Shown here: positions 1 through 64,000 of the stretch, piece after piece
Layout: each line of letters starts with the position of its first letter
Position numbering within the stretch: the stretch's first letter is position 1
NCBI GenBank assembly: GCA_001599295.1
Contig: BCGN01000011.1
Location: 248,001-312,000 of the forward strand
Direction of reading: 5' to 3'
Length of the DNA stretch: 64,000 bases
Source: Sporopachydermia quercuum
Lineage: Eukaryota
Notes under the pieces: generated by a model
What the model was told of the DNA's origin: nothing
The model's input: the letters and a program-made list of their open reading frames with translations, nothing else
The model's database searches: none
Translations under genes and position numbers: made by a program

Positions 1-813
1 AGCGGGTAGGCAGACGATAGTATTATGGTACCATTTAATTTAGGAATTAAATACCTTTTGTTTGTTACTAGAAGCTACTTGAAAAGTTGTCAGCTTCTGA
101 TTGATAATATAGTAATAGTAATAATAAAAAAAGTCTATAATTGTATGACACCTAAAAACCCTGCTATTTAACCATAAGATTGAATGAATGCTCAATACAG
201 TATTCATTAATTACCTTCGGTAAAAGTTATTTTCGATAGTAAACAATAAGTAATACTAATTATAATACTAATGATAATTATATGACAGCTAGCTATGTTA
301 AGGCAATGATGCTGTTTCCAGCTGAAAATGTAGTGGTTTATCATTGGGAAATGGCTTGAGAGCAAGTGATACTAATAGGAATAATGAAATGAGTTCCATA
401 CTGATATTCTTACTATGCTCTATCATCTCTATTCTCTTTCTCATTTCTCTTACACATTCACTTTCTTACAGAAAAGCGCTACGTTTAACAATATAAAACA
501 ACACTATGCTATAACACTAATACGATCTATCATACATATATAAATAATTAACGCATGGAACTAAAAAAAATGATGTGAAATGAGTCACATAGCTCATAGA
601 ACCAATGGTGAAGATACTGGTTTAATATGCTAGTAATTGTAGTAGTTCTAGTGTACCAGTTCTCGTTACTCGAATAACAGTTACTCTAATAATACTATAG
701 AACCAATCCACTATTCAATTGCTGGTAAAAAAAAATTGAGAACATGAAAACTTTGAGTTAATCGGATACTTCATACCATAACAAATTGAAAGAAGAGATG
801 AGGTACTAATGGT

Positions 814-874
814 TGGTTCGGTTCGGTTCGGTTCAAGTAGTAATTGATGTAATTGATGTAATTGATGTAATTGA
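814..874. repeat. Microsatellites (GGTTC)x4 and (TAATTGATG)x~4
   Basis: Directly visible downstream of the SFL1-like gene. Confidence 0.8.
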
Positions 875-1097
875 CGCATTCAAATGCCACTGATATCCTG
901 ATATCCTTCATGGTACATTCAATTCATCCACTCCAGTTTGGTGTAGTTAATTTATTTCGATTTCTTTTGCTTTTGCTAATGCACACTTTCTTCTGCTTTT
1001 TTTAATCCATTTTCTCTATTCTAAAATAACACAGAACGAGTACCCAAAGCATCTACCGCAGCACATTTAGATACCAATAATGTTATGTTTTCGCTGA

Positions 1098-3602
1098 TTA
1101 ATTCAACAGAGAATGAACATTTGATCCAGCATTTGAAGTATTAACAAAATCAATTCTCTTAGGATCTTCTTCAATTCTGCTTGAATTCACCTTGTTTTTA
1201 ACTCCAATCAAAGAAAACTCAGCCCCAACAACACTTTTCCTATCTGATGCTCCTGACACTGATAGCTTTGGTAACGGCAATTCACTGATATAAGACACAG
1301 ATTGCTTTCTTCTCTCTACAGGTTGACTGCTTGAGCTCAGCGAACGTACTTTCCCTTCATGAGGCTCTCGTATTATTATAGGCACAGGAACTTTCTTATT
1401 ATCAAGTCCTGATCCACTTTGATTCTTGCTGTTGTCAGGAACAGAACCTGATCTGTCAACTCTTTCCTCGAGAACAACGCCAGAAGAAGACGAATGTGCA
1501 GTTTCACCTAACACGGTATTGTTACTATTAACGTTTGCTGTTGACACATGAGTTATGTTATTGCTATTGGGTTTTAGCATTGAAGACGTACCACTAGTGG
1601 AATTACTAGGATGATTCATAGAGCTTGACGAGGGACCTGAGATAGACCCTTGGAAAGGATTCGTTGCCAACGGATCATATAAGACAGAAGGATTTCTGTT
1701 TCTGCCCGCCCCAGTGAATTTGATTTCACTCCAATGAGAATCTCTAGCAGTTCTACTCCATGGGCCGGTAAAATTACCTACATGAGACGTGTCATCAGGC
1801 TTCAGTTTACTTCGAGCTCTTCCACCGTCGTTGGTATCATTTAGACCAGATCTTTGATGAGATTGGGTCTGATTTAGGCCAAATGCTCTCCCTGATCTTG
1901 GTGATGGTTCCTCTGATCTTTCAAATTTACGAACAGGAGGAGGGGTTCTTGCCTTCATTCTCTCATCTGATAGTTTCTGGCTCAATGCTGGTCTTTTGTT
2001 GTTTTGGTTCAATCCTAGATGATTCGTACTGTTATTGACTTGTTGCTGTTGTTGCTGTTGTTGTTGCTGTTGATGATGATGCAGCTCATCTGTACCACCG
2101 AATAAACCTCCTAAAACCGAAGAATTGTTGACGCTTTGTCCCTGGCCTTGGTTTTGGTTGTGGTGCTGGTTATGACTCTGGTTCCGACATTGATCTAGCT
2201 GTTGTATGATCGTCCGGAGGAGAAATAACATGTCAGACTTCGTCTTGCTTAAGTCTTCTACCACTTTATCATATTTCGAGAACAAATGAGAATAATCCTG
2301 TGATATCATCGCCATCTTCTCCTGAAGTTCATATAATCGTGCCTCTAGAAATGCTATATGGTCTGGTGAAGTATGAGAAGATGCCTGAGGAGAAACAGAA
2401 TCAATCCAATGACCTTGAAGATACGCAGAAGTTTGAGCTTGTTGAGAAATGTTTTGTTTATAGCTACCTGAAGATGTTGCTGATGAAGCTTCTTGGGGTT
2501 TCATGAAAGGTGTAGATGCAGATGAAGGAGCCTGCGAGCATGGCGGCCTTGAATAGCCTGGAGTTGAGAAATCAGAAGCTTTCCGCTGAGGACCATTGGG
2601 TCCTGTTTGATGCGATGGAACAAACCGCAGTTCTGTCAAAGAATGAGATCTTGACCCAGACAATGATGATCCTGGTGGATAATTCACAGGGTAACTTCTA
2701 TCACGTATGCTCTCTAAATCAGAATACTCTATTGACAGATGGCGCAATTGCGATGAAGACTGAGGTAAATACATTGACGGGCCGCTAGCACCAAGCGGTA
2801 AAGGTCTTTGGGTCATCATGCCACTATCATCATGTAAAGAAGCTGCATTCTCATCACCTGTAGAGGAAGCAAGATCATGTTTCCACGATGCTTGCACTGC
2901 TGATCTAACATCTTTAGTCGATTGTTTTGAAGATCTTCTTTTGATGTTTTTTAACGATTCGGAATCACCTTTCTTAAAATTGCCTGTCGAATGCTTGAAT
3001 TCCCATAGATTAAGAGCATGTGCATGTTCATCACTATGCACTGTGTCACTAGCTGATGACTGCGAGTTATCGTTTACTTTATGGAAACCATACATATTTA
3101 ACTGACGGATAAATGATGAAATGTTTCCATGTTTAAAGTACTGGCTCAAAATGTTGGAAAACTCTTCACCAGGATTAATGAAAAATGAATCACCTGTCTC
3201 CGACCAGAAGATCAGATGAGTCAGAGATTCTTCCTCAAGCATATTGTATAATTTATGTATGAATATTGTTTGATTGCCTGAGGTTGGCCTTGAAGAAGTT
3301 GTGGTGTCCGTACCTGTATTTGGTCTTGACGAGGTTGTAGTATCAGCACCTGTATTTGAATCTGCAGATGCATTGGTAGCAGCAGCTGCTCCAGAGTTTG
3401 ATGTAGCTATGGCTGTTGTTGAACTGACAGCTCCTAATGAATCATTCATGGTGGTACTACTACTAATATTAGAAGTGCTATTATTACTGTCTGATTTATC
3501 ACTTTTTGATGATTTCAACGAAGTTGTCGATGTTCGTCTTGGAGGATCTGTTTTGCTTTCAGCCTTCACTTCAGGCTTACCATCTTGTTTACCTGGTAAC
3601 AT
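1098..3602 (-). CDS. SFL1: HSF-type DNA-binding transcription factor, Sfl1/Mga1-like
   Basis: HSF domain FIHKLYNML...SQYFKHGNISSFIRQLNMYGFHKV...WEFKH, a coiled coil, poly-Q and S/N-rich tails; no receiver domain. The ORF-track start at 3662 is GTG; first ATG is at 3602. SFL1 vs MGA1/SFL2 is uncertain. Confidence 0.75.
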   Translation of the reverse strand: MLPGKQDGKPEVKAESKTDPPRRTSTTSLKSSKSDKSDSNNSTSNISSSTTMNDSLGAVSSTTAIATSNSGAAAATNASADSNTGADTTTSSRPNTGTDTTTSSRPTSGNQTIFIHKLYNMLEEESLTHLIFWSETGDSFFINPGEEFSNILSQYFKHGNISSFIRQLNMYGFHKVNDNSQSSASDTVHSDEHAHALNLWEFKHSTGNFKKGDSESLKNIKRRSSKQSTKDVRSAVQASWKHDLASSTGDENAASLHDDSGMMTQRPLPLGASGPSMYLPQSSSQLRHLSIEYSDLESIRDRSYPVNYPPGSSLSGSRSHSLTELRFVPSHQTGPNGPQRKASDFSTPGYSRPPCSQAPSSASTPFMKPQEASSATSSGSYKQNISQQAQTSAYLQGHWIDSVSPQASSHTSPDHIAFLEARLYELQEKMAMISQDYSHLFSKYDKVVEDLSKTKSDMLFLLRTIIQQLDQCRNQSHNQHHNQNQGQGQSVNNSSVLGGLFGGTDELHHHQQQQQQQQQQQVNNSTNHLGLNQNNKRPALSQKLSDERMKARTPPPVRKFERSEEPSPRSGRAFGLNQTQSHQRSGLNDTNDGGRARSKLKPDDTSHVGNFTGPWSRTARDSHWSEIKFTGAGRNRNPSVLYDPLATNPFQGSISGPSSSSMNHPSNSTSGTSSMLKPNSNNITHVSTANVNSNNTVLGETAHSSSSGVVLEERVDRSGSVPDNSKNQSGSGLDNKKVPVPIIIREPHEGKVRSLSSSSQPVERRKQSVSYISELPLPKLSVSGASDRKSVVGAEFSLIGVKNKVNSSRIEEDPKRIDFVNTSNAGSNVHSLLN

Positions 3603-6600
3603 TGTGCTCAGAGTTACTATAATGATCGTGTCGGAGCAATATCTATAAGCCTGTCGTTCCACTTTCTTTTGTTTTTGTTTTTGTTTTACTTAGCTGGATC
3701 TAATGTAATGAGCTCTCAACATTCGGGAAGGCCAATCGAATAATTAACTGAAATGAGTTTCACCGCGTATTGATCGCACCAAGTAGCAATTCTATACCTT
3801 GATCTAATAATAATGGGGAAGACTGACTTAGGAGAAGACTGAAAATACTTCAAAAGCTCGATTTTAGTGACTTAAACCAAATTCCACTAATACTCCAAGA
3901 ATAATAGGCAAATTGTTTGACGGACCAAAGTGTATCGAACAAAGAAAAAAGCCTTGTGACAACAAAATATGTTGTGTTGCAGGGAATATAATTATGCTTG
4001 CTTTTGAAAGAACCAATACTGAAAATTCACACAATTTCGATTAATAGTTAACAAATAACAAGCAAACAGGCTGAGCAAAAAAAAAAGAAAATAGAAGACG
4101 TATGACAATTCAAGTGATATCAACTGCAGTTACTTCTAGCTTATTGAAATGTGAAAAAAATCCTAGCCATTAACCCGCCGTTTCTCAAAAGATATATTCT
4201 CTTAGTATCTAGTAATTCTCTTCTCTTCTATTCTATCGTTATACGATGCTATACTCAAATCAGGTCTCTGTAATGGATTACAAACACTCACCTCATTTCA
4301 CTCAGACATTCAAATGGGCTCAAATATAAAAGAATAAAATAAATTGTAACTGCGAATGTATTTTAATCCACTTCATAGAGCTCCTGCACAACCTACTGCC
4401 AGGCTTCTAATACTAAGTCCTAAACAAGCAATGACAAGACTAGTATGAATATCTATGGTCGATACCATATCAAATTCAAGCCAGATGATGGAAGCTCGAA
4501 GGTTTCTACATTGCTATTCACTGAGTTTTGATATCTTTAAATTTTTGCTATATAACTATTGAAAGAATGGTTTACCAAAGGAGATGCAAAGACCATGCGG
4601 AAATATGTCAAATGGTGTGAGTTCCTGAGTCGGATAAACTTCACTTTACATGTAGGGTTAATTTGTAACTAAAAACCGAATACATATGATTTATAGTTTG
4701 GCTTTGTATCTAACTAAGCCAGGTTTCCCTTGTGTTTTGTCATGAAATCCTGAGTTTTGATATACTTGTCAAGGTTTTCTATGCCAGAAGCGAGAATAAT
4801 AAGAGGGTGAAAGAAGTGAAGCAATTACATGGATCTATATCGTCCAAATGAAAATTACAGTATTGATACTAAGAGAGAGAATTGATATTAGCAAGTTGTT
4901 GATACCGGCCTGTTATGTATATTTCATGATGATAGAGTTTCTTCTTATGGAGTGTTTGAGTTGAGTGTTGATACATTAATTGATTGAAACTCAGTTGAGC
5001 TAAGTTTCAAACTCACAAGATTAAACTCCCAATTAGAACTAAAGAGTATATATAATGGAATACAACTATATAGTATGTACTTCTTTAAAGTGGCTAAGAA
5101 CAATGGTAAGGCGAAGAACTGAACGTACATTATGTTCCCGTCTCAGAACCAGTAAATAACATCTCCCAAGAGGGGAAGTTTTTATGAATGGAAATATTAA
5201 AATTGTATGGAAGTTTCGAAGATGGAAAAGAAACAAAACCCTATTAGTGTGGTGCTATTTTCGAATGTCAGGTTGAAGCACTTAGTGATTCATGAATCAA
5301 TCAACAGATGCATCTTCAATATTCGCTTTCGTCAACCGCCAAGTTTCTTTCGGTCCTATAAAGTAAAATGATTTGTAATATGAGCTATAAATTATAGTCC
5401 ACAATTTTATTCATATTTTGGTGTTTTGAGACGTTGATTTTCAGTAAGAAGTCCTCTCTATTTCTAAGTGACTCTCATTCATTGCAGATAAAATAAAGAC
5501 ACTAGTTCTTGGAAAACAATGTCCTGATAAAAAAAAATTATTCGATAGTTTGACTAGTGTCTACTTTTTTCATTGTGCGTACTCTGGAAAAGTCCTACCC
5601 GACCATATTTAATCAAGTAAGTTAATGTTAATAGTAAGTTATCGTCCTATTTCAGAGAGTTGAGAATTCTGAATAATACTCTCAGAATAATATAATTATT
5701 ACAACACCTGTCATAAATTATTATACTTGATTCCGCAATTAGAAAAAATATAATGAGAAATGGTTAATGATTGTGACATCACTGAATCTGTGGATAAATA
5801 TAAAAAATAGTTTAGAATGAGAGTGATTGCAGCTATTCAATTCTTATCTACTTCTTTTCAATCGAAGATAAGATGTTATTGATTCATTTAACGTTTGGAC
5901 TGGTAGAAGGGCTCAATCAAACTTTGCTAAAGCCTTCACAAAACCTTCACTTAGAACTCTGGTAAAAAGTTAACCAATTAGACCTGACTATTCAACACTT
6001 TTTTTTCTATTTCAGAATTAGTATTCAACATTATATCCATCGGAATAGGTTCAAGTTACTTCAATGAATTATGAAATCACTTTACTGTATGTATTCTATC
6101 CCCTAGGGAAAGCTAANTAAACGAACATACGAATGATATCTTATTCCCTATCAATTATTTTTTCATTTATTATTCAATTTGGCGCTTGTCAGGATTCCTT
6201 ATTAATATTCCCTGATTTACTGTATCATTAAGAGTTAATTTAGTGAGCATTTCCTTAGTTCCTCTTTATGATGAACTATAATAAGAGGCTTGCTTAGCAA
6301 GCAAATACAAACTGAACTGTTACATGTATAAAACTTTGAAAAACACAAAGGATAATATACAGTGACGATAGTTTGATTGAGAAGGAAAGAAGCCCATTTA
6401 CTTGACTTTTCTATTCACAATTTATTAGTATATTTTCTCGATTGAAGTATTGACGAANGTCTTACTCGAAACAGGTATGCAATGATGAAATTATTACAGA
6501 TAATCTGATCTAAGGGGTTGTTGAGTTTGTTCGACAATCAAATCCGGTAATTTTGNTATTGGTATAAATGTGACATTGATTAGGTTAACTTAAAAATGTA

Positions 6601-7739
6601 CTAATCGGGTAATACAACTTAAATCAGTAAAGTAGCTAGTAATGCAAGATTTATGCAATGAAGATTAGTTTCATTATGGTAGATATATAATTTACATGCA
6701 AATATATGCATGATACAGCTCCAGGTGACTAGAAATTACCTATTGAAGATGAAAAAGCCAATATAACACTAGTTGTTATCATCATGCCAAGGCGATATTT
6801 ATTCCAACAAATATGCCGCGCATAAACAAGGTGCTTGATTTAAGTTATGATAAAGATAAACTTAAACAGTTGAGTATCTTGCATTCTATTCCTTCCAAAT
6901 CGGTATTGGANAAAGAAGTGACTTATATGAGAGAAGAATAAGAATCTTATTTAGGAATGTCACAAGAAAACGGAGATAAATGGAGAATGAAACAATCAAA
7001 TAAGCAAGCAAAAGACAGTTGATACAATTGCCATACTTTTCATACATCGTCTACTCTCGTACTTCAGTATGACATGACTATTACTGAGTATCTTCATGAT
7101 TTACAACGCATGTATGAATATCATTACTTCACAATATCTTTTTATCTTCGAAACGAAAATATCTCATCTCATGAAATTATATTTACCGGTTTGTTCTATG
7201 TCAAGCTCATCGTGACCCATACGTAATATATTAAGCTCATTCACTTCGTGATACGTTTTGTATGAAGTGGGCGAGCATTTTTCACTTCTTTCACTTCTTG
7301 TTACTCATTTTATTTTTTCCATCTTGGACATAAACCATTTTGAGTTGTAAGGATGCTCTAGTCGAAACGAACTTGATGGCCGACCATACAAAATTTTGTC
7401 TGTGACATGACATTATGTCTCATTTTATCAGTNTCCAAAATGTTGATTACCAAATCATAAAATCATGAAATCGCTTGCATAACTAGAAGGTCAGATGACA
7501 TAAATTTCCCTTTTAATAGATTGTGCAGATGTTGATTGTAGTATATCACCAATATTGAATTGATGTTGCTCATAGGATCAATAACAATGAATTGATGATG
7601 ACTATTCATGAGAGAACCGTGATTGATAATTTGCTGTGACTAACTGAAATTATTTCTTGATGTTATACGTATTATCAGTTTGCTTTAAGAGTAGTGTCTG
7701 AAAAGTTGTCATTTAGGGAAGAAGCATCAAATACTAAGA

Positions 7740-8239
7740 ATGGCTCCTGGTACCACCTATCCTAAGGCTAACATCCGAAAAGTGATGAAAAGAAATCAAC
7801 GTCATAAATTATCAAGAGGATCTGAATTACTCGTAAGTTGCGTAGCTCTTTTCTGTAAATTAGATCTCGATCATGCAATTAAGCAGGTTGAAGGATTCGA
7901 AGATCGGAGGCTAACACCCTAGAAAAGATTTACTTAGATTATGTGATATTCCTTGACAGGTAAGAGATTGTAAAAGTATATATGAAGTGACGCTTGGTGA
8001 AAGATAATTCTTTAGCAGTTGATAAGAAATACTAACAGATTTAAAGACTAATGAAATCTGCGGTGGGTGATCATAGGAATGAAATGGGAACAAAAGGAAC
8101 AATATTACCAAGAAATATTCGAATTGTAGAGTCTGTAAGTGCTTTTGGATAATTAATGATTACTATGTATTAATGATTCTGCAAGCACTCATTCTAACAT
8201 TTTTGTTTACAGAGCGTTCTAGATGAGTTCAAAGGCTGA
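7740..8239 (+). CDS. WIP1: CENP-W histone-fold kinetochore protein, 79 aa, 4 exons
   Basis: Exons 7740-7832, 7928-7959, 8047-8134 and 8213-8239 join in frame to MAPGTTYPKANIRKVMKRNQRHKLSRGSELL-IYLDYVIFLDR-LMKSAVGDHRNEMGTKGTILPRNIRIVES-SVLDEFKG*. Donors GTAAGT/GTAAGA with CTAAC branch points. Matches the fungal CENP-W pattern (YP...I.K...IYLDY..F...L...FKG) and is convergent with BCS1 as in S. cerevisiae. Confidence 0.85.
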
Positions 8240-8740
8240 CAGTGTTACAAGTCACGAAAGGAAGGAAGACCAGATAACTTTTTTGAAAACTGGCGGTAAT
8301 CCTGTCAGATAAGGATGCACTCTAATATAGAAGCATACACGACCCTATGAGCAGTCCAATATTCACTTCATTTATCTAGCCTGAGAATGTTCAGATTACG
8401 AGCGGATAGCTTCTTCTAGGTATTGTTGATGGCATTTCTTTGATACTGTTAATGGAGTGGAACGCTTGATAGATTATATAATATTGTGATTAGCAAAGGA
8501 CACTCAAATTTAACATTCTGATAAATGTCTAATTTGGTCAGTTAAAAGAAAAGTTCTTAAATCATACAAGCAACAGATATGTGATAACATAGATCCAAAC
8601 NGATATTAGGATACTGTTCAGCAGGGTGGATTGATCGAGTTACCATCAAAAATACTTCCAAGGATGTACAATACTTTGGTCAATTATATCAAGTCAGTTT
8701 ACAAATCGTTATTATTATTATATACAGGATATTTATTGCT

Positions 8741-10196
8741 TTAAGCATGGGCTAAAAATCGCACCATTTTGATTGCCTCTTCAGGATCTTTCTTATTCAT
8801 GGAGAATAAACCCTGTAACTCAGCAGTGCTGACATTCTGGCCGACCATTCTAACTGCCTTGAGGAACTCATCTCCCAACTCTGTCTTGTCTTTACCATAG
8901 AAATGAACGAACATCTCCTTAATTTGATAATGAGAAGCATAATTCAAGCATTCTTTCACGTCAATTCTACCTGGCCGCATCAAAGCAGGATCTAGTTTTT
9001 CTGGGTGATTAGTTGTCATGAATGTGATTGCTTCTTCAGCAGAAGCCACACCGTCTAAAGCATTCAACAAACCAGAAAATGTAACTCTTGATGCGTATCC
9101 ACCATCTTCCGTTTGCTCTCTTTGGTTAAATGCAGCATCAATATCTTCCAAGAGTAAGATACTTCTAGGTGGAACGTGGTTCATCAAATGATTCAGTCTG
9201 TCATCAGTCAAATGGTTTTCTGATAGATTAAGAATACAGATATTATAGTTCAAATGACCGGCTAAAGCTTGAATAAAACTAGATTTACCACTGCCAGGTG
9301 GACCAAACAATAGATATCCTCTTCTGTAAGGAATACCTCTGTCATAGTACCATTGACTGCTACGTAAAAACTCTTCCACATCTCCAACAATCTTCTCCTT
9401 AACACCATGATCTAATACTACAGAATCTAGAGATCTCTTCTTTCTGGGCTGACCAAACTGTCTCCACTCGTGACCCCTTGATAGGAACATCACAGTTTTT
9501 CCTTGCGTTGATTTCAATGCCAAATCTCGAGCATCCGCAAGCATCTGCGAAAACAAATGTCGATCTCGATACAAAGTAGTAATCTTGACCATTTCGAAAG
9601 GTGATCCATTATTCAAATCCATTATCCGTTCAGATCGTTCCCTGTTAATAAATAAATATGCACCTTTATACTTAATCAAATGATTTCCTGTGCCCGGTAC
9701 CATGGAAAACTTTGTAGATGCACTTCCGTTATCATGAACAACATATTCCGTTTCTACTCCAAACTTACGTGACATTCTATTAGGATTCTGTGCAACCCAT
9801 TCTAAAAACCAACTATATGACTGATCTCTCGATGTGATCTCTAGCTCTGCTAACATTTGTCGATACATGAATTGAGATCCCTGTATGATACCTTTCCTAG
9901 CTATAGCTAATGCTGATCCTAAGAGCATGAGGCCTCCTCCCTATAATTGAGTTAGAACCATAATTCGTCCAACATTCTGCTGTCCAATGAAGGAGGTATT
10001 CACAAGAAGAAATTCAGAGTATTCTACATACTGCGGCAAAATAAGGGTTTGATTTGATGACTTCCCCTAGTAAATTTCTTAAGGGTTCTGGTGCACTATG
10101 GATGAGACTTGACTGGTCTCCCAGGCCTGGTTGGCNTGGTGGTGTTGAGGAAACATCAACAGGAGTAGGATTAGCTGGGTTGGTTTGGGAATCCAT
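8741..10196 (-). CDS. BCS1: Mitochondrial AAA chaperone Bcs1, 454 aa, 2 exons
   Basis: Exon 1 10196-10032, intron 10031-9941 (GTATGT...TTCTAAC...TAG), exon 2 9940-8741. Splicing restores NPYFAA-GGGLML. Walker A GPPGSGKS, Walker B LLLEDID, RPGRID. Confidence 0.97.
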
Positions 10197-11243
10197 TTCT
10201 CATCTATTGTATCATACTAGTTAGTGAATCTACTGAAGTAAATGTAAATAGATTTTGATTTTGGTGTATTCATTAGCATTCAGATCCTGTTGTAATAGAG
10301 GAGGATTGGAGGAAGAGAGTGAGTTCGTATAGATAGTGAAAAATTCACTATGAGACTCCTTGCAATTATATAGGGTCTACTATATAGGGTCTTGTCCATA
10401 AGTAAGTATCTAGGTGACTGAGAGACATATAGATGTCAACATGAGATTTGAGATAGTAGGCTGTTATAATAGCTCTATTTTATATTTAGACAAAAAACTT
10501 GATATGATTTATAATAATAATCTTTTGTTTTGCCCGTACATTATATAAATTATAGAGCTATAGTTATGGTATTCTCATACACTAGGGCAGACCCTCATTT
10601 GATAATTTAGAGCACAATTATGCACAAATTTGCAAGAATATGCTCCAATGCGCGTAACTGTGCATACCAATTGATTCAATCAAGATGTCTTCTAACTAAC
10701 CATTTATGTTCCAAATAAATTTTCCTGTTGATTTTAATGAAATACGTATAGAACTACTAGTTAATTTACTTATTACTCTCCATTACAGATAACAAATATC
10801 AATCAGTTATTATTTCAACATCATTCCACCCTCCCACCAACCCTATACGTAACTCTAGTTATACTCACANATACTAACAGACCCCTTGCAGAAATAATAC
10901 ATCATCATACATATTCCTACATGACCTTCACCCTACTTACAAAAAATGTTCAGTGCCTTCGGATGATATATGTATTTGCCGCATACTAATGTTCTTGTTT
11001 TTTAATCCAAGAATCAGTGATTATTTGTTCATATTCTCGTATATATGATCAATTGGGCTTCTATTAGCAAACAAAGTCCGCTTGAAATGATGTGTGGACC
11101 AAGAAGCTCGAATCCATACTACTAAACACGTTATTTCTTCACATTTGTTCTGCATGGCTGTGCCCTGCTATATCCAATATANTATAATATAGTACAAGTA
11201 CAATCAATTCGTATAAAGGAAGACAGGATAATAAGCAAACAAG

Positions 11244-14200
11244 ATGCATGTGATACCAAACCAACATGGCGATTATGGAGAAAATGAAAATGAAGCAATA
11301 TCTGCTTGGATTGGAGTGAATTCTTCCGTTGGAGATGCTGGAGCTAATAATCCCGTGGTGAATGATGGCAATGGCAGTAGTGATGGTAACTTAATAGATG
11401 TAGATCTGGGAACTGGTGAAGCTGTTACTGATAGTAGCAAATCGAGAGAAATAAAAGAGGATGTCAGACAATTTACTAAATTTCAAGGAGGAAAAACTCC
11501 TGCTAGAATTATTCATGATATACTACGCACTGTTATAGCAAGAGAGAACCCATTCCGTAAACACGCTGGCGATACAATAGCCACTTCGAGGTCTAGAAAT
11601 AAGCAGTGGCCACACTATTTAAGCAAGCTTCCTCTTCAATACTGTCGATCGATTCCTTCTAGTACACCTTTCGAAATATATGTCAACAAGAACGTCTGGG
11701 AGTTTTCCCCATGTGTCTCTAAAGCTGTTTCTGATAAAGGTATTGCTTACACGCGAATGAGAGCTTTAATATGCCATNAACAAGAATTCAATGTATTCCA
11801 CTTAGATTTAAAAGTACAGGTACGAGAAGATGAGGCACTTAGACTGAAATTTGATAAATCATTTATCCATTTAGTACTGGAAGAGGAAGACCCGAATCTT
11901 ACACTATCTACAGAATGCATTGACTATGCTGTATTTACATTACCTGGTTCTTCACTGAGAGTCACTATTAGTATTACAGAATCAGAATTCAAAGAGAAAG
12001 AACTGTTGAGTTTTGATCCTGATAATATGCGAGCTAGAATTAATCAATTCCATGGTGCTGATCCTANAGCTGAGAGTATAACAGATAAAGAGGGCAAAGC
12101 ATTCAAGTATCCCACGACATTCGACAGCTTAGGACTATTGTTGCGTATTATGATAAAGCCTTTGGCTGCTAGCAATGAACAGGAACTGAGACCAATTGGA
12201 TTTTTCAACGAAGCATTAAATAATAAAATAGACCCTCAATTGCTCCCTACAGTGAAGTTCAGTGAAAACTACGAAACTTCCCAATACGAGCCTCCTGACT
12301 TTCGTAGCTTGGGGCCAATACAGGACTCGGTTCTNCCTGAAGTATATATGAGGAACCCTGAATTGCAAGCAGTAAGAGATCAAATGGTAAGGCAACTACT
12401 GGAAGTGGTGTTTTATATGGATCGAAACATCAAACTAATGGAAACAGAGCAACCACAAACTGGTCTGAAAGACGGCACAGAGTTACTAATGAGGACCCTT
12501 TTAGCACCAACAAGAAAAGAAACAGTTTTGCTCGAAGCCAATCCAGATACTTATCCTGGGTTTGTAGAATTAGGTGCTGTTCCAGGATTCACTAGCGGGC
12601 AAATACTTAGATGCTTTGAATCGCAATGTAAGCTTGATCCAAAGAATACACCATCATACTTTGGCTCCCTACGTATATTAGCATTGAGTAGTGGTGATGT
12701 AGAACTAGAAGAGCAAACTTCACGGTTAAGATCCCTTGGTTATTTGTCTGATGACGAGATTCGAAATGGCTACGCCTGGTTTCTTCCCGGAGTACATCCT
12801 GATAGGATCCGAGATTTGGATCTTGCTTTAGCATATCGAAAGCAACTAAGATTGAAACCNGAGAATCATAGACAAATCTCGGAACTCTTAGTTTCACTCG
12901 GTATCGCAAGAGGGTCTCAATTCATCCGTGAACTTCCGCGATCAGACCCTCTGCCTTTATCGGAAGCTTATAATGTGTTAGGAGCCGATGAGAAAATCGA
13001 AGATGACTCGGTAATAGTAGCTTTTGAAGTACTTCGGGGTGATTATACGGATGGTGAGCAAAATCCTACATTAGTAGACCACGGCAAAAGAGCATTAATA
13101 TCAATAGCAGAAGCTCGGATGACAGCTAGGCTTTTATCTTATGCTGAGACATCGGGGAAGGCTATTCCTGTTTGGCCATATGATGAAGATGATTTATTAG
13201 AATATAGCGATAAAACAGACATGGAAATTTTATCGGAAATCTCCAATCAAATTCAAAAAGAGCCTGATCAAGTTTGGTATCAACGCCAGGTACTTAGAAG
13301 AATAGGCGAAATCAGGAACAGTGAACTAATAAACGATTTCCTTCAAAGTGGAAGAATCAATGCTAAAAAGTTAGAACCTAATGAATGGCCAGTAGGGTTA
13401 ATGAATTTAGGTAATACTTGTTATCTTAACTCATTATTGCAATATTTCTTTGCTTTGAGACCTCTTCGAGAATTTGTTCTTGACTTTGATGCTTTAGCTG
13501 TAGGGAAGGATGATGAATTGTTGAANAGAAGAAGAATAGGTGGAAGNAAAGTGTCCCAAGAGGAGTCTATTAGAGCGAGACAGTTTGTTTTCTATTTACA
13601 GGATCTATTTCGTACATTGATATCTACTCCTGAGAGGGAAATATGCCCCAAGAAACAATTAGAGTATTTGGCTCTTATGCCGTCAGGATTAGAAGATTTC
13701 ACAGTTTTCCAGTTGGAAGAAGCAACTGACATTGAACCGACGACAGGACCAGAATCTCGTCCTGAAATAACTACTGAGAATACTGAANATCAAAGTGAAG
13801 GTGATTTGGAGATAGTAGATACTCAGGGAAATAAGCACAAGAGAGAAAAGACTCCTATTGTTGAAAGTGACAGTGAGAACAAAGACCAGGTAAAGGAACA
13901 AACTCAGGAGCGTAAAAAGGAGCTGGAAAACGAGTTTGAGGGCCCAATTGAAATAGTGAGATCAAAATCTGAAGGTCGGACTGGTGATGAGTCTTCTACA
14001 TCGAATACTCCTTTAGGAGATTCACAATTAGAGCCTAATAGCTTCAAGCGAAGAGTTTCCGAATCACATATTACTGAGAGTCGCAATAGAGCGTCTGGTA
14101 ATAGAGTCCAAGAGCTGTCTGATACACCAGTTGTTTCTGATACTGTGATAGATGTAGCTAATGACAGTATTGCTGGTGGTCCCGATACCAACGGCAGTAG

Positions 14201-15749
14201 TGAGAATAAGAATTGTAGTAACGATAATCAATTAACAGGATCTGAGCAAAATACAACAAGCTCTTCTTTACCAGCACAACGAAATAAGAGTATTATACCC
14301 GGTTTTGAAGTTTCAGAAGAACAAATGCTCACGGCTTCAGAAATGGGCAGACAGCAAGATGTCACTGAATGTGTCGGTAATGTTCTATTCCAAATCGAGG
14401 CAGCAGCAGATCCTGAAGAGTTAGATAACTCGGGTGAACAAATTGATATTATCAAGCGACTTTTCTATGGTAAAACCAAACAATCAATGCGATCAAGAAA
14501 CAAAGAAGGAGATATTCGGGAAAACATTGAGCAGTTTAGTTATGTTATAGTAAACGTAGCCAACAAACCAAAAGACATATATCAAGCGTTTGATCAATAT
14601 TTCGCTGGAGAAGCAGCTGTTGAGACTGATAATCAATTATTTGATCGATCAGTAAGTGTGATAGATCTACCACCTATTTTGCAGGTGCAAGTTCAACGTA
14701 TTGACTATGACAAAGTAAGAGAACGATTGGTTAAATTGAATAATCCTTTACCGTTCCCTACTACTGTTTATATGGATAGATATGTTGAAGAGGCTCAAGA
14801 GTCATTGAGCAGAGGCCAAAAAAGACAGAAATACTTCGAATTGGTAAGAGAGTTCTTGGAATTAAGCGAAAAGAAGAAAGAACTGAGTAAGTATGAAGAT
14901 GGGTTAACGTTGAAAGACGCTTTGAAAACTTGTGCTGATTGGCTGACAGAGGCAAGTAGTAGAGAGGATATTATTGTTGATCCAGAGACAATAGAGACAT
15001 TGGATAATCAAATCCGTCAGATTGAGTCTGAAAGGATTGAATTATCAAATAGACACGAAGAATTAGAAGCGATTCTTGAAAACGAGTTCTCCCAAGATAA
15101 GAACTATGGCTATAAGTTGTTTGCAGTGTTTATCCATAGAGGTGAACCAAGTTTCGGTCATTACTGGGTTTATTTACGAGATTTTGATAGAAAGACACTC
15201 GACGGGCAGTTATTATTCAGAAAATATAATGATCAGCATGTGACTGAAGTGCCTATTCATGAAGTTATGAATTTCGATGAGGAGAATACAGCTACACCAT
15301 GTTTCCTTACTTTTGTTAGAGAAGGCATGGAGAAGGAACTTGTGAATCCACTACTACGATTAATTGAAGATGTCACTTCAGATGAGGATAACAATAAAGA
15401 AAACGCGGTAGTGACTAAACCCAATAATATTACTATAGATGTAACAGATGATACTGACGTGGATGTGGCTGTTGATGCTGATGTTCAGATCTCGAGTTCG
15501 AAGGAAGTCAAAACGAAGGTTAAAAAGGGAAAATATATTGATACAGATAGAAGCATTGAGGGCATACCGGTTGCTGAATTATTGCATGAGGATTCCGAGT
15601 CTGACTCCAATTCAGAGATGGGGCTAATAGAAGATGATTTTAACAACGATTTCGAAAGTAGCAAAGATGATTATAATTTAGAGGTTGATCCTAAAGATTT
15701 CAACATTAGTATGATGAAATCAGACGGGTATTTAAATGATCATTGGTGA
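11244..15749 (+). CDS. UBP2: Ubiquitin carboxyl-terminal hydrolase Ubp2
   Basis: Cys box GLMNLGNTCYLNSLLQYFF, QQDVTEC, His box HRGEPSFGHYWVY; repeated 'AY..LG.....DD..I.AF' RPT units typical of Ubp2. Confidence 0.92.
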   Translation: MHVIPNQHGDYGENENEAISAWIGVNSSVGDAGANNPVVNDGNGSSDGNLIDVDLGTGEAVTDSSKSREIKEDVRQFTKFQGGKTPARIIHDILRTVIARENPFRKHAGDTIATSRSRNKQWPHYLSKLPLQYCRSIPSSTPFEIYVNKNVWEFSPCVSKAVSDKGIAYTRMRALICHXQEFNVFHLDLKVQVREDEALRLKFDKSFIHLVLEEEDPNLTLSTECIDYAVFTLPGSSLRVTISITESEFKEKELLSFDPDNMRARINQFHGADPXAESITDKEGKAFKYPTTFDSLGLLLRIMIKPLAASNEQELRPIGFFNEALNNKIDPQLLPTVKFSENYETSQYEPPDFRSLGPIQDSVXPEVYMRNPELQAVRDQMVRQLLEVVFYMDRNIKLMETEQPQTGLKDGTELLMRTLLAPTRKETVLLEANPDTYPGFVELGAVPGFTSGQILRCFESQCKLDPKNTPSYFGSLRILALSSGDVELEEQTSRLRSLGYLSDDEIRNGYAWFLPGVHPDRIRDLDLALAYRKQLRLKXENHRQISELLVSLGIARGSQFIRELPRSDPLPLSEAYNVLGADEKIEDDSVIVAFEVLRGDYTDGEQNPTLVDHGKRALISIAEARMTARLLSYAETSGKAIPVWPYDEDDLLEYSDKTDMEILSEISNQIQKEPDQVWYQRQVLRRIGEIRNSELINDFLQSGRINAKKLEPNEWPVGLMNLGNTCYLNSLLQYFFALRPLREFVLDFDALAVGKDDELLXRRRIGGXKVSQEESIRARQFVFYLQDLFRTLISTPEREICPKKQLEYLALMPSGLEDFTVFQLEEATDIEPTTGPESRPEITTENTEXQSEGDLEIVDTQGNKHKREKTPIVESDSENKDQVKEQTQERKKELENEFEGPIEIVRSKSEGRTGDESSTSNTPLGDSQLEPNSFKRRVSESHITESRNRASGNRVQELSDTPVVSDTVIDVANDSIAGGPDTNGSSENKNCSNDNQLTGSEQNTTSSSLPAQRNKSIIPGFEVSEEQMLTASEMGRQQDVTECVGNVLFQIEAAADPEELDNSGEQIDIIKRLFYGKTKQSMRSRNKEGDIRENIEQFSYVIVNVANKPKDIYQAFDQYFAGEAAVETDNQLFDRSVSVIDLPPILQVQVQRIDYDKVRERLVKLNNPLPFPTTVYMDRYVEEAQESLSRGQKRQKYFELVREFLELSEKKKELSKYEDGLTLKDALKTCADWLTEASSREDIIVDPETIETLDNQIRQIESERIELSNRHEELEAILENEFSQDKNYGYKLFAVFIHRGEPSFGHYWVYLRDFDRKTLDGQLLFRKYNDQHVTEVPIHEVMNFDEENTATPCFLTFVREGMEKELVNPLLRLIEDVTSDEDNNKENAVVTKPNNITIDVTDDTDVDVAVDADVQISSSKEVKTKVKKGKYIDTDRSIEGIPVAELLHEDSESDSNSEMGLIEDDFNNDFESSKDDYNLEVDPKDFNISMMKSDGYLNDHW

Positions 15750-17265
15750 GTAGGTTCAATTTATTCAACACCTATCTATATCTATATCTATATATCTATC
15801 TATATTATTAGGAAGGATCATAAATTTGATGTAGGAAATGCATAGCGTTTTGAGAAGTTCAGCCCAGAAACAGTCTAGTAATTGAGTTCCACTTGCATAT
15901 CACTCACTAGTNGAATTATGTAAGACTATGTAAGACTATGTATGTCTTAGAGTATTGAAAGTATGACACAGTCTTGAGGCATGAAAGTGGAAGGAGTAAT
16001 GAGACTACAACTAGTTGATGATAGAGAGATCTAGAATAGTTCGCCAATAAGTAGCTCATTATAAAAGGAGAACAGTGAATTGTATAGGTTCCATTTCTTG
16101 AGGGAATGAATTGAGTGTATGGTGGTTCTATCCTGCAAAAAAGCTCAGCTCTCTTCAATTGATTGACCTGTTTCCTGTTCCTTTGAATCGAACGGGTAAT
16201 CGTGATTGCCAAAATTTACCAGAATGGGGTCAGATCTGGGGATGCCAGCAATAGAAGAAGTCACATTTGTCACGATCAATAGTAACCCAAAATCAACTGA
16301 AGTGGTCTCCGCATCACCCCTGTCAACATCCCTTGGACCTGTTGCAGCTCGATTAACGACTATACGGTAAGAAAATTAATAATAACTTATATTGGGGTCT
16401 CAATAAATTGATTCTTGAAGTATTACATAATACATAAATCNTACGTAAGCAAAATAGGTCAGCAACCGAGATGAATTCGTCCGAATTTACATTACCGTGC
16501 CTAATGTCTTATGTCTGAGAAATTTTCGCAATCAAGAATCTGGAACTGAAACCTGAGAGATTGGTGCATTTCAACGATGAAAAGAGTACAACTGTCTAAA
16601 ACGAAAATAACCCATTTTCCTCGATTTTCCAGCACTAATTACCATCAATGTATTACTAGAATCAAACCGCTAATTAGCTCAATACTAATACTATCTTCCG
16701 TACTCATTATCTCTTTCCCCAGTGACACCTTCTCAAATCTTCACTTAAAGTTTGTCTGAATTAAGATAATGATTATGTCTAGTCGAATGAATCACATGAC
16801 ATTTGTTGTCAGTACACTNCAAAATTAACCACCAAAAAGCGTGTAAGAATAAAACTACAGTGTTTGATTATAGAACAGACACCGAAATCAGTCTGAAGGA
16901 ACGTAGAAGAAAACAGTTATTTGAAGCTTTATGGAAAAGTAATGCTATTAAATAGCAAGTCTTAAAGATCAATTTTAATAGGTCAATATTAGATAAGATA
17001 TTTGATTGATTAACTGAAAGTTTGGTTAGTTAGCTGATTCTTATTGATGGAAAGATAATTGCGTCTGGTCNCTTGTGGTATTGAAAAAGGATAACTTGCA
17101 AGTACCCCTTAGATGAGAATCAATAAGGCAATTAGTAAGATAAACAGTCTTAATTGCATTCAAAACAATAAGAAAACGCGGTAAAATCCAATATATATTC
17201 TAGTAGAATACGTTGTATTGATTTCCATAATTAAACCAATAAGAAGGTAGCATAGCATTATCATT

Positions 17266-18303
17266 ATGTCAACAGGACTGCAGAGAAGAAGGGTTAGAGG
17301 ATCGACAGATGGAGATGATGAATCAAGAAATGATACAAATGATTACAACAATTTAGGCGGTGGAAGCAGCAGCAATAACGGAGCATCGCAAGTTGAAGTT
17401 GGTGATCACAAAGTTGTGTTTGATCCAAGAGATATCAATAATAATGAAGAATCTAAAGTGCCATTGCTTACTTTAATGGAAGAAGTTGTATTGATGGGAT
17501 TGAAAGATAAAGAAGGATATCTTTCTTTTTGGAATGATAATATCTCGTATGCTTTAAGAGGTTGTATAATGTTGGAACTCGCTTTCAGAGGTAAGATTGC
17601 TGTTGTAAATGACCCTGCTAGGAAAAGATATGAATTAAGTGAAAGAGTGATTGAATTGATCGATGACAGAATCACTGGAGAAGTTATTCTCGATGAAACT
17701 ATTAAATTGATGAAAGGAAGCGAGAAGTTATCAATTGCCAGTTGGATTGATTTATTGAGTGGTGAAACCTGGAATATCATGAAAATCAACTATCAGTTGA
17801 AGCAAGTGAGGGAAAGGTTAACCAAAGGTCTTGTTGATAAAGGTATTTTAAGAACCGAAAGAAGAAATTTTTTTCTATTTGATATGGCTACTCATCCAAT
17901 TTCTGATAACACAGCTAAAGAAGGTATTAAGAAAAGAGTTGTCAATTTATTAGCAGCAAGAACTGTTACACTACCTTTTGTTCCTAAGCTATTTTCAGAG
18001 GATACTAAGTATAAGTATCTAAGGTCAATAGCATTAGTATGTGGTGCTTATGCTGCCAATGTCCTAGAAAATGTCTTAATGGGATTGAATTATGATTTAA
18101 GAGATAAAGCATTTGCAAGAGCTGACGAATTATTATCTCAATATTCAGAGTATCCTTTCAATTTGACTGTAACCAGCTCACTAGGCGTTGGAATCAATTT
18201 GAATCAAGAAGTTTCCGAGGAGATTGAAGGTAGTAGTGACCTTCAACTTGAAGTGATTGCTGGTGTTTTGAGTGTTTTCTCAAGAATGGATTCCATCTTG
18301 TGA
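17266..18303 (+). CDS. VPS74: Golgi PI4P effector Vps74/GOLPH3
   Basis: N-terminal [59 protein letters not shown]. Confidence 0.97.
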
Positions 18304-18914
18304 TCATCCACGAAATAATACCCATTCCTAAGTTCACGCTGTGGTTACAAGTTTCCTTCAAACAATAGACTTAGCTGAAGAGCTTAGCATAACAGTTATT
18401 CATTCTTCTTTCGATATGAATAAGAATAAGGAAGTTTATTGCTATGATAAAAATTTCTAACAGGTTTAGATGTACAGGAAATTATTCTTAAATACATTCT
18501 TCTTCATAAACACTCCCTTTTATTTTCTAATTCTTACTTTTTTTTGTTAGTTCCTTTTTTCTTGACTCATATTCATTTCCATTCTCATATTTCATCATGG
18601 GTTCATTGTTTAATTTCATATTTTCCATGTCAATATACTATAGACATGGGGATATAGACAACCTGAGCAATAAATGGTAATATAATTTGGTAAAATAGAG
18701 GAAAAGTTCTGTAAGAAGTAACTAATCTTCCAAAAAAAAAAATTAAGAAAGCAACTCAAGACAACTTTGATAAATAAACTAATTGACTGATAAATATGAT
18801 GATTTATTGTGATCTATTTCCTCATGAATCAAGAAAATATACAAGATAAAAATGAACATACAAGAAAACCCAATAAATGTATGACTATTGACGTGAATGT
18901 AACGAGTGAGTTAC

Positions 18915-19604
18915 TTATCGATAAGGAGCATCAGCGTCCAAGCAGTATTGTAATTCTTGTTCCCATTTATCACCATTAGCTAATAGCTTCTCCTTGTTGT
19001 ATAATAATTCTTCTCTCGTTTCGGTACTGTATTCAACATTGGGAGTTTCAACGATGGCATCAACAGGGCATGATTCCTGGCAATAGCCACAGTAAATGCA
19101 TTTAGTCATGTCAATATCGTACTTAACAGTTCTTCTTGATCCGTCAACACGTTCTTCAGCTTCAATTGTGATAGCTTGAGCTGGGCAAATAGCTTCACAC
19201 AGCTTGCAAGCAATGCACCTTTCTTCACCAGACGGGTAACGACGTAAAGCGTGTTCACCTCTAAATCTGGGAGAAATTGGACCCTTTTCAAAAGGATAAT
19301 AAATAGTATAAGGAGCTCTGAAATATTGTTCAAGACAAATATACATTCCTCGGAAACATTCTGCCAATAAGAAAAATTTAGTTGCTTTGTCTAACGCTGA
19401 TTCAGATTGTTCATCCCATTCTTTTGCTCTGTGTAAACGGAATCCGGATGGTGGAATAGCTTCTTCAGTGCCAACAGCGGTCAAACCATTAGATTTTGTA
19501 GATGTTATAGTTCTGAGTTGAAATCCAACTCGACTGTTTGAAACAATTCTAGCTGTTAAATTTTTGTTCAATGGTCGAACAGAAGTCCTTAGTATAGAGG
19601 CCAT
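18915..19604 (-). CDS. NUIM: NADH:ubiquinone oxidoreductase 23 kDa (TYKY/NDUFS8) Fe-S subunit
   Basis: Two 4Fe-4S motifs, [12 protein letters not shown] and [12 protein letters not shown], plus [16 protein letters not shown]. Likely start ATG 19604 ([10 protein letters not shown], presequence-like); the ORF-track start is non-ATG. Confidence 0.97.
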
Positions 19605-20848
19605 TTTGTCGAATGTTGTATGCTTATGTGTGTATGTGATGATGAAGTAATTTGCTATGATGCCAGCTGTGCGATCTAATTTAAATGATGTGAAATGAAA
19701 AAACAAATTAAATCCTACTTTTCCCCTACTTTCTCTTTTATTCTATGATTTCTTCCCAAAGTTGTAATAATGATGATGTTGACTATTGGTGTATCTTCAT
19801 CCCTCGACCACATACAATCCAACTCGATTCAATTTCGAACCAACAGGTAGAATAAATGCTTATTTATAATATCACCAATAAGTAAGAGCAGTCTATCTGT
19901 CTCTGAATTACTTTTTGATTTCAGNGCTATATTGAGTTCTACAACAAAGTCCTCCCTACTATAATAATCATAGGTAATATAAAGATCCTTCTCTGCAAAG
20001 TGCTATATTATGCTATGGTGAATAATCTAGCATAGAGTGTTTTACCTGTCATAAGCAAATGAACATAATAATGGAATAATAATAATGTGATTGGTTCAAA
20101 TTACTCCTCATGCTTAGCTGGACATTTTGCTGTGTAACTCTCAACATAATGTCCGGTTACTTGATTAATGGAGGGATAACTCTACAAGAAGTTTTAGAGG
20201 GTAGTTTTTGTTACCAGTTTGAAAATACAGGGGACCTCTAAAGAGAGAATCGATAATAATTCTGCCTTGATTGGCGAAATTCATGGCGTCAACTATGCGT
20301 AAACATGTGGGACATACAGAAATATGCATAGATGGTGCTGCTGACATTAATCGCGTATATCACCTTAGAGCTATGGAGTCGTTATTTCAATTGGTAGTAT
20401 TCTGCTACATGTTAAGTTGTTATTACTCCAAAAAAACTGACAGTTGGGTGCTAAGATAATATGCCACTAAGTGAATCTAATGGCTTAATTGATATTAATG
20501 GCTACTAAAGGAGTAAAAGAGAAATGATGGGAAACACAATCAAGCGCTATTCTATGCAGTGACATCAAGCAAGCTATAAGGTTTTTCCCTTTCTAACCTC
20601 CAGTTACATGGAGACTTTTTTTTTATCATAAACAAGCTTAATCCTTTCAAAACATTATATAGATGAAATATGTATACATATTAAGACCTATTTGTGTAAC
20701 AACTAAAACAAATAAACAAATAAATAATCAGAACCAATTCAAAACAATAAACTATGTTCTCAGGTCAATCTCGTTTCAGAGATGTTTCAGATAGAATTCA
20801 TATTCATGCATGACTTGCATATAGGATCGTATTGCCTTACATTATTAT

Positions 20849-22194
20849 TGTAACAACCAGCTTATTACTAAATCCACGTGACCCTTAACGTGACACATTT
20901 GACATTTTAGATTTATCTATATTTCTATTTGTACCTTTTATATATATACTATTTACTTCGCTGATTATTTACTCTCATTCTTCTCTTTCTAATTAATAAT
21001 AAGAAGAAGGAGAAGAAGGGAAAAGAGTAAGAACTCTAATATAATTCTTCATTATTTCTTAAAATTCATTTTATTTTACTGAATGATATATGATCAGACA
21101 GTAACACTTTGTAACAACCAGCTATGCATTACTTATTACTAAACCACGTGACCTTTCACGTGACACATTGGCATTTCACATCTATCTATATTTCTATTTG
21201 TACCTTTTATATATATATACTATTTACTTCGCTGATTATTTACTCTCATTCTTCTCTTTCTAATTAATAATAAGAAGAAGGAGAAGAAGGGAAAAGAGTA
21301 AGAACTCTAATATAATTCTTCATTATTTCTTAAAATTCATTTTATTTTACTGAATGATATATGATCAGACAGTAACACTTTGTAACAACCAGCTATGCAT
21401 TACTTATTACTAAACCACGTGACCTTTCACGTGACACATTGGCATTTCACATCTATCTATATTTCTATTTGTACCTTTTATATATATATACTATTTACTT
21501 CGCTGATTATTTACTCTCATTCTTCTCTTTCTAATTAATAATAAGAAGAAGGAGAAGAAGGGAAAAGAGTAAGAATTCTAATATAATTCTTCATTATTTC
21601 TTAAAATTCATTTTATTTTACTGAATGATATATGATCAGACAGTAACACTTTGTAACAACCAGCTATGCATTACTTATTACTAAACCACGTGACCTTTCA
21701 CGTGACACATTGGNATTTNACATNTATCTATATTTCTATTTGTACCTTTTATATATATATACTATTTACTTCGCTGATTATTTACTCTCATTCTTCTCTT
21801 TCTAATTAATAAGAAGAAGAAGGAGAAGAAGGAAAAAGAGTAAGAATTCTGATACAATTCTTCAATTTTTCTTAAAATTCATTTTATTTTACTGAATGAT
21901 GTATGATCAGACAGTAACACACTTACTGTAACAACCAGCTATGCATTACTTATTACTAAACCACGTGACCTTTCACGTGACACATTGGCATTTCACATCT
22001 ATCTATATTTCTATTTGTACCTTTTATATATATATACTATTTACTTCGCTGATTATTTACTCTCATTCTTCTCTTTCTAATTAATAATAAGAAGAAGGAG
22101 AAGAAGGAAAAAGAGTAAGAATTCTGATACAATTCTTCAATTTTTCTTAAAATTCATTTTATTTTACTGAATGATGTATGATCAGACAGTAACA
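20849..22194. mobile_element. Tandem array of five solo-LTR-like units, probably Ty3/Gypsy type
   Basis: Units 20849-21106, 21110-21377, 21381-21648, 21652-21919 and 21927-22194. Each starts TGTAACAAC and ends CAGTAACA (TG...CA, imperfect terminal IR), with an internal TATATA tract and ~27% GC. Spacers are 3-7 bp. The array ends 11 bp before tRNA-Leu and contains no coding sequence. The repeat itself is directly visible; the LTR identity is inferred. Confidence 0.75.
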
Positions 22195-22205
22195 CACTTA
22201 TGTAA

Positions 22206-22288
22206 GGCAATCTGGCCGAGTTGGTCTAAGGCGTCAGGTTAAGGTCCTGATCTCTTCGGAGGCCTGGGTTCGAATCCCAGGGTTGTCA
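22206..22288 (+). tRNA. tRNA-Leu(AAG)
   Basis: Acceptor stem GGCAATC/GGTTGTC, A-box TGGCCGAGTTGG, anticodon arm TCAGG-TTAAGGT-CCTGA, long variable arm, GGTTCGAATCC, T8 terminator downstream. Confidence 0.95.
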
Positions 22289-22751
22289 ATTAAATTTTTT
22301 TTCAGTTGTCAATTCTTTTCTATCTCTTTTACATTGACAGTCGCTTGATATGTTTTGTATTTTTATAACACTTTGGTGAGCAGCTATTTGATAATAAATT
22401 AATTAAGGAAATAGAAATAAGAATTAGAAGAAGTTAAGAGTTGTGTCAACTCATACAACTTAAATGTATATATTCTCATATCAAGATGGAGAATGACTAG
22501 AATGTTATGTTCTGACGAAAACGACTCCTTCATAGTAGAAGACATAATATTGATAGCATGCACTTGATATTCTAAAATGCAAAATAGTACATAGGTTAAA
22601 AATGTATAAGAATCATCTATATGTATATGAAAGTGTATATGAATGTGAATAATGTAAATAATGTAAATAATGATAGAGTAAAATAGAGTGAGTAGTTTCA
22701 CGGTAATAGTTTTTGAAATGCTGTGGTGTTTATCAGAAAAAGATCAGTCAT

Positions 22752-25064
22752 CTACCAAGAAAATTCCTCGGAACATAGCTTCAGATTCCAACCATATTGG
22801 TCGATGAGGGACGAAACTTCGTTCCTCGTAACCTTGACAAGGGATGATGGACCACATACAGCGACATAACCAGGTTTTCCCGATACGATTGAAGAACTCT
22901 TAGGATGTAATGATGGAGGTACTACAGTGCTCGAGCTATCAACTGATGATGATAATAGACAGTCAGGAAGAATAAACTTCAAGTCCGGCCTCTCGCCATT
23001 AGGACCACCGGTTGTGAAAATATGAATGCAATCCTTGTTGGCTTGCAAGCAGAGTTGGATATATTCCGCCGTGCTAGTGGAATCAATTCCATAATTACTG
23101 AATTGGTTTTCTGTTGAGTCTTCTGTTGAATCTTCTGCTGAGCCCTCTATATTGTCGTCGTAATTATCAGACTCTATATTATTGTTTTCTCCGTCCAGCA
23201 GTTGGTACAAAGGATTGCACCATTTCAATTGAGACCTGCTCTTGATGGTCCATATAAGATCCACTGAATAAAGATGGGGATACATGATATATTTTAAGAA
23301 GAATGGGAACGCAAAAGCTATACCTGTACCACCTGCGATCAGGACAATGTGGATTTGCAATGGTTTGATTAGTGGAATATTCGGTGTGTCAATCAACCCT
23401 TGAGATACCTCCTCTAATAGTTGTTCATTTAAGTGTTCATTTAGGTGCCCATTTAAACCATTTACGTCTTGGTCTTCAAACAAGTCTAGAGTGTCTCTGT
23501 ATGGCTCTATAGCATCAGTGACACGTGGTGATAATTGATTCAACATTACTTCGTCAAACATTGTTCTCCCAGAGTTGTAACTTAAACCGTTCTTCAACCA
23601 TCTCACATCAGCCTTAGGAACATCAGGCAACGAGAGTCTTGATGTTCCATAGGAACCATCAGTTAGTATAAGTAATTTAGTAGAACCACCTTCTTGCTTA
23701 GATACATAATCGTACAAATGCTTTGAGAATCCTCCTTGTGCTTTCACTATGATATCTAACGTTGAAGAATATTTGCTATACGATGCAATTGTGAATGGGT
23801 GTGCCTGTAAAGTATCAATCCCTATAACAGTTATGAACACGTGAGAACCAACTTCCCACTCCAACGGCCGACATAGCCCTAATGCATACACTATTGAAGA
23901 TAAGACATATGATTTATATGGCAAGGGGCAGTTTTTGGAGAACAATAATGATTTGGCACCTTGTTTTGGTATTCTGAGATAAGTGAGGTCACCATCAGTG
24001 ACATACGCTTCACATAAGTTCAAGCGATAGCAAAATATTATCCTCGTTATTCTATCATAAATGAAAGCTAGTCCAGCTGCGATTCCAAATGGTGCAGCAA
24101 TAGGAACGTGTAAAGTGATGGCTGGAATACATATGAGCATGAAAATAAAATGTATTGCATAGAAAAACTCATACGTTTTTCTTCTGACGTATTCAAACGA
24201 TGTGACTCCTATTAGTAGGAATCCGAGGGCGCCAATCAATCCAGTGACGCCGAAATTTTCTCGAAGAATAAAGTCGAAATGAAATGTCATTAAAAAGGAC
24301 ACTGTATGAACAAGTGTAGCGAATACTACCAGCGCGCCAATATATCTGTGAAATACGTTCAACTGTTCATATGACCATCCAGTAAGCCATGATAGAGGTG
24401 AATATTTGAACCCAAAAATATAAAGTATTGGGATATTGACGCCAGATATGATACCAGATCTGAATCCGTAAAAGCTTGGAGTATGGACATANCCTATAAA
24501 GAAATAGAATATATTAATCATGAAATATAACACTAAAACCAGACTTATTCCCACTGGTTCAAGCTTTGAATGGAAGATGTTATCTGTTGGTTGATACATC
24601 AAGAAAGCCATGATCTTGCTTTTCAACCGGAAGAAGAAACTTTTTTTCACTATAAAAGCGTTGGCATTCAATAGGTCATCTCTACTTGGATACGCTTGAT
24701 GTATGTTTTTCAACCCAGAATCAGAAAAGCTATAGTGAACTGTTTCCAGGGAATATTCACTTTCGCTTCTGGAGTTTGTATTTCTCACTGGCTTATGCTG
24801 TGATCTCCATTGAATCCATTTGTTGCTCAGTCTTATTATCCAGAATGCTGCAGAATAACATATCAGAAGTACTACTAGTGCCGATACATATATCTTCATG
24901 TACTTCCTTCCGCCGAATATTGATTTTATGACTTTTTCTCTGCTGTCTGAAAGGAAAGGATTTGTACCTCGGAAAGGGTAATTAGGATCAACTGGTATTG
25001 TCCCCGTTGTTTCGGGTGACGATCTTGGTTGGAGATGCACAAACTCCTCCGTTGGTCTAACCAT
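22752..25064 (-). CDS. Ferric reductase / NOX-family transmembrane flavocytochrome
   Basis: Heme His pairs (NVFHRYIG...VHT; AIHF...TLH), FAD motif HPFT, DGSYG, NADPH motif AGGTGI, CGP, terminal EEFSW; no cleavable signal peptide evident. Confidence 0.9.
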   Translation of the reverse strand: MVRPTEEFVHLQPRSSPETTGTIPVDPNYPFRGTNPFLSDSREKVIKSIFGGRKYMKIYVSALVVLLICYSAAFWIIRLSNKWIQWRSQHKPVRNTNSRSESEYSLETVHYSFSDSGLKNIHQAYPSRDDLLNANAFIVKKSFFFRLKSKIMAFLMYQPTDNIFHSKLEPVGISLVLVLYFMINIFYFFIXYVHTPSFYGFRSGIISGVNIPILYIFGFKYSPLSWLTGWSYEQLNVFHRYIGALVVFATLVHTVSFLMTFHFDFILRENFGVTGLIGALGFLLIGVTSFEYVRRKTYEFFYAIHFIFMLICIPAITLHVPIAAPFGIAAGLAFIYDRITRIIFCYRLNLCEAYVTDGDLTYLRIPKQGAKSLLFSKNCPLPYKSYVLSSIVYALGLCRPLEWEVGSHVFITVIGIDTLQAHPFTIASYSKYSSTLDIIVKAQGGFSKHLYDYVSKQEGGSTKLLILTDGSYGTSRLSLPDVPKADVRWLKNGLSYNSGRTMFDEVMLNQLSPRVTDAIEPYRDTLDLFEDQDVNGLNGHLNEHLNEQLLEEVSQGLIDTPNIPLIKPLQIHIVLIAGGTGIAFAFPFFLKYIMYPHLYSVDLIWTIKSRSQLKWCNPLYQLLDGENNNIESDNYDDNIEGSAEDSTEDSTENQFSNYGIDSTSTAEYIQLCLQANKDCIHIFTTGGPNGERPDLKFILPDCLLSSSVDSSSTVVPPSLHPKSSSIVSGKPGYVAVCGPSSLVKVTRNEVSSLIDQYGWNLKLCSEEFSW

Positions 25065-26231
25065 ATTTATTTTTGTTGTTGTTTCTCTTGGTATTTACCG
25101 TCAGTGATGCGGTCAGGATGTCTCTATATGCTTCGTGAGATCTATCTATACTATGCTTGTACGATTAAATCAGTATGTTTCTAGTGGAGGGAACTTTTTC
25201 GCGGATTCAGTTCACGTCTTGGATAACGAGTTCATCCTTTTGACTTTGGTATCAACTGATATCTGACAACAACCAGTGATAAGCAAATAAGTAAAGCAAT
25301 AGGAANGTAAGCGAAAAGAGAAAGAAAGAGGAAAAACAAATAGATTGAAATTATAATTGTATCTAGTAACAAGTACTTCAACTAAAAATTATTTCTTATC
25401 ATCCAATCCACCTAATACTTGCCATTTCTGTACGGGTCGTTCCACTTTCTAACCGAAAAATTACCCCTTAATTTGATTAATATTATTCTTCTTTTCAAGT
25501 AAGTCATCTATCTACATTGCTTCTTGCTCCCCATGTTGTTTCTAGAGTGTCGTTAGAATCATCAGTCGTCTGCTACCGAATCACAGACCACCCCCTGGAA
25601 GAACCCCTTAACATCCGTAAGCGATAGTAGCACTATGAGAGAGTAAATAGTAGTACATGTATTGATTGATGAGATAAGATTAACTTAGCGTTAAGTCATC
25701 GCAAAAAGTAATAACTGGACATAAATGTAAGACAGCTAATTGTGTCCGATTTTTGAACAGCGAAATGGTTTATGAGGGGGTTCTTCTTTACGGAGTACAA
25801 TTTATACAATCAGAAAACAGTTTTCATTATTCAAGCTTATTAGGTGAATACTTATTATATCCCTTCAACTTCTCCTATGCTTTTTTCTCTTTTATATAAT
25901 CCAATAGCTATATGAAATCTGCTCCTTTAGNTAAGTATCGGACTACGAGTTTAATCTTATTTCTGACAGTTTCTGACAATTTGTCTATGACAATAGGCAT
26001 TTTTCACTTTTTACTAATCTTGTGCAATTCCAGGACAATCGTGACAATCTCAACGGACATGAAGAAAAGTAAAAAGTATGCAATAATGTGAGTAAAAAAA
26101 ATACTCAGAAGCATTCAAAGATATGAAAGAAATATATCAAGTGTATTTTGACTTTTCTCTTTGTCTATCTTATCTCGATAAAAGATAATGTTAGCTAGCT
26201 CGTTACATTCCAAGCTCGAAGGAAAAAAACA

Positions 26232-26317
26232 TCTCCCGAGGGTGAATCGAACACCCGATCTCAAGATAACAATTAACCATTACAGTCTCGCGCCTTAGCC
26301 AACTGGGCCATCGGGAG
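26232..26317 (-). tRNA. tRNA-Tyr(GTA) with 12-nt intron
   Basis: Reverse complement CTCCCGATGGCCCAGTTGGCTAAGGCG-CGAGA-CTGTAA-[TGGTTAATTGTT]-A-TCTTG-AGATCGGGTGTTCGATTCACCC-TCGGGAG-A, followed by a T7 terminator. Confidence 0.95.
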
Positions 26318-26610
26318 CTTATTGCTAAATCTAAAAATTAGTCTATACCCGGGGAAAATAAATAAAAGTAAATTTATACCAAAATATTCAATTTTCAGTT
26401 TCTTATGTAGGCAAAATATCATGAGTTTTAACCTATTTTTAACGGTGTTTATCAAAATATGTACGTTACAAAAAAAAGATTACTTACTTATTGGATGAAA
26501 TTAAAGCATCATCAGATTTCAATATATACAAAGTGTAATGTAGACTATATACAGATACGGAAAACCCAAGACCAAGATTATGTTCATATACACACTATTA
26601 ACCATGGAAC

Positions 26611-27624
26611 CTAGGCAGAGAGAGGACGGGGTACAATAGAAGCAATTCGTCTTGACCCACCAAGGAAACCAAGTGTGATAGTCTTTTGAGGAAGGTTGAA
26701 CGTGCTGTTATGGAGGAGAGCGCTAACATGAAAAGATGTGGCAGTCGGTTCAAGAATTGGAGCTGTTTTCGATTTGGGTAACATGCTAACTAATGCGGCG
26801 GGCTCGGGGAATTCACCTGCAACCGTTTCATTCCAAATCTTCTTCTTTTGAGAAATATCGAGAACTGAAGAAGCAATTTCAAGCTTGTCTGAAAATGAGA
26901 TAGTCTTCCTACTGTCAGGAGTAATTTGGTAATTAGGATGCAATTCAGACTGCCTGATAAACTCACTCAATGCTCGAACAACACGGCTACCATGAGATGT
27001 GGCAGTATATGGAGAATGCTCAATTAGAGATTCAGAAGAAACTTCGTCAACCACGAACTTCTTTTCTTCTAACTTTTTCATAGGTGACACGAAGGCACTC
27101 TTAGTACTAGTTTCAAATCTATTTCGTGATCTGGGTGCAGCCGAGTTATTTCTGCTAACTTTTCGATCTTTCTTGTTATAACCACTAGGTTTAGAGAATT
27201 TGGGAGTGAATCTCTTATTGTTGTCTGACCTATTGGGTATCAATCGATTTCTTGGAGTATTGGAGCGATCGGTATCTCCATTGAAAGTTCGTTCTTGCGG
27301 AGCAAACCGCGATACTCGAGTAGGTAACGGTTCGGACAATTCAGTATTCTTCACAGTTTCGGATGAAAACTTCTTGTTTTCACTTGCCTTCTCGCGATTA
27401 CCATTCCTTCTTTGGTTACCTGGACCCCGGGCTCTTCTTTCAGTATTGGTTGTATTGGCCTTCTTTACGGCTTGCTGTGCTGCTTTTGTAGGGTCCGCCT
27501 GAATGCTTCTGATGTTTTCAATTAAAGACTGAAGACTTGATAACGCATCATTTGGTTTTGTGCCCCCATTCGTTGCATATCCACGACGTATTACAGTCCT
27601 AGTAATTGATCTGCTAAACATCAT
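26611..27624 (-). CDS. RSM28: Mitochondrial small-subunit ribosomal protein mS46 (Rsm28-like)
   Basis: Presequence-like N-terminus, basic N/R-rich middle, and C-terminal blocks (FVVDEVSSESLIEHSP...SRVV; VAGEF; LGGSRRIASI) resembling recalled Rsm28 blocks. Confidence 0.65.
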   Translation of the reverse strand: MMFSRSITRTVIRRGYATNGGTKPNDALSSLQSLIENIRSIQADPTKAAQQAVKKANTTNTERRARGPGNQRRNGNREKASENKKFSSETVKNTELSEPLPTRVSRFAPQERTFNGDTDRSNTPRNRLIPNRSDNNKRFTPKFSKPSGYNKKDRKVSRNNSAAPRSRNRFETSTKSAFVSPMKKLEEKKFVVDEVSSESLIEHSPYTATSHGSRVVRALSEFIRQSELHPNYQITPDSRKTISFSDKLEIASSVLDISQKKKIWNETVAGEFPEPAALVSMLPKSKTAPILEPTATSFHVSALLHNSTFNLPQKTITLGFLGGSRRIASIVPRPLSA

Positions 27625-28828
27625 GTCTTAACAGATACGATAGAATATCTTATGAGAGCTGAAACTTTGATTTCGGCCACCTGTCTATGCCTACTCCTGG
27701 CAATCTACTATCCCAGATCAATAATAATATTCTAGAGTTGAATTTAATATTGACTTATCTTCCCTAATGATTTTCATGAACAAAGACAATTTCATGACTT
27801 CCTATCGCAAATACCTTTACCATGCATTCTGTTGGTAGATCCACCACTCAGTGAATATGAAAAATTGGACGAAAGAGAATGAAATTACCCGGAGATGGTT
27901 AGTCAAAAAGCAATTAACGATTACGTCAACAAATATGATTTCTTCATCCTTAAGGGGTAGGGACACGAGACTTCAAGAAGAAAACTCTNAACGTTACAGT
28001 TACTTATTATTGTGGGATGGGATGATCTGAAATCGATGACTTCAGAGAGGGCGGATTNATCATCGACAGACATGTATGTAATTGAACGAAAACAGGGAAT
28101 GAAGNGTCCATAATCGAACCGATAACATATTTTATTCAATTTATCTCTGTTTTTCTTCTTNAAACAATGAAGAAAACAAGCCATAATATAACCATTATGT
28201 GTTCAATGTCCGGGGTCTCTTGTACCCCAGATGACCGAATCAAAACTAGCTCTACTGAACCACATCCGATATTTCCTTGGAATAGCGTTATCATGTAACT
28301 CACATATGACATGGCTAGATTCATGCTAGTTCGTGTATAATTTGCCCTTATCGCGTATTATTGCATGAGTATAGTNAAGAAACAGGGTGTATCATACTCC
28401 TCTCTTCCAAACACCCTTACCACCGATGACATTTCTCAGTGAGAGATGACGCATGATCATGCACGATTCAACAAAGATTCGAGTTTGGTCCTTAATTACA
28501 CACTCAAGGCTCAGTCAGTATCTGCGGCTCGGCCCAGAGAATATAGTTATAACCATCGCAAGAGCTTATAACAACATTTCTTTCGGCTTCCATTTCTTTT
28601 CTATCCTATATTGTTCAGTTATAATCCATCTCTACCCTATTATGACATTCATCTTCGCAAACAGATAATACATAAAACAAGTTGGAATTACTTCAATTGA
28701 GTTACGTGAGGCAAATAAATACTCTCAGTTTAGCATCGTTATCAGTTCCATTGGATCAAGAAGACTATTATCTTGCTTGCTTGACTGTTAGCTGTATGAG
28801 CTATACGATATCAACTTNACTAATCAAG

Positions 28829-31800
28829 ATGCAGAATAATGGTATGTTGACAAAACGAAATAGAATCGATAAAATCTAATTGAAATAGAATTTTATCAAG
28901 GAACTACTAGTAGAAGTTTCCGGTAGTTTTCCTGGTTATTGAAAGTACTAACCTTCGTTTGCGACAGAAATTCAATTCTTCCTTTGGAAATTGAAGTTAC
29001 TTGATGCCCTTAGGTCGATTGAGGACGCCAGTAAGATTAAAGCCTTACTCAACTCCGAAGAAGCCAAAGGATATAAGAAATCTTCAATTCTGAACTTAGC
29101 GTGTAAAGTAGCATCTTTACAAATAATTGCAAGTCTTTTAGAAGACCCGGAGTTAAATTTTGACATCAATGCTCAAGATGAGGATGGTAATACACCACTT
29201 CATATAGCTGCTATGTCAGGCAGAGATGATGTTACTGCTTATTTACTGAGCAAGCCAGAAATTAATGACACCATTGTGAATTTAGAGTATAAAACACCAC
29301 TGGATGTCTCGAAAACTCCTGAAACAGCCCAAATTTTACAGTATGCTCGTGACCAGTACGTCGAACATGTAGCTACCTTATTGAAAAAGTACTTTCAAAC
29401 AAAAAATTACGCTGGACTTGAAGAATTACTTTCAAATAACAGAACAATCGAGCTCATTGATATCAATGGACCTGATCCTGACACTGGGAATACTGTTTTA
29501 CATGATGCTATCAAACAACATGATGCCGAGATGGTGAAATTCATCCTTGATCATGGTGGAGATCCGTTTAAGAGAGATAAACGAGGAAGACTACCAATTG
29601 ATTTAGCTAAAGGTAGTGATTCAATTAAAAAGATTTTAAAACAAAGCGCTAAAGATCAAACAGTTATTATCAGCACATTGCCANCAGAGCCAAAATTATT
29701 TGGCTACGAAATCTCTCCTATCTCTTCGGCTGCTTCTCCAGGCAATTCTATATATAGCTCAGCTGCATCTAAACATTCTTCAATAATGAACAAATTACCT
29801 TCAGGACCTAAGATTAAATCAAGTAACGTGAAAGATGTAACAGAGAGCTCAACAAATCTTCCTTTAGGTCCTCCTCCTGCCATGAAAGGTTACCTCAAGA
29901 AATGGACAAACTTCACTTCTGGATACAAATTAAGATGGTTTGTCTTAGAAAATAACATTTTATCATACTATAAATCGCCTGATGACACTTCTATGTCTTG
30001 CAGAGGAAGCATTAATATGCGGTATGCCAAATTGCATTTGGACTCCTCTGAACAGCTTAAATTTGAAATCATTGGTAAAAACACTAGTGGTTCCGGGACA
30101 ACAGGTACAGTGAAATATCATCTGAAGGCCAACCATCCAGTTGAGACTAATCGCTGGGTTTGGGCTTTACAATCAGCCATCAGAAATGCTAAGGATGAAT
30201 CTCAAAGAGGTAAAGGCAGAAGCGCTTTAAATCCTTCAAATCCTGGTGAATTCAGTAGAACTGATCTTACCAATGAAAGCTTATTACTTCCAGGTAATAA
30301 CTCCACGACTACAGGATTCCGTAAATCTGGAATGTACCATCAAAGAGGCTATTCAGATTCTCGTTCATTCCATGAAGAATTTGATTCAATGTCGCTTCCA
30401 ATAAAAAATCTTGGAGTTCCTAGTAGTCCTTCTGTTGGATCTATGATATCTTCAATTGGTTTAAGTAGCAATGAAGGCTCCCCATCAGTTGAAGAAGCAG
30501 TTGTAGTTCATAACGAGAAACCTGAGATTAATGACAAGGACATTGATGCAGCAGAGGAATTTGCCAATGATGATTATGAAGAAGACGACGACGATGACTA
30601 CGTTGAATATGATATCGAAAAAGCTATGAAGTCAGAGCCTTACAGTCAAGAGTTATTGGTTGAATTCCAAACATTAGCTGCTCAAATAAAGGAATATATC
30701 AATTTGACTTCAACTATTATAAAGAGCATCAATGAGAAAGGATTTGAATTTAATAAAGAAAGATCATTGAGCCTTACGAATGCTTATCTTTCAGGATTGC
30801 AATCGTTTGCTGAAAGGAACAAGAATATCTCAAATATGGTAAATACCAGGGAAAAATACTTCCGGACAATTATTGAAAGGCAACAAGAGACTTCACGTCT
30901 ATGGGAAGAGAATATTCGTAAATTAGAGGTTGAACATATGGAACTGGAGAAGAAGCTCGATGTATATGAAGACGAAAAGAAGAATATACGAAAAGCTATA
31001 AGAGAAACCGGTGGGGAAACAGAAGAACTGTTGAAATACGTGGCTAATTCAGGAGAAGAAGAGGAAGACGATGATGAGTTTTTCGATGCTGATGATTATG
31101 TTGATGAGGTGACAAAAGTAATCACTAGGACACCCACTGCAACAGATAATAAATTGGAAGCTATCAGTGAAGTAAGTACTGAAGAAGATAGGGAATCTAA
31201 AACCGATTTATCAACTTTGGCAGTAGAAGAAGAAGGGAAAGAAGGAAGAGGAGGAGAAGAACAAGAAGAAGAAGAGGAAGAAGATAAAGCTGAGTTTATT
31301 GAAGCCGATGAAGCTATCAAACCACTAGGCGCTGCAGAATTAGCTGGTACTAAATCAGATTCAATGAGAACACTCTCCAAAATAGCTGAATCCCATCTGA
31401 CCGATGCTCAAAAGACCAAATTGGACATTATCTTGACTGAGAAATCGTTTGAAGGTTACACCGACCCACCGAGAGAAAAGCTTTCTCGTAGCGAAGACGA
31501 TAGACCAACTATCTCCTTATGGGGTATTTTGAAATCGTTAATTGGAAAAGATATGACTAAGATGACTNTACCAGTGTCGTTCAATGAATGCACAAGTTTA
31601 CTTCAAAGGGTTGCAGAAGATATGGAATATTCGGAATTGGCAGATATAGCAGCTGAATTTGAAGATTCCACGTTAAGGATGGTTTATGTTGCATCATTTG
31701 CAGCATCTGAGTATGCAAGTACAATTGATAGGATTGCTAAGCCATTCAATCCTTTGTTGGGTGAAACGTTTGAGTACTGTAGGCCTGACAAAAAGTACCG

Positions 31801-32767
31801 ATTTTTTGTTGAGCAGGTTTCACATCATCCTCCGATTTCTGCTGCTATTGCCGAATCACCTAAATGGGATTATTATGGTGAAAGTGCTGTTAAATCAAAA
31901 TTCAATGGTAGAAGTTTTGATATTAAACCTTTGGGTACTTGGTATTTAACTTTAAGACCTAGTAATGATCTAAATGGCATTAAAGAAGAAACTTACACCT
32001 GGAGGAAGCTTACAAGTAGTGTTGTTGGCATTATTACTGGTCGACCTGTATTGGATAACTATGGCACGATGGAAATTATCAACCATGTTACGGGTGATAA
32101 GTGTATTCTAAAATTTAAACAGCGTGGATGGAGAAGTAGCTATGCCTATGAAGTTCGTGGTAGTGTTGTAAGCGGTAAAGATGGTGCTACTAAATGGATT
32201 ATTGGCGGTAGATGGAACGATAAACTATTTGCTAAGAAAGTAGTACCAGAGAATTACTCACAATTAGTTGAAGGAAGAAGAGAATCTATTCTTGATTCAT
32301 CGTTAGAATCAGATTTAGGACTCAAAGAAGATGATCATGAAGTTGCTCATAAAGGTTGGATTGTTAGCGATCCTGATATTATTCAAGGAAAAAAGAAGTT
32401 TTTAGTGTGGAAAGCTAATCCTAGACCACCTAGGCCTTTTAATTTAACCCCATTTGCTATTAGTTTGAATGCTCCTTATCCAGATTTAGTAAAATGGATT
32501 GCACCTACTGATACTAGACTAAGACCTGATCAACGAGCTATGGAAGACGGTGAATACGATTTAGCAGCTGACGAGAAAAACAGGGTAGAAGAGAAACAAA
32601 GAGCAGCTCGCAAAGAGCGTGAACTGAAAAACATCAATTATGAGCCTAAATTCTTCAGAAAGGCAGTTCATCCTTTAACGAAAGAAGAATACTGGCAGCC
32701 GATTGATGATAAATACTGGAAATTGAGGAAGGATAGAAAGCTTAAAGATACTGGAGATATTTTTTGA
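28829..32767 (+). CDS. Oxysterol-binding protein with ankyrin, PH, FFAT and ORD domains (Osh1/Osh2), 2 exons
   Basis: Micro-exon 28829-28841 (ATGCAGAATAATG), intron 28842-28967 (GTATGT...TACTAAC...CAG), exon 2 28968-32767, giving [20 protein letters not shown]. Ankyrin [34 protein letters not shown]. Confidence 0.93.
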
Positions 32768-34819
32768 AATAGAGGCGTTGTGTTTGGTAGATATTAAATA
32801 ATACGTTTATTGATCATGGAATTGAATGTATACTTTCAATAGTTCGGCTCCATAGTATTTTTCTACATATTTCAGATTTTTTATAAACAATTGTTGGTGA
32901 GTTAATAGTTAATTAAATATTCTTTCTTCTGTTTACCCTATTGTAATAGAAGTACTACATACAAGTAAAAGAAGAACCGTTACTCCCATGACANAATAGT
33001 ACCTCAACTCTCAACTCGTTTATACGTATAAATCACACTAAATCTTGCTTCAACTTGAACTTAAAAAGAAGGTTTTCTTAAAGCTTATTTTATTTTATTC
33101 GTCACTAAAGGGTCTCAGTGCCTTTCATGTTTCGTTTTATACATAACTATAATTTTGGGCCTCTTAGCAATCTTGGCATTTCCATATATCTTTGCTTAGT
33201 TTGGACCGTTGAGATTATGATGAATTTAGCAAAATTTGCGGACACCTGATATGAATATTGATAGATATACTATTCTAATCATAGAAGTGCTCGGTGTAAT
33301 GACAGGATAGGAAGAATGAAAGAGCCCCGCATTTGATGTTAGCAATCAGATTTAGAACTTTCCGGCATTCAAGTTTGAAGAGAAAAGGTAGTTCATATGT
33401 CAAGTCTGTCAGCTATTTAATGGAACTTTTTAACCTAACCATAAGATGCTGGAAAATATAGAGAACCCATTATCGGCAAAAAATTTCTCTGATCTACGGA
33501 AAAANCTGCTGTAAATAAGTTCTATCTGCGACACCTACTGGCGATACCATTANTCATCAGGTTCCTCAGCTGCAATTGCTTCCAAGTACCAAATACTTCT
33601 ACAGTAAAATCTAGAAACAAGGCAGACATGCAGCCACAGAGAATATTATATACAACGAAGCCCAATTAGTAAATACGTAAAATCGTAGAAGCATCCATGT
33701 ATTCCATATCTGTTTTTCAGTGCATGATATGATTCCTAATTCAACGATTCTCTTGGAAAAGAACTAATCAATTGAGTTTCTAGAATTCCTATCGTGCATA
33801 TCAAAGTTTGATTAATTTTTAGAGCTGGTTGATAATGCTCAGTGTAGATAGGAACAAAAATATTACAATACAATTTGACAGGTAGGAGTTCTTCCTGGTT
33901 ACACAGTGGTTAGCTGAAATCGGGCTATAGATATGTTGGTAGAACATTAATTTAGTGAGTTTTCAGTTTTTCTAGAGAAGAATGAAATGTGGCTGGTAGA
34001 ATGTGGGGATACAATACGATGAATAAGTAGTGAATGGCTGAATACTATTGGTGTCTGCAAAGAAACCTCACTCTCATTGTAAGAAGTACTAGGAGTAAGT
34101 TTTGCGAGGATAAATAACAATTTTTTGTAACATAAAACACTCTGGTTTACTTTACTCATAAACGAGTTTTATTATTATCCAATTTCAGCATTCGTTTATT
34201 TTATATCAATGTCTTTCCCATAAAATGAAAGATTCTCAATAGCATATTTCTTCAGAACAGAACTACAGTATTTACGTCATAATCACATGCTACATTTCTT
34301 ACAGAAACTATACAGTAAAACAATGACTTGTTCTAAACAGAAAATATAATAGTACTTGTTATTCAACGGTATCATTTCCTTATCACACAACTTGAATGAT
34401 TAACTGATTGAATGAATAATTTGATGCCAATTTCTCTGTACTAATAAACTTTTATCTTATGATGTATCACATGCATAACAGTACCTGAAAATAGATTATT
34501 TCAGCATTTAGCAAGATGATATCTATGGTATATAATCTTATAGTAANAGCAAAGTCGAAAGAGAAATGAAAAAGAAAAAAATATCACCTCCTACATATAG
34601 AATTCGAGCTGAGATTTCTATAAATCCACGATTAACTGTATTCAGTCTCCAGTAAACACACTAAAGGACAGCCTCCGAATTTTCATTATGCTAAATGATT
34701 ACCCTAGACCCTTAAACCCGTTATCTATACTCCGTACATCTTTTTGCTTCTCTGTTAACCAACATAAAGTTTAGGTTTACACTACCCTATGCATATTCTG
34801 ATGAAGGACAAGAAATTTC

Positions 34820-34962
34820 TTGATAACTTTGATAAGTTTCCTTTATCGTGTCAATCATCAACCGTTTGGACTATTCTCAGTCGATCCATAAATATTTGTG
34901 AAGTAATTTTCATTTTACATAGTGTAACCAATGATTGATAGGCTGGCTGTAAAGGGATAAGA
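34820..34962. promoter_or_regulatory. GATA (GATAA/GATAAG) cluster upstream of the ammonium permease
   Basis: TGATAAC-TTT-GATAAG-TTTCC-TTTATC within ~30 bp, another GATAAG at ~34956, and many more GATAA/TTATC across 34.3-37.0 kb. Function is inferred from nitrogen-catabolite regulation of MEP genes. Confidence 0.45.
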
Positions 34963-37050
34963 AGAAAAGTGCGATTCTCAATAGAGTAGTAGGTTTAGGG
35001 GGTGGAAATGTTGATTTCATATAATCCAACGTTCAAGGGTCTTTTGTAGGTATTATAGTATGATGGGACAATGATACAAGAGAGCACTCAATTGACAACT
35101 AGAAAAAAAAAGAGATCATATCATACATTTATTAATATTATGTAGAAACAAGAACAAATTAAAATTGATATGTAGTTACATTTATTAGTATCTTGAAAAG
35201 CGATCGATAAAGTAGTAATATTGATTTAACCAAATTTCATTAAGGAAGGACCCTGCAATTGACCCTGAAAGAATGTTTTAGAGTGAGGCTGGAACTGTAA
35301 TTAATGGGGAGGTCAATAACAAGAAAGACCCTTTTGAAATGAATGAAGTACATCATTCGATATGAAAGAGAAGGAATAAAAGAATAACTAACCATGTATG
35401 TAGTTCAAAATATTAGATGATTAGCAGCGTGTTATTGATACCAGCAGAACAACAAGCGGTTAGCCAAACTAGAATTTATCTACTACCTATTTGCTTTTCT
35501 TCTCTTTAGCTAGTTGTCAGATCATTTTATCAGCTCATGAAAGTCAAGTGGATCATATTTTTTCATTACTCACTCCTTGGGTGAAGTGAAATGAAATCAG
35601 AACGTTATGTCATTCCAATCAATGCCTAGAAATAATTCATTGACTCTTATTATTATTAGAATTATTATTGAAATTTTTTTGTTCCGTCCTTTCATCTTTA
35701 TTATTTTTTTCGCTGTATTCATATCAATAATTGTTAGTCCAATCTCAAGAAACTTATCCTCGGTAAATAGAGTAGCCTGCACTACCTGTCCTTTGGTGTA
35801 TTGTTTGTCAATCAGTTCATAATTGATCCAGCGAATATTCGTTCTCGACATCCTCAACATCCTCATCATCTATAAACTTCAGAAAATCTACAACCTTTTG
35901 GGAATCTTTAAGATGATCTTCCAAGCCATCGAAGAGTAAACAATCAGTTAATTCAATACTTAATTCGTTCTATGTTCTAAACGATCGACACAGCGAACCA
36001 AACCAAACATGATTAATTTGGCTATTAGGTAAATAAGCTTTGCTAGCGAGATAGAAAGTATTCTGTACGTAAGGGAGTTTCTCATCATTATACTTTTTGT
36101 TATCTCAGATGACCTGATATGGAAATGTATTCTCGTAGTCCAGCTTGTTAGGAGAGCTTGATGATTTCAAATAGAAGGGAAGAGGTAAAACTGGGGGAAT
36201 AGTTGTAACACCAAGAAAGATTATTGTAAAGATATGAATTTTCCAAATTCATACCTTCAACTATTTTGATTGACAGCTTGTTGTTGTAATGCTGATGGAT
36301 CGTTAAACTTCATTTTACCCCGAAGATACAAAGTAAGACTAGTCATAAAACAAACTTCTAAAAGGGTCGCTCAGGGTCTGAAATGAAACCCTGCATACAT
36401 GGAACGTTCAACAGAAACATTACGTTATCTTTCAAGATCAGCATTCTACAAATAATTCCATCGAAATTTCAATGAGAATCAAAATAGACATTTAAACTTC
36501 TTCAATTGATTGTAGTATTCTAACTCAAATTCATTCTACATTGTACTTCATTTTGTTCCCAGAGGACGAACAAATATACCTGCTTGTCCCAAATATACCC
36601 GTTTTTCTATTAGCTATTCACTTTTTACTTTCCCAAAATATCTATCAGTACAACTATAATTTATCCAAAAGCAATATTCTTTCTCATTATTAAGGTTAAA
36701 GTTGTCGATAAAGCTGTACTTAATTAAACATCTTAAACTCTATTTTGTAATCTATCTGCTATGGTTTCCGTTCATCTACCAAATTCGCTGTATTTCCACC
36801 GTCCTTTCCTACGAATTATCTATTTTTTCCATTGGTTATCATATCATATATATATAGAACACAAGGTACCTTCTTCTCTTTTTGTTTACTCAATCTTCAA
36901 ACTTCCGTTGATCATTTCTAGTTCATAAAACCTTTCTCTTTCTCTTTCCATCTCTTGTATATTATCACTGACTCGAGTTTTATCCAATTATCAACAACTA
37001 ATCAACTAGTTGGTGGTATTCAAATTTGAGTAATTAATCCTACATCAAAA

Positions 37051-38469
37051 ATGGGTGTCAATATGATTGCAGTTCTCCGCAAGAGAGAAGATGTCTATGA
37101 AGAGCAACCTTATGATAGTGGTACTACAGCTTACATTTTACTATGTACTTGTTTAGTATTGTGTATGATTCCTGGACTGGGGTTCTTATACTCTGGTCTA
37201 GCTAGAAGAAAGTCAGCCCTTTCAATGATTTGGGCTTGTATAATGGGTGCCATTGTTTCAATTTTCCAATGGTATTTCTGGGGTTTTTCCTTAGCTTTCT
37301 CAGAAACGGCTACTAATGGATTTATTGGTAACTTAGATTCATTTGGTTTGAAAGATTTAGGCAGGGATGAGGAAGGCACTGAAATACCTACTTTATTATT
37401 TGCTGCTTTCCAAGGAATGTTTTTATGCGTAACTATTGCCATTATTATGGGTGCTGTTGCTGAAAGAGGTAGATTATTCCCAGCAATGATTTTCTGCTTC
37501 ATTTGGGGTACCATTGTTTATTGCCCATTAGCTTGCTGGGTCTGGAATTCCAATGGCTGGGCCTTCAAGTGGGATGTGTTAGATTATGCTGGAGGTGGAC
37601 CAGTTGAAATTGGTTCTGGTTTTGGTGCTTTAGCTTATTCATTCGTTTTAGGTAGAAGAAAGGAACAATACTTATTGAACTTCAGACCTCATAACGTTTC
37701 AATGGTTACGTTAGGTACTGCTTTACTATGGTTTGGATGGTTAGGATTCAATGGTGGTACTGGATTGGCCCCAAATTTAAAGGCTGTTTATGCAGTCTGG
37801 AACTCAAATTTAACAGCTGTTTTTGGTGCCATGACTTGGTGTTTACTTGATTACAGATTAGAAAGAAAATGGTCAACTGTTGCTGTTTGTTCTGGTATTA
37901 TTTCTGGTTTGGTTGCTGCTACCCCTGCTTCAGGATGCATTCCTTTATGGGCTTCCATTGTTCTCGGTATTGTTGCTTCAGTAGTATGTAATTTTTCCAC
38001 CAAGATTAAGTATTTGATCAAAATTGATGACTCTATGGATATCTTAGCCGAGCACGGTATCGCAGGTATTGTTGGTTTGCTATTTAATGCTATCTTCGGT
38101 GCAGATTATATTATTGGTTCCGATGGCGCATCTGCCCACGAGGGTGGCTGGATCAATCACAACTGGAAACAATTATATAAGCAAATTGCTTTCATTGCAG
38201 CTGGTGTTGCATATACATTTGTTGTATCTGTCATTATTTGTTATGCTATTGATAGAATCCCTGGATGTAAATTAAGGGCAAGTGAAGAGGCTGAAATTAG
38301 AGGAATGGACGAAGATCAAATTGGTGAATTTGCATATGATTACGTTGAGGTCAGAAGGGATTTTTTCTCTGATATGTCTGGCCTTAGTGCAGCAGCAGCA
38401 ACTACTGCACCATCAACTAATTCTGGTGATGCTGCTCCTGATAGCAACTCAACTGAAAAAGAGTCATAA
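37051..38469 (+). CDS. Ammonium permease, Mep1/Mep3 type
   Basis: PGLGFLYSGLARRKSAL, DYAGGGPVEI (Glu replacing the first of the twin His, as in Mep1/3), LWFGWLGFNGG, DILAEHG, GMDEDQIGEFAY. Confidence 0.95.
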   Translation: MGVNMIAVLRKREDVYEEQPYDSGTTAYILLCTCLVLCMIPGLGFLYSGLARRKSALSMIWACIMGAIVSIFQWYFWGFSLAFSETATNGFIGNLDSFGLKDLGRDEEGTEIPTLLFAAFQGMFLCVTIAIIMGAVAERGRLFPAMIFCFIWGTIVYCPLACWVWNSNGWAFKWDVLDYAGGGPVEIGSGFGALAYSFVLGRRKEQYLLNFRPHNVSMVTLGTALLWFGWLGFNGGTGLAPNLKAVYAVWNSNLTAVFGAMTWCLLDYRLERKWSTVAVCSGIISGLVAATPASGCIPLWASIVLGIVASVVCNFSTKIKYLIKIDDSMDILAEHGIAGIVGLLFNAIFGADYIIGSDGASAHEGGWINHNWKQLYKQIAFIAAGVAYTFVVSVIICYAIDRIPGCKLRASEEAEIRGMDEDQIGEFAYDYVEVRRDFFSDMSGLSAAAATTAPSTNSGDAAPDSNSTEKES

Positions 38470-39210
38470 TTTAATTTAAGTACAGGAGTAATGGTATGAA
38501 GTTTTGTTTATTTGTTTAATTTAATATCTGTTTTTCTAATTATTTGTTTATATGTTAAATATCAATTATCGTAGGAATAAATGTAAGATTGATAAGAGTG
38601 TTGCATTGTTTTCATTATAACTTCCGTAGGTAGGAATAGAATTTATGCAGAGATGAGATGAATTAATGTAAGTGAGATTTTTTCTTGTTGGTAATTTTTA
38701 GGTGGAAATGCCCGCAGAAGTTATTGCAATAATGAAACAGATGCATATGGCGAGAAAGAGAGATGAAATATAACATACATTATCACGAATCTATTATTAT
38801 ATTATTATATCACTAAAATTATTCATTAATATTATTCTTATTGTCATCAGACATAACTATACAATAGAATAATCTGAAAATATCAATGCAGCTATAAAAC
38901 AATCACTAGTATATTAGAAACTCCGTATTATTGCATGGTACAATATTGCAAACGTTCTACCAACAAAATATTCCAGTAATAATTTCATACACTTCACTCA
39001 AAACTCAACCTTTCATTAAATTCTCAGTCGATTCTTTCACGNTTAAGCGTTTATACGTCCACTTTGAATCAATTGCTACAAGGTCATCTTATTTCATTGA
39101 ACAGTTGAAAATCATCAGCATAGTTTATTATTATATATACTTATCTATATTGTGCTCCGTAGTATTGCCAATTCAATACAATTTAATCCCAACAAACTCC
39201 AAACCACTTC

Positions 39211-42160
39211 TTATCTGTCACTAGCCATCATCCATTCTTTCCTATTACTTCTCCATTTATTCATTATAGCCTCCAATTGATTAGTTGCATCGCGACTTGA
39301 TTCAATACCCAAAAACCCCCATACTTTGTCAACTAATGACTTCAGGCCCGAATTCCAATGATACAACATATCACTCTTACTATTCCATATTCTATTATTA
39401 ACGTAGTCAGTTAATGATAAACATTGCATACTGATTATATGTCCATTATCTTTATCCGCAATAGTCATAGGGGAATCAATAGGATTACTAATAACAGTAT
39501 TATTGATACTAGTATTACTATAATGATTATCGCTTGACTCTCTTTGTTCTTGTTCAACTCTTTCTTTTTGACTTAACTTGTTATTATTCTTCAGCGGTTC
39601 AGCGAATATCATAGCAAAGAACCATTCAATTAATTGCTGTTTCTGCCTCAGGTTTGATGGAATAGAAGCTGATGCGCTAATAGAATGATTTTGATTTGAG
39701 CCTGGAATTGAGCTTGTATTTGAAGAAGAATTTGAAGCTGAGCTATTTTTGGTGTTGAGAGTACTTGTTGATGAAGAAATAGAATCAATAATGTCCGATC
39801 GTCTGAACTCTTCCGTTTGATGGTTATTATAATCTTCTGGTCTTCCTAGAGGTTGGAAAAGTTCACCAGGAGAGACCAACACCTGAGAAGACTGTGAATT
39901 GGTATCAGACATAGCACTATTAGTGTTACTGGTATTGGCGGTATCACCACTAACAGTGCCACTTTTGCTATTAGTATTACTATTAGCAGAAGAAACAATC
40001 TTCATGTCCCAGTAGTTATTCATAACATATTTACACAAGGGTGATTTTGAGAACTTATTCAATCGTGCAGTATCCAAGTAATTGGTGCTTAGCGTTGGGA
40101 AAATTGACTTCGCTGGTGCAATCTGGAATATTGAATGTTCGTTAATACCTCCAGAATTCACTCTATTCGAAAAAGATCCTTCACCGTGTCCTGTTGTAGA
40201 CCCTACATTAGAATTATTAGCTCCTGCCGTAGGATTTCGATTACCACCAGCTAAATTGCCTCCGGGCGTTGCAATACGAGCACTATTACCTGAACTCATT
40301 CCTATTATTGAACCAGTCGTTGATGGATAATCTGACAATCCAATACTTCGTTTGACATTCATGCTAACGTTATTATTAGTACCAGTACCAGCACTGTTAC
40401 TATTACCACTATTACTCACCAATCTCTGCTTCACAAAACTGTTAATCACTTCTTGATCTCTTTGTCGTTTACTGTCAATAATCACATCATCAATAATAAC
40501 TAATCTATCAACAAAATCAATTTTTGCATTAAATATTTTCCCCGACGTCAGAACATTAATCAACAATAATTCGAACTCTTTCTTTTCTTCTTCCATTCCA
40601 AGGCTTTCACATAAATATTGTAACGATGCCCGTTTATATGGCTTCACTATATTCATTAGTGCTTTTGTTCTTATTATGTTACTGAGATCATTGATAAACT
40701 GCTTAATAAATAGATCATCTTCAATTTCTTCTTTGTATTTGGATAACAATTCGTTGTATCCTAATACATCTGAATCTTGAAACACTTGAACCAATTGGAT
40801 AAAGAATATCAATTGTTCATTTGTTTTATAGTAACGAGTTTCCTGTGATTCAAATGGACCAATTTCTGATTCTGCTAGTAAAGATGCCAAAATCAAATAT
40901 TTAATTAGATTGATTCTTTTGATTGAACCTGCTTCATCGTAATTTCTGAAGCTTTCGAAGAAATCTTGTCTTGCTTTTTCCCATTTTCTTTCTCTCATAT
41001 TCATTTTGCCTGAACATTCTTTCAACGATCCGATGATTTTTGGGTGAAGAATTGCAGTATTGATTTTCAGTGTTTTATTGCACAATTTTTTCAAATGTTG
41101 ATAATTTTTAGTTTCCGTATATAATTGGATTTGATTTGCATAAACCTCCATTAGAATACTACCAATATTGTCGCCTGGTGCTAAACTGATTCTTGATAAT
41201 GATGATGTAGGATTTGCAGTGCTAGCAATAGTTGTCGTATTAGTAGAATTGTTGTTATTACTAGTAGAGTATTCACAACAAATTGATTCCAAATCATTCA
41301 ATAAAGCTTCAGCTTGACTATAAGCTCCAGTCTGAATTAAAAGATTTGCTTTCTTTAAGTAAATTTTCAGTAATAAACGATCACGTTTATTATCAGAAGA
41401 CTGGGATAATTTTGATATGAATAAATCACACAGCAAGCTCAAGTATAAAGAATCATCAGTTTTGGTTATCGAATCAAAAAGTTTAGACAGAGAAGAATCA
41501 AAGTAATTTTTGTTTATATTTTGTTGATAAGTGAATAATTGATGTAGATACTTGATGACATCTTCAGTATTATTTGTTGTGAACGAGACTTTGATGGCTT
41601 GCTTCAATGCTTTGAAACCCCTAAAACAGTTTACGTTAATTTACGCAATTAATAGAAGTATTGACGGCTGTTGCCAAACATAGAGGACATTTTCCTGACA
41701 CTTACCATTCCCCTTTATCTTTCTCTGAATTGATAACTAAAAGATATTGCTGTAAAGCAGCTGATGGGTCGTCCTCTTTTAATGCTGAATATATGTTAGT
41801 TCTCATATTTCCAACATGTCATGTGGATTGCGCCTATCAACAAAATTGTACTATCAATTAACAGGTAATAGAATTTGATATACAATATCATAAAATAACA
41901 TACATTTTCCATTGTAATACTTATTCTCTAGATCAACTTCACTTCCTTCTTCAAATTCTTTACTATTAGGATTCTCTTCGTTCATATCAGCATCATCGAT
42001 CTCATCGCCATCTTCCTCATCATAGTCGAAGTCATACTAGAGGGATTACATATTAGTATCAGTATCAGATAGATTAAACAGCTGTATTCCTAAATGAACC
42101 GCAAAACAAACATACAGTTTCATCATCATCGGAGATGAAGAAATCATCATCATCAGACAT
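39211..42160 (-). CDS. CSN2: COP9 signalosome subunit 2, ~888 aa, 4 exons
   Basis: Exons 42160-42116, 42036-41904, 41784-41706 and 41620-39211 give MSDDDDFFISDDDET-YDFDY...VDLENKYYNGK-SLKEDDP...KGEW-GFKALKQ. Core motifs ECSGKM, DFFESFRNYDEAGS, PFESQE and a PCI domain. Confidence 0.92.
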
Positions 42161-43280
42161 TCTTATCACCTAGTTTAATCGAATAAATCGTTTGATGTTC
42201 TATACTTGATTGATCAATTGATTATTGAAAAAGGGTAGTGAGTAGAAAGTCAGAAACCAAATACTAAGTTTTTAAGCATAAGCTAATTATAGAACTCAAT
42301 ACTAATATTGTTATTTATCTAAAACTCTTTGCTCTTTTCAAACACTGTTTTATGTTAATGCAATAAAATGAGCGTTCAGCCTCTTTATTAATTCTCTCCA
42401 TTCATTCATTGTGCACTAATGAAACGAAGAAGCACGAAAACTTGAAGGGTCGAAAGAAAGTTCACTTATCATGCAGAGTTCATGCAAGTAAAGAAAGTTT
42501 AGCTAATCTTGATTTCTTGTTTATGTTACTTGTGTTGTGTGAGATAGCAATCTTCTAACGGTTTACTAATTGACAGATGAATAACGAATGAGTAATGAAG
42601 GGTTACTCGATTATGTCAGAGTGTGTTTATATAAGGACGGGGTATGACGCGGGATATGGTTCAGTGATAGATAAAAACCCAATAAAAGACTTGAGATGTA
42701 AAATTGATAATAATGATGAATTCTGGTTTATCGATGTAGTTGACAACTACGATTGGTTCTATGATTTCTTTCTTCCTTTGATTCTATTCAATTCATAGAC
42801 TTTTTTTTGAACCTCTATCCCTCTAAAGAGTTTCCAGTTTTGACGACTAATTGTACTTAATATTACTTTAGTATTTCCTACAAAATTGAACCATCAAGTT
42901 CTCTGAACCAGCACAAACTGGCCATCAGAGACATTAAAGCGGGATAAAAGGAATATAATGTTGACAACCAATGGCCTGGAGGGAGCAACAAAGAAGCCAA
43001 AGGAATCAAAAAACTGACGGAGGAATATATACCTCGAATATGTCGATTGAATGGAACATACAATGCAGTCCCAGCCGAATGTATGGAGTAGCTGCTGCTG
43101 AGTACATCAAAACTAACATATTGCCAGTATGGATTATCATCAATGAGTTGAGCAAATATCAAAATATCCTTGAATACAGTATAATAGACCCGTTCGATAA
43201 GTACGTAGATAGAAAAGAAAGGAATGAAAGCGAATTCCTTGTATTTTCTTTTTTATTATTGCTATAATATCATAAATCAT

Positions 43281-44117
43281 TCAACCCGACAGATCAATAC
43301 TTTCTAATAACTCATCTAATTCATCCATATTATACTCATCATCATCATCATCATCATTATCAACAATGCGATCATAATTATTTTCACCATTATTCTCATT
43401 TTCATCAAATTGTTTCATCAAATATTCCAATTCTTCTTGCTCTTGTAGAATTAACTGATCCAGCAGTTTTGCTTCTTCAAGCGTTCGCCAATAATTATCC
43501 TCATCATCATCATCATTCAACAAATCTTCAATATTGATTCGATGCAATTCAGCTTGTCTATTCAACTCTTTTATTTCATTCTGCCAATTCATTTTCANCA
43601 AATCATCAACCATTTTATCAAAACCTCCACGATGCCGCAAGGCTGCTTCTTGTCTTTTTAGTTTTAGATCAGCAACAAATCTTCTAGTTGTTCGATTTCT
43701 TGCTTTAGTTAAGCTTATTGGTGATGAACTAATAGAAAAATTGCTATCCTTGATATCATTGATATTGCTATTACTGTCTACACAGCAGCCAGTATTACCA
43801 CTACCAGCACGATTAATATTTATTTCGTCAGAATAATCACGACAATGATTATTAAAGATGATATTATTACTACTGCGCACTGGTGAACTGGTTATCATCC
43901 CTTTTTTGGTATGTCTAGGTAGACTATGAACTGATGGGGTTGAATCAGTGAACCTTCTTGGTCTTCTTGATAGCTCATTTCTTGATTTTATTCTCTTTGA
44001 TGCACTATCGAGAATTGAATTCGATGTGTCATTATTTATATTGACATCTTCATTTTCGCTAGGTGAACTTGATATGGAGAAAGGATTCATTCTGTCTTCC
44101 ATTAATTGGCAATCCAT
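43281..44117 (-). CDS. RTT105: RPA chaperone Rtt105-like
   Basis: SSSPIS...R...KRQEAALRHRGGFDKM...EIKELNRQAE...QEELEYLM parallels recalled Rtt105 (SSSPIA...RGGLEKM...ELEHFL). First ATG is at 44117. Confidence 0.65.
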   Translation of the reverse strand: MDCQLMEDRMNPFSISSSPSENEDVNINNDTSNSILDSASKRIKSRNELSRRPRRFTDSTPSVHSLPRHTKKGMITSSPVRSSNNIIFNNHCRDYSDEININRAGSGNTGCCVDSNSNINDIKDSNFSISSSPISLTKARNRTTRRFVADLKLKRQEAALRHRGGFDKMVDDLXKMNWQNEIKELNRQAELHRINIEDLLNDDDDEDNYWRTLEEAKLLDQLILQEQEELEYLMKQFDENENNGENNYDRIVDNDDDDDDEYNMDELDELLESIDLSG

Positions 44118-45282
44118 CCGAGTTATATCATAATGTGTACAAGTAAGCAGATGGATCAATCATCAGATTGAAAATGATTGGTATGGTTTGGTATAGTTTG
44201 GTATAGTTTGACGGTATGCAATTAGCATGTATGATTTGATCTTTATGTGGTCTTGCTAGTCTTCTTCACAATCGCAACTTTGTTCCTTTCCGTCAATTTA
44301 TTATGAGTTATTTGTTTCTTCCGATTAAACAATAACCTACAAACACACGAAGTGTTTGTTTGATGCTTGAATGAAAGCCATTGAGCGTTTCCATATGTTT
44401 TCCGTAATTGGGAGAAAAATAAAAATTCATGTAAGAAGGAAATAGTGAACATTTCCTGAATTACAGTAATCACGGAAATGATGAGGAAGATTGAATGACA
44501 GTGAAGATGAGGAGCAAATATTGATAAAAGTAGAGAAGCTAGAAAAATCCAGAAAAGTAAACAATGGAGCTTTAGAAGCCATTAAGAATATCAATTTCTA
44601 ATAACATGATATGCAAGATCTATTATATATATAAGTCATTCGCGCATATTCTATACTGTACAATCATCATAGTTTTGTTCATAATACGATTATGACATTT
44701 TGTTTTCGGATACTTAACTTTTATCGGACAAACTCTATCTTGTAAATTCTAGTATCGGCATAATCTCCTTAAGCTATATACTTCCGCTATATAACTGTAA
44801 GTAATATGAATAAAGATAAAGATAAAATGATTGTCTGACCCTATATTTAAATTGTTGATTATATTCTTTACGGATTGTTAATGAGGGTTTCGGAGCTTTC
44901 TTCTAGTAAAACAATTCTCCTGGCTTTGTTAGGTGATGTCAGGTTTTATACCGGAACAGTCTTGCATGTCCGACAAGTCTGTCAAATAATTTAGCTGTTA
45001 TATTTTCCGATATATAAATTGACATAAATCTCATAGTTTCCGAATTGTTCTTCTCAGTAAAGGTTTTTTTTTCGTAACATTTTATTTCTATGTGTTCCTT
45101 ATACTTATAAACAACTGCTTCCTCCTAATAGAATCATAAGATCATAAGATTTAGCCGTTAAACAATTGCAACCATTACAAGGATACCCACTACAAGCTCA
45201 TTTATTGCATACTGAAACAGTTTTCACCAGAAGCACTTAACCTGGTCACATTCTATACCATTCACGTATTCACCTACCCATC

Positions 45283-46161
45283 ATGCCTATCCTTCTACCA
45301 GGTGACTCTATAACGAGCAGCGGCTTTTCGGAATCAGACCATCAAATACTCACAGGACCAGGGATTGTAGCAAACAATAAAACAAAGGAATTAAATCCTG
45401 TGTCTGCGGGATTTTTTATCGAGAAAAGAAAATCTGACAAATCATTTCTATACATCAATTCTCCTATCCCAAGATACATTCCCAGTTTGAATGATCTAGT
45501 AATAGGGACAGTTGTTGGAACAGGAGCAGAAATATTCAGAATCAAATTAAGTGCATTTAGCCCAAGTTGCATTTTATCAGCATATAGTTTACCAAATGCT
45601 ACCAGAAAGAATAAGTTGAATTTCAAAAAAGGCGCATTAGTATTTGCTAGAGTTTCTTTCTGTGATCCTGACTTGGAAGTTGAATTAGAATGCATTGATG
45701 CAACAACAGGAAAGAATGATGGGTTTGGCCAATTAAATGATGGCTATGCATTTGATGTTGATATTCCCTACTCGAGGTATCTTTTCAATGCTATCCGATC
45801 TACTGGCGAGCAACAGAACATTATAACTGTATTATCTGAACGATGTAAATTTGAAATAGCAATTGGAGTTAATGGCAAAGTGTGGATCAAGATAGATGAT
45901 AGCAACGGAGAAGAAATAGCAGGTGTTGAGGGACATCCAGTGATAGGATCAAATCAGAAAGCAAATAAAGCAAATGTTCAATCTAACGTTAATGAGGAAG
46001 AGGAAACTGAGGAAGATATAGAATTAAGGCGGAATACTGAGAGAGTTACTTTGGCTGTTGCTCAATGTATTAAGGAGTCATTTAATTGGAATAAAGCTGA
46101 TCTAACGAGTAATGTGGGAAAAGTATTCAGCAAGTTTCAAATTTCAAATCAAATTAGTTGA
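45283..46161 (+). CDS. RRP40: Exosome subunit Rrp40
   Basis: ILLPGD, GPG, RYIPSLNDLVIG, NATRKNK, ELECIDATTGKNDGFG, FEIAIGVNGKVWI. Confidence 0.95.
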   Translation: MPILLPGDSITSSGFSESDHQILTGPGIVANNKTKELNPVSAGFFIEKRKSDKSFLYINSPIPRYIPSLNDLVIGTVVGTGAEIFRIKLSAFSPSCILSAYSLPNATRKNKLNFKKGALVFARVSFCDPDLEVELECIDATTGKNDGFGQLNDGYAFDVDIPYSRYLFNAIRSTGEQQNIITVLSERCKFEIAIGVNGKVWIKIDDSNGEEIAGVEGHPVIGSNQKANKANVQSNVNEEEETEEDIELRRNTERVTLAVAQCIKESFNWNKADLTSNVGKVFSKFQISNQIS

Positions 46162-47082
46162 GATAGGAAATGTGAATGATATGTGGTGTTAAACTATGAT
46201 TTTTTAAGATGCATGATAAGTCTTTGCTGTTTATTAGTGTTATTCGTAATGAACAAATTGGTGATCTGGAATAAAGGATAGGAGAAAAGAGAAGCTCCGT
46301 ATTATTGAGCGAATCATAATAGCTCTGATTTTTAATAACCGTTCACGCAAACATTCGAAACAGAAGGACGTCACATCGGTCCTCTCAGTGATGAAGTGTA
46401 TTGAATCGTCATAGGCAAATGCTAAGAAAAGAAGCTAGGCTATTATCAATAGAGAAAGCATCGACGGATTTGGAAATGTAGAAATTTAAGGCATAATCAC
46501 ATGAATGAAGTAAGTAANGGAATACATAGAGTAATATTATTGGTAGAAAATCAGAAACATTAGTGCATTAGACTCTATCATCCAGGTTTTCAATAGAAGA
46601 GAAGATTCTATTAATTAAGTCAGCTTTTAACTTTGCTTTTAATTGCTTGACAATACCGGTTATACCGGTTATTTATAGTCATGAAAATGTGAATTTATTA
46701 TTATTCTGTTTGATTGTTGATCGCTATTGGTAATGAATATGATACGTTATCGCTATTTTCGACGTATGGCAACTCACGCTTCATAAACCGAACAGACCAG
46801 AAAAGATAAACCAGTTGGTTTATCTTTTATATTACTTGGCATTATCAATGATACCCAGTGTCATCGATGATACTAGAACATAATCTCATAATCTCAAAAC
46901 CAAGAAAATTATAAGATAAACTTCAGCCAAGTGATTTCCACCATCAATAGTTATAGTAACATCGATTATAGAAATACATATAGTTAGCTATACCAACGCT
47001 GATACTATTATCAATTATAATAAGTGCTAATGCTTTAACAGCATAGGGATTATACTCAATTTTTTTAGTTCGGTTTTCATCA

Positions 47083-50000
47083 TTAAGCAAAAGAAATACC
47101 AGAAATACCGGAAAACCAGTGAGAATAAGAGTGTTGAGGACCTATTTTCGGTTTCTTATTAGGATTATTGATAGTATTGCTGTTACTAGAATTAATAGTA
47201 CTTTTCCCATTACTGATATTACTAATGTAAGCTTCATTATGATGCAATTTCTCACTACTTGATAATAAATTCAACCCATTGAATGTAGTCCTGTTGCTGT
47301 TATTATTATCATGATAAATATTATTATTATTGGCACCAGTATTGAATGTTAATGACTGAAATATTTCTGGATTCATGCTGTAAAGACTCAAATCATCTTT
47401 ACGAACTTTTGGTTCAGAACTATGAACCAGTCTTGAAATCTTCCAGTAAACAACATCATCGTCATCATCATTGATATTGCCATTGTTATTGTTATTGTTA
47501 TTGTTAGCATCAGCCACATCTTGATCATTATTGTCATCAAAGTGTGAACATTTCTTCCCCTTGGTAGTATTTGATAGATATTTAGAATTAGCAGTAGTAT
47601 AAACAGATAAGTCAACCTTAGACGGTGAATGACCGATGAGCGTGTTACCACTACTGTTCTTAGTATTATTATGATTTTGTTTAGTCAAATGATCCCTTGT
47701 AATACTTGAATAAACATCAGTTCCATTGACTCTCAATCCATTCATTTGTCCAACTACTTGTGACTGTCTTCTTACTTTATTATTGGTATTGACAATATTA
47801 GCAGCGTTACCACTACCATTATTAGATTCATTACCATTCAANTCAAATTCAAAATCCCCATAATGAATAAAAGGGTCAGGAATAATATTACTGCTAATAT
47901 TTCCATAGTTGGTACTATGGCTACTTCCATTAATACTATCACTCATTCTACTGTTCAAACTACTAACTGATCGTTCATTCTTCAATAAATCTGTTGATGA
48001 TGAAGCTTGCCTTGTAACATTGTTATTAGTATTATCCTTATTATGTGATAATAGTGTACTGAACATATTATTTCTTTGTTTCTTTACAGGAGGGATAGGA
48101 ACTCTTTTGGCGTTGATTTCAGAAATAAATGAATTAGCTGTTGTGGGCGCAAAAGATTGGAATGAATCGTTCGAAGCATTAGCAGCTGCACTAGAATGGC
48201 TTCCGCTTTCGCTTTCGCTTCTACTTCTACTTCTACGTCTTGTACTTTCATTGTTAGCATGCGTTCCTGTTGTTGTTTTCTCAATCAAATCCATAAAAGA
48301 AACAGTAGGTGTAATTGATGCTGATGACGAAAGGGATGCCAATGATGTTGTTGACGCCGAGGAGATTTTAGAATTGAAACTTAATTTGGATTTATTATTA
48401 GAATTCAATGATAATATAAGAGTGCTGCCATCACTGTTATCATTCTTGTTATTATCATTATCATTACTTGTAATATCGTTAGCAACACCATCACCAGATA
48501 CTTTATTCTGAGCTCCAATCAACGGTATACNTCTATTCCTCATTTCAATATAATCCTTATAGCCATTAAAATCATAATCGTTCACAGTTGGCTCCATGCT
48601 TTGTTCCACCATTGACTGTAAAAGCTTTTTCTGACTAACTCTTCTGGAAATCTCTTTCTCGGCCTGTCTTTCTGTTATTTTAGTAATCAAATTTGAATCC
48701 AGATTCGTTACTATGTAGTTATATTCATAGGGATTCAATGAGACGTACAGATCATCTTTCATTAGTGGTTTGATGATTTCACTTTCACTAGGGACGATTG
48801 GAATAGAAATAGAATCATTAGGATAATTATCATTGATTTTCATTTTAACGGAAAGGAATTGACGTAGTTTATTTCTGCTGTTGCCAATGAAACGTGAGAT
48901 AGATTGCGAGTGTTTGATGTGCTGTTGACCAGTACTTTGGCCAATGGTGCTAGTATTTACTCCATGGATAGTTTTAACCGTGGAACCCTTTTCATTACTA
49001 CCAACAGCATACCCGTGATAGCCTTGAGAATCATCAATCCGCACATAGCTGAAATTCCGATACTTATAATTTGGATTAACTAATCGTTGATCCATACGAG
49101 ATCTTAACTTGGCACCGTTTTTCCTGTTCTGGAAAGGACCCAATTGAACCAATTCGATCACTTTGTAGTCGTATTTAGAATTAACTGACGATCCATTTAT
49201 CATTGAATTTCTTCGTCTTGAATTCCTTTTCTTCCCAGTAATGGCACTTAGCTTATCATTCATATTCCTACTACCCCTATTACTAATAATACTAACGTCA
49301 CCTTCACCATCCATATCATGGAAATGACTAGTATTGATAGTGCCCGAACCCATTGGTAAATATCTTATAGAGCTATTCATATTAAACTCAAAACAAGTCT
49401 TAAAACTAGTAATATTTCTAGGAGCATATGTTTCGTTCCAATAATTATCAAAAAAACCAATATAAGGCTCAAGTTTATACCTTGGTGATAAACCACCGAA
49501 GCTCAACTCAATAGAATTCTGTAGATCATAAGCAATTGGCAAGATTCTCGACGGGAAATAACCAGCTAAAGTTGAATCAGTCCACCAGTGTTTATAGCTA
49601 GTTTTATATTTTATACTGCCACCGAGATAATCATTATGAAGGTAATAATCAGTGTTCAAATCCCATAACATCGGTTGACCTTTTTCCCAAACATAATTGC
49701 CTAAAAATAGATTGATAGCTTCCTGACGTTGAGGATCAATAAATGAATTTGAGTAAAATCTCCTAATAGATTCAATCATATCTCTTGACTGTGATGACCA
49801 TTGATTGATCTTTCTATAAGTTTCCATTGTATTCACTAGGTGGGACCCGCCGTATTGTAAAGCAATAGTATCACCATGGTTATGAAACATTTCTGTTAAC
49901 ATATTAATAGCATCTGAGTCGTAGTCTAAATATGGTTCATCAATTAAACCCATAGAGAACAATTGATAGCCTAAGGCTCTTTTCCCTATGACAAACTGAG

Positions 50001-51927
50001 CTGCATTGGTTCTATCAAGACAATCAATACAGTTAGTTCTGCAAATGCCTTTCTGGATGGCCATCTCTTTGAAATTATACCCGTTTTTGAATATCCCTGT
50101 TGTCAATAATGTTTTATCAGCATAGTTTTCTAAGTACTCAATAACATCCTGACCCGATTTTGAAGCTCTTGACATATCCCATGATGTGTACTCTATTTTA
50201 TATTTTTCAGGTAGAAACTGGTTCAAATACTTTACACACTCTTCGAACTCATAGAGTAGTTTCGTTTCCCGTGGTCCTTTCTTCTCCTTGGTCTTAATTA
50301 GATTCAACACTAGGATTGGACAACCATACCGTTTGAATAGATCATCAAAATGTAACGCAGCAGCTGAGAAAAAAGGGTCTACCACATTCAGAAAAATCGG
50401 TGGCTTCGGGGTAATGTTATTACTATCCTGTGACCAGAATAATGGTATACTGCCTCTATGTTGTACATAGGAACAGTAATGAGGATTATTGTAGAATCCA
50501 GTTCCAGGGTCATGGAAAGAAGACGTGATCATATCACATACGATTTGTTCTGTTTCTACTTCATTAGCAACATTTCCTTGATCGTTGACGCCTCTTTTGA
50601 GGAATCTAGCACCAGCGAAATGATGTGATCTCCTAGCAATCAGCATCACATAGACCTTTTTGTTGAAAATGGGTATATTTGCTTGGTCAATAAAGCCATG
50701 GATTATTGGTTGAAACCAGTCGTAGACTCTGTCATATATTTCAAGCACCGGCTTCAAAAGATTAGTATTCCAGACAAATTTCTCATTGAAACCAAAGTCG
50801 AATTCTTCATTTGGAGGGGGAGGAGGAGGTAATGGCGTAGGTGGTGTTTCAGAACGGGAAGGAGAGGGAGATAGCGGAGGAGAGGGAGATAGGGGAGGAG
50901 AGGAGGAAGGGGATAGAGGATTAGAAGGAATGGTGTTCATACGAGTTATTGTATTTATGGGACGATCGAACTGGTCTAAGTCTATTCTATTCTCTTCTCC
51001 TTCCTGTTCCCCATCTTGTGGTTGCTGTTGATGCTGTGACTGTAATAAATCTTCTTCATACTTCCCCTGTTGATTAAGATCGTTATACTGAACACTATCA
51101 TCCTCTAAATCCTCTTCAGAGCTTTCGTTCAAAACATCAGATACATCATCATCTTCGTGATGATTTAAATCTTTGTCTGATTCACCTATTGAAGCTTCCG
51201 TTGTTTCTTCGGCGTATGGCAAATCCTCAGTATTCGTAGTCTCATCTAGTCTCTCATCATCCCGAGGATCCTGCGGTGAATTAACACTTGAACTTTCATT
51301 AACAGCATTTATAATATTCATAGCCCTTGCTTTTTCCCGGAGAATATTCGTTTGTAAAGTATGAGTTATATCGTAAGTATAACTAAAATAAAACGTCTTA
51401 CTTAAATCAAGATTCTGCAATGTTGCAAGAAACCTTGATTCTTCAGAATTCCTATGAGGCTTTTTATATTTATCGGACGATATAATTGGTACAAGTTCAG
51501 TACCATCAATATGATAGATAGCATGACCACCAATAAGGGCTACCTGAGATCTTTTAGTTGTCATCAGAAGATAATAACAGGAAGTGAATCTGATGAAGCC
51601 CAGTAAACCCCATCCAGTGAGACGTTTCGATAGAGTACTTCCATTGTTTTCACATTCTTCTTCTAAACCAGCTAATACCTGCATAATTTCTAGTCGAGTG
51701 TAGAAAACATCATCTTCTATAATTGTCAGTTTATCAATAGGAACAGTGAGATCTATTTCCAAAACTCTAAACATGGATTCTCGAAAATTGGATCCTACAA
51801 TGTACATTCTAGTTTTTGTTTCATAGATAGTATACTTTTGTAGAATTGGTTTCCTATTATCTGAGTTTCCGGTTGTTTGGTTCCCATTTTGATGGAAAGG
51901 CTGGGCATTTGGTTGATTTCCTAACAT
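47083..51927 (-). CDS. FIG4: PI(3,5)P2 5-phosphatase Fig4, unusually long (1614 aa)
   Basis: Sac domain: [35 protein letters not shown], catalytic [24 protein letters not shown]. Confidence 0.95.
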
Positions 51928-53538
51928 TCTAGGGAATTTGTATATGAAAGAGGATGTTGTTGCTATTGCTGATAGCCTATTTATTAGTTTGATAAGTGGT
52001 AAGTGAGCTGGAAAGCTGATATTTATAGGGAATTCAAAACGAGGGAATCGTTAAACCTCAATTGGAACAATAAGTTACTAAAATAGGGCAAGTATTCGAA
52101 GGTCTGTACTTTTGGCATCCCAATTCATTTTCTGTATGGTGTTGTCAATTGATCCTTTATGTTTGATCCAAAGGATAGTGACATTTGACCTGAAGATGAT
52201 GACCACGATATGTCGATTTGTATGTTCTTCGAGTGCGTTCAGAAAAGAATACAAGCGTTTGTGTACCGGCAATTAGATCAAATAGTCTTTGTCAACTACA
52301 ATGCTCTTTAGTATACTCATTTCTTAGTTAACTACATTCTTGTGCTGATTTAAATGATTAACCCTTTTGTTTATATGAAAAGGCTGTTTATACAAGGGAT
52401 GACAGACAAATGATTATGTGATATTAAAACAAGATAAGAGTAGGAAATAATGTACAAGCAAATAGTGTCCGGTTCTCGTGGATAGGTTGTGGGGGTATAC
52501 TGAAGAAAGATATGGAGTGAGAAAAAAGCCAACATCTCCTTTCATAAAAGTCTTTTGGCATTCCCATACCACGTTTCATTCTCCCCGCATTCGGCTGTCG
52601 GAATTTAAGTTCAAGTGGAGAGTTTTCTGAATCCTAATAGTTCTTACACAGAAAACAAGAGGATGAATGCGAAAACATTACACGAATAGGAATAAGTGAG
52701 CGAAAGGAATAAATCCGATAGTATTTTATTATATTTTAATAATAATAGCAATGAAATGAGTTATACATGAAATATTGATGCATAACAATTGCATAAATGC
52801 ATAGGACGCTAGATCATTACATGTTAGTTTGGTTCATACTTCTTATTTCTCCTATTTCTTATAACCTAACAATTGAATGGACACGGTTCAGCCGAGCAAC
52901 CGAAAAACAGTAAAGCAGAAAGGAACATAGATGATAAGGCAGAAACACAGTAGGGATAGAAAGCCGATGAGATGAATTGATGATTATCTGAAGAGAAATC
53001 GATTTATCGAAGTTGTATAAATAATATTGACATTTCGTATTTTTCATGTTAAGAAAGAAAGCTGNGGAAACTTATAGACGTAGATGCCCATTCTCACTGT
53101 TTTAACTATCTACCAATTGTTCAATCCAATAAGCTAGAAGAACGATAACAATCAGTTAACTACCATTAAACTCCTTTTGTTATACACAATTTGAAAATAA
53201 ACGTTAACAACTACCGAGATTGCAGCAGATTTATTTCTTTTCTGCTGTTTAATCCACCTTCTATATCTTTGGAGCAAACTGTATCTATCTATTCAACCCT
53301 CATACTCTTTCTTTACATACTAAATCCCCACTTTTACTAATCAAGGAATCACATCACAAACAAAGTTCATAACTTGTTTCTCTCTACGTTAACTACTATC
53401 TTTGGTCACCTTATTAGTAGTAGATTAATACTAATAACTATTATCTATTCATATAAAGAGAAGTGGTTTGTTCTTCTCTCTGTTTGCTCTAAATTTCGAG
53501 TCGTCTGTTATTCTATACAGAATTATCCTAATCCAATC

Positions 53539-54689
53539 ATGTTCACACTATCACTTGCCCGAGCTACAGTTCAATCAAGGATCAAACCAGTTATTGGGAT
53601 CAAAACTATCAGAGCTATAAGAAACATGTCAGTCTTCAATAAGCAATTTGAACATATTTTACTATCAACACCAAAACCAGGTGTTGGATTGGTTCAACTG
53701 AATCGTCCTAAGGCTTTGAATGCTTTATGTTCACCATTGATTAGTGAATTAAATGAAGCATTGGGGGAATTTGAAAAAGATGATAAAATTGGGGCTATTG
53801 TAATTACAGGCAGCGAAAGAGCATTTGCTGGTAAGTAAGGTGTAGATTTAAGAGAAAGATGTGGATTTAAATAGAACATATTGATACACTTGAACAGTAT
53901 GATTTCTTTGATTACTAGTTACTAACTAAGTATCTTAGCTGGTGCTGATATCAAGGAAATGCTTGATTATTCAACTGAGGATGTATTGTCCAAGGATTTC
54001 ATCAATCCATGGTCAAACATTATGAATATAACAAAACCAATTATTGGTGCTGTTAATGGATTTGCTGTAAGTGGGTTTTCATGTACTTGCTTGGGATATG
54101 CCAGATACGAGATATAATACTACTTCTGAAGCAAACAACTAAAGTTCAATCAGCTACTATGATCGTTCGTTTATTTTTATATCCTTATTATTAACATTTT
54201 TATCAGCTTGGAGGAGGATGTGAATTAGCTATGACTCTTGATATTCTGTATGCTGGAGAAAAAGCAAAATTTGGGCAACCAGAAATCAATCTTGGTATCA
54301 TTCCTGGTGCAGGTGGTACTCAAAGATTGATTCGTGCTATAGGAAAATCAAGAGCGATGGAATATTGTCTGACCGGTAAGATGTTCACAGCTCAAGAAGC
54401 TTACAATTGGGGTTTGGTTTCTAAAATTTTTCCACCTGAGCAATTGTTAGAAGAAACTATTAAGCTTGCAGAAGAAATTTCTAGTAAAGGACGTCTTGCT
54501 ACTAAGAGTGTTAAGAAATGTGTTAACATGGCTAATCAAGTTGATCTTGAAAGCGGATTGATTCTTGAAAGAAGCACATTTTACGGTTTATTTGGTACTT
54601 CTGATAGAGTGGAAGGTATGAAAGCATTCACAGAGAAGAGACAACCTGTTTGGAGACATCAAAGAGCAGAATCATCTGAGAAGTTATGA
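53539..54689 (+). CDS. Short-chain enoyl-CoA hydratase (ECHS1/EchA type), 300 aa, 3 exons
   Basis: Exons 53539-53830, 53939-54066 and 54207-54689 restore [12 protein letters not shown] and [33 protein letters not shown] present; presequence-like N-terminus. Confidence 0.93.
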
Positions 54690-55160
54690 GGAGAGTAAAA
54701 CTAAAGGGAACTCTACATGATGAGTAAACGCTAACTACTTCTTATACTTTGTTGCTTCGATGTAAATAAATGAACAGAAGCAATTTATATTCAATTTTTA
54801 TATACATGAATAGATTGATATAAATGAATCACCAGCTTATTTGCCTTGCACTTGGTTGATAATTCTATTCTGGCTTGGATTACAATGTGACGTAACGTGT
54901 TATTTATAATAGGTACCTACGCAAGCTTGATATATAACATAAGTTTAAGTGTCGTCAATTGCTAATTAAAAAAATGAAGCTTTAAATCAAAAGATTTCAT
55001 CATGATGGAAGCAAACAAAACAAAACAACAAGCAATAAGGTAAAGGTAAAATGTGATGATATTCGAAACAACTGAATTGAGATTTATGATGTTGAACTGA
55101 ATAGCTACTTCAATATTAATCGAACACCATAAATGTACAACCCATGAGAAATATTTACAA

Positions 55161-55195
55161 TGAGTGAAGACTATTAGTGAGTGAAGACTATTAGT
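55161..55195. repeat. 17-bp tandem duplication TGAGTGAAGACTATTAG x2
   Basis: Directly visible in the region downstream of TOM70. Confidence 0.8.
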
Positions 55196-55307
55196 CAATG
55201 ATACTAGTAGTAATGTAGTCAGTGAATAAATAGTATTTGATATAATGAAGTTGACAATATTGCAACAAGAATCAAACCTTTATTACAATACAGATCATTA
55301 ATTATAC

Positions 55308-57113
55308 TCATTGGCTTAAACCAGAACTGTTGATGAGGGTTTGGAGATGTTTTTGTAAAGCAGCATCTTTCTTCATTTGAATTTGAGTTTTAGTAGCTTC
55401 AGCGAAAGAAATAGCTTGAATCATTTCTTCTTCAGTTCTAGCATATTCGGCGACCTTCTCAAATAATTCACCAGCATGTTGAACTTCACCTAACTGTAAC
55501 TCAACTTGAGCTAACTGTGATAATACCATATCATTTCTACTATCGATTCTAGCAGCTTCTTCCAAAAGCTCTTTACCCTTCTCCATATTATTATAAAATT
55601 GAAGTTCACACGTTGCTTTAGATAACAAAGGTAAAACACCTACACCTGGCTTGCCAATCTTCTTTTGTAATTCATAAGCTTCATCCCAGTTCTTTTGAGC
55701 GTTTTCAATATCACCTTGATCTAATAAGATTTCAGCGAAGAAACTAAGTGCTTCTGGTGAATTTGGGAATTTCTTGATGGTATCTTGGAACTGTTTGACT
55801 GCTTCTTCCTTCTTACCACTCTTGTAATAAATGACAGCCAATTGAATATAACTGAAAACAAAATTTTCATCGAGATCAATAGCCTTTTGAAAATTCTTCT
55901 TTGCTTCTTGCAAGTTTTCTGAAACGAAGAGGGTTTGCGCTAAATGGTAGTAGATATCAGCATTATTAGGATCCATCTTTAAAGCAAGATCGAAATCCAC
56001 TTTGGCAGCATCCAAGTTACCTAATTCTCTATTCACAACAGCTCTTACAGTGTGAGCATGAACAGTTGGGAACAATTTGATAGATTCATTGATATCAGCT
56101 TTGAATCCTTCGATATCAAATTTCAGGAATTTAAAGATAGCAGAGTATTCAAGAGCAAGTGCATAATAAGGTTTGAGGTCTTCTTCAACAGAATCAGCGC
56201 CGGATGTCAGTTTAGCAGCTTCAGTGAATAATCTATCAGCAGCTTGATAGTCTTCATCAGATTGATTGTCAAGATGTTGGAAAGCTTTTTGTAAGACAGC
56301 TTTGATAGAAGTTTGATCTTCAATAGGGGCAGATCCAGGCTTAATATCATCAGGTAAAACAACAGATCTAAATGAATCAAAGAAGGCGCTGAGAGTTGAA
56401 ATTGAGGGTAAACATTTCAATTTGTTCTTATACTTTTCTTCGTAAATCTTCACTGAATGTTTCTTCAAAACTCTTTCCATAGCAATGTTGATAGTGTTAT
56501 CCTTAAAGTTGTCGTAAACAATAGCACAGGTTAAATCCATTAATGCTTCTGGATACTTTTCTAATTGCTCATAAGCTGCACCTCTTCTAGAATAACATTT
56601 TGTATAATCAGGCTTCAATTCCAAAGCTTTAGTAGCGTATTCAACAACTTTTTCATAATCACCCAATCCGTTGTAACAAGCAGACATATTTGAATAGAAA
56701 ATTGGATCTTCATTGAACTTTAAACAAGTTTCGTAATATTTGATAGCTCCTGCATAATTTTTCCTAGCAAACTCTTGATTGCCTTTTTCCTTATATGATA
56801 CACCATACTTTGTCTTCTCTGCACTTGATAATCCAGCAACAAATGCATCAGTTATAGATTCAAGAGCAAGCAAGCCATCTGACTCTTCTGAACTAGAAGC
56901 CTTCTTCTTATTCTTCTTTTTATTCTTCTTTTTCTGCTTTGAACCACTACTTCCTGCGGACTCTCCTCCAACAGATCCTGATGGTGAGTTGGAGTAGACA
57001 TAATAAGCGGAAGCCCCAGCGCCAGCGACTGCAACTGCACTGGTTAAAGCAATAGCTAATTTGTGTTCAGAGACAAACTTACCTGCTTTAGAGATAAATG
57101 AATCAGAGGACAT
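55308..57113 (-). CDS. TOM70: Mitochondrial import receptor Tom70
   Basis: N-terminal TM anchor, poly-K linker, TPR clamp KEKGNQEF...FYSNMSACY...ALELKPDYTK..RR. Confidence 0.95.
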   Translation of the reverse strand: MSSDSFISKAGKFVSEHKLAIALTSAVAVAGAGASAYYVYSNSPSGSVGGESAGSSGSKQKKKNKKKNKKKASSSEESDGLLALESITDAFVAGLSSAEKTKYGVSYKEKGNQEFARKNYAGAIKYYETCLKFNEDPIFYSNMSACYNGLGDYEKVVEYATKALELKPDYTKCYSRRGAAYEQLEKYPEALMDLTCAIVYDNFKDNTINIAMERVLKKHSVKIYEEKYKNKLKCLPSISTLSAFFDSFRSVVLPDDIKPGSAPIEDQTSIKAVLQKAFQHLDNQSDEDYQAADRLFTEAAKLTSGADSVEEDLKPYYALALEYSAIFKFLKFDIEGFKADINESIKLFPTVHAHTVRAVVNRELGNLDAAKVDFDLALKMDPNNADIYYHLAQTLFVSENLQEAKKNFQKAIDLDENFVFSYIQLAVIYYKSGKKEEAVKQFQDTIKKFPNSPEALSFFAEILLDQGDIENAQKNWDEAYELQKKIGKPGVGVLPLLSKATCELQFYNNMEKGKELLEEAARIDSRNDMVLSQLAQVELQLGEVQHAGELFEKVAEYARTEEEMIQAISFAEATKTQIQMKKDAALQKHLQTLINSSGLSQ

Positions 57114-58188
57114 GATTGCTATATGTTATATAATGCAACAGATATAATTAGAACTAACTAATTTCCCCAGAAATCAAATCACCTAGTAGAAACAAACCAA
57201 AATTAATAACGAATCAATATTCAATCAATAAAAGATTGTTGATCATAAGTCAATCCTGTTCCGGCTATTCCTGTGGTTAAAGGTGTTACAATAATACTCT
57301 AGTGTCTTCTGAATATCAATTATTCACTAAAGAAACTGTAACCTTCACTCAGTTAAATGAACTATTGTTTTGTTCATGATTAAATTAATCCTATAATTCA
57401 CGTCATACGACGAGTAACTTCGACTTTGAAAAATTATGAGGAAATCAATAAATTTTCCATCCGTTGATTTTCATTAAGAAAAAATGAAAAATGGCAAAAA
57501 ATGAATATAAAGTTTTGCAGGGGAGAGACGCTAGATATATATTGTTTGCCACGTGATAAAATACAGGGGTAGTCTAGAGATGAGAAGTTTAGAATCAAGG
57601 GTGGATAAGGAAACAAGTAGACAGAGTGGTAATTAAAAAATTTAAAGATAAGCTAGTTCTCGCTGCTCACTGTGAATCAGGATNGTGCAATAATAGTAAT
57701 AGTAGTTTGCCTTGCTAGTAATGTGGCTAGCATAGCTGTCTTGTTCGCATTGACATACACACTGGGTCTCACACTTTTAAAAAAGGATATGCATAATTAC
57801 GTAGCTCTACTTTATGCGAAGTCAGAAGGGCCAATTGATTTTGAGAGATTCCTAATGGAAGGGGGTAGTCTGGCCATCACTGAAGAAACTGAGACCTAAC
57901 AGCTTTTCTGATAGAACAGTTACTGAAAGAAACGAATGACACTTGAACAAAAAAAGAGAGTGGCACAAATTTAGAAATGTTAACTAAGCGTTTCTAGTAT
58001 AATACAGAGAGCAAAGCAGAAATGTGACGACGTTTCCCGTTCAAACCCGTTCGAAGCCTAATGTTGGGTCATTATGTGGAGCAGTCTAGCAAAAGGATGA
58101 CATACGAATCAATTGGACAGTCCTGACAAAAATTAAGTCTAGTACAGGGAAGTCAAGACATGAAATGACAGACAAACTCAGTTTTTCA

Positions 58189-58250
58189 CCTCGGTCTGAA
58201 AGCGGAAATAATAATCAGATATAATATCCAGTTTGATTGTGTTACCTCGG
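58189..58250. promoter_or_regulatory. Two CCTCGG motifs (FarA/Ctf1/Por1-type fatty-acid response element)
   Basis: CCTCGG at 58189-58194 and 58245-58250 in the divergent TOM70-CAT2 intergenic region. Confidence 0.4.
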
Positions 58251-59487
58251 ACAATCGGTTCGAACTGGCATTCGATAGAAATAACTATATCAAATTGGCA
58301 TGGTTATAGGGGAGATAAGTAGTTTATTTACCCAAAGCACAATCTAAACAGTTGAAAATATTGGTTTCATCGAGTAGTAGGCGTCCATATATTTACAAAA
58401 TAGTCAATTGGAAACAGCGGAGTTTCCTAGTTCAACCAATACCGTTCACCCCCAATTAGCCATTAGGCCGAGATACATGAGTTTATGTAGTTGTAGGTAT
58501 TGAGCACTTTAGCATTTTTTGATTTTGATAATTGCTTCTCCGATAATCAGTAATATGCTTATAAACATCTCAGATTCTCATACAATTTAGGCAATTGATT
58601 TGAATTTTGATTATTTATAAATATTGGATTATTAATTTTATCTCATAAATATAAAAATCTTTCTGTTCCGTTTGTCATCTCATTCTACTAAAACAATTTA
58701 GTTTGACCTGTGGAAAGTGAAAATTCTCTCCACTCCTCCGGACCGAGAAACAAATCATTTCAATGTTCAAGCCGCTTTTAACTACCACACCAATGATGCA
58801 ATCAGTATCCAACCAGTATTATATATCTAAAATTTATTCAATTATCATTTAATCATTCTAATAACACACTCTATTTTGTTTATCAAACGACTAATCTAAG
58901 CAATTTATCCAACCAAGTCATTACCATCTCATCGGTCATATGATGATCTTATCCGTACATACTTAATGTTGGCGGTATACAAAACAATCAGAAACGAAAA
59001 GCACAAACATTTAGTTGAATCAAGTACCCCCAGTGCATATAAACATATCACATAGAAAACACAATTGGATATTAAATTTTTATAGATATATATAATGAAT
59101 TGATAGACATTTTTATCTTCATATCAGTGAAAAGTTCTTTCAAGCTCACTGATTTGTTATCAACTACCGAATCTCATCGTGACATTTGTTCTCTACATAG
59201 ATTTTAATCCGAAACTGCCTTTCCTGGATATCAGAAAACACTACTTAAATTCCCCACATCCCCACTTTTTCACTCCCTTCTTTTTTGGTTGAAAGAGTTG
59301 TGTTTACTTCTTCTCAAATGTATATATAACAACTCATTTTCTCTATTCTCAATTGTTGGAATCTAGTTAGCTTATTACTGCTTTATGTTTTTTTTTGTAG
59401 AGATACCGGAGTTATAGGTGTTTTGCACTTTACTGGTTTGTCTGTTCAATTGATCAAGAGGAGAGTGTAACATAAATTATTTAAACC

Positions 59488-61365
59488 ATGTTGAGAACAT
59501 CAGTTAGAACTGTGAGATACTTCTCATCTTCCATTGCCAGAAAGTCAGGGCAAGTTCCCCCTGGATATGTGGAAAACTTGGCAAAAGGAGCAATGCTTCG
59601 ATTTCAAGATTCCTTACCGAAGTTACCTGTTCCTACTCTTGCGGAAACTTGTGATAAGTACTTGAGATCAGTTCAACCACTTACGACCGATGCTGAATTT
59701 AATAAGACCAAGAATGCCGTGGAAGAATTTTTGGCTCAAGGATCATTGGCACATACATTGCAAACCCGACTGTTAGAGAAATCACAAGATCCCAACGTAC
59801 GAAACTGGCTATACGATTGGTGGAATGATGCTGCTTATCTTTGCTATAGAGGACCAGTTGTACCTTATGTATCTTATTTCTACTCTTACAAGAACGATCC
59901 AGCTCGAACTGAACCCGCCAAAAGAGCTGCAGCTATCGTTTCAGCTGTTTTGACTTTTAAGCACGAAGTTGATACCAAATCATTGGAACCTGATTACATG
60001 AAAGGCTTGCCAATGTGTATGGATTCGTTCAAATATATGTTCAATGTTTGCAGAATACCCGCTGAAGGCAGAGATTACCCTAAAAGCTATTCTGAAGCTG
60101 AAAACAAATTCTTTCTTGTAATCAGGAAGAACAGATTCTACAAGGTTTATCATGAGGTCGACGGTAAAGTATTGACCACTGGTGAATTAGAAGTGTTATT
60201 CAATAAGATCTACAATCAAACCGCTGATTTAGCTGAAGCTCCTGGGGTTGGTTTATTAACCTCTGAACATCGTGATAAATGGACTAACTTCCGTAAGAAT
60301 CTCGTTACTGGAAGTGCTACAAATGAAAAATCATTGGAAGCAATTCAAGCATCATCCTTTGTAATCTGTTTAGATAATGCCACACCAACTACATCCGAGG
60401 AAAAAGCTCATCAATACTGGCATGGTGATGGTGCTAATAGATTCTATGACAAGCCTCTTCAATTCATCATCAACGACAACGGTACTGCTGGTTTCATGGG
60501 AGAGCATTCTATGATGGACGGTACTCCTACTCATAGAATCAATGACTATATCTGTGATGTAATCAAGGGCAACAAGATTGAGCTTTCTGAAGTTGTTCGT
60601 GATGATGTAGTAGCTGGTGCTGAACCACAGGAATTGCCATTCGAAATCTCCGAACAAGTTGCTTCAGATATCGAAGAAGCATATACAGATTTTGATAACG
60701 AAATCCGTCTTCACGACCTTAAAGTCTTTGACTATCAAACCTATGGTAAAAACCAAATCAAGAAGTTCAAAGTGTCTCCTGATGCCTACATTCAAATGAT
60801 CATTCAACTCGCATATTATAAACTCGTCGGTAAGAGCAATCCTACCTATGAATCAGCTACCACTCGTCGTTTCCAACAAGGTAGAACCGAAACATGCAGG
60901 TCTGTTTCAAACGAGTCTGTTGCATTTGTTAAGACTATGAGTGACCCTTCAGCATCCAATGAATCCAAATACGAAGCTGCAATTGCTGCTATNAAGGCAC
61001 ATTCTAAATACATTGCTGATGCTTCTGACGGCAAGGGTGTCGACAGACATTTGTTTGGTCTTCGTAAATTAATAAAGTCTGACGAAAAAACACCTGCCTT
61101 ATTCAGGGACCCTAGTTTCACGTACTCTGGTTCGTGGTACCTTTCTACATCTCAATTGTCATCGGCTCACTTTGATGGATATGGTTGGTCACAAGTAATT
61201 GATACTGGGTTTGGATTAGCATATATGATCAACCCTGATTCACTCCATGTTAATATTGTCTCTAAGAAATTAGGAGTTGAAAAGATGGCCGAAAAACTTA
61301 CTGAAGCTGCCGATGAAATATTTCTTGTTTTCCAGAAACAGCTTGGTGAACAAGCAAAGCTTTAA
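59488..61365 (+). CDS. CAT2: Carnitine O-acetyltransferase, mitochondrial/peroxisomal
   Basis: LPKLPVPTL, NRFYDK, catalytic EHSMMDG, TYESATTRRF, GVDRHLFGL, STS; N-terminal presequence and C-terminal PTS1 AKL. Confidence 0.96.
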   Translation: MLRTSVRTVRYFSSSIARKSGQVPPGYVENLAKGAMLRFQDSLPKLPVPTLAETCDKYLRSVQPLTTDAEFNKTKNAVEEFLAQGSLAHTLQTRLLEKSQDPNVRNWLYDWWNDAAYLCYRGPVVPYVSYFYSYKNDPARTEPAKRAAAIVSAVLTFKHEVDTKSLEPDYMKGLPMCMDSFKYMFNVCRIPAEGRDYPKSYSEAENKFFLVIRKNRFYKVYHEVDGKVLTTGELEVLFNKIYNQTADLAEAPGVGLLTSEHRDKWTNFRKNLVTGSATNEKSLEAIQASSFVICLDNATPTTSEEKAHQYWHGDGANRFYDKPLQFIINDNGTAGFMGEHSMMDGTPTHRINDYICDVIKGNKIELSEVVRDDVVAGAEPQELPFEISEQVASDIEEAYTDFDNEIRLHDLKVFDYQTYGKNQIKKFKVSPDAYIQMIIQLAYYKLVGKSNPTYESATTRRFQQGRTETCRSVSNESVAFVKTMSDPSASNESKYEAAIAAXKAHSKYIADASDGKGVDRHLFGLRKLIKSDEKTPALFRDPSFTYSGSWYLSTSQLSSAHFDGYGWSQVIDTGFGLAYMINPDSLHVNIVSKKLGVEKMAEKLTEAADEIFLVFQKQLGEQAKL

Positions 61366-61765
61366 GCAGTTTGGTTACCATTTAATAACATATTTATAAA
61401 TATAGATCTGAAATGAATTATATACGTTGTTATGTCAGTTTCTCGACCATAGATTATTAGTACACCTTCCAATTGGTTTACTTCAAATAGTCAAATGCGT
61501 AAAACATGCAATAATCACTAGTTTAAACATCCGCCAATGGTAATACAACTATTGATCCATTATTTTGCTATACCACTCAATTGTAAGTTAACAAATGTAC
61601 AAACTAAGTAAATGTGTAGATTCGGAAATCAATATCATCTCATTCAATCACTATTATGTAAAAAATTCATCAACATCGTTCTACTAATTAAAGATTCTCT
61701 GAATATTTTCTTTCCTCCATTTCGATCATCACGTTTATATACAAGTCAAATACCGAGCCTTTTCT

Positions 61766-62274
61766 TTACCACCAATTTCCGTTCCTTCTATCACTACCTC
61801 TTTGACTTAACCAGGCTTTTTTACATTCTCTGTACGCCTTGAAATACTCCCAGCACTTTTCTTTATCATAGTCGTTTCTTTCTAAACATTTTATTGACAT
61901 GTTGGACGATTCTCTACAAGGATCATAGAACTGTGAAGGTTGTTTCCTATATTAGTGAGTTAGTATCAACATCATCTTGTTTAGGCAGTAAAGGTTTTTC
62001 CCTATTAGCATCACCAGCTTGTGATATAGCATAGGTACATTAGCGGAAACATCACATACGCTCTGAAGGCATTCTTATGTTCATCATCTACTGGGTTGTC
62101 AGGATAAAACTTGTAACTCCCAGTGGAATCTTTTTGAGTAAACTTCACTCTATTTATGTCATAATCCACCTTGCCTTCATCACTAATGCCCTTAGTAGAA
62201 TATTCCTTTGGTGTCACCAAACTCCTCTGATTATTATCAAGAGGAGGCGAAGAGGTAGATTCTGACGATGCCAT
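61766..62274 (-). CDS. COX23: Twin CX9C cytochrome oxidase assembly factor Cox23, 131 aa, 2 exons
   Basis: Exon 1 62274-62060, intron 62059-61947 (GTATGT...TACTAAC...TAG), exon 2 61946-61766: FYPDNP...[42 protein letters not shown]. Confidence 0.93.
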
Positions 62275-62825
62275 TGGAAGTACTGGAAAATCAAATCAAA
62301 TAACAGTAAACACACTAAACTGTGTCTACAATACAAATTACTAACAACCAAATAAACTAAGCTTTCTGCAAGTCACCATCTCCAAATTTTTTACTAGTCT
62401 CCTATTGCCTACACATATCACTTGGAGATTACAGATTACTTTGGCTTGTTGGTGATTGAATGANAATGAATCCTCAGAGACGAAACAGCTTCAGAACCCC
62501 CTCAAAAAAGACAGCACATGAAGTCTCATCTCAAAGTTAAGTTTAACCTCAAGTAGCTAATCTCCCAATGGGAAAGTCAAACCTAAACAACTTTTGTGTA
62601 AGTCGAAAAGAATAATTCTGGAAACAGAGAAAAAAAAGTCATCAAGTGCATGTGAAGAGTTCCGAATGATGAACAAAAAATTTGGGACTGGTAATAGGAG
62701 CTCTGATGATTGATCTATAATATTGAAGATACTGAGAATAGAGAATTGAATTTTTGGATATTTTGTGCTTAATAATTAATTAGTAAGCTAATAAGAGAGT
62801 GAGAGTAAACAGTTCAGCTTAAGTA

Positions 62826-64000
62826 ATGAGTGTCAGAGAATCTGGATCAGGTATGTTGATTATTATTAACTATCAGCAGTAGGATAATGCCTTATTTGGC
62901 GTATAACTTATTGGTGGTGGGAAAAAAGCAAAATGAGAGAAGTTTGCTTATTTTCTTCAAGAACATAATTCTAACTGCTGTTCAGACGTTCTTTGTAAGA
63001 GATGCAAGAAAGAACAATCAATTTTGGTCTCAAGAAAAGAGCCTTTTTGCAAGTAAGTAACCTGGCGATAGTACTCACTCGTTGTAAAAGGTGGAGATCA
63101 AAGGATGAGAGCCGCAGACTTTAAGTAAAGCGACCAAATATTAACAAGCATGCAGATCATGCTTTCTGAGGTTTCTTAGGGGTAAGCAGAGAAAAGCTCT
63201 AGATAATTACAAAGTAGACTGGAAAAGTGAAGATGGAAGTGAACCAACTGTGCTATTACCTTTGTCGCTTGGTAAAAACTCTTTAACACTTCTAGACATG
63301 GTAGCTGATTTGTTAAGAGAACAGAAAGCGCACAACAGAGGGCGCAGAGGATTTAAACTAATTGCAGTTATAATTGATGAGTCGGATGCTTTCAGAAAGA
63401 CCGCCACAACTGATGTTAAGAACCGTTTGGATCGACTGAAAGTGAGATATGAAAACGAATGCAAAATCTATTATATCAACATAAGAAGTTATATAATGAA
63501 TCAAAATTTAAGTGAGATCATAATGGATGAACATTATCATACAACAGTCAAAACTGATAAGATTCCGGATGATAAGTTAGAACAAATGCCCTTTGACTAC
63601 ATATTGCAACAACTAGGCCCCAGAACATCAATTCAAGATACCATAAGCATATTCCGACGAAGAATAGTCATTGAAACAGCTAAAAAGTTTTCCTGCACAA
63701 CTATCATTTGGGGTCATTCCATGACAAAATTAGCAGAACTTGTCTTATCATTAACCACTAAGGGTAAGGGAAATATAATAGCGAGAGAACTTTCAGAGTA
63801 TAACGAAGCTGTTGAGCCTGTCACCCAAATGTATCAAATCCATCCTCTGAGAGATATTTTAGCATCAGAAATTGATCACTATATCGATCTTCAGAATTTG
63901 TCAGAGTTAGTTCTTGATTTCTCACCTTTAGACCCTAAGATAAGCTCAAGACAATTAACAATTGATGAATTGACAAAACAGTATTTTCAGTCTATATCAG
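62826..64000 (+). CDS. NCS2: Cytoplasmic tRNA 2-thiolation protein Ncs2/CTU2, 3' end beyond window
   Basis: Exons 62826-62850, 62986-63052 and 63156->64000 give MSVRESGSDVLCKRCKKEQSILVSRKEPFCKSCFLRFLRGKQRK...VLLPLSLG...IIWGHSMTKLAELVLSLTTKGKG...HPLRDIL..EI. Confidence 0.9.

Follow-up and report, generated by a model that had tools for sequence, protein, structure and literature searches.

How did five units, each beginning with TG and ending with CA, come to stand head to tail in front of a single tRNA-Leu(AAG) gene, and can their order be read as a record of successive insertions? A sequence-only reading of this locus took the stack to be an ordered log of repeated integration by one retroelement at the tRNA start site. 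We propose a different history, and consider it probable that a solo-LTR family, two integrations and unequal crossing over together explain the array. How mobile DNA finds safe sites in compact genomes can be learned from elements directed at tRNA start sites, and the distance and orientation rule of each new family helps to map how an integrase reads the Pol III initiation complex.

Structure of the array

The array spans approximately 1.35 kb between its flanks in the window, by which we mean the whole 64-kb stretch of DNA that was analysed, and its five TG...CA units lie head to tail at 20849-22194 upstream of tRNA-Leu(AAG), with lengths of 258, 268, 268, 268, and 268 bp (u1 to u5, Table 1). 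The unit starts with TGTAACAACCAG and ends with GACAGTAACA in all five cases, and its inverted termini are short and imperfect, with TGTAAC matching TGTTAC (the reverse complement of the last six bases) at five of six positions. The spacers between the units are CTT three times and then CACTTAC once, and the end of u5 lies 11 nt from the mature tRNA. This is the arrangement that the sequence-only reading had described, five head-to-tail TGTAAC...GTAACA units with these spacers before tRNA-Leu, and the letters of the window confirm it; the unit length of 268 bp that it gave is correct for u2 to u5 and wrong for u1. Tandem Repeats Finder reports a period of 271 with 4.9 copies, 97% matches and a score of 2434, which is far above chance, and the start-to-start spacings of the units in the repeat search are 271, 271, 271, and 275.

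Table 1. Positions in the window of the array units (read as solo LTRs), their junctions and the neighboring tRNA gene.
Feature	Position	Strand	Remarks
ATTAT, left flank of u1	20844..20848	+	Candidate target-site duplication of the first integration, left copy; 4/5 against CTTAT beside the tRNA
u1, old outer solo LTR, 258 bp	20849..21106	+	Single CACGTG
CTT junction u1/u2	21107..21109	+	CACTT together with the u1-terminal CA; putatively formed by the second integration itself, or copied from the junction so formed
u2, chimeric LTR, 268 bp	21110..21377	+	5' part of u4/5 type to column 102; 3' part of u1 type from column 184
CTT junction u2/u3, predicted copy	21378..21380	+	Sequence
u3, same chimera as u2, 268 bp	21381..21648	+	Differs from u2 only in a T at column 198, shared with u4/u5
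CTT junction u3/u4, predicted copy	21649..21651	+	Sequence
u4, younger inner LTR, common family type, 268 bp	21652..21919	+	Private change at column 164; Ns at 21714, 21719, 21724
CACTTAC junction u4/u5	21920..21926	+	6/7 against the tRNA-side flank CACTTAT
u5, tRNA-proximal LTR, common family type, 268 bp	21927..22194	+	CACGTG boxes at 21962 and 21974; TATA-rich middle stretch
CACTTATGTAA, 11-nt spacer from LTR end to mature tRNA 5' end	22195..22205	+	CACTT is the candidate right duplication copy; TGTAA equals the first five bases of the LTR
tRNA-Leu(AAG), predicted target gene	22206..22288	+	ARAGORN; Rfam RF00005, 51 bits
Eight-T run, likely Pol III terminator of tRNA-Leu	22295..22302	+	Read from the sequence

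The 64-kb window holds no copies of the unit outside the array, and no LTR lies upstream of its second tRNA. An older, sixth LTR in 20500-20848 was considered and rejected, as the local alignment score of 20 compares with a mean of 21 (sd 2.7) for shuffled sequence, with 194-208 of 300 shuffles reaching 20, and given this result the occurrence of TGTAACAAC at approximately 20696 is taken as chance. The unit count is that of one assembly, with 48 single Ns in the window, three of them inside u4, and the exact number of units is to that extent provisional. A gag-pol reading frame was found in none of the 15 large ORFs that were scanned, out of 16 listed for the window. Among its genes, the window encodes a 229-aa iron-sulfur subunit of complex I (NUIM) that has 67-87% identity with many fungal proteins, and a COP9 subunit 2 for which identity stays below 50%. 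Homology thus assigns the host loosely, to a budding yeast that possesses complex I.

Dispersed copies and their distance from tRNA genes

Comparison with three contig sets publicly available for this organism, here termed X1, X2, and X3, reveals that the 268-bp unit is repeated at dispersed sites and that its ends are exact. In all three sets, the first base of the unit is where long contigs with differing flanks stop. Five of the eight X1 records listed are contigs with single-copy depth (30-36) and lengths of 1.2-39.5 kb, in which the LTR match begins exactly at 21927 with 3-7 differences. The loose ends before 21927 number from four contigs (X1 and X2) to six (X3), their flanks are unlike one another (agreement 0.52-0.54), and the loose ends beyond the unit begin at 22192-22196. 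Word depth inside the LTR, taken from short contigs, is 613.6, 2172.7, and 320.1 in X1, X2, and X3, respectively, compared with 31.1, 100.8, and 25.6 in single-copy flank, where contig word depth serves as a rough guide and not as a copy number; the bin at 22097-22120 that has no cover is a masked simple repeat and carries no weight. Two further runs, X4 and X5, contain almost none of the words and likewise count neither for nor against the family. Confinement of the unit to this one locus, which the sequence-only reading had named as the finding that would speak against a mobile element, is therefore not what is seen, as copies with other flanks are present in X1, X2, and X3. Two words from the LTR gave no matches in the metagenome scans.

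The other side of the unit relates it to tRNA genes. Two of the three loose ends at the 3' boundary of the LTR, among the rows listed, continue with 11 nt and then a tRNA-like start with a box-A-like motif, a call made by eye on some 20 letters at each locus. The LTR has the same orientation at these two loci as at the tRNA-Leu array, and the 11-nt spacing between LTR and tRNA is common to all three. One loose end, in X2 at 22194, merges two contigs (agreement 0.67) and is unreadable as tRNA, PBS or flank. Because there are dispersed copies with exact ends and two others stand 11 nt before tRNA-like starts, the claim that the unit behaves as a solo LTR aimed at tRNA start sites is supported, and so is a Ty3/Tj1-like element with such a target. 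We infer from this arrangement that the copies spread by retrotransposition and that the integrase was tethered to the Pol III initiation complex. What counts against this reading is that the sequence covered showed no full-length element, gag-pol, PBS or PPT.

Unit-to-unit differences and chimeric units

The five units fall into unequal degrees of relatedness. By alignment columns, u1 differs from the others at 20-27, which agrees with the earlier claim that the outermost unit is the most diverged and the oldest, while u2 and u3 differ from u4 and u5 at 6-8 and the pairs u2/u3 and u4/u5 are near-identical, with one column each. Between u1 and u4, 26 columns differ, including four indels, and u1 is distinguished from u5 by 13 substitutions, by deletions of 10 and 2 bp, and by two insertions of 1 bp each. 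These u1/u5 differences provide a diagnostic set of 27 columns (17 mutational events). At the first 20 of the 27 (columns 13-102) u2 has the u5-type and at the last seven (columns 184-252) the u1-type, u3 follows the u2 pattern throughout except at column 198, and u4 is of the u5-type at all 25 columns that can be scored. The units u2 and u3 are thus clean single-breakpoint chimeras, with a 5' part of u4/5 type joined to a 3' part of u1 type. The crossover interval in u2 is at approximately 21210-21290, and under random assortment a single switch has a probability of 2/19448.

The substitutions of u1 are evenly spread, with 6/88 in the 5' part and 7/168 in the 3' part (Fisher p 0.38), and u1 is hence a parent; the converse possibility, that u1 itself is the mosaic unit, is ruled out by the same even spread. 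The polarity of the chimeras, with the inner type at the 5' side and the outer type at the 3' side, is that predicted for the duplication product of an unequal crossover. If the chimeras come from the old outer u1 and the younger inner u4, then the three CTT junctions would be copies of one junction. The u1-type 3' variants are absent from the variants found in the X1, X2, and X3 contig sets, in a stretch that is partly masked.

Flanks and candidate target-site duplications

Once u5 is removed, u4 is flanked by CACTT on both sides, a 5/5 match with a chance of approximately 0.001, and the flanks of u1 are ATTAT and CTTAT, where a match of at least 4/5 has a chance of approximately 0.02 at window composition. 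Both pairs had been pointed out by the sequence-only reading and are indeed present. Judged by these flanks, two integrations, those of u1 and u4, appear well supported. A clean duplication pair is missing at u5, and the CACTTAC junction between u4 and u5 is an exact fit neither to a clean 5-bp duplication nor to a duplication through TGTAA. The latter predicts CACTTA, a form seen solely as a variant, in X1 and in X2; this one-base-shorter junction has a depth of 29.1 of 62.1 in X1, 67.4 of 453.2 in X2, and 0 of 82.1 in X3. The origin of u5 is accordingly ambiguous between a third insertion and a duplication through TGTAA microhomology. That u4 and u5 might be the LTR pair of one internally deleted element was also considered and set aside, as the intervening 7 bp repeat the flank on the tRNA side (6/7) and not a PBS or PPT. 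A duplication length of 5 bp would be that of the array alone, as the contigs break inside the LTR and give one side only of the other loci.

Proposed history of the array

In the history that we favor, the 268-bp unit would be the solo LTR of a budding-yeast LTR retrotransposon family that targets the region of tRNA genes where Pol III starts, with 11 nt (once 9 nt) between its U5 end and the mature tRNA and in the orientation of the tRNA. An old element may have entered with the duplication (A/C)TTAT and then collapsed to the solo LTR u1. A younger element of the common type would have followed at the same anchor, 2 bp further out, and its collapse to the solo LTR u4 would give u1-CTT-u4; as this second insertion lay 2 bp further out, the CACTT duplication would consist of the terminal CA of u1 plus CTT. 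Misalignment of chromatids or homologues at these two direct LTRs could then have led to unequal crossover at least two times, and so to the chimeric u2 and u3, which each join u4 sequence on the 5' side to u1 sequence on the 3' side and bring along a copied CTT junction. Last, u5 would have been added beside the tRNA, for which a local duplication through TGTAA, which occurs both at the start of the LTR and in the tRNA leader, is favored and a third integration is the alternative. This order of events is itself inferred from the arrangement of the units. Two or three of the units, on this account, came by insertion at the tRNA start, and the middle units by unequal recombination on site, which is a known kind of event.

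The log of five independent integrations, in which each new insertion at the one tRNA start site would push the older solo LTRs outward, draws on several of the same observations: the outermost unit is the most diverged, CACTT stands before u2 to u4 and after u4 and u5, and the family is dispersed and adjoins tRNAs elsewhere. It nevertheless requires a 5-bp duplication at every junction where CTT is found three times and CACTTAC once, and CTT could not be recreated by a next insertion since the first CACTT event leaves CACTT behind the LTR. In addition, u2 and u3 are chimeras of the types of their neighbors with one common breakpoint interval, which is not expected from insertions of a master copy, so that two well-supported integrations replace the five that had been claimed and we regard the log as very improbable. 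We give equally little credence to the opposite extreme, a single LTR insertion followed by purely local tandem amplification, whether by slippage or by unequal exchange through TGTAA microhomology. The occurrence of TGTAA both at the LTR start and immediately before the tRNA, the near-identity within the pairs u2/u3 and u4/u5, and the existence of the CACTTA junction variant are all in its favor, but the 26 columns, four indels among them, that separate u1 from u4 are not, and u4 and u5 match the abundant genomic type. Because of this divergence and this match, at least two different LTR sequences must have entered the locus, and the perfect CACTT/CACTT flanks of u4 also fit integration.

A different kind of doubt concerns the assembly, as the true locus might consist of u1, u4, and u5 only (or of some other smaller set), with u2 and u3 as extra turns in the assembly graph. 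A false cycle would likewise give chimeric middle units, the path from a common 5' part through a common middle to a u1-type 3' part and CTT being cyclic in a k-mer graph, and the window has its 48 Ns, three in u4. The LTR-CTT-LTR joint has a depth of 30.3 in the contigs of X1, only about 1x that of the flank, and the array stretch is spanned by no contig of X1, X2 or X3. Against this, u3 carries G184, T198, and A202, a haplotype that differs from those of u1 and u2, the difference between u2 and u3 at column 198 creates a combination carried by neither u1 nor u4, and the joint in X2 has a depth of 248.2, approximately 2.5x the single-copy depth of 100.8. We therefore consider an assembly cycle unlikely. 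Patchy gene conversion from other copies could also mimic chimeras, and an array of old units might have been overwritten by ectopic LTR copies or cDNA, fully in u4 and u5 and in the 5' part only in u2 and u3. Recombination between cDNA and a resident LTR is known for Ty1 and Tf1, according to the portion of the source at hand (PMC11042837), and the lone u5-type base at column 198 of u3 resembles a short conversion patch or a point change. Such conversion would, however, need the same end-point interval twice, or a later duplication regardless, it leaves the origin of a u1-type array with CTT junctions unexplained, and it makes no use of the perfect CACTT/CACTT flanks, so that we hold it to be quite unlikely. 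A 2-LTR-circle junction as the source of CTT was rejected, as the 26 columns that separate u1 from u4 are incompatible with an origin of the two as LTRs of one cDNA.

We thus return to two integrations and unequal crossover, for which the array is a clean natural case of a known two-step process, in which a site-specific element, by a second hit on the same target, makes a dimer that unequal exchange afterwards enlarges. The difference in age between the founder LTRs makes the recombinants legible directly in the sequence, and the locus also carries a caution, namely that an ordered stack of solo LTRs is not an insertion log until chimeras have been tested for. One might go further and suppose, more tentatively and with considerable doubt on our part, that the LTR belongs to an undescribed, Tj1-like family of an early-branching or little-studied budding yeast, where Tj1-like means one fixed orientation and an end 11 nt before the mature tRNA, and that its repeated hits at tRNA-Leu seeded a small LTR satellite whose copy number still varies among isolates, the joint depths of about 1x in X1 and about 2.5x in X2 being a rough guide to such variation. 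It is also a possibility that a cDNA end of the form ...CACA, joined by the integrase at either CA, is the source of the 2-bp choice between -11 and -9.

Comparison with known systems

The 268-bp unit resembles Ty3/sigma of Saccharomyces cerevisiae (Ty3/gypsy) in having TG...CA solo LTRs that keep a constant small separation from the various tRNA genes downstream of them, at the Pol III start. The sigma LTR is approximately 340 bp in length, unlike the 268 bp seen here, the two being compared by description and not by sequence. Insertions of Ty3 fall 1-4 bp upstream of the site where tRNA transcription starts, itself some 10 bp before the mature tRNA, and have both orientations (PMC5911963), whereas one orientation is seen here at three of three tRNA-adjacent loci, a sample that is small and biased. 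From what is available of the second of these sources, Ty3/sigma makes a 5-bp duplication and collapses to solo LTRs (PMC5911963, PMC5014426), and its LTRs lie 15-17 bp from the mature tRNA (PMC5014426); the LTR end here, at 11 nt (once 9 nt), is about 5 bp closer.

The closest system in behavior, to the extent that the accessible part of its description allows the comparison, is Tj1 of Schizosaccharomyces japonicus, a Ty3/gypsy element with an LTR of 244 bp and a duplication of 5 bp, whose insertions lie at -10/-11 relative to the mature RNA and always point forward (PMC4600332). Tj1 lives in a fission yeast and its behavior is known by experiment, in contrast to the present case, where the rule would follow from three loci and from LTRs only. 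Budding yeasts other than Saccharomyces also have elements beside tRNA start sites, and the sections of these reports that were consulted place Tyl3, Tyl6, and Ylt1 (Yarrowia lipolytica), Taa3 (Blastobotrys adeninivorans), and beta/Tca8 (Candida albicans) within Ty3/gypsy, with LTRs of 244-278 bp, some families having only solo LTRs, and Taa3 lying 13 bp from the tRNA (PMC5014426, PMC4022394, PMC5911963). The same sections describe no head-to-tail solo-LTR array for any of these families, unlike the situation at tRNA-Leu. Among the papers that a literature search listed, likewise, none uses a term for tandem or head-to-tail solo LTR arrays, which does not prove that such arrays are unpublished.

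Tandem LTR retrotransposons that have an internal LTR in common occur in yeasts and plants, and the excerpts that we draw on attribute them to LTR or cDNA recombination, with a highly polymorphic copy number (PMC11899658, PMC11042837). They alternate LTR and internal region, whereas the array described here has LTRs alone, 3-7 bp apart. The arrays of R1, P, and hobo in Drosophila provide a mechanistic likeness, since a double insertion at one target leaves the duplication between the two elements and unequal exchange then expands the pair, as set out in the part of that work available to us (PMC5932611), and we propose the same model for u1-CTT-u4 and its expansion. While those arrays are built of whole elements of other classes, the one upstream of tRNA-Leu(AAG) would be built of solo LTRs, at a target fixed by the tRNA, and from founders of differing age.

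A Five-Unit LTR Array in Front of tRNA-Leu(AAG)

We conclude that the units at this locus are genuine solo LTRs and belong to a family, not named here, that targets tRNA start sites. All five units, from u1 (outermost) to u5 (nearest the tRNA), lie head to tail across 20849-22194, start with TGTAACAACCAG and end with GACAGTAACA; they are separated in order by CTT, CTT, CTT, and CACTTAC, and the 11 nt CACTTATGTAA stand between the end of u5 and tRNA-Leu(AAG). Tandem Repeats Finder describes the array as 4.9 copies of period 271 (97% matches, score 2434). The unit coordinates confirm the five-unit array of the sequence-only reading, with a small correction to u1, which is 258 bp long. No further copy of the unit was found elsewhere in the window, nor was a gag-pol ORF found among the 15 large ORFs scanned there (16 are listed). 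From LTR units without an element body, we infer a retrotransposon class, an assignment to the Metaviridae and a TFIIIB tether. In each 268-bp LTR two CACGTG boxes lie 12 bp apart within a 12-bp direct duplication (21962-21979 in u5, and at the same place in u2-u4), u1 has a single CACGTG, at 20875, and some genomic copies of the family are without 11-12 bp in this region (21962/21963 left out); hence copies of the family differ in how many E-boxes their putative U3 holds.

Features of the array and its surroundings, in window positions
Feature	Position	Strand	Description
Complex I 23-kDa iron-sulfur subunit ORF	18915-19604	-	
u1	20849-21106		258 bp
u2	21110-21377		268 bp
u3	21381-21648		268 bp
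u4	21652-21919		268 bp
u5	21927-22194		268 bp
tRNA-Leu(AAG)	22206-22288		ARAGORN; Rfam 51 bits
Eight-T run 3' of tRNA-Leu(AAG)	22295-22302		
tRNA	26232-26317	-	ARAGORN tRNA-His(ATG), anticodon at position 38; Rfam tRNA 48.4 bits
ORF	26611-27624	-	337 aa, no Pfam match
ORF	43281-44117	-	278 aa, no Pfam match

The host is a budding yeast retaining respiratory complex I, as the ORF for the 23-kDa subunit places it in a yeast lineage that kept this complex; the proteins of the window are absent from a 15-billion-protein collection. The tRNA called as tRNA-His(ATG) resembles by eye an intron-bearing tRNA-Tyr(GUA) (…GACTGTAA, about 12 nt, then ATCTTGAG…), and there is no LTR upstream of it.

Dispersal of the Unit and Its Position Relative to tRNA Genes

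Contigs from three public sequencing runs (X1 in one study; X2 and X3 from a single sample in a second study), all on the same organism, were aligned to 21905-22600, which contains one unit and the tRNA. Word depth of the single-copy flank is 31.1 (X1), 100.8 (X2), and 25.6 (X3), and short contigs inside the LTR reach 613.6, 2172.7, and 320.1, respectively, where depth is no copy number and means "many copies" only. Of the eight X1 records listed, five are contigs 1.2-39.5 kb long that have single-copy depth and match the unit from exactly 21927 with 3-7 differences; the loose ends before 21927, from four to six contigs, have unlike flanks. At the 3' boundary, two of the three loose ends shown have 11 nt and then, as read by eye, a tRNA-like start that includes a box-A-like motif. 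The unit is a dispersed repeat with exact ends, and at least two other tRNA-like genes are thus preceded by it at the same 11-nt distance and in the same direction. The possibility that the unit occurs nowhere else, raised with the sequence-only reading, was checked, and the copies with different flanks found in the contigs favor the LTR reading.

Loose ends at 22206 and 22288 show that this tRNA-Leu(AAG) sequence also occurs at least once elsewhere, between other flanks on both sides and without an LTR immediately before it. All three runs contain, at single-copy depth, a form of the LTR that lacks 122 bp internally (22027-22150 in u5 coordinates).

Integrations and a Proposed Unequal Crossover

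Two integrations have good support. If u5 is taken out, CACTT stands on both sides of u4 (5/5 match, chance about 0.001), its left copy consisting of the CA at the end of the LTR before it and of CTT. If all that lies inside is taken out, ATTAT and CTTAT border u1 (4/5 match, chance about 0.02). The two integration windows are 2 bp apart, at -9 to -5 and then -11 to -7 from the mature tRNA, and the position of the second is that at the two other tRNA-like loci. As u1 and u4 (26 differing alignment columns, four indels) are too different to be mutual copies, the locus received two or more distinct LTRs. A single column separates u5 from u4, and the left junction of u5, CACTTAC, matches the tRNA-side flank CACTTAT at 6/7 positions. 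A third integration is possible for u5, and requires that ...CACA be allowed as an alternative LTR end, giving CTTAC/CTTAT flanks. We favor a duplication through TGTAA, found both where the LTR begins and in the tRNA leader; such a duplication predicts the junction CACTTA. A junction one base shorter than that of the window is found in X1 (29.1 of 62.1) and X2 (67.4 of 453.2) and was not seen in X3 contigs.

The middle units probably have a different origin. The 27 columns at which u1 and u5 differ represent 17 mutational events; u2 is of the u5 type at the first 20 of these (20/20, columns 13-102) and of the u1 type at the last seven (7/7, columns 184-252), u3 has the same pattern except at column 198, and u4 is of the u5 type wherever it can be scored (25/25 columns). 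For 10 + 7 events, the probability of a pattern with a single switch is 2/19448. Substitutions in u1 are evenly spread (5' part, 6/88; 3' part, 7/168; p 0.38), and therefore u1 is a parent and u2 and u3 are the recombinants. We propose that u4 on one chromatid would pair with u1 on the other, and a crossover between them would yield u1-CTT-(5' part of u4 + 3' part of u1)-CTT-u4, the three CTT junctions being copies of one junction under this scheme. The polarity of u2 and u3 is exactly that of such a duplication product, and our verdict is at least two unequal crossovers after the integrations. The chimeras contradict the earlier proposal that the array is a log of five insertions, and serial insertion also fails on the junctions: an event that duplicates CACTT leaves it after the LTR, so that the next event there would again leave CACTT between units, where CTT is found. 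Repeated integration at one tRNA-Leu stands for the two events marked by the CACTT/CACTT and ATTAT/CTTAT flanks, but not for five.

Chimeric middle units would also result from an extra turn round a cycle in the assembly graph, but the combination in u3 at columns 184, 198, and 202 is in neither u1 nor u4, and the LTR-CTT-LTR joint reaches about 2.5 times flank depth in X2. In X1 it is at about 1 times flank depth, which may reflect a shorter array in that isolate or contig-depth averaging only. The 48 Ns in the window are all single and isolated. Three are in u4 (21714, 21719, and 21724), in a short stretch that is variable among family copies; the latter two fall on columns with C>T variants among these copies (21994 and 21999 in u5 coordinates), and no variant is listed at the column of the first. 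This suggests ambiguity calls from consensus polishing and not gaps. The chimeras could also be imitated by gene conversion, which would take more steps than unequal crossover.

Comparison With Known Elements

The locus adds no categorically new mechanism, and it is a neat teaching case of integrations then unequal crossover. In the literature passages covered, we found no description of a head-to-tail solo-LTR array at a tRNA gene, nor any such wording among the 30 of 56 papers listed for a set of phrases; this is weak evidence of novelty. It is established that a transposon can give rise to a tandem array when two copies insert at the same target and then undergo unequal exchange (PMC5932611). 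Tandem LTR elements produced when LTRs or cDNA recombine are common as well as polymorphic (PMC11899658, PMC11042837), and dictyostelid surveys describe earlier elements pushed away from the same tRNA gene by later ones (PMC5006619). As to insertion position, Ty3 insertions lie upstream of the tRNA start site by 1-4 bp, and this site in turn precedes the mature tRNA by about 10 bp (PMC5911963); the Ty3 LTR ends 15-17 bp from the mature tRNA (PMC5014426). The distance between Taa3 and a tRNA is 13 bp (PMC4022394), and other examples from yeasts are Tyl3, Tyl6, Ylt1, and beta/Tca8 (PMC5911963). Judged from the excerpt on Tj1 of S. japonicus, which inserts at -10/-11 from the mature RNA and always in the forward direction (PMC4600332), this element is the closest in behavior to the LTR family described here.
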